From IMG/VR virus record IMGVR_UViG_3300034410_000409, positions 1 through 38,533 of that record: a DNA stretch of 38,533 bases, one strand, 5' to 3'. This document shows positions 1-38,533 of the stretch, piece by piece (within the stretch, counting starts at the first letter, position 1; each line of letters opens with the position of its first letter). The DNA comes from a virus (lineage: Duplodnaviria; Caudoviricetes). Under the pieces are notes generated by a model. It had not been told where the DNA came from. It worked only from the letters and a program-made list of their open reading frames with translations, and ran no database searches. The position numbers and the translations under genes were made by a program.

Positions 1-619
1 TTCGACTTCCGTCAAAATTATCAGTACGAGCATGATCTGGTTTGTATTCAAGTTCTGGATAAGCCTCTGCAAACTTTTCTAGAGTTTCACGTGGAATAAG
101 CATAAAGCCTGTACCACCTTCACCAATTTCCATAGGCTCATTCATTTTAAATGAACTTTGCTTAGCAACTGGATTAAAGACATAATCAGCTGAGTAATTT
201 TCTAGAGCAAACGGATTTTCATCTCCAAGACCTGCTTGTGCTGCCTTAGCAACCTTTTCCCATGCAATTGCTTTCTTAGGATAAGGACCAGTTACAACAT
301 TATATTTTTCTGGATCTTTTAAATTGACTGCCAATAGGCCTAGTACATCACGCGGTGAGAACGTAATGTCTGCATCAATAAACAATAAATGAGTACAGTC
401 AGATCTTAAGAACTCATCAACAATATAGTTACGTGCCCTCTGAACTAAGCTCTCATTAAATAGGTAATAGAAATGAATACCAATACCGTTTGTTGCACAC
501 ATCGTAGCAAGATCTGCCGTTGCTTTAGTATAGGTACCAGCACATTGAGCGCCATACATAGGTGTACCTATAAAGATTTTTTGTTTTCGTAATTCTTCAA
601 TACTTACTTCAATGTTCAT
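1..619 (-). CDS. GT-A fold glycosyltransferase-like protein (3' end beyond window)
   Basis: Hand translation from ATG at 619, overlapping the dexA stop (ATGA): MNIEVSIEELRKQKIFIGTPMYG...NESLVQRARN...THLLFIDADI...GPYPKK. Has a DxD motif and GT2-like N-terminus. Confidence 0.7.
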   Translation of the reverse strand, partial: MNIEVSIEELRKQKIFIGTPMYGAQCAGTYTKATADLATMCATNGIGIHFYYLFNESLVQRARNYIVDEFLRSDCTHLLFIDADITFSPRDVLGLLAVNLKDPEKYNVVTGPYPKKAIAWEKVAKAAQAGLGDENPFALENYSADYVFNPVAKQSSFKMNEPMEIGEGGTGFMLIPRETLEKFAEAYPELEYKPDHARTDNFDGSR

Positions 620-1260
620 ATTTCAATTTGCTCCATGTCTGCCTCAGCTCTAACAATTGTTTGTAATCGGAGTATATCCGCAGCAACATCATGTTTACTA
701 TCATGTGCTTTAAAGTTGTATTCCCATTTTGCTACATCGGACACAGGAATGAATCCGTTTTTACCGCCTGGCACGTTAAAGTCAAACTTAGCATCAATGA
801 ATGTACGAGTATCGCGTACAGCCCAATACTTAAGATACTGACCTAGTAATTCTTGTTTATTAGCATTTTGTGCAATACGATCTAGAATAACTGGATCAAA
901 AGAGTTTGATCTTGACCACCAATAATCTATTGGCTGTTCACTACGAAGATAATCAATAAGCTTTTCCATAAACTGTACTGCGCTAAGATCTTGCTGTGAT
1001 GGTTTCATATTTGTACGAAGTTCAGGTGGCTGATCTAACCACCATTGCAAATCACGTTCATTATATTTGCATCCATGATTTACCATTTGATCTTTAATAT
1101 CAAACTTAGCTTGTTGCATACCAAGCACAAGTTCTTTAAAGGAATAAGGATTATCACTAGTAAACCTTTCCCAATCAAATACGATATAAGAACAATCAAT
1201 TGCAGGTACTTCCCGCGAGTTTTGACCTATTGTTTCAAAGTCAATTATAAAATGTCTCAA
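616..1260 (-). CDS. dexA: DexA-like 3'-5' exonuclease (DEDDh)
   Basis: Motifs IIDFETIG, WSRSNSFDPVIL, VRDTRT and HDSKHDVAAD match T4 DexA. Confidence 0.85.
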   Translation of the reverse strand: MRHFIIDFETIGQNSREVPAIDCSYIVFDWERFTSDNPYSFKELVLGMQQAKFDIKDQMVNHGCKYNERDLQWWLDQPPELRTNMKPSQQDLSAVQFMEKLIDYLRSEQPIDYWWSRSNSFDPVILDRIAQNANKQELLGQYLKYWAVRDTRTFIDAKFDFNVPGGKNGFIPVSDVAKWEYNFKAHDSKHDVAADILRLQTIVRAEADMEQIEI

Positions 1261-2462
1261 AGAAATGCCTCCAGTGTAGAACCGCGTTCGATATAATCTG
1301 CTTTCTGTCTATGATTATACTGCATAACGAAGTCTGTGTCAACTGTTACTAGTTCATTATCTAAATATTTTTTAATTTCAGCCGCCATATCAGTCGCTGT
1401 TTGTACTGGAACGTTTTGACAAATGTGATTAGCATTCTTAGGTGATGCACCAACCAATTCAAAATCTTCAGGTAATCCCATAATAGTCATTGCTTCACGA
1501 TAGTTAATAAAGCGATCTTCATCAGGGTGAGCTAGCATTAAAGGATAATGACCAACAAAAGCACCAATACGATCTTTTGGAATTGTTACTCCACGTCGCA
1601 TAATACTTTTACCTGATTCTAATTTAGCATGTTTGTATTTGCATTTTTCTACTTCACGTTCATAACCATTCTTTTCCATCCATTCTGCTACTTGCAAATA
1701 GTTATAACCTTGTTGTTCAATATAACTATAAACACATGCGCCACGAGCTGAAGTTGGCTCAATAGCATTTGCATGTTCAGCATGAGTACGACCACCATGA
1801 ATTTCTTCTAAGATGAATCTGTAATATGGATTGTCTGTTGGCTTTTTCTTATGATTGATTACTTCAGTTTGGAAGTTAGACTTAACACCACGGATTACTT
1901 CCTCAATAGGAGTATGAGGCTTGTTGTAATAGCTTAAAAGAGGTGTGGTATTACCTTTCCAGAAGAAATAGAATGACCTCTCGCGTACTTGTGGTGACCC
2001 ATGCAATAGAGATTTAGTACGATATACGGACATTGTATATCCATTTGCTTTGCCAATTTCTTTCATTTGATTACGAATTGTTGCACCAATCTTACCAGCA
2101 AATCCAGGAGCATTCTCTCCCCAGAATACTTTTGGCTTATATTCACCTAAGATATAATTAGCTGTTTCGACCAACCATTTGTTATTTGCGTTATCATCTC
2201 CATATCCCATCGACATAGTTGATAAACCAGCACAAGGACATACCGAGGATACTACATCCGCACGTTCGTTAGTAGGTGGTGATTGATCCTTATCTAAAAC
2301 ATAATAAGGAATTTCATTATTATAATAATTTAAGATGTGACTATCGTTAGCAGCAAAAGCTTCATATGACATAAAGTGCAGTGGTTTAGTACCAAATGCT
2401 TTATGTGAACCAATAGTCTCTCCACCAATTAAGGGTACGATGGATGCGTGTGTATAACTCAT
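1257..2462 (-). CDS. Divergent C5-cytosine DNA methyltransferase-like protein
   Basis: Motif IV SSVCPCAG, motif VI GENAPG, motif VIII QVRERSF, motifs IX/X REAMTIMGLPEDF and ICQNVPV. Motif I is atypical (IVPLIGGE). Confidence 0.8.
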   Translation of the reverse strand: MSYTHASIVPLIGGETIGSHKAFGTKPLHFMSYEAFAANDSHILNYYNNEIPYYVLDKDQSPPTNERADVVSSVCPCAGLSTMSMGYGDDNANNKWLVETANYILGEYKPKVFWGENAPGFAGKIGATIRNQMKEIGKANGYTMSVYRTKSLLHGSPQVRERSFYFFWKGNTTPLLSYYNKPHTPIEEVIRGVKSNFQTEVINHKKKPTDNPYYRFILEEIHGGRTHAEHANAIEPTSARGACVYSYIEQQGYNYLQVAEWMEKNGYEREVEKCKYKHAKLESGKSIMRRGVTIPKDRIGAFVGHYPLMLAHPDEDRFINYREAMTIMGLPEDFELVGASPKNANHICQNVPVQTATDMAAEIKKYLDNELVTVDTDFVMQYNHRQKADYIERGSTLEAFL

Positions 2463-2932
2463 TTATTTTCTCCTGCGCATGCTTCTACTACACGATTCCT
2501 TAAATCGGTAGATGAAAACGAGTGCTTACGTTTGTTATAGTGAATAGAACATAAGCCAACACCTGTATGATCTGTGCCTTTATATTCCTCGCCAACAATT
2601 CTAACGTGTGGCTGAATAGTCAAAATCATATCGACGATTTCTTGTTCTGTACTAAATGGAATGACTTCATCAACAAAACGACAACCCGCCAATTGAACAT
2701 AACGTTCAAACGGAGTTTGGATTGGTTTATTTTTTGATTCAGGACGGTCAACCGTAGGATCGGTTAATAACCCGCAAATGAGATAATCACAAAGCTCTTT
2801 AGCTTCTTGTAGCATTACAATATGACCAGCATGCAATAAATCAAAAGTAGAACAGGTAAAACCAATTCTTACTTCTTCAACAGGCTTACCAACTTTTCTT
2901 GCTATCTCAGCTTTGTTTGTAAACATTATCAA
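2459..2932 (-). CDS. HxGH cytidylyltransferase-like nucleotidyltransferase (TagD/HldE-C family)
   Basis: FDLLHAGH, ER..QL..CRFVDEV, GEEY and FSSTDLR motifs. Confidence 0.85.
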   Translation of the reverse strand: MIMFTNKAEIARKVGKPVEEVRIGFTCSTFDLLHAGHIVMLQEAKELCDYLICGLLTDPTVDRPESKNKPIQTPFERYVQLAGCRFVDEVIPFSTEQEIVDMILTIQPHVRIVGEEYKGTDHTGVGLCSIHYNKRKHSFSSTDLRNRVVEACAGENK

Positions 2933-3941
2933 TACACTCCATAATAAAATCTTTGTTAGGGTGGTACTTATACACCCTAGTCACTTCAGCTGCTACCAAT
3001 GATATCAGCATATCTCTATTTATATCATTTGCCATAGCCAAATAATTTAAAGATCGACCGAATAGTTTCTTTGGGTACTTGTTAATTAATAGGCTTGCAC
3101 AAAACTTAGCAGCGTCGAGTTCAGTAGAACCAAACACATCACAAATTGGATCGATCAAATGAGCATCACAGTTATTGAATAAGATGTTTTTAATACCGAA
3201 ATCACCGTGAGAATATCCACGCTTTATTTTATATTTGTTTAAACTCGAAGCAACATCCATTAGTTTTTTCTGGCCTGAGTTTTTAGCGTGTTCTTCAATA
3301 CGATCAATATAACTACTAAATGTTATATAGGATTTATTATTAACAGGCTTTAATGATTTCATTTTATCTAACTGTGTTTGAACTGTAGCTAAAGCCATCC
3401 AAAAGTTTTCTTTAAAGAAGTTTTCATCGTGATCAATATAATCCATAGTAATTGTTTCACCAACAACACGATGAATAGCCGGTGTTTTAATACCAATCTT
3501 TTCAGCTCTTTCAAACCAATCACGTGTTTGGTGAGCATTATTATCTTGCTTATGTACTACTTTACCATCAGTAAAGATTTCACCACCAGATAATCCACCT
3601 TCAAGTTCACGAATATCTACTTCAAGGAAATCCTCAGGCATAATACCTTTATCATCAATATAGTAAGCTGCTAATGGTTTATCAAATGAGAGCATATTAA
3701 ACTTTACTTTGTGCTTATTCAACCATTTGAGCATGCTTTTTTCATACTTATCTCGAGCATCTTCACGAGTTTCACATGATATAGAACCACGTGCCGTAAA
3801 GATATCGATTTGCCAACCATCGGCGTGCAGCTTATTCAACTTCTTAATAAGAGGTTTGTTTGGTAAAGCCTTATCAAACTCGCGGTTTTGATGAAAGGCA
3901 AGTGTGTCGTCAAAATCTACTACAATACGTTTATGGTACAT
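2907..3941 (-). CDS. Fusion of an N-terminal HAD phosphatase and a C-terminal APH/choline-kinase-like phosphotransferase
   Basis: HAD motifs VVDFDDTL, FTAR, KP and YIDDK; kinase motifs HGDFGIKNILF and LIDP. Confidence 0.8.
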   Translation of the reverse strand: MYHKRIVVDFDDTLAFHQNREFDKALPNKPLIKKLNKLHADGWQIDIFTARGSISCETREDARDKYEKSMLKWLNKHKVKFNMLSFDKPLAAYYIDDKGIMPEDFLEVDIRELEGGLSGGEIFTDGKVVHKQDNNAHQTRDWFERAEKIGIKTPAIHRVVGETITMDYIDHDENFFKENFWMALATVQTQLDKMKSLKPVNNKSYITFSSYIDRIEEHAKNSGQKKLMDVASSLNKYKIKRGYSHGDFGIKNILFNNCDAHLIDPICDVFGSTELDAAKFCASLLINKYPKKLFGRSLNYLAMANDINRDMLISLVAAEVTRVYKYHPNKDFIMECIDNVYKQS

Positions 3942-5365
3942 TAAAAAAATCCCTCAAGTGTTGCACCCGTTTCTTTAGGTTCTTTGATTTCATTTTGTCT
4001 GCCATCAACAAGAGTGTATGCTTTTTCATTTAATACACTGCCTGGTGTTGATACAATAATCTCACCAGCTTCACGTCGTTGTTTTGCACTTGGAAAATAA
4101 CTTGAAATCCTATCTATAAAGTTTATATTATCACGCCTTTTTCCTTTTGTCAACACAAAATCTAAGAACTTAGGACCAAGCACTTCAATATCATTAAAGT
4201 TATAAACTAATTCTTGACAAGCCTTTGTACGTGCTTCCCACTCTTCTTTGTTATCATAAATTCTATTCAATTCTGCTGCTAACTCTTCTTCACATGTCGC
4301 TTCAGATATAAGTGGTCCATAGTATTCACCCCACTTTTTACCTTCAGGTGATACTGCGTTTTCAGCAAAGTGTTTACTGATAACAGGAAGAGATAAAAGG
4401 AATGATTCAATTACAGTATATTCCATACGATGGCCATACTCTTTTGGATCACCGAGACGATATCCACACCATGCTGCTGTAGAACTACCGAGTTGACTCA
4501 TTCCAAAATCATATTTGTAACTATCATATGCTGTAATAGTTGTACCAGTCTTTTCTTTTTCTTTGGCTGGTTCATAGTGTTCGCCAGCAGAATTTGTACC
4601 AACAAATTTAATCTTTGGTTGATATGATTTATGGTAAGGTGCTGCATCAGTGGCAAGAGTTTTAGAGTTTGGATCTCCAATAGATGAGATAGAACGTTCA
4701 CAACCCATCAAAGTTAAATCCCAGTCATTCTTTAGATATGGTTCAATACGACAGATCATACCTGGATCTTTAAGTGTTGACATACGACCCATGTACATAA
4801 AGTGCTTTTTACGATCTTCAAGGGATGCGCGATGTTTGTCGTATTCACCAGTACGAACCCATATTGGATTCTCCATTAGTCGACCTTCAAGGCCCGGATC
4901 AGTGTGCAGATAACACTCGTTAGAGTAACCTTCAAATGATTGTGTAACACCAATGTCTGCTAAAGAAAACAACTCAGCGGCTTGTGTTTGTCTGTTAATA
5001 GTGTTCTTTGTAATAGCATGGTCGTGTATTACAATGATTGGATCTCCAATGCCTTCGACAAATTCACGGAAACGATCGATGTACTTTCCATTTTTGCGGG
5101 TTGGGAATGAGTGTATGATTGCAATGTCGCAAGTGTTTACTTCATCAAGTACTGGCTGTGCGTCTTCAAGTTCATGATCAGATTCAACGCGGTGAATAGT
5201 ACTTTTCCATTCAGTATCTTTAGCACGACCAAATTTTTGTTTATTATCAAAATCAATTACAATGGTTTCATGTCCTTGTGATACCAACCACGATTCAAAT
5301 ATGTTTGCACCTTTAGTAACGCCGCATCCTTCGATGCCCTTTCCAAAGATAAAAGCAACTTTCAT
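3941..5365 (-). CDS. agt: DNA alpha-glucosyltransferase-like GT-B glycosyltransferase
   Basis: GIEGCGVTK, HDH, GR..TLK, GCERS and MEYTVIE parallel T4 AGT motifs GLEGCGVTK, HDH, GR..TWK, GLERS and LEYTHLE. Confidence 0.8.
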   Translation of the reverse strand: MKVAFIFGKGIEGCGVTKGANIFESWLVSQGHETIVIDFDNKQKFGRAKDTEWKSTIHRVESDHELEDAQPVLDEVNTCDIAIIHSFPTRKNGKYIDRFREFVEGIGDPIIVIHDHAITKNTINRQTQAAELFSLADIGVTQSFEGYSNECYLHTDPGLEGRLMENPIWVRTGEYDKHRASLEDRKKHFMYMGRMSTLKDPGMICRIEPYLKNDWDLTLMGCERSISSIGDPNSKTLATDAAPYHKSYQPKIKFVGTNSAGEHYEPAKEKEKTGTTITAYDSYKYDFGMSQLGSSTAAWCGYRLGDPKEYGHRMEYTVIESFLLSLPVISKHFAENAVSPEGKKWGEYYGPLISEATCEEELAAELNRIYDNKEEWEARTKACQELVYNFNDIEVLGPKFLDFVLTKGKRRDNINFIDRISSYFPSAKQRREAGEIIVSTPGSVLNEKAYTLVDGRQNEIKEPKETGATLEGFF

Positions 5366-5375
5366 TATATAACTC

Positions 5376-5738
5376 CTATATTAAATATTCTTTGCATTCA
5401 GCTAAAATTTGTTTTACAAGCTTCTTGTCATTCATTTGCCGATTAAGTGGCGATGGATGCGGGAGCCTGAAGTGTGATTTATTTATGACCGATAAACAGT
5501 TGCTCGCAAAAACTCCTAAAGCTAAAACCTTAGAATGATCTTCAACTAAACCTCTCAGTCTGTCAAAATCAACATCCTTCATTTTAACTTTACCCTTTTG
5601 AGTTACTACGTTAGCAAAGCTATAATTGTTGATACCAAGATCATCACACCACTCGTTAAGGCGAACTATAGTATGACCTTTATACGTAGCAGTCTTTGGA
5701 TTGTTACCAGGATTTTGACCAATTACTAATACACTCAT
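5376..5738 (-). CDS. Small uracil-DNA-glycosylase-fold protein
   Basis: UDG superfamily motifs [14 protein letters not shown] and LPHPSPLNR; only 120 aa. Confidence 0.7.
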
Positions 5739-6061
5739 TCTACAAACTTCTCAAATTTATGTGGTATGTTTTCCCATTCATAAGCATCCTCTAACGGAGC
5801 TTTTTCTTCATCGATGTTTGGCCATATCTGACTATATTTAGCATTTCTTTCCATCCAAATAATTTTATCTGGTTCAGGTAGATCTACATCAGATACAATC
5901 GCATCAACTGGACATTCCGGTACACATATTCCACAGTCAATACATTCATCAGGATTAATAACCAACATATCAGGTCCTTCATAGAAACAATCTACAGGAC
6001 AAACTGATACGCACGTGGTGTGCTTACATTTTACACAATTGTCGGTAACTAAATAAGTCAT
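5735..6061 (-). CDS. fdxA: 7Fe ferredoxin (FdxA type), 108 aa
   Basis: [29 protein letters not shown]...[13 protein letters not shown]. Start placed at MTYLV (6061), downstream of the deaminase stop. Confidence 0.92.
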
Positions 6062-6069
6062 AATACTTA

Positions 6070-6546
6070 TTATACACCAAGAATTGTAACTTGTACACCG
6101 CTTTCTGAAAACATTGGCAAAGAATGTTCTTCCCAAACTTTTTGCCATTCGGCTCGGTCAGTTTTATCAGTTGGAATTACTATTTCTTTAATGCCGGCTT
6201 GTATAACACACTTAGCACAATCAGGACAAATAGGCAATCCATGTACATACATCGTTGAACCTTTAAGGCTTACACCTGAATATAAAGCATTCATAAGAGC
6301 GTTCATTTCAGCATGAACTACAAGCTTATGTTTTAATTCACGAGTGTTGAGCCTTACTTCGGTATCATCAATACCCTTTGGAAATCCATTATAGCCTGTT
6401 GCTAGGATTCTTCGCTCATCATTAACGACTACACAACCAATCTTACTTGATGGATCTTTACTCCATGTTGCAATCATCTCGGCCATATCCATAAATCGCA
6501 TATGCCATTTGTCGTTATTCTTTAAAAAGATTACGTTATCGTTCAA
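6070..6546 (-). CDS. cd: dCMP deaminase
   Basis: [23 protein letters not shown] and PICPDCAK zinc motifs. Confidence 0.92.
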
Positions 6547-6886
6547 AGAGAGTACTCCATTGTTCTAGTTTCTTTTTCTTAACAGCAATTCTTTGATCTA
6601 TTTCTGCTTGAGAAACGAGATTAAATTCTTTGAGTAATTCAATCATTGCTGCCACGTCACCAATTTCATCTTTTAAGTTATTGGTAAACTTTTCTTGCAG
6701 GGCTTTAGTTCTTATTACTTTACTACAAGCTTGTGTTAACTCACCGCATTCTTCCATAGTAATAACTAACAGCTCATCAATCTTATTTGATTTTATAAGC
6801 TGATTAGCACGTCGGTCTGACTCGCGGAAATAAGAATCATACTCTTTTTCTTGTTGCTCAAGAACGTAAGCGCCCATTTTACTCAT
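6536..6886 (-). CDS. MazG-like nucleotide pyrophosphohydrolase
   Basis: MEECGELTQA...DEIGDV acidic motif. Confidence 0.8.
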   Translation of the reverse strand: MSKMGAYVLEQQEKEYDSYFRESDRRANQLIKSNKIDELLVITMEECGELTQACSKVIRTKALQEKFTNNLKDEIGDVAAMIELLKEFNLVSQAEIDQRIAVKKKKLEQWSTLFER

Positions 6887-6887
6887 G

Positions 6888-7598
6888 TTATTCTACCAAG
6901 TTGAAGTGTCGGTCATACACGTGTAAGTTCATTACTTGCCAGATAAGATCACCTTTAGTAATGCTGTTGATTGCAGGTGTACCGAATGTATTCATGTTAT
7001 TATCAGCAGCTTCAACGTTATATTCTTTAACGAACTTATCCATTAGATACTGAGCCCATGCGTAATCATTTTTATAGCCAAAGACTACGTCATTAGAGCG
7101 CATTTGAGATACCATATGTAGTTTACCATCACGAATATAAAAGGTCTGAGCGTTAGTACAGATGAAATCAGACTTACCGTTTTCATTGTATTCGGCCCAG
7201 ATAGATGGACGATTATAGACCATTTGAGCACGACGTGAATCAGGATTTTGAAGCAATTCATTCATAGCATTTCGGTATTGATTGAAGTACTTATCAGAAT
7301 AAACAATATGGCCATAGTTTGAATTGATTTCACCAACGTCATTAGCTGAATATTGCCAAGCCATTGGTGGTTCTTTTTCATCACCATGAATATCATTAAT
7401 GTTCGTTGATTGGCTTTCATACCAGTCGAGTTCAGCTTGGATATACTTAGGAGCTGGTTTACCAAAGATTGCTTCTTCATCAGCAACAAAAGATGCGCCG
7501 AGCATCTCAATAGTTTTAGCACCTGTTTTATCAGTAGTAAATCTTTCAGCAGCTAATTCGCTTTTGAAATATTCACGTACGTCACTTACTTTCATCAT
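6888..7598 (-). CDS. 42: dCMP hydroxymethylase (gp42-like, thymidylate synthase fold)
   Basis: DFICTN and MRSNDVVFGYKNDYAW versus T4 gp42 DFMCTN and MRSNDVVFGFRNDYAW; dCMP-specifying Asp present; NLHVYDRHF. Start could be 7619, 7604 or 7598. Confidence 0.88.
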   Translation of the reverse strand: MMKVSDVREYFKSELAAERFTTDKTGAKTIEMLGASFVADEEAIFGKPAPKYIQAELDWYESQSTNINDIHGDEKEPPMAWQYSANDVGEINSNYGHIVYSDKYFNQYRNAMNELLQNPDSRRAQMVYNRPSIWAEYNENGKSDFICTNAQTFYIRDGKLHMVSQMRSNDVVFGYKNDYAWAQYLMDKFVKEYNVEAADNNMNTFGTPAINSITKGDLIWQVMNLHVYDRHFNLVE

Positions 7599-7722
7599 CG
7601 CCATAATAATATCCTTCATTCGAGTTTGATTCTAGGTCTTCTACAATTCTATAAAGATCTTGTAGCTTTTCGATATCATTTTTATTTTCAGTATCGATCT
7701 GAATTTCTATTTTTATAATCAT
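7582..7722 (-). CDS. Small acidic hypothetical protein (46 aa)
   Basis: Hand translation MIIKIEIQIDTENKNDIEKLQDLY...; fills the operon gap exactly. Confidence 0.6.
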   Translation of the reverse strand: MIIKIEIQIDTENKNDIEKLQDLYRIVEDLESNSNEGYYYGDDESK

Positions 7723-7724
7723 AA

Positions 7725-8054
7725 TTATTCATTGTAATCAGTTTCTTTGTTAAATCTATCATCAAAATCTTCAGCAGTAGCTTCGGCTTGACACATGATA
7801 AGTATCATCATTTGTGTAAGAGCGTGATGAGTGTGTGGTAATCCACTTTCAGGATCAATATCTTCGCCTGAGTTCCAAGCTAAGAGATGTCGCATGATTG
7901 ATCCATAATGACGTGTTGATGGAAACTTATTAACATCTTTACGCCAATTATTTTTGCCATACTTTTGAGCACCAAAAGCAAACACTTCAGCCGCAGCAAT
8001 AATAGCTTCAGATGGAACGAGATCAATTGGTGGTTTGTCGTTATCAAACTTCAT
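7725..8054 (-). CDS. dATP/dGTP diphosphohydrolase-like protein (DUF5664 family)
   Basis: KFDNDKP, GAQKYGKNNW, RHL.AW and DPESGLPH motifs. Confidence 0.85.
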   Translation of the reverse strand: MKFDNDKPPIDLVPSEAIIAAAEVFAFGAQKYGKNNWRKDVNKFPSTRHYGSIMRHLLAWNSGEDIDPESGLPHTHHALTQMMILIMCQAEATAEDFDDRFNKETDYNE

Positions 8055-8065
8055 AATATATCCTT

Positions 8066-8674
8066 TTAATATACGCTTTCATTATATACAGAGCGTGGGT
8101 CACCGTTTTTATTGTAGAAAAACTTAAGCTTTTTGTTACCATACTGATCGACAATAAAGTTGTTATCGAACTTAGTATTACATGGTCTAAGGTTTTCACG
8201 AATAGTATCAAAAGGTGCAACACATCTCCATCTTACATCATAAGTATTTTCAGATAATTTATTATAACATCCAAAGATAACAATGTCAACACATTTTGGA
8301 TAGAGCTTGCGATTGCGAGCTAGCTTTTGTCCCATATAGTTTGAGATCGTAAGCCACTTGGTTTCGTATTTTTTGCCTACAGGATCTGCAGCATTCTTTA
8401 CTTCGCATCTAAATCCATTCCAATCAACATCCCAGTTATGAGATGAGGGAACAGTGTGGTCAAACTCAGCGGGATTCATTACACCACCTTGTCGAACCAA
8501 AGCAAATTCAAGAATGACGCCAGCCTTTGTGTGAGCATATACAGTTTCATAGCTACGGTCACGTCTACGTACGTCGCAAGCATACATTTCTTTAGCCATA
8601 GTTTCTATATGCGCCAACTCATCCTCGTTTAATTCAAGGATGAGAGGCTCTGGGAGGGTAAGCTTTTTAGGCAT
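8066..8674 (-). CDS. Putative PD-(D/E)xK nuclease
   Basis: Helix with G...E followed by WDV...CEVK; the family call is tentative. Confidence 0.45.
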   Translation of the reverse strand: MPKKLTLPEPLILELNEDELAHIETMAKEMYACDVRRRDRSYETVYAHTKAGVILEFALVRQGGVMNPAEFDHTVPSSHNWDVDWNGFRCEVKNAADPVGKKYETKWLTISNYMGQKLARNRKLYPKCVDIVIFGCYNKLSENTYDVRWRCVAPFDTIRENLRPCNTKFDNNFIVDQYGNKKLKFFYNKNGDPRSVYNESVY

Positions 8675-8900
8675 GGTATTCTTTCCGCCAAGATGATCCT
8701 ACTGTACCAAGACCACTGCCGGAGAGATATACTTGCCACATGATACGAGATACTTCAGCTGAATTTGGTGCCTTGTCAAGATCGTACTGAAGACGATTTA
8801 AAGCACGCGGTTTAGTCTTTGGACTAAGCATCTTTAGTGCTTCTTCACGAGCTTTTTCCAAAGGCATTTTATCAAGTTTTTGAAGAGTTTCAATATCCAT
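8667..8900 (-). CDS. Hypothetical protein
   Basis: ORF packed in the operon with an AAGGA RBS. Confidence 0.75.
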   Translation of the reverse strand: MDIETLQKLDKMPLEKAREEALKMLSPKTKPRALNRLQYDLDKAPNSAEVSRIMWQVYLSGSGLGTVGSSWRKEYHA

Positions 8901-8912
8901 TACAAAAGTTCC

Positions 8913-9200
8913 TTAAGTTCTATCGTAGACGTAAACGTCAGCATGAGTAGCAAGACTTAGTGGAAGAGATTGATCATAACCTCTCCTTCTACCTTTACCA
9001 TATCTTGCTTCGGAATGCACTGCCCTAGGACCTCTACCTTGAAGTTTAACACGCTTTGGTGTTTCGAGAGGGTGAGCTGTGTTGTGCATTTTGACAACCA
9101 TTTTAAGACCGTCGAGCGACGCTTGATCTTCTGGAGCAACTTGTCCATCGATCATTTTAACAGTTGTGTAGTAAGCTTGAGTTCTATTTTGGTTTTTCAT
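8913..9200 (-). CDS. Hypothetical early protein
   Basis: First ORF after the 9228-9256 promoter; AAGGA RBS. Confidence 0.75.
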   Translation of the reverse strand: MKNQNRTQAYYTTVKMIDGQVAPEDQASLDGLKMVVKMHNTAHPLETPKRVKLQGRGPRAVHSEARYGKGRRRGYDQSLPLSLATHADVYVYDRT

Positions 9201-9227
9201 AATATATCCTTATTAATTTATAGTACT

Positions 9228-9256
9228 ATTATACATCATTTAAGAACGAATGTCAA
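9228..9256 (-). promoter_or_regulatory. Sigma70-type early promoter, likely driving the DNA-modification operon
   Basis: TTGACA-N17-TATAAT. Confidence 0.85.
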
Positions 9257-9269
9257 CAGTTATTTTAAA

Positions 9270-9524
9270 TTAATTTGAAGTTATTTCATCCATTAGCTGG
9301 GTAAACACTTTGTGTGCTTCAGAAAAGTTAGAGTAGGAGTTACTAGTTAGGCCTTCAAGTTCTATGCACTCTAGAACGTACTCTCCATCTTCTTTGCCCC
9401 ACATCCAGCTGTTCTTATAAAAGCCGTCGGAATCTTCGATCAACTCGTTCACAAGAACATAGCCTTTGTACTTATAAGACTCATCGAACCAACCGATTCG
9501 TTGCTTCTCATGCCAAACAGTCAT
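9270..9524 (-). CDS. Hypothetical protein
   Basis: Translationally coupled (TAATG) to the upstream ORF. Confidence 0.7.
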   Translation of the reverse strand: MTVWHEKQRIGWFDESYKYKGYVLVNELIEDSDGFYKNSWMWGKEDGEYVLECIELEGLTSNSYSNFSEAHKVFTQLMDEITSN

Positions 9525-9961
9525 TACGCGTATTCCTTAAATGTTACTACATCAAGGAGCTTTTCAACAAGCTCTCTGCCGTAATCAGTGAATAGAATAC
9601 CACGATCCCAGACGAAGTGCTCAACACACTGACCTGAGTAAAAATCTTCACCCTCAGTAATCCACCTAAGAGCAGTTGTTTCATCACCAGCGCCTAACGC
9701 AATTGCCTTAGCAATTTCAGCTTTCATGGCCGCGACGTCTTCTTCTTTTTGAAGCTTAGACTCTTTTATCTGCGCTTCCATCTCAGCGTCCATCTGATCG
9801 AGTGATTTCTCAAGAGCTTCAGCCGAAAGACCTAGGTAGTAATCCCAGGTAGAACCACGCGGGCGAAAGCCGTTGAGGTCCTTGAAGTAATCCGAAAAGC
9901 ACATGTCGTGCAGTTCAGTATTACGTTCGGCGGTGTTTGCTTCAGAGTTAATGCGATTCAT
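9524..9961 (-). CDS. Hypothetical phage early protein
   Basis: SDYFKDLNGFRPR motif recalled from phage early proteins; GAGG RBS. Confidence 0.75.
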   Translation of the reverse strand: MNRINSEANTAERNTELHDMCFSDYFKDLNGFRPRGSTWDYYLGLSAEALEKSLDQMDAEMEAQIKESKLQKEEDVAAMKAEIAKAIALGAGDETTALRWITEGEDFYSGQCVEHFVWDRGILFTDYGRELVEKLLDVVTFKEYA

Positions 9962-9973
9962 CTTAATAGCCTC

Positions 9974-10237
9974 TTATTTAGTGTAACCTAGTTTTAGAAA
10001 TTCTTCAGCTTCAGCTTGAGTAACTCCAGAAAGTTTAAGTACTTCCTTAAGATTACGTGGGCCAAATGATGTACCAAAGCGAGTAAGAGCATCACCGAAG
10101 GAGCTCATACGATTTGATCGAGCAATTTCGTCATCTTTCAAACCTTTCATAGGCATGTTAACTGAGATATCCATCAGTTTGCGACCAATTGCAGCAACTA
10201 TAACTTGATTTTTAGTAGGATCATAAGGTGATTTCAT
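9974..10237 (-). CDS. Hypothetical early protein
   Basis: Likely start MKSPY after AAGGA, downstream of a promoter. Confidence 0.7.
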   Translation of the reverse strand: MKSPYDPTKNQVIVAAIGRKLMDISVNMPMKGLKDDEIARSNRMSSFGDALTRFGTSFGPRNLKEVLKLSGVTQAEAEEFLKLGYTK

Positions 10238-10269
10238 AGTATTTCGTTCCTTTTTCAATTTATATAGCC

Positions 10270-10298
10270 ATTATATATCATCTTAAAACGAATGTAAA
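10270..10298 (-). promoter_or_regulatory. Early promoter
   Basis: TTTACA-N17-TATAAT with an A-tract UP element. Confidence 0.8.
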
Positions 10299-10343
10299 GG
10301 CTTTTTTTCACTTTTTTTTGTGACAAAGTGTCACACCTATTCC

Positions 10344-10670
10344 TTAATCTAAACGATAAGCAACGTGACATTTGATTCCAGCGTCTCTTTCCATGATTGC
10401 GGCATATGCCTCAGCACCAGCTTTTTTAGCACTCATATCTTGAGTATTTACATTGGAAGGATTCCAACAATGAAGACCAGTACCTACATAAGGCTTTTTG
10501 AAACCGTGCTCTTTAAGCACTTTACCAACCTTTGTGTTACCACGTACTCTTGCTTCAACCCAAGCAAAACCACAATTAAACATACCTTCACCGTACTGAT
10601 CAATGTATTCTTTTGCCGCTAGCTCAGCAGCCATCTCAGCTTTACCAATTACTTTAATAAGTTCGTTCAT
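10344..10670 (-). CDS. Hypothetical phage protein (CGFAWV motif)
   Basis: AAGGA RBS and its own promoter. Confidence 0.75.
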   Translation of the reverse strand: MNELIKVIGKAEMAAELAAKEYIDQYGEGMFNCGFAWVEARVRGNTKVGKVLKEHGFKKPYVGTGLHCWNPSNVNTQDMSAKKAGAEAYAAIMERDAGIKCHVAYRLD

Positions 10671-10700
10671 GTTTAAGTTCCTTTATCAATTTATAGAGCT

Positions 10701-10729
10701 ATTATATTCGGTTTGAGAACAAATGTCAA
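10701..10729 (-). promoter_or_regulatory. Early promoter
   Basis: TTGACA-N17-TATAAT. Confidence 0.85.
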
Positions 10730-10766
10730 CTGTTTTTTAGATCATTTTGTTATAAAAAGATGTTTC

Positions 10767-10985
10767 TTATAACTCTTCTACAGTGATTCTGTAGGCTTTA
10801 CCGTTTGAATCTGTACAGTCTATGGTCTTTCGAGTTGATTGGAAGTAGCCTTCAGTTGGATGAAGATCCAGCATGACGCCACCAACGAGGCCATTGATCG
10901 TATCAAAGTGTTGATCTTCTGGCTTGATGGATACCAAAGCCTTTCGAATAAAAGATGCGAAAGCGTCGCAATAAGCTAAGTTCAT
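10767..10985 (-). CDS. Hypothetical protein
   Basis: ORF directly following 10988-11362. Confidence 0.7.
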   Translation of the reverse strand: MNLAYCDAFASFIRKALVSIKPEDQHFDTINGLVGGVMLDLHPTEGYFQSTRKTIDCTDSNGKAYRITVEEL

Positions 10986-10987
10986 AA

Positions 10988-11362
10988 TTAAGCCGCCTTT
11001 TCTAATTTGGAGTTAAAAGCTTTGAAACCGTAGGAGGATACAACCACCATTTCACCTGTCTCGTCGATGATCACGTCAGCAACCGAGATTGAGTGCATAG
11101 ATGATAAACGTTCGATGCTTTCCTCTGGACCGATGTTACCGATATGGAACACTTCGTTAAGGTTCTCAGCTACAATATTACAAACGTGGGTGTAGTAACC
11201 ATTGTCCCATGCTTCAGAGGCTTGATCAGCAATCTTGTCACCGCTGAAATCCATAGTCATATCCATTTTAGCTACATGAGCAGGAACAGCCATATGACCT
11301 TCAGCATTGATTAAGTCATACTGAGCCTTACTTAGCTTGATTTGATAGATTGAATATTTCAT
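10988..11362 (-). CDS. YodL-like domain protein
   Basis: YSIYQ N-terminus, LNEVFHIGN and MHSISVADVI, as in YodL-like HSLSVSDVV. Confidence 0.6.
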   Translation of the reverse strand: MKYSIYQIKLSKAQYDLINAEGHMAVPAHVAKMDMTMDFSGDKIADQASEAWDNGYYTHVCNIVAENLNEVFHIGNIGPEESIERLSSMHSISVADVIIDETGEMVVVSSYGFKAFNSKLEKAA

Positions 11363-11392
11363 ATTTTAGCCTCTTGTTTAATTTATATGTAT

Positions 11393-11421
11393 ATTATACA
11401 TCATCTCAAAACAAATGTCAA
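11393..11421 (-). promoter_or_regulatory. Early promoter
   Basis: TTGACA-N17-TATAAT. Confidence 0.85.
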
Positions 11422-11527
11422 CAAAAAAATGAAATTAAATCAAATTAAATTCCTAATGAAAACAACGGCTTGTAAAATAATTGAAAGTTTTTTGAAAAAG
11501 ACGTCCATGTCTGCGGTCTTTCCGTGA

Positions 11528-11614
11528 TTATTTAGAGGCTTTTTTAACACCAGAAGCTGCTTTAGCAACTTTCTTAGTGTACGACACGCCTCTATAGGTT
11601 AGTTCTATAGTCAT
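11528..11614 (-). CDS. 28-aa YRG-motif basic peptide (DUF4278-like)
   Basis: MTIELTYRGVSYTKKVAKAASGVKKASK with a strong AAGGAG RBS; not in the ORF track. Confidence 0.7.
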   Translation of the reverse strand: MTIELTYRGVSYTKKVAKAASGVKKASK

Positions 11615-11682
11615 CGTAATTCTCCTTATTCGGATTATACGATTCTTTTAACGCATGAACCAATGCGGATCTCTTAAGTGGA

Positions 11683-11886
11683 TCAGGCTGTTTGTTTTTC
11701 GTATCTCTGTACTAGCACAGCAACATTAGAGTGTGAGCCAGTTTTAATAGAACTTAATGCACCAAATAAACATTGGTTAGCACCTGTGGGTAGCAAAAGC
11801 TTCATGGATTGTAAAGCTTCGTCTATTTGATCAGCCGTTACAGAATCTGGATTATCTTGCCATTGTTTTACTAGTTCAATACTCAT
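11683..11886 (-). CDS. Hypothetical protein
   Basis: ORF following the structural genes. Confidence 0.65.
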   Translation of the reverse strand: MSIELVKQWQDNPDSVTADQIDEALQSMKLLLPTGANQCLFGALSSIKTGSHSNVAVLVQRYEKQTA

Positions 11887-11899
11887 ATTTACTTATTCC

Positions 11900-12967
11900 T
11901 TAGAAGTTAAACTTCACATATGGATCAAATACTTGGAAGCCACCTGTGAGTTCAGCAGCAGCCTCTAAATCAGGATCCATATAAGACGCGTTTTCTGCAA
12001 AGAAAATATTAAAGTTCACGTGATTAAAAGTCTCGCCAACTGACCTTTCTGGAACAAACGTAAATTCAATAAGTTGAAAGTCTTCAAAGTTATCTTGATC
12101 TAAGAAAGCTTGTTCAGTCACGTGAGCAGTGCCTTGCATATGATAGGGAGTGTGCGTGCCATTAGTAGGAGATGATGGTTCATCGTCTGGTCGTGCGCTT
12201 AGTCCATTCCAATTATATTCTCCTTGATCGCCAGTTAATGTCCCAGTCGGTAAAGTGTAACTTGGATTGTTGGCGCCGATGGCGATATAGTTAACGTGAC
12301 GTTCATCAGAAGAGTCTACTTGTGTAGTAGAAATACCAGCAAAAGATAATGGTCTTAATTTGTCGTCAGCGCTAATTTTTACTCTTGCGCCAACAGTAAT
12401 TGATGCTGCCGTTACAGGAACGTAAACACGCTGTGTCCATTCATATCTTATCCAAAGCCCTGTGTTACTCATTTGTGTTGAGCCGTCTATTGTTGACAGG
12501 GTTGTATTGCTTATAAGCTTGCACAAAGCGTGATCATCAGAATGTCCATTAAAGAAGCTGGCTCTAGTTGGGTCTTCATTGCTATAATGCTCATTATCCC
12601 ATAGATATCCTGAGCCATACATTTTCATAACTCTTGCATCACCATCATCTGGGACGTACCCTACTAATTCGTATGGATCAAATCTTTCTAAAAAGAAGTT
12701 TCCAACAAAAGAGCCGTATCCATCGTTAAAGAGCGGCGAAAAATGCAACCAATTTCTTATAGGTGCAAATGTTCCTTCTATCTCAGTAGCGTTGCTTTCA
12801 TAAACACCGTTGCCGACAGTCCAGGTTGGATAATTACCGTGTTCAAATAGAGTATTATAAAGACGGTTGCCTGTATAAGGCAATGCCTGCTTGTTCGTAG
12901 TATTTTCACCCGCGGTTCTCGCTAAGTATAATCCGTGAACACCTTTGATGCCTTTGCCAAGTTTCAT
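11900..12967 (-). CDS. Putative virion structural protein
   Basis: Aromatic/G/S/T-rich, beta-like composition, in the late cluster. Confidence 0.55.
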   Translation of the reverse strand: MKLGKGIKGVHGLYLARTAGENTTNKQALPYTGNRLYNTLFEHGNYPTWTVGNGVYESNATEIEGTFAPIRNWLHFSPLFNDGYGSFVGNFFLERFDPYELVGYVPDDGDARVMKMYGSGYLWDNEHYSNEDPTRASFFNGHSDDHALCKLISNTTLSTIDGSTQMSNTGLWIRYEWTQRVYVPVTAASITVGARVKISADDKLRPLSFAGISTTQVDSSDERHVNYIAIGANNPSYTLPTGTLTGDQGEYNWNGLSARPDDEPSSPTNGTHTPYHMQGTAHVTEQAFLDQDNFEDFQLIEFTFVPERSVGETFNHVNFNIFFAENASYMDPDLEAAAELTGGFQVFDPYVKFNF

Positions 12968-12968
12968 A

Positions 12969-13514
12969 TTAGGGATCCAACTTTACTAGACCAGAGCCAT
13001 AAATTATATAGTTAGGAGTAGTACTAGTTCCGCCGGCTGCGTTATCGTCTATACAGACAATATCTACGATTCCACCAGACAAAACCTCGAAATTATTTTC
13101 TACTGCGAATGCTGAGTTACCATTTAATGCATGAACATTCTGAGTGCCAGTATCAATAATTAAGGGAAACGCAGAAGCGTTGCCTATCGTCCACTCTGAA
13201 CCTACGTTAATCGCCGCTGGTTGAAATAAATTAACCGTTGTAGTTACACTTGCACCAGCGCCTTTTTTGATTATTCTTTGATTTGTAAATGCTTCAAACT
13301 CTGCACCAGTAATTGTTTCATCATTAGTAAGCGTTAAAGCGTTAGAAATATTACCGCTGAGCGTAACTTCGTTTCCGCCAGGAGTAACTCCATCAGATAA
13401 TCTTAACCCACCAGTATCTGGGTTCCAAAAGATTTCGCCTTTGAGACCTATATAAGTTTCAGGGTTGTTACCACCCAGTTTAGTTAAAAATGCGCTGTAA
13501 GTTGTTGTAGCCAT
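12969..13514 (-). CDS. Putative fibre or virion accessory protein (Mtd-N-like attachment domain)
   Basis: YIG..GEIFWNP.TG.LRLSDGVTPGG N-terminus, shared with 25587-26483. Confidence 0.6.
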   Translation of the reverse strand: MATTTYSAFLTKLGGNNPETYIGLKGEIFWNPDTGGLRLSDGVTPGGNEVTLSGNISNALTLTNDETITGAEFEAFTNQRIIKKGAGASVTTTVNLFQPAAINVGSEWTIGNASAFPLIIDTGTQNVHALNGNSAFAVENNFEVLSGGIVDIVCIDDNAAGGTSTTPNYIIYGSGLVKLDP

Positions 13515-13569
13515 TTTGTTTGTCCTTTAGTATTAATTGTATTACCTGATATTTATCAAGTTTACTTGT

Positions 13570-15735
13570 TTATGGTTCTTGATCGCATAAAAGAGAGCAG
13601 TAGAAGCTAGCAAGAACGTCAGTCGTTCCAACTTCTCTAATAGACACCGTACCAAATGCTGAAGTCGGATTTATGTTGTTGCCACTATCTTGTATTGCCC
13701 AAGTTCTCGTAGTCCCTAAGTTATACCAAACGCCGTCTGAGTTTTCATCAAGAGTAGATGTAAAGTCACCAGCACCAGATTGGAACCAAGTAAATTGCCA
13801 TCTAACTTCATAATCAGAAGCAGTTCCATAGTTGAGCCACGTTTGGGGTTGCCCGGATACTGTAGTTGGACCACCGCCACCACCGAGACCGGCTGCTGTA
13901 ATTGTACCATTATTTGAAATTGTCCACTCAGCTGAGCATTGAGTGCCAAGCCCCGCTGCAACAGAGTTAACGGTTAATTGGTTTAAACCTGGATTGACCT
14001 CCTGCGAGCTGCCAGACCAAACTGTTCTATAATAACCAGAATCGAGAATATTACTCCCCGACGCATCATCAGCAATTTCAACTTTAGTTTGCATAAATCT
14101 CGTAGTAGAGTCTGGAGATGAACTACTAAAATAACGAAACCCTCGATCGGCGTCGAGAGGATGCCAAGTACCAAGTTGGTCACCTTGATTTGCCGTAACT
14201 CTTGTGGCACCTGAAAGGTTTTCTTCGTGATAAATCGCCCAGTTCTGTGTATAAGAAGAACCCGTTTGTGACGTTCCTCGGTAATATGTTTTACCACCGG
14301 TTGTAAGCTGCGTTACGCCCTGCGCTGAAGATGGTGGTTGATATTGTTGTTGATATACCATTACACTGTTTCTTACAATCTTTAAGGTTGCGTAGTTGCC
14401 ATAAAAGTCTTGAGTAACTCTCCAAAAATCAGTAGCGGTATTGTAATCTTCACCTGTTGCCGGAACACGAGCCGTACCTGACATTGTTGCTCCCGTGTCA
14501 TCTAGAAATCTTATCCAATAGTCTTGTACTGGGGTAACATTACACCATTGATCGGTAGCATATAGTTGAGGAGCTGCAACGTCTCTGTAATCAGTTTTTT
14601 CAACTTTGCCTCCCGCTAAGAAATTAAAGCCGTTGTTAGTAACCCAATTTGACGGGCTGCCAACTTGCGGTAATGGAGAAGAACCACCAAATGACTCAGG
14701 AGATCCAGTTGTACCCGACAGGTTTATATTTTCAGCTAAACCAAAAGTAAATTTTAGATTTTTGTTAAAAGAAGAATTAGTTACTGCAGATCCAGTTGGA
14801 AACTTTTGTGTCCTATATGTAGAACCATCTAATCTTGTAGAGTATCCACTACCGGTAGGACTTAAAAAAGTATTTTGATACGTGTCGCCCTGTGTTGTGC
14901 CAGCTCCATTGAGATTATAATCAATAGTATAGTTTGCATCGCCGCCAGCTAAGTAGTATTGCAAAAACGGATATACTAAGGTTGCCATTGAGTCTAAATC
15001 ATGACCACGAATTTGTTCTGTACCAGCATCAAAATATATTGGCATGCGTTCGAACATAAGACTAGTGTCGCCATCAGCAAAATCAGGAGTATTCTTGAAA
15101 AGATAATAATTAGTGTCGATCGTCTGCTTTTTAGTTTCAGGTATCTGGCTAGATTGATATGCAGATGTGTCCGCTCTACTATCAACTGCCACTGGCGTAG
15201 CACTAACACGAGTTGCATAGGGTAGCGAAGTAGCTGTTGATATGAAGTATCTACCACCGGACAAGAAATTAGTGTGGTCTTCTTGAGCAAGTTTATTTAA
15301 ACCTGGCAAGATAAATGTATCGATAAAATCTTGGCGTGTCATTGCTCTGAGCTCTCGATCAGAATCTCCACCTGCTCCAGCAGCCGTTAAATATAAAGGG
15401 TATTGAAAATTGTTCGTGTCTGTTGTAGGCAATGCTGCGTAGTCATTAACAATTCTTATATTATTATAGTAATCTGTAACCGTCTCAACACTTGGAGTGT
15501 CTGCTTCAGAAACATAACTACCGGCCTGGGCTGTAGCGTCACCAGCAATAAAATATGTGTCTTCAAAATTTTGGTTTGGCATTAGAACACCATTAGTTCC
15601 GCCAACCTCTAAGCGTACTGGCGTAAATGTACCGTGCCAATCAGATATAACTTCTGCTAGATCTTCGACGTCTGCGGTTACGTATTCTCTTATTGTGCCC
15701 TGGCTGTCCATGTAACATGGGGTTCTTACGGCCAT
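13570..15735 (-). CDS. Putative virion structural or tail-associated protein
   Basis: 721 aa, T/S/G-rich, downstream of a late promoter. Confidence 0.6.
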   Translation of the reverse strand: MAVRTPCYMDSQGTIREYVTADVEDLAEVISDWHGTFTPVRLEVGGTNGVLMPNQNFEDTYFIAGDATAQAGSYVSEADTPSVETVTDYYNNIRIVNDYAALPTTDTNNFQYPLYLTAAGAGGDSDRELRAMTRQDFIDTFILPGLNKLAQEDHTNFLSGGRYFISTATSLPYATRVSATPVAVDSRADTSAYQSSQIPETKKQTIDTNYYLFKNTPDFADGDTSLMFERMPIYFDAGTEQIRGHDLDSMATLVYPFLQYYLAGGDANYTIDYNLNGAGTTQGDTYQNTFLSPTGSGYSTRLDGSTYRTQKFPTGSAVTNSSFNKNLKFTFGLAENINLSGTTGSPESFGGSSPLPQVGSPSNWVTNNGFNFLAGGKVEKTDYRDVAAPQLYATDQWCNVTPVQDYWIRFLDDTGATMSGTARVPATGEDYNTATDFWRVTQDFYGNYATLKIVRNSVMVYQQQYQPPSSAQGVTQLTTGGKTYYRGTSQTGSSYTQNWAIYHEENLSGATRVTANQGDQLGTWHPLDADRGFRYFSSSSPDSTTRFMQTKVEIADDASGSNILDSGYYRTVWSGSSQEVNPGLNQLTVNSVAAGLGTQCSAEWTISNNGTITAAGLGGGGGPTTVSGQPQTWLNYGTASDYEVRWQFTWFQSGAGDFTSTLDENSDGVWYNLGTTRTWAIQDSGNNINPTSAFGTVSIREVGTTDVLASFYCSLLCDQEP

Positions 15736-15761
15736 ATCAATTCCTCACTTATAAATGATTA

Positions 15762-15965
15762 TTAAATTGTACCGTCTGACGCGGCATAGAGTGATTTAAT
15801 AGTCACACCGGCTGAATTAACGATAGCAAGTTGCGATCCAACTGTTGACGTTTGGTTTACAATTGCGAAATTGATTGTGTTTGCCGTGAGTGCGTCAACA
15901 CCAGTTATATTTTCTAGGTTGCGCGTATCACTGATGATTATGTTGCCTGATATTTTGATCGCCAT
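15762..15965 (-). CDS. Small putative virion protein
   Basis: MAIKISG..IISDTR.L.NI fibre-type N-terminus; AGGAG RBS. Confidence 0.6.
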   Translation of the reverse strand: MAIKISGNIIISDTRNLENITGVDALTANTINFAIVNQTSTVGSQLAIVNSAGVTIKSLYAASDGTI

Positions 15966-16002
15966 CTTCGTCTCCTATTGACTATTAGCTTTGTATTAAG
16001 TC

Positions 16003-16014
16003 TATTTATAAATA
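16003..16014. promoter_or_regulatory. Bidirectional T4-type late promoter
   Basis: Palindrome TATTTATAAATA gives TATAAATA on both strands, between divergent genes. Confidence 0.75.
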
Positions 16015-16077
16015 TTACATTGAGTCGAACTTTGTTATGTGTAAATAATTTCATATTATAACTAGGAGAATAATACA

Positions 16078-16407
16078 ATGGCAAAGACAACAATTGACGC
16101 CGAAGCTGCAGCAGAAATGGATGTGAATGGCGACGGTCACATTTCAGCTGAAGAAATGGCCATGCACTTAGAATTTAAACGTAAAGCTTTAGAAGATAAA
16201 GACGCCCAACGAGACGCTATTCGTAAAATGGCTTGGTTCTCATTGATTGGATTATTAGTATATCCATTAGCGATTATTTTAACTTCATGGTTGCAATTAG
16301 ATACGGCGGCTAAATTAGTAGCTGATATCGCACCAACATACTTTGCATCAATCGCAGTATTAGTTTCAGCTTTCTTTGCTGCTGATGCCGTCGGCGGTAA
16401 AAAGTAA
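16078..16407 (+). CDS. EF-hand-containing two-TM membrane protein
   Basis: DVNGDGHISAEE EF-hand loop followed by two hydrophobic segments. Confidence 0.75.
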   Translation: MAKTTIDAEAAAEMDVNGDGHISAEEMAMHLEFKRKALEDKDAQRDAIRKMAWFSLIGLLVYPLAIILTSWLQLDTAAKLVADIAPTYFASIAVLVSAFFAADAVGGKK

Positions 16408-16413
16408 GAATAC

Positions 16414-16452
16414 AAAAAAATAGGGAGGCTAAATCAATAGCTTCCCTATTTC
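16414..16452. terminator. Bidirectional intrinsic terminator
   Basis: AAATAGGGAGGCTA / TAGCTTCCCTATTT stem between convergent genes, with an A7 tract. Confidence 0.75.
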
Positions 16453-16466
16453 TCTATTACGATATC

Positions 16467-16727
16467 TTATAGATCGTATACGCCAAGAATAAATTCTTCA
16501 TTTATCAGTATAGCTTTTTCTCCATTAAGAGTTATCGGCATTCCTTTACTCCAATCTAGAGCAACCTTGTCCTTAGGTTTAATTTGCTCTGCTAAAGGGC
16601 CAACCGCTACAACAAATCCTGGTTTAGATCCTGTTTCAACGTTCGTTTGTAGAATAATACCACCGGCTGTGGTTTTCGTATCTTCACCAGCATCTACTAC
16701 TAGTATGTTTCTTTTAGTGGGTTTCAT
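16467..16727 (-). CDS. groES: GroES-like co-chaperonin
   Basis: KP...NILV, TTAGGIIL mobile loop, G.VVAVGP and ILINEEFILG. Confidence 0.9.
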   Translation of the reverse strand: MKPTKRNILVVDAGEDTKTTAGGIILQTNVETGSKPGFVVAVGPLAEQIKPKDKVALDWSKGMPITLNGEKAILINEEFILGVYDL

Positions 16728-16756
16728 AAGTCTCCATAGATATAGTCAATTAAATT

Positions 16757-16946
16757 AGGCCCGCCCTATGTGAATGGCTTTTGTTTGGTCCATCCGCATT
16801 TGATTTATTCCTATACCGACGGGCAATATAGGTATAGGTTGTTAACCTAGGATACAGATGCAAGTAGTTAACAACCTAACCTACCTGGTCCGCTCCGCGT
16901 AGATTGCTCTTGACCGAAAAAGTTGGTCGTAGGCTGGTCGCAGAGA
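16757..16946 (-). ncRNA. Candidate structured ncRNA or groES leader with two pseudoknots
   Basis: At least seven helices found by eye; see findings. Confidence 0.55.
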
Positions 16947-16967
16947 ATACGTATTATACGTACTTAA

Positions 16968-17270
16968 TTATTCTACAGCTGCAGATTCTGCGTCAATTTC
17001 TTCTTGAGTACGACGCAAATTCAAGTCACCTTCAGCAATTGGCTGAAAAATTAATCTCGTGTCTTCTTGCAAATCAATATCAGCAAATACGTGAGTGGTT
17101 ACAATACCACCAGTTACAGGTGAATCGTAAGTAACTTCGTATTGAGCTTCGCCAGAAGCATTTAGCTCTAAGTAAGTAGAACTTAATAATTCAACAGTAT
17201 CGTGTCCAGCTTCGTCCATCAACTCGTTAAGACGAGCTAAAGATAATTCTTCTATATTTTCTGACGACAT
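16968..17270 (-). CDS. Acidic hypothetical late protein
   Basis: AAGGA RBS; TATAAATA at 17306-17313 on the minus strand. Confidence 0.7.
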   Translation of the reverse strand: MSSENIEELSLARLNELMDEAGHDTVELLSSTYLELNASGEAQYEVTYDSPVTGGIVTTHVFADIDLQEDTRLIFQPIAEGDLNLRRTQEEIDAESAAVE

Positions 17271-17318
17271 TTTTTAATTCCTTATTAGATTTAGTTTAAC
17301 ATACGTATTTATAAAATG

Positions 17319-17747
17319 TTAAAAAGAGTATTGTAATTCTCCGAAACATTCAAAAGCTAATTCAGCTTCTAGATCAAATGCTTCTATTTCCCAAGGCTGT
17401 TTACGATAAGGTGTATTGCGAGGAAGCTCTGGTTCTGCTTTCCACAATTGACTTCCATCTGTTCTATGACCAAGTTCACCTTTAACATATTGCCTTACGT
17501 GAATCATTTCATGGCACACAGTGCTAATGACATGATAAAGTGTTAAGCCCTTTTGTATTTCTATAAAGAACTCTCGATTGTGATCTCCTTCTACACAATA
17601 CCCGTATGCACCTGTAATATTTTTAATTTTAATAGTAATGTCTAGAGTACGGTAACGAGGCATGAGCTTTTGCACACACCAACAAGCGACTTCTTCAATT
17701 AATTGTCGCTCTTTAGCTTTACCACCGGTCACTTGAACTATATTCAT
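17319..17747 (-). CDS. HExxH zinc metallopeptidase-like protein
   Basis: CHEMIHVRQ and PWEIEA. Confidence 0.7.
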   Translation of the reverse strand: MNIVQVTGGKAKERQLIEEVACWCVQKLMPRYRTLDITIKIKNITGAYGYCVEGDHNREFFIEIQKGLTLYHVISTVCHEMIHVRQYVKGELGHRTDGSQLWKAEPELPRNTPYRKQPWEIEAFDLEAELAFECFGELQYSF

Positions 17748-17775
17748 AGACCAACCTTTACTACCTTAAGAATAT

Positions 17776-17804
17776 ATTATATTCTACTTTTTAAAATATG
17801 TCAA
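17776..17804 (-). promoter_or_regulatory. Early promoter
   Basis: TTGACA-N17-TATAAT. Confidence 0.8.
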
Positions 17805-18356
17805 CTACGCAGCTGAAGCAAATACATATATTTCACGTGAAGAAGTTGAATCATATATTTCCTTCTTTGGAAGTATAACCTCACGTTCATAATCACATGT
17901 CTCTACAACTTCAGGCTTACCATATTTGGTTTGTGCCCATACAACTAGATCAGTCATTCGAGCTAGATCAAACCAGACTTTACGACCACCTTGCGATTGA
18001 GCAGTACCAGCCTGAAAACAAACACCAAGCTTTTTCATAGCATAACGATAAGCTTTAGCAGCAATTCCACGACCAGCATACCTATGGTCAAGTTGAGTCA
18101 TATCAATATGGTATGCATTTTTAAAGTCACCTACCGATAACTCTACATTAAGAACCCTCTTAACACGCTGAGGGCTTCTTCCATGGACCATACTATTATC
18201 TACAACTTCTATAGATAAAAAACCATCTTTAATCATAGAATCATCGACCCACATGGTCAACCTTGAGAAGTTACCAACCTTTCTATACACATCATCTGTA
18301 GCTCGTGTATCAAAATAGCCAAGACTGGCTTTCTTCTTCATGGTGATTCGATCCAT
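17805..18356 (-). CDS. GNAT-fold acetyltransferase-like early protein
   Basis: HRYAGRGIA acetyl-CoA motif A and QSQGGRKVW. Start moved to MDRIT (AAGGA RBS) because the track start lies inside the promoter. Confidence 0.6.
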   Translation of the reverse strand: MDRITMKKKASLGYFDTRATDDVYRKVGNFSRLTMWVDDSMIKDGFLSIEVVDNSMVHGRSPQRVKRVLNVELSVGDFKNAYHIDMTQLDHRYAGRGIAAKAYRYAMKKLGVCFQAGTAQSQGGRKVWFDLARMTDLVVWAQTKYGKPEVVETCDYEREVILPKKEIYDSTSSREIYVFASAA

Positions 18357-18386
18357 AATGTAGTTCCTTATCATCAATAAAGGTAT

Positions 18387-18415
18387 ATTATACATCATTT
18401 TAGAACGAATGTCAA
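18387..18415 (-). promoter_or_regulatory. Early promoter
   Basis: TTGACA-N17-TATAAT, nearly identical to the 9228 promoter. Confidence 0.85.
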
Positions 18416-18456
18416 CAGTTATTTAGACCATTTTGTTATATAAATGGCCTTTTTTA

Positions 18457-18972
18457 TTACTTTTTAGCTGCTTTTTTGGCCGCTTTAGCCGCTTTCTTTT
18501 CCATCTGAATGACTGCTTTATCGTATTTTGCTTGAGAAATTAGGCCTTCTTTAAGCAATCTCGTACGGTTTACCATATGAGCAGCTTGAGTTTCTTCCTT
18601 AGATCCACCAAAATATGGTACACAATGACCTTCTTCAGCCATTATTTCGGTGACTTTTTTCATTTCTCCGTTGTATTCTACTTTAAAATCTCCAAGGATA
18701 CGACCGAATTTGCCCTTCATGTCTTCGCCTTTTCTGTCTTCGGTTGTAATCAACTTACCACCTTTTTTCATCAGCTGCTTTAATCTCAGCTTAGCCGCTT
18801 CTCCAAATAGATCTTCTACTCTATCTGATGTGCGTGATTCGGGAGTATCAATTCCCATAATTCGTACTCGTTCATCTGTTAGTGTAATACCGAAGCCAAG
18901 ATCAATGTCTACATCTACAGTATCACCGTCAACTACTTTAAGTACTTTGACGTCATATTCGTTCGTGTTCAT
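18457..18972 (-). CDS. Thermonuclease (SNase-like) family nuclease
   Basis: VVDGDT, RVRIMGIDTPE and KGKFGRILG. Confidence 0.85.
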   Translation of the reverse strand: MNTNEYDVKVLKVVDGDTVDVDIDLGFGITLTDERVRIMGIDTPESRTSDRVEDLFGEAAKLRLKQLMKKGGKLITTEDRKGEDMKGKFGRILGDFKVEYNGEMKKVTEIMAEEGHCVPYFGGSKEETQAAHMVNRTRLLKEGLISQAKYDKAVIQMEKKAAKAAKKAAKK

Positions 18973-19064
18973 TTGCTTACATCCTTTAAGATTGTGTTAT
19001 TAATTAGAGTGTACTTGAGTATATACAATATACTTACTTATTTATCATGTAAGATGATTTAATT

Positions 19065-19072
19065 TATAAATA
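19065..19072 (+). promoter_or_regulatory. T4-type late promoter for the secreted-protein operon
   Basis: TATAAATA. Confidence 0.7.
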
Positions 19073-19123
19073 ACCTGTAAGCGTTAAAAAATTATGAAGT
19101 TATATACACTGGAGAAATATGAG

Positions 19124-19696
19124 ATGAGAAGTTTCGCTATAGCCACTGCTGGCTTAATGTTATTGATCTTTGCAAATGTGGCGCAGGCACAAGATGCCGA
19201 ATGTCCGGAAGGTTACGTTTGTACAAAATCAGGCACTGATAGTACAATTACAAGTAACGGTAATATGAATACAACTATTACTCAACCACCGCCTAGTGCT
19301 ATTGCACCGCAATTTCACACAGGCAATAATAGCGACCTCTGTACCATTGGAGTGAGCGCTGCTATCCAAACACAAATTTTAGGTATCTCGGGCGGAGGAA
19401 CTTTTACAGAAGAAAACTGCCAGAGATTAAAGAATGCAAAAGTACTATATGACATGGGAATGAAAGTTGCCGCAGTATCAGTAATGTGCCAAGATAAAGG
19501 CGTGTTCGATGCTATGATGGATGCTGGCACACCATGTCCGTACGACGGTCAAATCGGCGAAGCTGCAAAGCTTGGTTGGGAGACCCACGTTGAGCAGACC
19601 GAAGAAGAATTAAAAAAGATGGGACCATTAGGAAATGTTGAAGAGAAAGCTCCTTTTATTGGCGCTGGCTTGTTGGCCTTCTTACTCTTACTCTGA
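19124..19696 (+). CDS. Exported Cys-rich protein with a C-terminal membrane anchor
   Basis: Signal peptide ending AQA-QD, six Cys, C-terminal FIGAGLLAFLLLL; GGAG RBS before MRSFA. Confidence 0.7.
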   Translation: MRSFAIATAGLMLLIFANVAQAQDAECPEGYVCTKSGTDSTITSNGNMNTTITQPPPSAIAPQFHTGNNSDLCTIGVSAAIQTQILGISGGGTFTEENCQRLKNAKVLYDMGMKVAAVSVMCQDKGVFDAMMDAGTPCPYDGQIGEAAKLGWETHVEQTEEELKKMGPLGNVEEKAPFIGAGLLAFLLLL

Positions 19697-20549
19697 GAGC
19701 ATAGCTCCGTATTATGGTTATACGGGGAATGCTATCACAGATCAAGCGTTAAGATGGTCGATGGGTAATGTGCTGCCTGAAGGAGTCCCAGGATTAGATA
19801 TACAAAATGTAATATATTCATACCGTATACAAAAGGAAACTGGTGAGTGGGTTACGGTATTTGTACAGAATGAGTTCGCAGAAGGTGCGGGTGAAGGTTA
19901 TATCTTTAGGGAAAGAGATGACTGGCTGCCTGGATCTTTATCAGGTACAAGAATCCAAAAAGCTGTACCAGTAGGAAATTTACCCCGAGCGTTATGGGGA
20001 GATGGAAGTATCGAGGTGGAAGGAAATGGAAGCGTTGATGACGCTAGCGTCGTATATACGTACAAGGTAACTCCTTGTTTTGATCCACAGTTTGATCCAA
20101 ACTGTCCAGGCTATAAATTGCCTGTTCCCGATATTCCAGAGATAGGACTAGATGATGTTTATAATGTTTTTGATGACGAAGCAGTGGACCTTGATCGCAA
20201 TACAGCCATGGCAGAAGATGATGAGAATGATGAAGAGAATGAAGCTGAAGATACAGAAGCTAAAGAAGACGAGAGAAGAAAGTATCGTTTAGAAAAAGCA
20301 ATGTCAGTTGCAGATACTGCAGCGTTGTTTGCTCAGAACGATATGATTAATCAAATGAATGCTGTCTCACAAACAGCAATTACTACCGCGTACTTGCCCT
20401 TGAATATACCGGGCGGCAGTTATAATGATACCTTAGTCTATAGAGATGTAGGTATGTCTGATGGTAAAAAAGGACTACGCAATGGATTGGCTCAGCAATT
20501 ACTTCATACTCAAATGGTTGATAAGCAATATAATTTAACTGAAAAATAA
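19635..20549 (+). CDS. Exported protein with a beta-rich domain, CFDPQFDPNCPGY motif and acidic linker
   Basis: Signal peptide MLKRKLLLLALACWPSYSYS. Confidence 0.7.
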   Translation: MLKRKLLLLALACWPSYSYSESIAPYYGYTGNAITDQALRWSMGNVLPEGVPGLDIQNVIYSYRIQKETGEWVTVFVQNEFAEGAGEGYIFRERDDWLPGSLSGTRIQKAVPVGNLPRALWGDGSIEVEGNGSVDDASVVYTYKVTPCFDPQFDPNCPGYKLPVPDIPEIGLDDVYNVFDDEAVDLDRNTAMAEDDENDEENEAEDTEAKEDERRKYRLEKAMSVADTAALFAQNDMINQMNAVSQTAITTAYLPLNIPGGSYNDTLVYRDVGMSDGKKGLRNGLAQQLLHTQMVDKQYNLTEK

Positions 20550-20557
20550 TAGGAGAC

Positions 20558-21082
20558 ATGCAAATGTTCAAAAATAACTTAATTAAACTTGGAGCACTGG
20601 TCTTAGTACTAGGCGCTCATAATGGTATTGCGCAGGCTCAGGACACCCCAATTAACGGAACAGTCCAGTCGCGTTGTATCATTCAAACAGATGTTGCGGG
20701 TACTTATGCTAACCCCAATGCCTACACACTAACAACCGCATCAGCAGATGGTGGTGACAACGCTGTTATTCGTATCGATGTATCATTAGCTGATGCATAC
20801 TACGCAGAAATTACAGCACCGGAATCTTTTTCCAGTTCGCCGAATCTTCCTGATGTTGTATATTGGACTGGTGACACAACTGTGAAAACAGTTTCTGACG
20901 CTACTACTATGGGCGCTTATGAAACAAGCAAAATTGAACTTGGTATGGTTGATAGATATGACCTAACCGCCACAGGTTCTACTTGGTTTGAAACTTCATC
21001 TGTTGCTACAATGGGTGGTTCAAAAGCTTTTCCAGGTGGTAACTATACCGCTTTAGTACAAGCTGATTGCATCGCTAAGTGA
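20558..21082 (+). CDS. Fimbrial/pilin-like exported subunit
   Basis: Signal peptide AQA-QD; N-terminal INGTVQSRC and C-terminal GNYTALVQADC, as in chaperone-usher/Csu-type pilins. Confidence 0.55.
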   Translation: MQMFKNNLIKLGALVLVLGAHNGIAQAQDTPINGTVQSRCIIQTDVAGTYANPNAYTLTTASADGGDNAVIRIDVSLADAYYAEITAPESFSSSPNLPDVVYWTGDTTVKTVSDATTMGAYETSKIELGMVDRYDLTATGSTWFETSSVATMGGSKAFPGGNYTALVQADCIAK

Positions 21083-21202
21083 AATGGAGGCAGTTCTATT
21101 GGACAATCTGCGCCAGCAACAAATCCTGACCCAACTTGTAGAAGGTTTGGTGGTTGCCCGTAAGGTTTCTGGTATGCAGCTGACTAAAAAGGATTTTAAA
21201 TA

Positions 21203-21595
21203 ATGTTACGTTATGTATTAATTGTGCTAGTGCTTATGTCGGTTTCTGTAGTCCGTGCTCATGAAATGGTTCCAACTTATCCAGAGATGAAACCCTCTTT
21301 CATGGACGGATTGCAGAAATTAACAATGACGATGTTCAATAAAAGGCAAGAAGTAGAGTATTATGAAATAGGCGTGTTCACCGAAGAGTGGGAACCGTTG
21401 CCGTTTGTATCAAATTATAAAGTATTTAAAATACCTTATTTGAGTACGGTAACATTTGACATATACATCAGAGACGAAGATAAGAATAAAGCTGAATTTA
21501 TATGTTCTCAATCTAAATTACGGAAAGAGCAATTAACGAGAACTGCCGTGTCTTCACGGATATGTTCCAGGGTGAAAAAGAAGGTTAGACGATGA
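21203..21595 (+). CDS. Exported protein resembling a pilus-chaperone Ig-like domain
   Basis: Signal peptide VRA-HE; PTY...LTMTMFN...YYEIGV pattern like the PapD N-domain; C-terminal Cys pair. Confidence 0.45.
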   Translation: MLRYVLIVLVLMSVSVVRAHEMVPTYPEMKPSFMDGLQKLTMTMFNKRQEVEYYEIGVFTEEWEPLPFVSNYKVFKIPYLSTVTFDIYIRDEDKNKAEFICSQSKLRKEQLTRTAVSSRICSRVKKKVRR

Positions 21596-22035
21596 AAAAC
21601 TATGCAAAGGCAATTATGATATCTTTTCTGATATATCCTACTATATCTTTGGCCGATAGTAGTGGGATTGGAGTAACACTCCCAGGAATGAGTTCTAGTT
21701 ATGGCCAAGATAGTATTCGTGCCGGTGATTTAGATTGTAAAAACTCGATTGGTGGCGCAACAAATTTAGAGTTCGGAGTAACTGGCGTGGTAGACAATTA
21801 TCAAAGCCCGTTTGGCGGTGGTAATTTCGACCCAACAAGAAGCAGCGAACGAGATATAGGGGTTTATGCTAGGATTACTATTCCTCTCGATAAACCAAAA
21901 GAAAGAATTAACTGTAACTCTCTATATCAATTGGAATTACGCAAAAAACGTCTTGAGGTTCTAAAACTACAACAAGAACTTGAGGCCTTAAAACGTTTGA
22001 ATGCATCCGGTGAATCTGAAGAGTTCGAAAATTAA
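21592..22035 (+). CDS. Exported protein with amphipathic beta-strands and a C-terminal coiled coil
   Basis: Signal peptide SLA-DS; NLEFGVTG and IGVYARITIPL; two Cys; LELRKKRLEVLKLQQELEAL. Confidence 0.65.
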   Translation: MKNYAKAIMISFLIYPTISLADSSGIGVTLPGMSSSYGQDSIRAGDLDCKNSIGGATNLEFGVTGVVDNYQSPFGGGNFDPTRSSERDIGVYARITIPLDKPKERINCNSLYQLELRKKRLEVLKLQQELEALKRLNASGESEEFEN

Positions 22036-22048
22036 TTGGAGAAAGGCA

Positions 22049-22657
22049 ATGGCCAAAAAAGATCTTGGAGAAGGAATTGAAAATTTTGAGAATGAGGTCG
22101 AAAACTTAAAGAACAAAAAGTTCGAGATATTTGGATTTACAATGACGCCCACGACTATAGGTGCGGCTTTTGCTATACTGAGTACTATACTAGGTGGCTT
22201 ATACGGAGCATTCAAAGTATATGACGATTATGGCGCAATGAAAGAAATTGTATCGAGTATTGATGTAGAAGCAATCAAAGCTGAAAACGATAAAGTTATA
22301 TTAAAGCTCGATGAATCAATAGCTCGTATTGATGAAGCTATTGAATATACTCGTGATATTAAATCAGGATTACGTGATGATATTATGGGTATTGAAAAAC
22401 AAGTAGATCGCGTCGAAGATAGCTTTAGAAAACAAGAAGGCGAAATCAGAGATATTATTCAAAATGCGGAAGAGCGTTTTGAAAACAAGCGTGATGCGTT
22501 ACAAAACGATTACGATCAAAAAGCAGGTGCTCTCAGAAATTCTAACTCAGCAAGAATGAGTGAACTTGAATCAAAGGTTGAACGAGATTTAGAAAATCTA
22601 GAAACCGATTTAATGAAGAAATTGCAAAGAGCATTAGATAATCCATTAGCGGATTAA
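22049..22657 (+). CDS. Single-TM long coiled-coil protein
   Basis: Start MAKKD after GGAG; TM segment IGAAFAILSTILGGLYGAF; heptad-rich C-terminus. Confidence 0.7.
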   Translation: MAKKDLGEGIENFENEVENLKNKKFEIFGFTMTPTTIGAAFAILSTILGGLYGAFKVYDDYGAMKEIVSSIDVEAIKAENDKVILKLDESIARIDEAIEYTRDIKSGLRDDIMGIEKQVDRVEDSFRKQEGEIRDIIQNAEERFENKRDALQNDYDQKAGALRNSNSARMSELESKVERDLENLETDLMKKLQRALDNPLAD

Positions 22658-22670
22658 GATTGGAACAACA

Positions 22671-22805
22671 TTGATCAATGTTATATATACTATAAGCTTT
22701 ATGATATTAGTAGTATTATTTTACATCCAGTTAACAATAGGATGGAGCGACAGGATAGATTGGCTACAAAGCCTTTCTAATGAAACACACTTAACGAGGA
22801 AATAG
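22671..22805 (+). CDS. Possible small membrane peptide (44 aa, TTG start)
   Basis: MINVIYTISFMILVVLFYIQLTIGW...; fills the gap but the RBS is weak. Confidence 0.3.
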   Translation: MINVIYTISFMILVVLFYIQLTIGWSDRIDWLQSLSNETHLTRK

Positions 22806-22808
22806 AAT

Positions 22809-23519
22809 ATGAGCGTAAGTCATAAAATGGCACGTCTTTCTGAAATTGCGTATCTTGACGGAAAGGAAGCAAAGGCACATAAAAAAGAACTAGGTTTTAC
22901 AGGTCACAAGTTTTTCGAAGACGATGGAGCACAAGCTCACGTTTTCTGGAATAAAGAAGATTATGTAGTATGTTACCGTGGTACAGAACCAGAAGAGATC
23001 TCAGACCTACTAGCTGATTTAAATGCAATACCTCGTGGAGCGATGACGAATGGTTTAGTTCATTCAGGTTTTAGAAATGAATGTGATAAATTATGGAGAG
23101 CAATTTCAAAGCATCAGTTAACACACGACAAGAAAAACTTATATGTTACTGGTCATTCATTAGGAGCCGCAATGGCTACTATAGCAACTTCTCGCTTTGA
23201 GGAATATACTAACGTAGTACAGCTTACAACTTTTGGATCACCAAGAGTCGGTACACGCAGTTTCGTTAAAGCCATCTCAACACCACACAAAAGGTTTGTT
23301 AATAACAATGATCTTGTTACTAGGGTACCACTGTGGTTGATGGGATATAAACACCATGGCGCATTACAATACATTAACTTCTATGGCAATGTTCGTAAAC
23401 TTACTTATTGGCAAGCAGTTAAAGATAAATGGCGTGGTTGGAGATCAGGTATCCTCGACGGAGCGGTAGATCACGGAATGAATAACTACGTTAAACATAC
23501 GGAGAAATTAGATGATTGA
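22809..23519 (+). CDS. Lipase class 3 (alpha/beta hydrolase)
   Basis: YRGTE, VHSGF, TGHSLG nucleophile elbow, TFGSPRVG, NNNDLVTRVP and DH. Confidence 0.9.
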   Translation: MSVSHKMARLSEIAYLDGKEAKAHKKELGFTGHKFFEDDGAQAHVFWNKEDYVVCYRGTEPEEISDLLADLNAIPRGAMTNGLVHSGFRNECDKLWRAISKHQLTHDKKNLYVTGHSLGAAMATIATSRFEEYTNVVQLTTFGSPRVGTRSFVKAISTPHKRFVNNNDLVTRVPLWLMGYKHHGALQYINFYGNVRKLTYWQAVKDKWRGWRSGILDGAVDHGMNNYVKHTEKLDD

Positions 23520-23853
23520 GACAATATCACAAATGTTCGGAGATAGACTCTGGATATATACAGCAATAGCAGGTGCATTAATTGGTGCTGCATTCTTAGC
23601 TTGGTTCAAAGGAACTAGAGCAGGATTGTGGTGCTATGCCTTATTCGACAGAACATTAGACTACTTAGTCGATCGTTGGGGTTGGACTTGGTTGCAAGAA
23701 CCAGTAGATGCTTGGAGAAAGAAATACCCCAAGATTACTAACAAGATTGATGAGCTTCAAAGCAGCATTAACGTTTTAGAACTACGTATTAAAAGTTTAG
23801 AGAACGGCAAGAAAGCAAAGATCATTAAACAAAAGAAGGAGACAAAGAAATGA
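23512..23853 (+). CDS. Membrane protein with a C-terminal coiled coil
   Basis: N-terminal TM segment; overlaps the lipase stop. Confidence 0.7.
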   Translation: MIETISQMFGDRLWIYTAIAGALIGAAFLAWFKGTRAGLWCYALFDRTLDYLVDRWGWTWLQEPVDAWRKKYPKITNKIDELQSSINVLELRIKSLENGKKAKIIKQKKETKK

Positions 23854-24008
23854 TAGATTTTATTAAGAATAGATTAAAAGAAAGAACATCTTTAGATGGA
23901 GCTTTACTAATTGGCGGTGGTGTTATTATGCTACTCGCTCCAGTAAGTTTGGTAGCATATGCCATGATTGGTTATGGTGCTTGGACTCTTTGGAAACCAG
24001 AATCATAG
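23850..24008 (+). CDS. Small two-TM holin-like protein (52 aa)
   Basis: MIDFIKNRLKERTSLDGALLIGGGVIMLLAPVSLVAYAMIGYGAWTLWKPES; ATGA coupling and AAGGAG RBS. Confidence 0.6.
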   Translation: MIDFIKNRLKERTSLDGALLIGGGVIMLLAPVSLVAYAMIGYGAWTLWKPES

Positions 24009-24011
24009 AAT

Positions 24012-24110
24012 CACCTAGGACCGTTAGCCGTATCGGCTGATAGCTAGGCGTAGGTGGGTCTGCCACCTTGGAGTCAGGATTCGCTACCCTTGACTCCTAA
24101 AGCGCAGACC
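24012..24110 (+). ncRNA. Candidate structured RNA (multi-helix, possible pseudoknot)
   Basis: Five GC-rich helices; G-U pairs favour the plus strand. Confidence 0.5.
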
Positions 24111-24112
24111 TC

Positions 24113-24313
24113 TTATTTGTCTTCATGAACAGTACCTAAGTGCACACCGATTGTTTTATCTAAACGACTCATTGGCATATTATCTTGAGATAACTCTAAA
24201 GCCGTTTGTTTTAGATTAACGTTGAATTTACTATTAAACCAAACATCAATACGATCTGCAAAATTTACAAGCTTACGAAAGATTCTACCTTTCCACCTAT
24301 TCAATACTCTCAT
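24113..24313 (-). CDS. Hypothetical protein
   Basis: TAATG coupling to gp4. Confidence 0.6.
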   Translation of the reverse strand: MRVLNRWKGRIFRKLVNFADRIDVWFNSKFNVNLKQTALELSQDNMPMSRLDKTIGVHLGTVHEDK

Positions 24314-24693
24314 TAGAATAACTCCTTTTCAGTCATTACTAAAAATTCCATTTCGTTATCTTGGCAGTATTTAGTAGCCGCACTCCATTTAGCCTTATTG
24401 ACTTTCATAGTGCGCTGATAGTGTGGTTTAATCTCAACAAGTTTCTCAACACGATTTCCATTCTTATCGATCATATCAACCCAAAAATCTGGATAGTATG
24501 TTCTATTCTTTTCCTCGTGTATATATGGAATTTTGATCTCTTCACTAGACCATTTAAGAATATTCTCTTTCTTATCGCAATATACCATAAACAATCGTTC
24601 CCAACTGCTACGGTATATTATTTGCTTGATATTTCCAGTATATTTTTCTGGATTTTTAGGTATGTACTTTCCCTTGAAATGAGATCGTTTCAT
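24313..24693 (-). CDS. 4: gp4 head completion nuclease
   Basis: KGKY.PKNPEKY.G, YRSSWE, WSSEE, YYPDF, EIKP and TEKEL. Confidence 0.9.
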   Translation of the reverse strand: MKRSHFKGKYIPKNPEKYTGNIKQIIYRSSWERLFMVYCDKKENILKWSSEEIKIPYIHEEKNRTYYPDFWVDMIDKNGNRVEKLVEIKPHYQRTMKVNKAKWSAATKYCQDNEMEFLVMTEKELF

Positions 24694-24705
24694 ATATGGG
24701 ATTCA

Positions 24706-24849
24706 TTATGAACCCTGTCCTCTATATTTTTTGTATGAACGCTTCTTTGATTTATTCATTGAAGCCATTTTTACTCTACCACGACCAATAGAAGTTTTCT
24801 TATTTGTTTTCTCGATCCCACCTGATGTTGCTCTAAACTTTAGTGCCAT
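24706..24849 (-). CDS. Small basic protein (47 aa)
   Basis: MALKFRATSGG...KKTSIGRG...SYKKYRGQGS; AAGGA RBS. Confidence 0.7.
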   Translation of the reverse strand: MALKFRATSGGIEKTNKKTSIGRGRVKMASMNKSKKRSYKKYRGQGS

Positions 24850-24865
24850 ATTAATCTTATCCTTA

Positions 24866-25078
24866 TTATATTAAAAACCAACGGTAAATACCTAATGCAT
24901 CGATGAATATAAAAAATCCGTTTTGAGTAGTCATTGCCCAGTCTTTCTCTTTATAGAAATACCAACTCAACAGAACGTGTCCTGCCAAAAACAACAAAAA
25001 CCCAAAACGGGAAATCTCTATATTAAGAGATAATAAAGTACCTGCCGATAAAAATAATGCTGTAGCTAACCACTTCAT
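24866..25078 (-). CDS. Small multi-TM membrane protein
   Basis: Three hydrophobic segments; KW.AT pattern shared with 30197-30508. Confidence 0.7.
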   Translation of the reverse strand: MKWLATALFLSAGTLLSLNIEISRFGFLLFLAGHVLLSWYFYKEKDWAMTTQNGFFIFIDALGIYRWFLI

Positions 25079-25117
25079 GATTTATGTGCTCATCAATTCA
25101 TAATAAAAGAATTAAAC

Positions 25118-25249
25118 TAATGGTGGTTGTTTCTTTGGCGTCAGATTCCTACACAGTATATCGGTAGTTCAAAAGTTGCTCCCGAAAGCAGTTCTCCATC
25201 GTGGGTCTTAAATCTTGCGATCTCGCCGTCTCGGTTTATCCCACCATTA
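25118..25249 (-). ncRNA. Candidate stable small RNA (about 130 nt) with its own promoter
   Basis: 9-bp terminal stem TAATGGTGG/CCACCATTA plus internal helices; no ORF with an RBS. Confidence 0.55.
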
Positions 25250-25264
25250 ACTTAATATACATCT

Positions 25265-25293
25265 ATTATACAATAGTTTGAAGCAAATGTCAA
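25265..25293 (-). promoter_or_regulatory. Early promoter
   Basis: TTGACA-N17-TATAAT. Confidence 0.85.
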
Positions 25294-25300
25294 CTGTTTT

Positions 25301-25462
25301 TTAAATTAATCCTAATAAACTAAAAACAACTATGCTTACGATCATGCCCATGAGACCAGAAGCTGTACATCCAAGTTCGTATTCAGCAGTCATTGGTTCC
25401 CAAAAATATGATCCAACAAACGCTCCTGCTAGTACTCCAATAATTACTGATGCAATTAACAT
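25301..25462 (-). CDS. Small two-TM membrane protein (53 aa)
   Basis: MLIASVIIGVLAGAFVGSYFW...; AAGGA RBS; promoter TTGACA-N17-TATATT at 25489-25517. Confidence 0.65.
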   Translation of the reverse strand: MLIASVIIGVLAGAFVGSYFWEPMTAEYELGCTASGLMGMIVSIVVFSLLGLI

Positions 25463-25586
25463 TATATATTCCTTTGTTAGTTTCGTCTAATATATAACAG
25501 TTCAAAGTAAATGTCAACTGTTTCTTGTATTATTATAAATAACTCAATAAACATGCATCTTTACAACAGGAAATCAAAGGCATCTC

Positions 25587-26483
25587 ATGGCTAATACATA
25601 CAGAGCATTTCTTACTAAAATGGGCGGGACAGATCCTGCTGACTATATCGGCAAAGCTGGCGAAATCTTTTGGAACCCTACTACAGGAGCTTTAAGATTA
25701 TCTGACGGTGTAACACCGGGCGGACAAGATATTGCTGGTGGCGGAGGAGTTAGCGGTGAAGTTAATCAAAACGCGTTTACCACCGTATCAGTAAGCGGGC
25801 AAAATGACGTTGAAGCAGACGCTAAGACAGATACTCTCACGTTTGTTGCTGGAAATAACGTAACCCTTACAACAGACGCTAACTCAGATAGTATTACGAT
25901 CGCCGCTTCAGGAGGCGGTGGTGGCGGAGGCGATGCTAACCAAAACGCGTTTAGTAACATAGCAGTTGCAGGTCAAACTACTGTTGCAGCAGACACAACT
26001 ACAGATACTCTTAACATTGCTGCAGGTGACAATATAACCATTACAACAGACGATGGCACAGATACTGTTACGATAAGTGGTGATGAAGGATTAGCAACAA
26101 GAAACGATACAACTACAGAAACTTCAAGTTCCTTGGCTGATGCAGCAACAGATTCGAGTATAGACATAACAGGATTTAAGAGTTATGGATTATATTCAAT
26201 AACAGCAAATAACGCTTGTTGGATAAGAGTTTATGATTCAAACGCAAGTAGAACTGCTGACATTAACGCGGGTAGAACACAAGGTGTTGATCCTGCTCCT
26301 AATGCTGGTGTTATTGCCGAAGCAGTATTTACTCAAAGCGGAACAGTTAAGTTCACTCCTGGCGTTTTTGGATTCAATGATGAAAGCACACCAACAACAA
26401 ATATCCCAGTTGCGGTTACTAACAATAGTGGCGGAACAACCACAATAGATATTACTTTAAGACTTATACAACTCGAGGGATAA
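25587..26483 (+). CDS. Fibre-like virion protein with an Mtd-N-like domain and an internal repeat
   Basis: N-terminus shared with 12969-13514; two NQNAF...GQ...AD...DTL...AG.N.T.TTD repeats joined by a poly-Gly linker; TATAAATA at 25534-25541. Confidence 0.65.
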   Translation: MANTYRAFLTKMGGTDPADYIGKAGEIFWNPTTGALRLSDGVTPGGQDIAGGGGVSGEVNQNAFTTVSVSGQNDVEADAKTDTLTFVAGNNVTLTTDANSDSITIAASGGGGGGGDANQNAFSNIAVAGQTTVAADTTTDTLNIAAGDNITITTDDGTDTVTISGDEGLATRNDTTTETSSSLADAATDSSIDITGFKSYGLYSITANNACWIRVYDSNASRTADINAGRTQGVDPAPNAGVIAEAVFTQSGTVKFTPGVFGFNDESTPTTNIPVAVTNNSGGTTTIDITLRLIQLEG

Positions 26484-26486
26484 CAC

Positions 26487-28541
26487 ATGATCGTTGTTGA
26501 TATTACGTTAGTTCCTGGAACAGATCAAAGCGAGTTTGTTGAATCTTTTGCTGATAATGATTCAGTAGAACTAGTAGATCTTCTTGAATTTCTTCCTAAT
26601 CTGTTGCTTCTAAAAATTGAAGAATCTTATATAGATACATTTGCCGCTGATTCTAGAGTTTTATCTGTTGATATAGATGAACCGGCAGAACCATCATCTA
26701 TAGGATATTCATTACCTGCCTCAGCAACTCAAGACGGCGATGCCACGGCGGAAGCTCCTCTTACTGTTTTAGATAACAATAATGCACCTGGCGCAGATTA
26801 CATGCCTCTTGCTTTATATGCTGATACTGACGTCATGCCTGAGCCCGAATCGCAAGTAGGTAATACTGATACTAACCCTGATGGAGATGACGCAGACATT
26901 CTTGAAAACGTTGAATATACTTCTATGTTCTTCGGTGAAAATGTTGATATAGTTAGTTTAGAGGCTGGTGGCAATTTTATCGGAACTCAAATTACTGACT
27001 GGGATCAATATCATACCGATCCACATCCTGATTTTGCTGACCCTGATAATACTTCAGTATCAAGATGGGTTCCTACAACTTGGCCTAATACTACTGACCA
27101 ATCATTTGATCCTAATGATCAAACAGCTTCTATAGGTGGCGGAACATTTGGGGAATCTAATTGGTTTAGTGCTCACTCCATTGGCTCATTAAGTGTAGCT
27201 GGCGGCGCTATTGCAGGATTTGCTAAAAAAGCAAACTTACATCATATCTTTGAATGGTCAAATACTCAGGCTGGTACTGGAAGTAATGCAATACAATGTA
27301 TAAACAATGTCGTTAGTTGGCATAACGCTAAAGCAAATAATCCAGCAACTGGCGTTCCTAACCCAACAGTAATGATAATGCCTATTCAGTTTACTATTAA
27401 TAAAGAATGGATTTGTCCTGTTGACCGCATTGAATCAGTAACTCACGATGGTGTAACATCAAATCGTCCTGAAGGCGGGTGGGGAAATGATTTAACACCT
27501 TTTACTGATAAGAATATTACACCCTTTAGATTAGATTTAGATGAAATAGGTAATGAAGGGATTAACGCACCCTGGGTTTGGGCAGTAACTTGGAGCAGGG
27601 AAGAGAATACATCATTTAAAAACGCAATCGAAGCTGCATGGGATGCTGGAATTGTTGTATTAGCGTGTGCAGGAAATACTGGATGCACATATGTTAAACG
27701 AGACGACCCGGCACATGATAATTCAACAATGCATATAGAGCACGGCGAAAGATATTTCAGAATGAATTACGCTAGCAGCGATAATGACCTCCAGTACTAT
27801 TCAGAATTTATTGCTGGCCAGTTTGAGCCTGAAGGAACAGGATTAACGGTTTACCCGTTCAGATCTTTTGGCCCGCACGGGTGTTCACGAGATAAATCTA
27901 TAGATGTTGGCGCAGTTCAAAACTCTATGAAAAACCCTATAATTGAGTATGCTAGTTCTCGCGGCCCTGGTGTAGATATAATGGGCAGAGGAAACGACAC
28001 GTATTCAGCATATCCAAGCGGGAGAAACTTTGCTGATGGTGAGTGGGGATACTTCACCGGAACTTCAGCCGCTACTGCTTCTATTGCTGGAGTGGCAGCA
28101 TGCGAGATGTCAAAATATTATTACAACACTGGGCGATGGCCAACTCCTAATCAGGTTAAAGAAATTATAGTGAATCAATCAAAAGATAACCCGATTAAAG
28201 AACTTGAAGGCGGCTCAATTTTTCCAGGAGTTACAGCAACGGGTATCGATCTTACTGGTAAAAGCTTTTCTGATATGCCGCCTGCTGAAGGCGGTACTGG
28301 TTGGTTTACAAATTCGCACCATTATTACAGGCTCGAAATGGATTTTTATAATGATGTTGAAAGAAATTTATTACAATCTCACAGAAACCGATACTATGGC
28401 AGACATAATTCAGTAGATCTTATGGGTACGACCGCGAAGATAGGGTTCTTTAATGCAAAGGGATTTGATAGAGCTCAGAGTCAAGGTAGAAGACCTAGGG
28501 AAGGTGGTATATATCCTCGTCCTAAAATACGAAGATCTTAA
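26487..28541 (+). CDS. S8 subtilisin-like peptidase (divergent), probably virion-associated
   Basis: ACAGN oxyanion motif, SSRGPGVDI, FTGTSAA nucleophile motif and AHSIG His motif. Confidence 0.75.
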   Translation: MIVVDITLVPGTDQSEFVESFADNDSVELVDLLEFLPNLLLLKIEESYIDTFAADSRVLSVDIDEPAEPSSIGYSLPASATQDGDATAEAPLTVLDNNNAPGADYMPLALYADTDVMPEPESQVGNTDTNPDGDDADILENVEYTSMFFGENVDIVSLEAGGNFIGTQITDWDQYHTDPHPDFADPDNTSVSRWVPTTWPNTTDQSFDPNDQTASIGGGTFGESNWFSAHSIGSLSVAGGAIAGFAKKANLHHIFEWSNTQAGTGSNAIQCINNVVSWHNAKANNPATGVPNPTVMIMPIQFTINKEWICPVDRIESVTHDGVTSNRPEGGWGNDLTPFTDKNITPFRLDLDEIGNEGINAPWVWAVTWSREENTSFKNAIEAAWDAGIVVLACAGNTGCTYVKRDDPAHDNSTMHIEHGERYFRMNYASSDNDLQYYSEFIAGQFEPEGTGLTVYPFRSFGPHGCSRDKSIDVGAVQNSMKNPIIEYASSRGPGVDIMGRGNDTYSAYPSGRNFADGEWGYFTGTSAATASIAGVAACEMSKYYYNTGRWPTPNQVKEIIVNQSKDNPIKELEGGSIFPGVTATGIDLTGKSFSDMPPAEGGTGWFTNSHHYYRLEMDFYNDVERNLLQSHRNRYYGRHNSVDLMGTTAKIGFFNAKGFDRAQSQGRRPREGGIYPRPKIRRS

Positions 28542-28687
28542 ACATACGTTACTGAATGAACTGCAATAAAAATACTAATAAAATATAAGAATAACGAGAC
28601 CATTACAAAAGCACCTACTAAGTAAGTAATAGTTTTAAGATTTGTAATGACCAAATATATTATTAAGCCTAGTAGTAAAATTTCCAT
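28538..28687 (-). CDS. Small hydrophobic protein (49 aa)
   Basis: MEILLLGLIIYLVITNLK...; promoter TTGACA-N17-TATAAT at 28714-28742. Confidence 0.55.
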   Translation of the reverse strand: MEILLLGLIIYLVITNLKTITYLVGAFVMVSLFLYFISIFIAVHSVTYV

Positions 28688-28782
28688 TCATATTTCCACA
28701 ATAGTTTAACTATATTATAACATGCTTGTCTACTAGTGTCAACTGGTATAAATAGATATAGCAACACAATAACTATGATCAT

Positions 28783-29328
28783 ATGAAATATTTTATACCA
28801 TTATATTCACTAATGCTACTTTTGGTTATGTCTTCCTGCACCATAGGAGACATGTTCAAACCAGAACCGCTAGCCCCTCAAAAAACAACACTAACACACA
28901 AAGCCTATTACTATTATGGCATGGACGAAGCGCGTCATCGTGATCTTATTAAAGAGATTATGGGGGTGGATCCAGTCACTACCGAATGGTGTGCGGCATT
29001 TGTTAATATGGTACTATTAGAAAATAAACTACCTACATCAGAATCAGTATCTGAGCATTATCTTTTGGCAAAAAGTTTTTTAGAGTATGGAGAAGAAGTG
29101 GTTGAGCCACAACAAGGCGATATCATGATATTTGAAAGAGGTAATGAAGGGTGGCAAGGCCATGTTGGATTTTACGTAAGTACCACCGTGTTAGATAATG
29201 GATCTAAATTATATAACATTCTTGGTGGTAATCAAAACGATTCAGTAAATGTAAAAGCTTATTCGGGTTCAAGACTGATAGGAATTAGAAGAGTTGTGGA
29301 AGAAGTCGCCGTCCTTGGCGAAGAGTAA
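28783..29328 (+). CDS. NlpC/P60-like (TIGR02594-type) peptidoglycan hydrolase with a lipoprotein-like signal
   Basis: WCAAFVN, GHVGFY and LGGNQ; N-terminal hydrophobic stretch plus VMSSC; TATAAATA at 28747-28754. Confidence 0.8.
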   Translation: MKYFIPLYSLMLLLVMSSCTIGDMFKPEPLAPQKTTLTHKAYYYYGMDEARHRDLIKEIMGVDPVTTEWCAAFVNMVLLENKLPTSESVSEHYLLAKSFLEYGEEVVEPQQGDIMIFERGNEGWQGHVGFYVSTTVLDNGSKLYNILGGNQNDSVNVKAYSGSRLIGIRRVVEEVAVLGEE

Positions 29329-29330
29329 TA

Positions 29331-29531
29331 TTACTCAGTTGTTCCCTCGGGATCGGTCTTTTCGGCTGTATCTCTGATAACACCACTTACGCTATCGAGA
29401 GTACCAGCAGTAATACCTACAACATCATCTTTAACTCCTTGCACAATGTCTGTAACACCATTATACGTAGAGTCTATCGTATTACAACCAGATAATACTA
29501 CTAGTACCGAAATTAAAAATAAAGATTTCAT
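29331..29531 (-). CDS. Small lipoprotein (entericidin-like)
   Basis: Lipobox LSGC followed by NT...G..D amphipathic helix; AAGGAG RBS. Confidence 0.7.
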   Translation of the reverse strand: MKSLFLISVLVVLSGCNTIDSTYNGVTDIVQGVKDDVVGITAGTLDSVSGVIRDTAEKTDPEGTTE

Positions 29532-29698
29532 AATCTTCTCCTTAATATACGGGTTTTCTGCTCTTTCGAGCTCGTTAAGTCACTAGTGATAATATACTGT
29601 ATCATCTCCGACTCGGCTAACCCTATGTCAGCCAATTCTATTTATCTCCTGGGCACCATCTAGTCAGTTATTTAATGAGGGGAATAGAACCCTACGTT

Positions 29699-29783
29699 TG
29701 GTACTCTCGACCGGACTCGAACCGGTAAGCTGTTAGGCGACAGATTTTAAGTCTGTTGTGTATACCAATTCCACCACGAGAGC
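29699..29783 (-). tRNA. tRNA-Leu (TAA)
   Basis: GCTCTCG acceptor stem, TGG D-loop, ACAGA-CTTAAAA-TCTGT anticodon arm, variable arm, GGTTCGAGTCC and encoded CCA. Confidence 0.95.
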
Positions 29784-30154
29784 TAAGACTTTTCTTTATA
29801 GTCTTTTATTGCAGCTTTAATTGCATCTTCCGCCAAAACAGAGCAGTGTATTTTAACGGGTGGTAGAGCTAATTCATTTGCAAGATCTGTATTTTTAATT
29901 GCACCAGCTTCTTCTAACGTTTGTCCCTTTACCCACTCAGTAAGCAAAGAGCTTGAAGCAATGGCAGATCCACATCCATAAGTTTTAAATTTAGCATCTT
30001 CGATAACACCATCTTTTACTTTAATTTGTAAACGCATTACGTCTCCGCATGCTGGTGCTCCAACCATACCTGTTCCAATATTATCAGCAGGATCCCATTT
30101 ACCAACATTCCTAGGATTCTCGTAATGATCAATTACTTTTTCGGAGTAAGCCAT
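29783..30154 (-). CDS. iscU: Fe-S cluster scaffold IscU
   Basis: MAYSEKVIDHYENPRNVG, APACGD, GCGSAIASSS and LPPVKIHCS; TATAAATA at 30187-30194. Confidence 0.96.
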   Translation of the reverse strand: MAYSEKVIDHYENPRNVGKWDPADNIGTGMVGAPACGDVMRLQIKVKDGVIEDAKFKTYGCGSAIASSSLLTEWVKGQTLEEAGAIKNTDLANELALPPVKIHCSVLAEDAIKAAIKDYKEKS

Positions 30155-30196
30155 CTTACTCTCCTCTAGTCAGTTATCTCAAATAATATTTATAGT

Positions 30197-30508
30197 CTAA
30201 ACGACCAAGTATGTAACTAAATTTTTAACAAGAAACATTAATCCCACTCCGTTGAGTAGAATCAGTGCACGGTCTTTCCATAGGAAGGATACTACTAACC
30301 AAAGTGCGATTCCAATCACGGAGAGTGATAAATCTATAACTTCCATACCCACAACGCCACGAATAGACATAGCTGATAAAACAAAAAGCGATGCAATCCA
30401 TTTAAGATACCAATCAAAGGTATACTTTGGCGTTGCTGATTTAAAAATCCTTTTGCTTCTTTCCAATTCTTCCTTAGTAAATTCACGTACTCGTGCACGC
30501 ATTTTCAT
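30197..30508 (-). CDS. Multi-TM membrane protein
   Basis: WYLKWIAS, three TM segments, W.DRALI.LN. Confidence 0.7.
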   Translation of the reverse strand: MKMRARVREFTKEELERSKRIFKSATPKYTFDWYLKWIASLFVLSAMSIRGVVGMEVIDLSLSVIGIALWLVVSFLWKDRALILLNGVGLMFLVKNLVTYLVV

Positions 30509-30517
30509 ATTCCTTCC

Positions 30518-30784
30518 TTACAGGATAATCCCCGATGTGGCTGTTTGCCACGCTTTGACAATTTCTTCATTGCATTCAGTAACAAATACTGCTGACAAAA
30601 TAGTTACTTCCTTAGGATCAGGATTACCGGTCATTGCAATACCTTGTGCAAATCCCATACCTTCCTCATTGTAAGTAATCAACCTTGGCTTTTCAAGTAC
30701 AATACCTGTCTCGTCAATTTTAACCATTCTACCAACGTATTCACCGGTAGCTGCTACAACTGTTACAACATCTTTATCTTTCAT
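30518..30784 (-). CDS. Sm-like fold hypothetical protein
   Basis: VVTVV..TGEYVGR...IVLEKP pattern and SGII C-terminus. Confidence 0.5.
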   Translation of the reverse strand: MKDKDVVTVVAATGEYVGRMVKIDETGIVLEKPRLITYNEEGMGFAQGIAMTGNPDPKEVTILSAVFVTECNEEIVKAWQTATSGIIL

Positions 30785-30793
30785 ATTTTTCCT

Positions 30794-31084
30794 CTAATTA
30801 AATTCATTGGGTAGAACACCAGTTATTGTATACATCTTTTTGAGTAATACCATTACTGCGTCTTGAGTTAAGAACCCAGCAATAGTATCATTCTCATTTG
30901 TAATACCTGGTAGTTCTACCATGTCTTCACCTTTAAAAACACCTATTTCATATAAGCCTTGTTTGTTTCCGTATGACATCGGGTTTTGAATAACACTCAC
31001 GTCATAGTCACCGAAGGATAACATTGCATTTATTCCATAGGGAAAGTCGTCTAACTTATCAAACTTTATATCTTTAAAATTCAT
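30794..31084 (-). CDS. Hypothetical phage protein
   Basis: SYG..QGLYEI motif. Confidence 0.7.
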   Translation of the reverse strand: MNFKDIKFDKLDDFPYGINAMLSFGDYDVSVIQNPMSYGNKQGLYEIGVFKGEDMVELPGITNENDTIAGFLTQDAVMVLLKKMYTITGVLPNEFN

Positions 31085-31091
31085 AATTTAT

Positions 31092-31241
31092 TTACCGACG
31101 TTTACTTTTCTTTGCTTCTAATCGTTTGCGTTTTGCAATTGTATGCTTCATTGGACCAGCGTTTAATTCTGCTGTATGCTCCTTTGAAGCTGCAACTACT
31201 CGTGCTATAATTTCATCACGTTCTTTTTTTGTTTGTTGCAT
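31092..31241 (-). CDS. Small basic protein (49 aa)
   Basis: MQQTKKERDEIIARVVAASK...; AAGGA RBS. Confidence 0.55.
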   Translation of the reverse strand: MQQTKKERDEIIARVVAASKEHTAELNAGPMKHTIAKRKRLEAKKSKRR

Positions 31242-31431
31242 TACGGATCCTTTCTACTTTGTGAGCAATATACTCTTCTTCATCTGCAAAGAAATTATGC
31301 AGAGCTCTTAAGAATTTCATTTGAAGTAGTTTAAGATGGCGGCCTCGTGGTAACATCCATCCGACAAAAGCCGCTACTAAAACTACATATGCACTCACTA
31401 GTAATGCACCAAAATATTCAATAATACCCAT
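31216..31431 (-). CDS. Small membrane protein
   Basis: N-terminal TM segment; AAGGA RBS. Confidence 0.6.
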   Translation of the reverse strand: MGIIEYFGALLVSAYVVLVAAFVGWMLPRGRHLKLLQMKFLRALHNFFADEEEYIAHKVERIRNATNKKRT

Positions 31432-31468
31432 AACGTTTTCCTTTCTATTACGGTGTTAGTGAAATTGT

Positions 31469-31545
31469 TGGCGCGCCCGAGAGGATTCGAACCTCTGACC
31501 TACGGTTTAGAAGACCGTTGCTCTATCCAGCTGAGCTACGGGCGC
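31469..31545 (-). tRNA. tRNA-Arg (TCT)
   Basis: GCGCCCG acceptor stem, ACGGT-CTTCTAA-ACCGT anticodon arm, GGTTCGAATCC and encoded CCA. Confidence 0.96.
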
Positions 31546-31658
31546 TTAATGGATTCAATCCAACCTTGATCAATTGTGTGCTGCATTATCGCTTGTGGCA
31601 ATAAAGACAAAGCAATCCAACAAGGCCAGAATACTAGATTAGCTATTAGTATATCCAT
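31536..31658 (-). CDS. Small hydrophobic protein (40 aa) ending inside tRNA-Arg
   Basis: MDILIANLVFWPCWIALSLLPQAIMQHTIDQGWIESIKRP. Confidence 0.45.
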   Translation of the reverse strand: MDILIANLVFWPCWIALSLLPQAIMQHTIDQGWIESIKRP

Positions 31659-31664
31659 TATATT

Positions 31665-31871
31665 TTAACTCTTTTTACTTCCAAATACTGAGCGGGTAAG
31701 TCCACCAAACACATATGAGAAATAGATAAAGAATGGAACGGCAATCATAGCGAAAACATTATCTCTTGATAAGCCAACCATTTCACCTAGTTCATATACG
31801 CCGAGGATAGAACCAACTACCACGATAATAAAACCAGCACCATAAGCGAAGTCTTTCATTTTTTCTAACAT
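31665..31871 (-). CDS. Two-TM membrane protein
   Basis: Hydrophobic segments; AAGGA RBS. Confidence 0.7.
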   Translation of the reverse strand: MLEKMKDFAYGAGFIIVVVGSILGVYELGEMVGLSRDNVFAMIAVPFFIYFSYVFGGLTRSVFGSKKS

Positions 31872-31908
31872 AACAATATCCTTTAGTAAGTCAATTTATA
31901 TTTCTATT

Positions 31909-32301
31909 TTAAGCTGCATCCCAGAGAATGTCAACATATTTTTTCACCAATTCATAACTATTTTGATTGGCTTCAAGCTCCCACCAACGCTCCTGGTATA
32001 CTGGTCTGTGTCTTTTGCACAAACTCTTATTAAGGTTATCCTTCATAAACTGTTTTACATGAATCATCTCATGAGCAATTGTATCGTATATCTCAGTAAT
32101 ATTCCTATCACTCTTTGAAACCATAATTAAGTATTCATCTTTACAATTTACTTCATAACAAAGACCGGTTGCTCCATCTAAAAATGAAGATTCCCATCCT
32201 TCAACCGATATTAAGCTCGGAAATACATTCAATTCATCACAACAAAAGTTAACAAAGTTTGTCGTTAATGTAATATCCAGATCTGATACTTCAACCCTCA
32301 T
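31909..32301 (-). CDS. HExxH zinc metallopeptidase-like protein (paralog of 17319-17747)
   Basis: AHEMIHVKQ and WWELEA. Confidence 0.7.
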   Translation of the reverse strand: MRVEVSDLDITLTTNFVNFCCDELNVFPSLISVEGWESSFLDGATGLCYEVNCKDEYLIMVSKSDRNITEIYDTIAHEMIHVKQFMKDNLNKSLCKRHRPVYQERWWELEANQNSYELVKKYVDILWDAA

Positions 32302-32465
32302 TTCTTGCGCCTTGAACTGAGGGTTCTTTCAACCCAAACCTCAAGGCAATGGTCTGGGCTATTAGGATAGAACAAATTAATAGCCCAAGCAACGTTCAAT
32401 TTTTTATCTCTTCGACGTTGGTGCTGATTGTAAGCAAAGATATACATCTTATACTTTAGATTCAT
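32298..32465 (-). CDS. Small hypothetical protein (55 aa)
   Basis: MNLKYKMYIFAYNQHQRRRDKKLN...DHCLEVWV; ATGA coupling to the next gene. Confidence 0.6.
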   Translation of the reverse strand: MNLKYKMYIFAYNQHQRRRDKKLNVAWAINLFYPNSPDHCLEVWVERTLSSRRKK

Positions 32466-32466
32466 G

Positions 32467-33819
32467 TTAAATTCCTTTTAGATCTAATACGAATTGGTTG
32501 GTTGGGGTTTCCTTACTCCAGAAACTTAGCTCTGTGTGAGCAGTTTTAATTTCCCTTAGTAGTTCCTTTACCATTTCATCTGTAAGACTCATGATGTTGA
32601 TACGCAGTAAACGATCAGTATCAGAGTCAATAGCATCAGTATTCTCAAGGATTTGATTACTAACATCAGCCTTCTTACGATTCTTGAATATAATCTTATC
32701 ATCAAGTACCGATTGAATGAATTGCATCTTAATGTTTAACCAACGCTCCAGTTCTGAGGCCTCAGTCTTACGAAGTTCGATTCGCTTATGTAGTATCCCA
32801 AGGCGATAATCACAGAAGTGTTTAACCAGATCTCGTTCATCTTCATATTCACGAAGCTTACCGTCGTAATCAATAACAGTAATATTTTCTGAAGCAGGCT
32901 TACTGAGTTTAAACTTACGAATGATTTTTTCATCATTCCAATTAGCGGAAGTATTTTGCTTAAGCTTGACTTCAAAGGAGAAACCAGTCTTATCACAAAG
33001 ATCTTCATAGGATACTATATCACCTTCGTCTTCAAGCTTATCTAGAATCTTTACATAAGACTCTCGATCAAAACCGTACGGTACTTCAGTAATCTCCATC
33101 ACTGTCTTTGATTTCTTTTCATAGACACCTAGGATATTATAACGTTCTTGTGCAGTATCCCACACGACCTTGCCTTTAAAGTCTGGGAAGGATATTGGAA
33201 TACGATTCTTAATATCACCGGTAGTAATATATTCAGTCACTGCTTTTGAGAGACCTTCTTTACTTCGCGGTAGGATGTTTGTAGCAAACCCTGTTGCAAT
33301 ACCTTTAGTACCATTAGCCAACACTAACGGGATTACAGGTACATAGAACGAAGGTGGTTCATGTTCCGGATCCTCATGGGCGGGAGCAAGGTCAATGTCG
33401 CGTATGTACTTCTCAAAGTTTTCACTCAACCGAGTATATACATATCGTGGAGCACCTGCTTCTTGGATAAGTCGAGTACCAAATGATCCTCGGCCTTCGA
33501 CTAAGCAGATATTGTTGTTCCACGTCGCGGCCATCAATTGACCTGCTCCCGCTGCACTTGCCTCACCATGGTTATACCCATAGTCACTAATGATACCAGC
33601 CACGGCAGAAACTTTCTTGAAGTCTCTCTTCGAGTTGATAAGTGACGAGTACAAGTAGAATCTTTGAACCGGCTTTAATCCATCGATCATATTGGGAATC
33701 GCTCGGGATTCCACAGTATACATTGCGAAAGATTTCCACTCGTTAGAAGCTACTTGACTTATAGGGTATTCACCCAGTGAGGTCTTATTGTCTTCAGTAA
33801 TAAATTGATCTAAGCTCAT
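32467..33819 (-). CDS. 52: Type II DNA topoisomerase, gp52 (GyrA-like) subunit
   Basis: RAIPNMIDGLKPVQR, YNHGE, APRY catalytic Tyr and GIATGFAT. Confidence 0.95.
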   Translation of the reverse strand: MSLDQFITEDNKTSLGEYPISQVASNEWKSFAMYTVESRAIPNMIDGLKPVQRFYLYSSLINSKRDFKKVSAVAGIISDYGYNHGEASAAGAGQLMAATWNNNICLVEGRGSFGTRLIQEAGAPRYVYTRLSENFEKYIRDIDLAPAHEDPEHEPPSFYVPVIPLVLANGTKGIATGFATNILPRSKEGLSKAVTEYITTGDIKNRIPISFPDFKGKVVWDTAQERYNILGVYEKKSKTVMEITEVPYGFDRESYVKILDKLEDEGDIVSYEDLCDKTGFSFEVKLKQNTSANWNDEKIIRKFKLSKPASENITVIDYDGKLREYEDERDLVKHFCDYRLGILHKRIELRKTEASELERWLNIKMQFIQSVLDDKIIFKNRKKADVSNQILENTDAIDSDTDRLLRINIMSLTDEMVKELLREIKTAHTELSFWSKETPTNQFVLDLKGI

Positions 33820-33850
33820 TTTATAAGTGATTCCTTTAATTTATAGTACC

Positions 33851-33879
33851 ATTATACCATGCATTTTGCCGAATGTCAA
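33851..33879 (-). promoter_or_regulatory. Early promoter for gene 52
   Basis: TTGACA-N17-TATAAT. Confidence 0.85.
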
Positions 33880-34383
33880 CTAAATAAAGCTCTCAAGCAA
33901 AACTTTTTCTACCTTTTTACGGTATTTACAGCCAATATAATTGGTTTGGAAGTATTCTCCGTTATCAGGAATGTCATATGCTACCTGTAAGGATACACCC
34001 ATTTGATCTGATAGCTTATTTTCCTGAGTAGTGGCTAGGACCACACGGTCGTTATCATGGATAAATTTCCACCACTGATTCATATCTTCCCATTCTCTTT
34101 CGAATAAAAAGTCTAGCCATATAGCTCTTTGTTTGATGTGAGCTCTTTCGACTGCAACTGGATCTTTACGAGTTGGAATCCTATCAAAGTCAACAGCCTT
34201 AAAAGCATCAAGAGCATCTTGGGTAATACCCACAACTCTCCATGTGTTATCAAAGAACCAGCCTTGAGTAGACGAGAAGGCACGAATACCATATTGTCTA
34301 CGCTCAGCCATTTCCTCATCTAATATGGGAGCTTGGAAAGCTTTGAATATATCAAAGTAATATTTCAGTTCTTTCTCATTCAT
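33880..34383 (-). CDS. Hypothetical protein, possible His-Me finger nuclease
   Basis: ERAHI...NDRVVLATTQEN; GAGG RBS. Confidence 0.5.
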   Translation of the reverse strand: MNEKELKYYFDIFKAFQAPILDEEMAERRQYGIRAFSSTQGWFFDNTWRVVGITQDALDAFKAVDFDRIPTRKDPVAVERAHIKQRAIWLDFLFEREWEDMNQWWKFIHDNDRVVLATTQENKLSDQMGVSLQVAYDIPDNGEYFQTNYIGCKYRKKVEKVLLESFI

Positions 34384-34398
34384 AACGAAAGCCTCTAT

Positions 34399-34602
34399 TT
34401 AAAAGTATTTGTTAATTACTTCCAATTGTTCTTCATATTCTGCAATGATTTTAAGTTCAGCTTCAATAGCTTCCATTACATCTGGGTGTTCACCAATACC
34501 AGCTGGGTTAGTGAGGTATACTTCCACATTCATCTTATGCTTATTGATCTTACCAACAGCATGAGACTTCAGTGATTCTAAAATTTGTTCTCTAATTTCC
34601 AT
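34399..34602 (-). CDS. Small conserved-type phage protein
   Basis: NVEVYL.NPAGIGEHPD motif; AGGAG RBS. Confidence 0.75.
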   Translation of the reverse strand: MEIREQILESLKSHAVGKINKHKMNVEVYLTNPAGIGEHPDVMEAIEAELKIIAEYEEQLEVINKYF

Positions 34603-34613
34603 TTTGTTTCTCC

Positions 34614-36446
34614 TTATGCCATCATGTAATCTTTACGAAGTTGACTATCCCTGCCAAACATCATTTCAAATGTCTTAGCGTCGTCAACAGTAACTGTGTC
34701 ATACACTGGTTCATTAATGATGGTACTATATTCGTCTTCTTGAAGTGAACCAAGACCTTTGATGTATCTATGTTTCCATCCGGCTTGGTCTGATTTAAAT
34801 TTACTCGCTTCTTCATATGCATAGAACCACTTAACATCTTTTGCTTTAGATGAAATCATGATTGGAGTACGAGTAATCTTGACTTTCTTTTCAAGTAATA
34901 GACGAGGCCAAAACTTGTAGAAGAAAGCGATAAGCAATGGACTAATGTGTCCAATACCATCGTGGTCAGCATCAGTTAGAATTGCGATATGCTTATATGT
35001 CATATAGTCAACGCTATTTGGATTTGTAATATCTAATCCAAGAACTGATATTAATTCTGATAATTCTTTATTCTTAAGAACATCAGCTGGTTTCATGTCC
35101 CATGTGTTCATGATTACACCACGTAGTGGGTAAGCACCAACCTTATTAGGATCACGTACCTTCAGCAAGAAACCCATAGCTGAATCACCCTCTACAATTT
35201 TAAGAGTGGCATCATCACGGTTAGCTGAAATGTGTTTTGCTACCTTTACTTTACGAAGTTTCTTTTGAGCAAGTGTAGCGGCTCGACGATCGGCTGCAAT
35301 TTTCTTTGCAAGCTGAGCTTCAATAATAGGATCAATGATTGTAGGACTATTAAGGATCTTACGAGCGATTGCATCAGACTCCTTAATACCAGCAGCAAGT
35401 GCGTGTTCACGAACATTACTCATTGGATTCGTTAAACGTTCTTTTGTTTGTGAATCAAACTTTGGATTCGTAAAGTTCCTTGCAAACATTACAAACGTAA
35501 GACCATTCTTAATAGTTGACTTAGCAACTTCAATTTTGTGCTTACGCTTAATCATTGCACCAAGATCTTCTAATACGGCATTCGTAAGGAAGTCGACATA
35601 TGTACCACCTTGACGAGTGTTCACACCATTCACGAATGAATTAGAACGAAAGCCATCTTCAGAGGGAGCATAAAAGAAAGCAAGATCTTCAGATTTCTCA
35701 ACAATAAATTCGCCTTCATCACCAACAAATAACTTAGCATATTTCTTAAGATCATTGACCTTAATTCTACGCTTATTAAATGAGAATGCAATTTCAGGGA
35801 AAGCCATTTGAAGACTAATCATACGATCTTCAATAAGAGATACTGTATCTAAAGAATCAAGATCATCTATTTCAAATAATGTATAATCAGGTACGAATGA
35901 AACTTCAGTACCAGAACCTTCAATGCCTTGCTTAATTTGAACGTCAACTGAGTCACCGCCGTTTTTGCATCGAACTTCAACGCGTTTACCGGCTGACCAA
36001 GTCTTACCAACAAATTTAGAGGAAAGGAAGTTAGTCGCTGCTGAACCAACACCGTTAGTACCAATAGTAACACGTTCATCATCGAACGATGTACCAGCAT
36101 TAACTCGTGTCCAAGCAGCTACTGGGCGAAGTATCTTGTCACCCGATGCTTCATCAAAGATTTCATCTTGTGGAATACCACGACCATTATCTGTAACAAC
36201 CACGACGCCATTCTTTACTGATACATCAATCTTATTAGCATATTTGAATTTAGTTCGAATAGCTTCATCAATTGAGTTATCAAGAATTTCATCAACCATT
36301 TTAGATAGTGCTGGAACGTAGTCTGCTTTTTTCCACTCACCCATAACAAAGCGTTCAATTTCCTCTTTGGAGGACGAACCCATGTACATACCAATACGTT
36401 CACGAACGTGCTGTCGTGCCGTTAATATTCTAAAGTCTTCAGCCAA
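34614..36446 (-). CDS. 39: Type II DNA topoisomerase large subunit (gp39+60 fused, GyrB-like)
   Basis: EILDNSIDE, DNGRGIP, GTNGVG, EGDSA, PLRG, DADHDG and YIKGLG; TTG start with GGAG RBS. Confidence 0.95.
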   Translation of the reverse strand: MAEDFRILTARQHVRERIGMYMGSSSKEEIERFVMGEWKKADYVPALSKMVDEILDNSIDEAIRTKFKYANKIDVSVKNGVVVVTDNGRGIPQDEIFDEASGDKILRPVAAWTRVNAGTSFDDERVTIGTNGVGSAATNFLSSKFVGKTWSAGKRVEVRCKNGGDSVDVQIKQGIEGSGTEVSFVPDYTLFEIDDLDSLDTVSLIEDRMISLQMAFPEIAFSFNKRRIKVNDLKKYAKLFVGDEGEFIVEKSEDLAFFYAPSEDGFRSNSFVNGVNTRQGGTYVDFLTNAVLEDLGAMIKRKHKIEVAKSTIKNGLTFVMFARNFTNPKFDSQTKERLTNPMSNVREHALAAGIKESDAIARKILNSPTIIDPIIEAQLAKKIAADRRAATLAQKKLRKVKVAKHISANRDDATLKIVEGDSAMGFLLKVRDPNKVGAYPLRGVIMNTWDMKPADVLKNKELSELISVLGLDITNPNSVDYMTYKHIAILTDADHDGIGHISPLLIAFFYKFWPRLLLEKKVKITRTPIMISSKAKDVKWFYAYEEASKFKSDQAGWKHRYIKGLGSLQEDEYSTIINEPVYDTVTVDDAKTFEMMFGRDSQLRKDYMMA

Positions 36447-36476
36447 AGCTTAATCTCCATAACAATTTATAATACC

Positions 36477-36505
36477 ATTCTACACTGCTTTTAAGCAAAT
36501 GTCAA
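36477..36505 (-). promoter_or_regulatory. Early promoter for gene 39
   Basis: TTGACA-N17-TAGAAT; a second TTGACA-N17-TACTAT lies at 36600-36628. Confidence 0.8.
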
Positions 36506-36590
36506 CAGTTAATTTGATTTAATTTCATTTTATTTTTGATTGTCCGTATAAAAGGACGGTAGAAAGCACTTCTGCAGTGATTCTGCGAAG

Positions 36591-36602
36591 TATTTATAAA
36601 TA
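36591..36602. promoter_or_regulatory. Palindromic late promoter upstream of gene 3
   Basis: TATTTATAAATA. Confidence 0.7.
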
Positions 36603-36641
36603 GTACCATAAGCTGAAATAAATGTCAATAGGAATTTTCGT

Positions 36642-37130
36642 ATGATTACAAATTATTTATCTCCGATCTCGTTTAAGGTCATTATAGATAGACTTCCCAA
36701 TGTTGAGTTCTTTACACAAAGAGTCAATATTCCTGGTCTTAGTATGAGCGCGCCGGAGCAATTGTCTCCTATTCATAAGATCTATCAGACTGGTGATAGA
36801 ATTGAATATGCAGATCTTGACCTATCTTTTATAGTAGATGAGAACATGGAAAACTATAATGAGATTCTCAAATGGATGGAAGGGCTGGGTAATCCTGAAA
36901 CTTCAAAACAAAGAACAGATTTGATAGCATCCAAAGAAGGCTCACGATCAGATATATCTATAGTAGTAGAAAATAGTTCTCGTAATGGAAATATTGAGTT
37001 TACTTTCACTGAGGCTTTTCCAACATCTTTAACTGGCATTCCCCTCGATGTTACAAATACTGATGTTATTCCACCCGAAGTTAGTGTTACATTCCGTTAT
37101 ACTAATATGACGTTCAAAAAAATTAGTTGA
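36642..37130 (+). CDS. 3: gp3 tail completion / tube terminator protein
   Basis: NYLSP..F, VNIPGL, FIVDENMENY and AFPTSL; adjacent to uvsY. Confidence 0.8.
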   Translation: MITNYLSPISFKVIIDRLPNVEFFTQRVNIPGLSMSAPEQLSPIHKIYQTGDRIEYADLDLSFIVDENMENYNEILKWMEGLGNPETSKQRTDLIASKEGSRSDISIVVENSSRNGNIEFTFTEAFPTSLTGIPLDVTNTDVIPPEVSVTFRYTNMTFKKIS

Positions 37131-37155
37131 CATTCTCTCAAAACTGTATTATAAT
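37127..37155 (+). promoter_or_regulatory. Early promoter for uvsY-uvsW
   Basis: TTGACA-N17-TATAAT. Confidence 0.85.
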
Positions 37156-37193
37156 ATATTATAAAACGTACCACACTTGAGGATAACTGTATA

Positions 37194-37631
37194 ATGAGTA
37201 CTGATGATATTAGCGCTATATGGGCTGAGGATGCAAAAATCGATGAATCTAATCTTGGCGGTGAAGCTAAGAAGATTCCACAATTGCACAACAAATACTA
37301 TACCTTATATTATAAGGAAGCTTTGAAAGTAAAGAAGCTTCGTTATGATTACAAAGAACTTGAGCTTGCTAAACGCGAATGGCTTGATGGTTCTATGGCT
37401 GAAGAAGATCTACGGGAACGTGGATGGAAACCTCAACAAAAGAAAATCATTAGACAAGATCTCGATAAGCATTTGCAAGCTGATCCTGATATTATACGTT
37501 TAAGTCTAAAGATTGACTATCACACAGCAAACGCTGATTATCTCGAAGATGTTGTGAAGACTATTCATAGCAGAAACTTCATTATTAATAACATGATCGC
37601 AGTGCTCAAATTCCAACATGGCGAATATTAA
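37194..37631 (+). CDS. uvsY: UvsY recombination mediator
   Basis: W.ED.KID, IPQLHNKY, L.AD.D and I.SRNF.I.N.I. Confidence 0.9.
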   Translation: MSTDDISAIWAEDAKIDESNLGGEAKKIPQLHNKYYTLYYKEALKVKKLRYDYKELELAKREWLDGSMAEEDLRERGWKPQQKKIIRQDLDKHLQADPDIIRLSLKIDYHTANADYLEDVVKTIHSRNFIINNMIAVLKFQHGEY

Positions 37632-37795
37632 TGACGGAAGAAGAAGCTAAGCGTAAAGCTGAATTTCTTATTGAACGTGGTTACGTTGACGGTAAGGATG
37701 TAGATGTGCTTGCAAAAGAAATACTTGATAGTATAAATAAAGATGTCGATCGCGGAACTGCAATTCCCACCGACACTAATACTAATAAGGAGTAA
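37631..37795 (+). CDS. Small hypothetical protein (54 aa)
   Basis: TAATG coupling; MTEEEAKRKAEFLIERGY... Confidence 0.55.
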   Translation: MTEEEAKRKAEFLIERGYVDGKDVDVLAKEILDSINKDVDRGTAIPTDTNTNKE

Positions 37796-37800
37796 TCAGC

Positions 37801-38283
37801 ATGGCTATTTATACATTCACCGGCGATTTTGCCGAAGACCTCAAAAACTTTCCCACACCAGATATCCCTAAAGATGCACTGCGTTCTTGGGGTGGAGATA
37901 CCACTTCAAATACATTTTGGATAACTAATGGTGATTCCGAAAAATTACTACAACCTGAAGAACAGATACCAGCAGGTTGGAAAAAGGGAAGAAAATCTTC
38001 TTTACCCTTTAAAGATTCCTTAAAACAAAAAGAATTTGGCTCTAGAGTAAATCCTGAAAAACATAAACAGGGTTTAAAAGAAGCGTGGGCTTCTGGTAAA
38101 TTTGCTAATAGAGATAATACTAATCTAGGTAAAAATCAAAATTGGACAGAAGAACGCAAAGCTCATGCTAGTAAAATGGCTTTGAAGCGCGAAAGACTTA
38201 CTTGTCCTCATTGTTCAACTACAGCAACACCTGCTATGGCTAAGAGGTGGCATTTCGACAACTGTAAGACTCTATATAAATAG
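37801..38283 (+). CDS. Homing-endonuclease-associated DNA-binding modules without an evident nuclease domain
   Basis: FWITNG...IPAGWKKGR module, NUMOD-like helices and CPHC...RWHFDNCK zinc motif. Confidence 0.6.
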   Translation: MAIYTFTGDFAEDLKNFPTPDIPKDALRSWGGDTTSNTFWITNGDSEKLLQPEEQIPAGWKKGRKSSLPFKDSLKQKEFGSRVNPEKHKQGLKEAWASGKFANRDNTNLGKNQNWTEERKAHASKMALKRERLTCPHCSTTATPAMAKRWHFDNCKTLYK

Positions 38284-38313
38284 TACTATAGTTGATAATG
38301 AATAGGTGATAAT

Positions 38314-38533
38314 ATGGAAGAACTTAACGTAGAAATAAAGAATGCCGTACATCTGGTGGTTACCGGAGACAGCGGTGTTCGTATGGAATTAGCCGATTAC
38401 TTTAGCTTTAAACCCAATGGGTATCAATTTTCGCCTGCGTACAAGAACAGAATGTGGGACGGCGTAATACGACTTTTCCAACCAATGCGTCCAGTTCTAT
38501 ATGTCGGCCTATTCCCTCGTCTTAAAAAGTTTT
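38314..38533 (+). CDS. uvsW: UvsW helicase (5' part only)
   Basis: ELADYFSF...YQFSPAYKNRMWDG.IRLF...LYVGL. Confidence 0.9.
   Translation, partial: MEELNVEIKNAVHLVVTGDSGVRMELADYFSFKPNGYQFSPAYKNRMWDGVIRLFQPMRPVLYVGLFPRLKKF

What the first reader, a model, noticed from the sequence alone, without database searches (positions are those of the whole stretch)
1..8674. Expanded cytosine-hypermodification operon, probably making a non-T4 base modification
Seen: one tightly coupled minus-strand operon with a nuclease-like gene, DUF5664 and MazG pyrophosphatases, a gp42-like enzyme, dCMP deaminase, ferredoxin, mini-UDG, an AGT homolog, a HAD/kinase fusion, an HxGH nucleotidyltransferase, a C5-MTase-like gene, DexA and a GT-A protein. 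Known: T4 gp42 plus AGT gives glucosyl-hmC from host UDP-glucose and needs no donor-synthesis genes. Inference: the extra genes supply a different sugar or polyol donor and possibly further decoration, giving a modified cytosine that may be undescribed and may protect against restriction and CRISPR.
Basis: partly seen in the sequence, partly recalled or inferred. Interest (0 to 1): 0.85.

Follow-up and report, generated by a model that had tools for sequence, protein, structure and literature searches.

The report
Phage heptose-coated hydroxymethylcytosine gene cassette
An uncultured T4-like phage carries genes predicted to replace cytosine in its DNA with hydroxymethylcytosine, plus a swappable three-gene cassette that likely makes its own activated sugar, probably a heptose, and attaches it as nuclease camouflage; this is an untested variant of a pathway already shown in another phage, and a neighbouring methylase-like gene remains unexplained.

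Summary
The genes are there, tightly coupled on the minus strand. The gp42-like gene has the dCMP-hydroxymethylase signature (49% identical to T-even gp42), and the 'nuclease-like' gene is a DenB/endonuclease IV homolog, so cytosine is likely replaced by hmC. Only three 'extra' genes form the sugar pathway: the AGT-family transferase, the HAD/APH-kinase fusion and the HxGH nucleotidyltransferase. They move as one block (86-97% nucleotide identity to a relative whose flanks are 58-68%), and 26 of 29 long-AGT clusters carry the fusion. The same three-enzyme design made heptosyl-hmC in E. coli (Pyle et al., contig 53), and the HAD and kinase are homologs of the RB69/HY126 arabinose-donor enzymes. 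Best reading: NDP-heptose added to hmC (about 60%); some phage-made sugar (about 90%). Ferredoxin, mini-UDG, MazG, DexA and GT-A are patchy or backbone genes, not decoration enzymes. The C5-methylase-like gene travels with gp42 whatever sugar cassette is present; it keeps its cytosine-activating motifs but has a remodelled SAM pocket, and is the open question. This scan found the same cassette before on other genomes. New variant of a known kind.

The parts
9228..9256 (-). Consensus sigma-70-type (early) promoter upstream of the two small ORFs before the nuclease gene
   Evidence: 12 of 12 match; 11 such sites in the window vs 0.04 expected
8066..8674 (-). DenB / T4 endonuclease IV homolog (predicted dC-DNA-specific nuclease); supports full C replacement, not part of the sugar pathway
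   Evidence: Atlas top cluster PF26887 score 0.97; hhalign of 14-sequence family to T4 DenB 96.6%, E 6e-10; E56, D82, E91, K93 invariant
8261..8289 (-). Consensus promoter inside the nuclease gene, likely start of the DUF5664-to-C5-methylase transcript
   Evidence: 12 of 12 plus TG
7725..8054 (-). DUF5664 / PF18909 dNTP diphosphohydrolase, candidate dCTPase
   Evidence: E 2e-28; it or an alternative 115-aa protein lies within 2.5 kb of gp42 in 80 of 89 clusters, both together in 4 loci only; substrate inferred
6888..7619 (-). gp42-type dCMP hydroxymethylase (true start probably near 7601)
   Evidence: 49% to T-even gp42; PDB 1b49 E 9e-65 with catalytic Cys, Asp at ThyA-177 and Asp at ThyA-143 positions kept, Asp169 kept (signature from PMC13326640)
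6536..6886 (-). MazG-like pyrophosphohydrolase, dispensable
   Evidence: 2 of 19 clusters; lost in the close relative L004
6070..6546 (-). dCMP deaminase (dTMP supply)
   Evidence: E 7e-22; 39 of 40 C5-methylase-anchored clusters
5735..6061 (-). FdxA ferredoxin, host-like auxiliary gene with its own promoter-like site (6097-6069)
   Evidence: NF045490 above cut-off; 3 of 19 clusters; site 10 of 12
5376..5738 (-). 120-aa UDG-superfamily protein, optional companion of hmC loci
   Evidence: PF03167 8e-5; 5 of 20 and 16 of 29; absent in L004
3941..5365 (-). Long AGT-family GT-B DNA glycosyltransferase (474 aa); cassette gene 1
   Evidence: PF11440, PDB 1xv5 E 1e-9; keeps T6 G13, G15, R46, H116, R204, K209, E306, Y307, E311, but H140 is Q
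2907..3941 (-). HAD phosphatase (AfhF/EcbF type) fused to an APH-fold small-molecule kinase; cassette gene 2
   Evidence: DxD, T, K, DD and HGDxxxxN, D motifs invariant in 111 homologs; HAD to RB69 gp51 99.2% probability, 43% identity; kinase to RB69 gp52 E 5e-5; fold searches
2459..2926 (-). HxGH nucleotidyltransferase (RfaE-II/TagD superfamily); cassette gene 3
   Evidence: TIGR02199 77.5 bits, TIGR01518 53.8 bits, both below cut-off; beside the HAD/kinase in 71 of 71 scored clusters
1257..2462 (-). Phage C5-cytosine-methylase-like protein with altered SAM-pocket motifs; tied to gp42, not to the sugar cassette
   Evidence: PF00145 9e-21; PC, EN and QxRxR kept, motif I PLIGG, motif X QNVP; gp42 nearby in 37 of 38 clusters, HAD/kinase in 5 of 23
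1314..1342 (-). Consensus promoter ahead of DexA, marking the next unit
   Evidence: 12 of 12
616..1260 (-). DexA-like 3'-5' exonuclease, backbone
   Evidence: 8 of 21 long-AGT clusters
2..619 (-). GT-A protein (phrog_1574; 285 aa in the near-identical locus L307), backbone gene before the sliding clamp
   Evidence: same position in phiM12, Cr30, DLP6, which gave no gp42 match

Best explanation
The phage is predicted to build its DNA with 5-hydroxymethylcytosine and then likely coats that base with a heptose, using an activated sugar it would make itself with a three-gene cassette (transferase, phosphatase-kinase fusion, nucleotidyltransferase) that is shown here to move between phages as one block. 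Steps: (1) the gp42 homolog turns dCMP into hmdCMP (inferred from a conserved signature); DUF5664 likely destroys dCTP, dCMP deaminase feeds dTMP, and the DenB homolog would cut cytosine-containing host DNA. (2) The APH-fold kinase would phosphorylate C1 of a host sugar phosphate, most likely D-glycero-D-manno-heptose 7-phosphate; the fused HAD domain would remove the terminal phosphate; the HxGH enzyme would add NMP, probably CMP, giving an NDP-heptose that differs from the host's ADP-beta-heptose. (3) The long AGT-family enzyme would transfer it to hmC in replicated DNA, probably with alpha linkage as T4 AGT does. (4) The C5-methylase-like protein belongs to the hmC module, not the sugar module; most likely it modifies C5 of cytosines that escape replacement, shielding them from the phage's DenB-like nuclease and host enzymes (inference, about 45%). 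Ferredoxin, UDG, MazG, DexA and GT-A are not needed for the base.
For: gp42 signature; 193 of 206 gp42 hits in the loci share it, 10 gave no pattern match, 3 differ. DenB homology. Cassette boundaries: in L005 and L022 identity to the window is 86-97% and 76-94% over 5400-2600 and 55-68% on both sides. Co-occurrence: HAD/kinase in 26 of 29 and HxGH in 25 of 28 long-AGT clusters fetched by AGT queries; 0 of 6 scored short-AGT clusters. Published precedent of the same design giving 449-u mono-heptose and 641-u di-heptose products, all three enzymes needed (Pyle et al.); the same HAD/kinase + HxGH family also sits beside Tet_JBP and TAGT genes here (L249, L276), as contig 53 sits beside a TET. 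Chemistry: homology to AfhF and the AfhE kinase, which run kinase-phosphatase-nucleotidyltransferase on arabinose 5-phosphate; L126 has the same AGT with HAD, NTP-transferase and kinase as separate genes. HxGH best family is the heptose-1-phosphate adenylyltransferase domain. Donor pocket differs from T-even AGT: His140 is absent in 23 of 23 long representatives and present in 12 of 12 short ones, which lack donor genes where scored. One relative (G004) also carries GmhA-like, HxGH and transaldolase genes.
Against: No sugar was measured. Sequence homology to contig 53's enzymes could not be tested (sequences not available), and GT53 is described as beta-GT-like, not AGT-like. The only characterised sequence homologs of the HAD and kinase act on arabinose. 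No HxGH or HAD family score reaches its cut-off, and fold searches do not name a substrate (APH, choline and MTR kinases tie). No isomerase in the cassette; SIS_2 in only 1 of 10 genomes searched, about 40 kb from the cassette, and the cassette also occurs in a phage of a Gram-positive host (AB434P2). The His140 split follows the family tree, so it is one event, not 35; three long members have His one column earlier; His140's role in glucose binding is recalled, not checked (searches found nothing). Three phage-G-like long AGTs lack the fusion. The window has no dNMP kinase hit among the ORFs scanned, but it is a 38.5-kb fragment.
Confidence: 0.6

Rival explanations
1. Same pathway, but the sugar is a pentose (arabinose or ribose): the HAD/kinase keeps the Afh substrate, HxGH replaces the MurU-like domain, and the base is pentosyl-hmC rather than the known arabinosyl-5-hydroxycytosine.
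For: HAD 43% identical to RB69 gp51 and matched to PDB 9iqw AfhF; kinase related to RB69 gp52 and to methylthioribose kinase; ribose 5-phosphate needs no isomerase and is present in all hosts.
Against: Contig 53, with the fused HAD-APH + CTP-transferase design, gave heptose in E. coli, where arabinose 5-phosphate and ribose 5-phosphate are also available (availability is established knowledge); Afh loci carry their own isomerase, this cassette does not.
Confidence: 0.17
2. Same pathway with another sugar phosphate (a hexose 6-phosphate or sedoheptulose 7-phosphate), giving a hexosyl- or ketoheptosyl-hmC.
For: No isomerase in cassettes; occurrence in Gram-positive-host phages and with optional epimerases or a second GT-A; sedoheptulose would give the same 449-u mass.
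Against: Glucose would need no phage donor genes; RfaE-II is the best nucleotidyltransferase family.
Confidence: 0.12
3. The kinase and HxGH enzyme make a CDP-polyol or CDP-amino-alcohol (TagD / choline-kinase logic) and a phospho-alcohol, not a sugar, is put on hmC.
For: Best PDB sequence hits of the HxGH protein are ethanolamine- and glycerol-phosphate cytidylyltransferases; R-x-H-x-x-S-S/T-S/T tail in 91 of 100; choline kinases among the fold hits.
Against: A fused sugar-bisphosphate phosphatase has no place in that route; the partner is a glycosyltransferase keeping T-even AGT's NDP-sugar contacts.
Confidence: 0.05
4. The base is plain alpha-glucosyl-hmC from host UDP-glucose; the donor genes serve something else, such as virion or cell-surface glycans.
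For: AGT homology; some jumbo loci put the cassette among many other glycosyltransferases with no gp42 within 5 kb (L146, L147, L150).
Against: The three genes recombine as a unit into the slot between gp42/dCMP deaminase and the C5-methylase-like gene, where other phages hold other DNA-sugar kits (12 arrangements in 56 loci); short glucose-type AGTs fill that slot without donor genes.
Confidence: 0.06

Closest known systems
Contig 53 subclass III cluster (Pyle, Lund, O'Toole, Saleh; bioRxiv 10.1101/2023.12.21.572611)
   Same: Bifunctional HAD + APH enzyme, cytidylyltransferase-family enzyme and one GT-B acting on hmC; all three needed for mono- and di-heptosyl products.
   Different: There hmC comes from C5-methylase + TET after replication and the GT is described as T4 beta-GT-like; here hmC would come from gp42 before replication and the GT is AGT-family. 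Sequence homology not testable.
Afh pathway of RB69, HY126, DLP3 (arabinosyl-5-hydroxycytosine; PMC13326640)
   Same: Homologous HAD (AfhF) and APH kinase (AfhE C-terminal domain); kinase, phosphatase, nucleotidyltransferase order.
   Different: Base is 5-hydroxy-C (D169N synthase), here D169 is kept; MurU-like transferase fused to the kinase versus separate HxGH enzyme; Afh has an isomerase; different GT family.
T-even glucosyl-hmC system (gp42, gp56, gp1, AGT/BGT, DenB)
   Same: gp42 ortholog, AGT-family transferase, dCMP deaminase, DenB homolog.
   Different: AGT is about 70 aa longer, about 20% identical and lacks His140; phage-made donor; DUF5664 where a dCTPase is expected; extra C5-methylase-like gene.
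Bacillus phage G gp301-gp319 and Pseudoalteromonas phage XG4 loci (uncharacterised)
   Same: Asp-type TS homolog, GT-B enzymes, HAD, APH-like kinase, nucleotidyltransferase and the same C5-methylase-like family.
   Different: RmlA/MurU-type rather than HxGH nucleotidyltransferase; no chemistry found in the papers searched.

Membership tests
T4 gp42-type dCMP hydroxymethylase | Catalytic Cys, Asp at ThyA position 177 (dCMP), Asp at 143, Asp169 kept (not the hydroxylase Asn) | tested here: met
   Alignment to 1b49; positions from PMC13326640 section 28
T4 gp42-type dCMP hydroxymethylase | Makes hmdCMP | not testable with these tools
   Needs expression and LC-MS
T-even glucosyl-hmC system | AGT with the T-even donor-pocket residues | tested here: not met
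   Phosphate and ribose contacts kept, His140 replaced by an invariant Gln
T-even glucosyl-hmC system | No phage donor-synthesis genes | tested here: not met
   HAD/kinase + HxGH linked in 26 of 29 and 25 of 28 clusters
T-even glucosyl-hmC system | dCTPase, dNMP kinase, dC-DNA nuclease | tested here: inconclusive
   DenB homolog met; DUF5664 is only a candidate dCTPase; no kinase hit in this fragment
Contig 53 heptosyl-hmC cluster | HAD + APH bifunctional protein, CTP-transferase-like protein and GT-B together | tested here: met
Contig 53 heptosyl-hmC cluster | Sequence homology to the contig 53 enzymes | not testable with these tools
   Preprint supplements closed; journal version not held
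Contig 53 heptosyl-hmC cluster | hmC made by C5-methylase + TET | tested here: not met
   gp42 in the locus, no Tet_JBP hit among the ORFs scanned
Contig 53 heptosyl-hmC cluster | 449-u product | not testable with these tools
   Needs LC-MS
Afh arabinosyl-5hoC pathway | D169N 5-hydroxy-dCMP synthase | tested here: not met
   Asp kept
Afh arabinosyl-5hoC pathway | AfhF-type HAD and AfhE-type kinase | tested here: met
   (kinase match weak, 68% probability)
Afh arabinosyl-5hoC pathway | MurU-like uridylyltransferase and arabinose-5-phosphate isomerase in the cluster | tested here: not met
   HxGH instead; no isomerase ORF in 1-8674
SAM-dependent DNA C5-cytosine methyltransferases | Catalytic motifs IV (PC), VI (EN), VIII (QxRxR) | tested here: met
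   128, 129 and 129 of 129 full-length family members; aligned to HaeIII and MET1
SAM-dependent DNA C5-cytosine methyltransferases | SAM-binding motif I FxGxG and motif X GN | tested here: not met
   PLIGG in 21 of 25 and Gln for the motif X Gly in 25 of 25 representatives found without using these motifs; motif X contrast seen; canonical motif I is recalled
SAM-dependent DNA C5-cytosine methyltransferases | Methylates DNA with SAM | not testable with these tools
   Needs an assay
T4 endonuclease IV (DenB) | Homology over the catalytic E/D/ExK core | tested here: met

The most novel reading that the evidence does not exclude
The C5-methylase-like protein, fixed beside gp42 in hundreds of uncultured phages whatever sugar kit they carry, is not a SAM methylase: with its cytosine-activating residues intact and two SAM-pocket glycines replaced by Leu and Gln, it performs SAM-independent chemistry at C5 of DNA (adding a hydroxymethyl to escaped cytosines, or exchanging or removing the hydroxymethyl of hmC), the natural counterpart of a side reaction known for C5-methylases in vitro (recalled). 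Together with an AGT-family alpha-heptosyltransferase fed by CDP-heptose, this would be a new DNA enzyme class and a genome-wide heptose coat.
Probability: 0.2. Interest if true: 0.8.

Novelty: new variant of a known kind. Interest (0 to 1): 0.45.

Why it matters
If right, an AGT-family enzyme, known only as a glucosyltransferase, transfers a phage-made heptose, and a pre-replicative hmC phage carries that coat across its genome, whereas heptosyl-mC has so far been made only by reconstitution from a TET-type cluster. The locus is a natural experiment: one genomic slot holds a dozen interchangeable sugar kits, as expected if hosts' modification-dependent nucleases drive sugar switching. It points to cultured phages (AB434P2, XG4, phage G) whose DNA could be analysed directly, and it isolates one abundant, unexplained enzyme, the odd C5-methylase, as the real open question.

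Tried and rejected
Single-sequence fold of the HAD/kinase failed (pLDDT 39); the alignment-based model worked. Fold searches gave the APH/choline-kinase superfamily but no substrate. I expected the optional 305-aa gene between HAD/kinase and HxGH to be an ADP-heptose epimerase; it has no Pfam or NCBIfam hit and reads as a GT-A-like protein with a DDD motif, so it gives no support for heptose. Ferredoxin, UDG and MazG as decoration enzymes: rejected on patchy distribution and loss in L004. GT-A as second transferase: rejected as backbone, though it follows the C5-methylase-like gene in 46 of 46 scored clusters of that backbone, so a role on DNA is not excluded. 5-hydroxy-C synthase: rejected (Asp169). 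Search for an isomerase: 1 of 10 genomes. T4 DenB as a single query found nothing in 5 related genomes, too insensitive to mean anything. No locus with the exact contig 53 layout (C5-MT + TET + HAD-APH + HxGH + GT-B) was recognised in the 50 loci inspected. Could not check whether the C5-MTs of Burke et al. belong to this family (supplement unreadable). Papers on T4 AGT His140, phage G DNA chemistry and S-TIM5 methylation were not found in the library. No complex prediction or read mapping was run; neither bears on the claim.

Full report
Observation. The window is a 38.5-kb fragment of a T4-like phage (topoisomerase subunits, tail tube, UvsY, head closure). Exact sigma-70 consensus promoters occur 11 times against 0.04 expected; those at 8289-8261 and 1342-1314 bracket DUF5664 through the C5-methylase-like gene, so the nuclease lies upstream of the module and DexA and GT-A probably open the clamp/clamp-loader unit that follows in the near-identical locus L307. 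The promoters are consensus matches, not measured starts.

The base. The TS-fold gene is 49% identical to T-even dCMP hydroxymethylase and aligns to PDB 1b49 at E 9e-65 with the catalytic Cys, the dCMP-selecting Asp and the Asp three residues before the Cys. It keeps Asp169, so it is not a 5-hydroxy-dCMP synthase by the signature of PMC13326640 (section 28). The same signature holds in 193 of 206 gp42 hits across all loci; 10 gave no pattern match and 3 differ. The 202-aa 'nuclease-like' gene has no Pfam or PHROG hit, but its nearest Atlas cluster is T4 endonuclease IV and a 14-sequence profile matches T4 DenB at 96.6%. DenB cuts cytosine-containing DNA (established knowledge), which fits full replacement. 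DUF5664 is a candidate dCTPase by position only.

The cassette. In the first 32 related loci the order gp42, AGT, HAD/kinase, HxGH, C5-methylase recurs wherever the contig reaches. In L005 and L022 nucleotide identity to the window is 86-97% and 76-94% across 5400-2600 and falls to 55-68% at both edges: exactly these three genes were exchanged as a block. Among loci fetched by AGT queries (87 hits, 29 clusters at 90% identity; a cluster is scored if the partner is found or 4 kb is present on both sides, which favours presence), the HAD/kinase lies within 5 kb in 26 of 29 and HxGH in 25 of 28; the three misses are phage-G-like. The link holds down to 22-28% AGT identity and with changed gene order. 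HxGH accompanies the fusion in 71 of 71 scored clusters of 73. By contrast MazG scores 2 of 19, ferredoxin 3 of 19, UDG 5 of 20, DexA 8 of 21, GT-A 9 of 21 (8-10 clusters unscored each), and L004, 92-94% identical, lacks MazG and UDG. GT-A sits before the clamp gene in phiM12, Cr30 and DLP6, which gave no gp42 match while the control XG4 did.

What the cassette makes. The fusion has invariant HAD and APH-kinase motifs in 111 homologs; a confident model (pLDDT 91) matches APH, choline and methylthioribose kinases and the HAD AfhF of phage HY126. Profile comparison links the HAD to RB69 gp51 (99.2%, 43% identity) and the kinase weakly to RB69 gp52 (E 5e-5). In those phages kinase, HAD and a nucleotidyltransferase turn arabinose 5-phosphate into UDP-arabinofuranose (PMC13326640 section 27). 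Here an HxGH enzyme takes the last step; its best family is the heptose-1-phosphate adenylyltransferase domain, ahead of TagD, both under cut-off, and its C-terminal R-x-H-x-x-S-S/T-S/T (91 of 100) aligns with the TagD tail, which hints at CTP. The decisive precedent is contig 53 of Pyle et al. (passages and section 7 read): a HAD + APH bifunctional enzyme, a cytidylyltransferase and a GT-B, all three required for 449-u mono-heptose and 641-u di-heptose products on hmC in E. coli. I could not compare sequences (preprint supplements closed, journal version not held), but our family also occurs beside Tet_JBP genes. The transferase keeps T6 AGT's G13, G15, R46, H116, R204, K209, E306, Y307 and E311 but not His140: of 39 representatives, 23 long ones have Gln, Phe or Tyr, 12 short ones have His, and 4 GT4 rows were left out; short AGTs had no donor genes in 6 of 6 scored clusters of 14. 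This split is phylogenetic and His140's contact with glucose O6 is recalled only. Against heptose: no isomerase in the cassette, SIS_2 in 1 of 10 genomes, presence in a Gram-positive-host phage, and arabinose as the substrate of the only characterised homologs. I put heptose at 0.6, pentose 0.17, another sugar 0.12, polyol 0.05, plain glucose 0.06.

The C5-methylase-like gene. Its family is large (about 1,600 IMG/VR stretches by the tool's estimate; best 80 fetched). In those loci gp42 is nearby in 37 of 38 scored clusters of 50 but the HAD/kinase in only 5 of 23. In the 56 of 78 new loci holding both gp42 and this gene, the slot between them has 12 arrangements, the long-AGT cassette in 3. 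It therefore belongs with hmC, not with any sugar. PC, EN and QxRxR are near-invariant, but motif I reads PLIGG in 21 of 25 and motif X has Gln for Gly in 25 of 25 representatives collected without those motifs; PDB alignments start only after motif I and show GN in HaeIII and MET1. The larger count (124 and 128 of 129) is partly circular, since searched with these motifs. A methylase has little to do in a genome without cytosine; my committed guess is that it modifies escaped cytosines and so protects the phage from its own DenB-like nuclease (about 45%), with SAM-independent C5 chemistry as the bold alternative (about 20%). Among cultured phages it matched 8 records: five S-TIM5-group, two of phage G, and XG4; S-TIM5, phage G and XG4 each carry an Asp-type TS homolog and a GT-B.

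Literature seen. Pyle preprint: passages and section 7. PMC13326640: abstract, passages, sections 27-29. PMC8256090: passages; supplement unreadable and may hold C5-MT alignments that bear on the odd methylase. PMC8056088, PMC8670742, PMC10087341, PMC5694885, bioRxiv 2024.12.05.627091: passages. PMC7824862: passages and section 19. PMC13216743: term search, no hits. Iyer 2013, Sabehi 2012, the AGT structure paper and the SAM-free C5-methylase chemistry: recalled only. Ten word searches showed no paper describing gp42 with an AGT-family enzyme and this donor pair, nor the PLIGG methylase; the library lacks most subscription journals.

Earlier scan notes. Two notes on an atypical C5-methylase travelling with hmC loci prompted the C5-anchored test, which bore them out. 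Eight notes, read after I had found the Pyle result, reach the same reading on other genomes; they are not independent evidence. No notes exist for this genome.

Verdict. Real, well-supported module; the donor pathway is a known design, here in a new combination (pre-replicative hmC, AGT-family transferase). New variant of a known kind, interest 0.45. What this window adds is the sharp recombination boundary that defines the three-gene unit, the DenB assignment, the sorting of passengers from pathway genes and the remodelled SAM pocket of the methylase-like protein.

Noticed in passing
L160-L237, between gp42/dCMP deaminase and the C5-methylase-like gene: A hypervariable 'sugar slot': 12 arrangements in 56 loci, including short AGT alone, a GT-B with UDP-galactopyranose mutase, a GT4, TAGT + epimerase + UDP-glucose dehydrogenase, and myo-inositol-1-phosphate synthase + an HMUDK_hel protein + GT, which suggests an inositol-bearing base.
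   Followed up: partly
L101 (OP172633.1) 401-5582: Cultured gut phage AB434P2 of Agathobaculum carries dUTPase-like, dNMP kinase, HAD/kinase, HxGH, GT-B, Asp-type TS homolog and a second probable GT-B in a row: a direct test case.
   Followed up: partly
L002 (phage G) 11304-26495: Phage G has two long AGTs, an RmlA-like transferase, a HAD, an APH-like kinase (gp311), an Asp-type TS homolog and the odd C5-methylase: a second donor kit of the same logic.
   Followed up: partly
L001 8775-9611 and 11995-13212; L153 1453-2733: Cyanophage S-TIM5 has the odd C5-methylase, a TS homolog with Asp at position 177 and, far away, an AGT that keeps His140. I recall a report that only cytosines after purines are protected in its DNA; paper not available.
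   Followed up: partly
L247, L248, L253, L258, L278, L282, L286, L287, L298, L301, L305, L306, L324: HAD/kinase + HxGH + TAGT-family GT-A beside a radical SAM protein and ParB domains, with no gp42 nearby: a possible different route to the acceptor base.
   Followed up: no
L249 and L276, 5306-8500: Tet_JBP + TAGT + HAD/kinase + HxGH, with no C5-methylase recognised among the adjacent genes.
   Followed up: partly
window 7725-8054 and L088 7376-7723: DUF5664 and an unrelated 115-aa protein (weak DUF1599 hit) nearly exclude each other just upstream of gp42 (either in 80 of 89 clusters, both in 4 loci), suggesting two interchangeable dCTP-removing proteins.
   Followed up: partly
L126 1256-5657: Long AGT with split HAD, NTP-transferase and kinase directly before a psbA gene, so a cyanophage carries an Afh-like arrangement.
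   Followed up: no
window 5735-6061 and 29783-30154: FdxA ferredoxin and a NifU-like Fe-S scaffold in the same fragment: host-like iron-sulfur auxiliary genes.
   Followed up: no
window 7582-7722: 46-aa ORF overlapping the gp42 start, matched only in the closest relative L004 among the first 32 loci; no family.
   Followed up: no
L385 611-2374 (G004): HxGH, GmhA-like isomerase and transaldolase in a row in a phage that also has the long-AGT cassette about 40 kb away.
   Followed up: partly

What the first reader, a model, noticed from the sequence alone, without database searches (positions are those of the whole stretch)
19065..22657. Late operon of exported proteins resembling an usher-less pilus or fibre system
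Seen: TATAAATA followed by six closely spaced or overlapping genes. Five have cleavable Sec-type signal peptides and even numbers of Cys in the mature part: a membrane-anchored Cys-rich protein, a possible adhesin-like protein, a pilin-like subunit (INGTV..RC / GNYTA.V), a PapD-like single domain, and a small protein with amphipathic beta-strands plus a coiled coil. The sixth is a TM-anchored long coiled coil. Known: T4-like virion parts assemble in the cytoplasm and lack signal peptides, and chaperone-usher pili need an usher of about 800 aa, absent here. Inference: a lytic phage builds a periplasmic or surface structure on the infected cell, with the small beta protein perhaps oligomerising as an outer-membrane pore. 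Possible roles are tethering to new hosts or particles, superinfection exclusion, or disulfide-bonded fibres picked up at lysis.
Basis: partly seen in the sequence, partly recalled or inferred. Interest (0 to 1): 0.88.

Follow-up and report, generated by a model that had tools for sequence, protein, structure and literature searches.

The report
Phage-encoded usher-less pilus module
A marine T4-like phage carries a conserved block of six genes for proteins predicted to enter the infected cell's envelope; one is predicted to chain head-to-tail like a bacterial pilus subunit, so the phage would likely make its host grow a thin fibre by a route that lacks the usual large usher pore.

Summary
In detail: a T4 late promoter motif, six genes under purifying selection, and the order A-B-C-D-E unbroken across 90 viral contigs. 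The block joins two modules. C-D-E (20558, 21203, 21592) also stands without A and B in cultured T5-like Vibrio phages and in bacteria; 41 of 55 such bacterial genomes had no usher match. D folds like the N-domain of PapD-type chaperones. C folds as an Ig-like sandwich with a free N-terminal strand. A three-copy model inserts that strand into the next copy, as in pilus donor-strand complementation (score 0.52, best control 0.00; mark reached by 20 of 30 solved pairs, 1 of 23 single chains; runs agree in at least 77% of contacts; pLDDT 89). E has an amphipathic hairpin and is the likely usher substitute (untested). A, a B-like protein and F form a separate envelope module in pelagiphages, often beside endolysins. 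Best reading: a minimal usher-less pilus made late on the infected cell; its purpose is inferred. It is not a chaperone-usher family member. My searches found no paper on it. This scan noted the same cassette before on other DNA.

The parts
19065..19072 (+). T4-type late promoter motif TATAAATA
   Evidence: upstream of A in 43 of 64 related loci
19124..19696 (+). Gene A (ORF opens at 19094): signal peptide, amphipathic beta-hairpin between two Cys, helical domain, hydrophobic C-terminal tail; module A-B-F
   Evidence: phrog_20531 of unknown function; relatives in cultured pelagiphages and roseophages
19635..20549 (+). Gene B: signal peptide, beta-rich N-domain ending in a Cys pair, acidic linker, helical C-terminus; module A-B-F
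   Evidence: no Pfam, PHROG, PDB or Atlas match
20558..21082 (+). Gene C: pilin-like subunit, Ig-like sandwich with invariant Cys13 and Cys144 of the mature chain
   Evidence: AlphaFold2 pLDDT 93.6; Foldseek list rich in pilins but weak; three-copy model
20639..20677 (+). Predicted donor strand of C (mature residues 1-13)
   Evidence: low confidence in the monomer; lies between residues 20-25 and strand 135-143 of the next copy
21203..21595 (+). Gene D: single-domain chaperone-like protein, PapD N-domain fold, Cys82 and Cys102 invariant
21592..22035 (+). Gene E: small exported protein with an amphipathic beta-hairpin (21760-21888) and a C-terminal coiled coil; candidate oligomeric outer-membrane pore
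   Evidence: beside a C-like gene in all 80 bacterial loci and in pVp-1; not folded here
22049..22657 (+). Gene F (ORF opens at 22001): one N-terminal membrane segment, long coiled coil, C-terminal NPL motif; module A-B-F

Best explanation
The block joins two envelope modules behind one late promoter motif, and its C-D-E module likely builds a thin pilus on the infected cell without an usher: C is predicted to polymerise head-to-tail by donor-strand complementation, D likely chaperones it, and a ring of E would serve as the outer-membrane exit. Steps: (1) late transcription (motif shown, expression inferred); (2) Sec export and disulfide formation (inferred from sequence); (3) D, which has the PapD N-domain fold (model and fold search), lends a strand to the open groove of C (inferred, not modelled here); (4) the N-terminal strand of the next C takes its place (predicted); (5) E hairpins from many copies form a small barrel, with the coiled coils in the periplasm (inferred). 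A, B and F form a second module that is not needed for the fibre, since C-D-E stands without it elsewhere. It most likely links the inner membrane (F) to the outer membrane (A) and acts at or near lysis. The likeliest gain for the phage is to stick the doomed cell to neighbouring hosts or particles before the burst (inferred).
For: C: pLDDT 93.6, with residues 1-10 at 64. Three copies score 0.52, best of 3 controls 0.00; the mark was reached by 20 of 30 solved pairs and 1 of 23 single chains (counts hold roughly: own alignment, three copies); runs agree in at least 77% of contacts; pLDDT 89. Residues 1-13 of one copy pair antiparallel with strand 135-143 of the next (139-4, 137-6, 136-7) and touch 20-25. 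The strand alternates T3, I5, G7, V9 across 84 phage and bacterial sequences. D: 36 Foldseek matches at E <= 0.001, led by FaeE, DraB, PapD, SfaE, FimC; Z 10.4 to FimC (rmsd 2.8, 103 aligned) and 10.3 to SafB. C-D-E without A or B: pVp-1 gp77-79 and a Mesorhizobium plasmid; E with a C-like gene in all 80 bacterial loci, no A or B in any. Many of these loci carry a second subunit; in 50 it lacks the N-terminal extension, as a tip subunit would. No PF00577 usher match in 41 of 55 of these genomes or in 5 of 5 phage records, complete pVp-1 included. E's hairpin alternates L38, F40, V42, V46 and I68, V70, A72, I74, I76 with polar positions, including invariant E39 and near-invariant R73. Precedent: pelagiphages encode a curli fibre-and-pore system (PMC9599517, passages; PMC9004378, section 9 part 1 and passages).
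Against: C has no strong match to a known pilin: no Foldseek hit at E <= 0.001 (best FimF, 2.8e-3), best Z 7.6 to staphylococcal adhesin domains, no SCPU or fimbrial Pfam hit in 84 members. The three-copy pass may reflect likeness to solved pili, and its three runs span 0.45-0.56 around a mark of 0.42. D matches MSP and other Ig domains about as well (top row Z 10.7 is a chitosanase domain), and the phage D profile hit only 32 ORFs in the 80 bacterial loci at E <= 0.05. E was not folded; an usher passes folded subunits through a wide barrel (recalled), which E could match only as a large ring. The bacterial genomes are drafts without completeness values and mostly one genus, and 14 of 55 do hold an usher. 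In pVp-1 and Thalassa the trio sits just before holin and endolysin, which fits a lysis role as well. No fibre has been seen, and the host is not known.
Confidence: 0.55

Rival explanations
1. All six proteins serve lysis: C polymers stay in the periplasm, and A-B-F (with E) act as a spanin substitute that ties the two membranes together and breaks the outer one.
For: F has i-spanin topology. In pelagiphage-type contigs an M15 endolysin follows A, B-like and F-like genes in 20 of 45 loci. My lipobox scan found no lipoprotein in the whole HTVC202P genome or in 20-60.9 kb of HTVC023P, while it did find the o-spanins of L027 and L029. C-D-E precedes holin and endolysin in T5-like Vibrio phages. 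91 phages lacked identifiable spanins in PMC6139136 (passages).
Against: Ordinary spanins lie within 8 kb of the full block in 16 (inner) and 9 (outer) of 90 contigs. C-D-E is a stand-alone operon in bacteria, at variable chromosomal sites and with extra subunits, where lysis makes little sense. In HTVC202P and Baldr the A module sits before the terminase, not the endolysin. The lipobox scan is a strict home-made rule.
Confidence: 0.2
2. The block guards the infected cell: a surface or periplasmic coat of C, or the A-B-F complex, masks receptors or blocks entry of competing phages and keeps progeny from binding to debris.
For: Late envelope location. Superinfection defence is one role proposed for phage curli (PMC9599517, passage). 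T5 uses a late-region lipoprotein for receptor masking (recalled).
Against: Exclusion genes are usually early and single (recalled); this does not explain the bacterial operon with tip-like subunits. This rival can coexist with fibre assembly.
Confidence: 0.12
3. C fibres are matured in the periplasm and join the virion at lysis as disulfide-bonded side fibres or a coat.
For: In pVp-1 and Thalassa the trio directly follows two large tail-region proteins.
Against: Signal peptides separate C from cytoplasmic virion assembly; the same trio serves bacteria; E would have no role. No virion proteomics was found.
Confidence: 0.08

Closest known systems
Chaperone-usher pili (type 1 FimC/FimF/FimD, P pili PapD, F1 antigen Caf1M/Caf1, SafB/SafA, CFA/I CfaB, archaic CsuC/CsuA/B, CupE)
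   Same: Exported Ig-like subunit with an N-terminal donor strand (predicted); partner with the PapD N-domain fold; compact operon with major and tip-like subunits in bacteria.
   Different: No usher; the chaperone-like protein has one domain of 111 residues; the subunit's Cys pair flanks the whole domain (13 and 144); no sequence-level family match; a small hairpin protein E is the constant third partner.
Phage-encoded curli (type VIII secretion, CsgG/CsgF with CsgA/B-like genes) of pelagiphages and Melnitz (PMC9599517, PMC9004378)
   Same: A lytic marine phage encodes envelope fibre machinery for its host; an oligomeric pore of small protomers is what E is inferred to form.
   Different: Curli are amyloids passed unfolded (recalled); here the subunit is a folded Ig domain with a chaperone-like partner. 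No CsgG match in A-F or in 5 related phage records.
Archaeal cannulae (CanA) and other donor-strand fibres without an usher
   Same: CanA gave the highest TM-score to C among the Foldseek rows shown (0.57); Z 5.9.
   Different: Weak match; no PapD-like partner and no outer membrane to cross (recalled).
Two-component spanins (lambda Rz/Rz1)
   Same: F has one N-terminal membrane segment and a long coiled coil; its module often lies beside an endolysin.
   Different: No lipoprotein among A-F; no spanin PHROG match for F; true spanins co-occur in some contigs.

Membership tests
Chaperone-usher pili | Outer-membrane usher (PF00577) encoded with the operon | tested here: not met
   No ORF of 550 aa or more with a signal-peptide-like start within 8 kb in 90 viral contigs; 0 of 5 phage records (four incomplete); 41 of 55 bacterial genomes with the trio have no match
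Chaperone-usher pili | Two-domain periplasmic chaperone | tested here: not met
   D is 111 residues mature and aligns to the N-domain only (FimC 2-119)
Chaperone-usher pili | Chaperone N-domain with PapD fold | tested here: met
   MSP and other Ig domains score about as well
Chaperone-usher pili | Incomplete Ig subunit completed by the N-terminal extension of the next subunit | tested here: met
   By prediction only: score 0.52, best control 0.00; 20 of 30 solved pairs and 1 of 23 single chains reach the mark; agreement at least 77%, pLDDT 89
Chaperone-usher pili | Chaperone binds the subunit through its G1 strand | not tested
   The single complex job went to C-C; earlier scan notes claim a C-D dock, which I did not check
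Archaic (Csu/SCPU, PF05229) pili | SCPU domain in the subunit | tested here: inconclusive
   No Pfam hit in 84 members; Atlas feature score 0.96 to a bacterial cluster in which 15% carry SCPU; CsuA/B at Foldseek E 0.026
Curli (type VIII secretion) | CsgG pore (PF03783) | tested here: not met
   No hit in A-F; 0 of 5 related phage records (four incomplete)
Two-component spanins | Outer-membrane lipoprotein partner | tested here: not met
   No lipobox protein among A-F
Two-component spanins | Inner-membrane anchored periplasmic coiled coil | tested here: met
   F topology by hydropathy and coiled-coil Pfam hits below cut-off; no spanin family match
Any pilus | Visible surface fibre | not testable with these tools
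   Needs microscopy

The most novel reading that the evidence does not exclude
C-D-E is an undescribed secretion pathway: a donor-strand pilus assembled by a one-domain chaperone and passed through a ring of a 126-residue hairpin protein instead of an usher. It is shared by rhizobia, sphingomonads, Vibrio plasmids and common ocean phages, which use it to make infected cells adhesive before the burst. A-B-F is a second undescribed machine, a lipoprotein-free spanin substitute of SAR11 and Roseobacter phages.
Probability: 0.35. Interest if true: 0.92.

Novelty: new variant of a known kind. Interest (0 to 1): 0.78.

Why it matters
The usher is held to be indispensable for donor-strand pili of Gram-negative bacteria (recalled). 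A three-gene version would show a simpler, perhaps older, way to export and polymerise folded subunits. It would also mean that lytic phages rebuild the surface of infected marine cells, which bears on cell aggregation and phage spread. The family is large: 1411 clusters for C among 2058 candidates and 5329 for E among 7999. It can be tested directly, because cultured Vibrio phages and Mesorhizobium strains carry the trio and cultured pelagiphages carry the other module.

Tried and rejected
Pfam and PHROG scans named none of A-F. Profile searches of PDB sequences gave nothing significant for C, D, E, A or B. C itself had no tblastn match in 50,697 phage records; the cultured relatives came through E and A. 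A and E as paralogues: rejected, the profiles match only in the signal peptide. B as a homologue of the pelagiphage B-like proteins: not shown; only HTVC115P gp53 matched, at E 1e-4 in the C-terminal part. F against the short pelagiphage F-like proteins reached only 62% probability, though HTVC115P gp49 matched at 5e-30. The B N-domain had no Atlas hit. The two proteins before D and E on the V. nigripulchritudo plasmid look pilin-like at their C-termini but missed the C profile (E 0.12 and 0.31). E was found in 1 of 301 sampled genomes of the class of G054, the centre genome itself, plus one weak hit in a 964-aa frame, so the trio is patchy in bacteria. No chaperone-usher pilin appeared among the rows shown by the two VIA searches for C. 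Long ORFs near the bacterial loci were listed but not identified. Short contigs from two RNA-library runs of one sample cover parts of A to E; this does not show transcription. Paper searches showed no description of this block; the library lacks most subscription journals and I read no supplements, where it could be listed.
Full report
Setting. The window is part of a T4-like phage genome (head closure, tail tube, topoisomerase II, UvsY) found in seawater metagenomes. I name the six genes A (19124-19696), B (19635-20549), C (20558-21082), D (21203-21595), E (21592-22035) and F (22049-22657). The host is not known.

Observation. TATAAATA lies at 19065 and is enriched in the window (13 against 5.5 expected). 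It precedes A in 43 of 64 distinct related loci. Signal peptides were judged by hydropathy and alignment, not SignalP. All six genes show dN far below dS against three relatives. Two scans of viral contigs gave 100 loci from 90 distinct contigs, some of them near-identical strains. The order A-B-C-D-E is unbroken in every row, and missing members fall at contig ends. F follows E directly or after a few genes. None of the six has a named family.

Two modules. Earlier notes of this scan suggested that the block splits, and I tested that. E matches 77 records of cultured Vibrio phages (GenBank and RefSeq copies both counted). In pVp-1 the genes gp77-79 match the C, D and E profiles at 1.5e-16, 1.4e-9 and 1.4e-15 and lie between two large tail-region genes and holin-endolysin; Thalassa has the same layout. 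A Mesorhizobium plasmid has C, D, E and a second C-like gene; a Vibrio plasmid has D and E behind two proteins that only resemble pilins. A genome scan gave 83 loci, 80 shown, mostly Mesorhizobium, with Aureimonas, Chelativorans, Salaquimonas, Hellea and sphingomonads. All 80 have a C-like gene beside E and none has A or B; the phage D profile hit 32 ORFs, weakly. Conversely, A occurs in cultured pelagiphages and roseophages with a long exported protein and a membrane-anchored coiled coil ending in NPL. Of 80 contigs fetched with the HTVC023P protein, 45 had 2.6 kb or more downstream; all 45 held A, a B-like and an F-like gene, none held C, D or E, and 20 held an M15 endolysin. Homology of B to those B-like proteins was not shown.

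C is a predicted donor-strand subunit. The model is confident (pLDDT 93.6) except for residues 1-10. Fold searches are weak: Foldseek lists FimF, CfaB, PapG, Caf1, CsuA/B and cannulae with no E under 0.001, and VIA's best Z is 7.6 to staphylococcal Ig domains. The three-copy model is clearer: score 0.52, best of 3 controls 0.00; 20 of 30 solved pairs and 1 of 23 single chains reach the mark, counts that hold only roughly for this job; runs agree in at least 77% of contacts; pLDDT 89. Residues 1-13 of one copy lie antiparallel to strand 135-143 of the next and against residues 20-25, with I5 and G7 at the centre of the contacts. That is the geometry of donor-strand complementation (recalled). 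The pass may come from likeness to solved pili. Gene content agrees independently: 73 bacterial loci have a subunit with the N-terminal motif, and 50 have a second subunit without it, as a tip would.

D is half a chaperone. Its model (pLDDT 84.3) matches FaeE, DraB, PapD, SfaE, FimC and SafB, with Z 10.4 to FimC residues 2-119. MSP domains and a chitosanase domain score about as well, so the fold is not proof of function; the constant place between C and E is the added reason. I did not model C with D.

No usher; E is the candidate exit. No long exported ORF lies within 8 kb in the 90 viral contigs. PF00577 found nothing in five phage records, complete pVp-1 among them, or in 41 of the 55 bacterial genomes searched out of 80; 14 had a match. 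E has two strands of about 11 residues with alternating hydrophobic and polar positions, a variable loop between them, an invariant Cys pair and a coiled coil. This is what a protomer of an oligomeric outer-membrane barrel looks like, but E was not folded and the pore is inference.

A-B-F. F has i-spanin topology, and A has its own amphipathic hairpin. HTVC202P and the late region of HTVC023P showed no lipoprotein by my rule, so the module could replace spanins there. Against this, ordinary spanins flank the full block in 16 and 9 of 90 contigs. I take it as a link between the membranes that probably acts near lysis, with low confidence.

Mechanism and odds. C polymerises by donor-strand exchange: about 0.75. 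The polymer reaches the surface through E: about 0.55. Adhesion to new hosts or particles as the purpose: about 0.35. The rivals are a lysis role for the whole block (0.2), exclusion (0.12) and virion fibres (0.08).

Known systems and novelty. The trio likely works like a chaperone-usher pilus but fails membership on the usher and on the two-domain chaperone. The nearest phage precedent is the curli system of pelagiphages (PMC9599517, passages; PMC9004378, passages and section 9 part 1), which is unrelated in sequence. Nine paper searches showed no description of this block. The scan has noted it on other DNA many times; those notes were leads, not support. I class it as a new variant of a known kind, with a categorically new export route as the open possibility. 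Interest 0.78.

Noticed in passing
window 22809-24008: A class 3 lipase and two small membrane proteins follow F and travel with the block in 30, 29 and 20 of 90 contigs; they may be lysis helpers.
   Followed up: partly
window 19635-19696: The hydrophobic tail of A and the signal peptide of B are written on the same DNA in two frames; the overlap is 41-86 nt in all 30 pairs measured, 62 nt in 15.
   Followed up: partly
L196 26391-26651 (-), Roseobacter phage CRP-810: An unannotated lipoprotein overlaps the start of the A homologue and looks by eye like the Cys-bearing helical half of A.
   Followed up: no
L102 6338-7060 and L103 1472-3898: EAL-domain genes lie near the trio on both plasmids, as is common for c-di-GMP-controlled surface structures.
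   Followed up: no
window 1257-7619: A DNA modification cluster: C5 methylase, HAD-type phosphatase, alpha-glucosyltransferase-like and thymidylate synthase-like genes.
   Followed up: no
window 26487-29328: Late genes for a subtilase-domain protein matching a tail-fibre PHROG and a CHAP-domain lipoprotein; a similar lipoprotein lies near the block in 14 of 90 contigs.
   Followed up: no
window 18457-18972: A staphylococcal-nuclease-like gene runs divergently from the promoter and moves to either side of the block in relatives.
   Followed up: no
window 21083-21202: A 120-nt gap between C and D, also about 90-115 nt in some relatives, could hold a signal that sets C above D and E in amount.
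   Followed up: no
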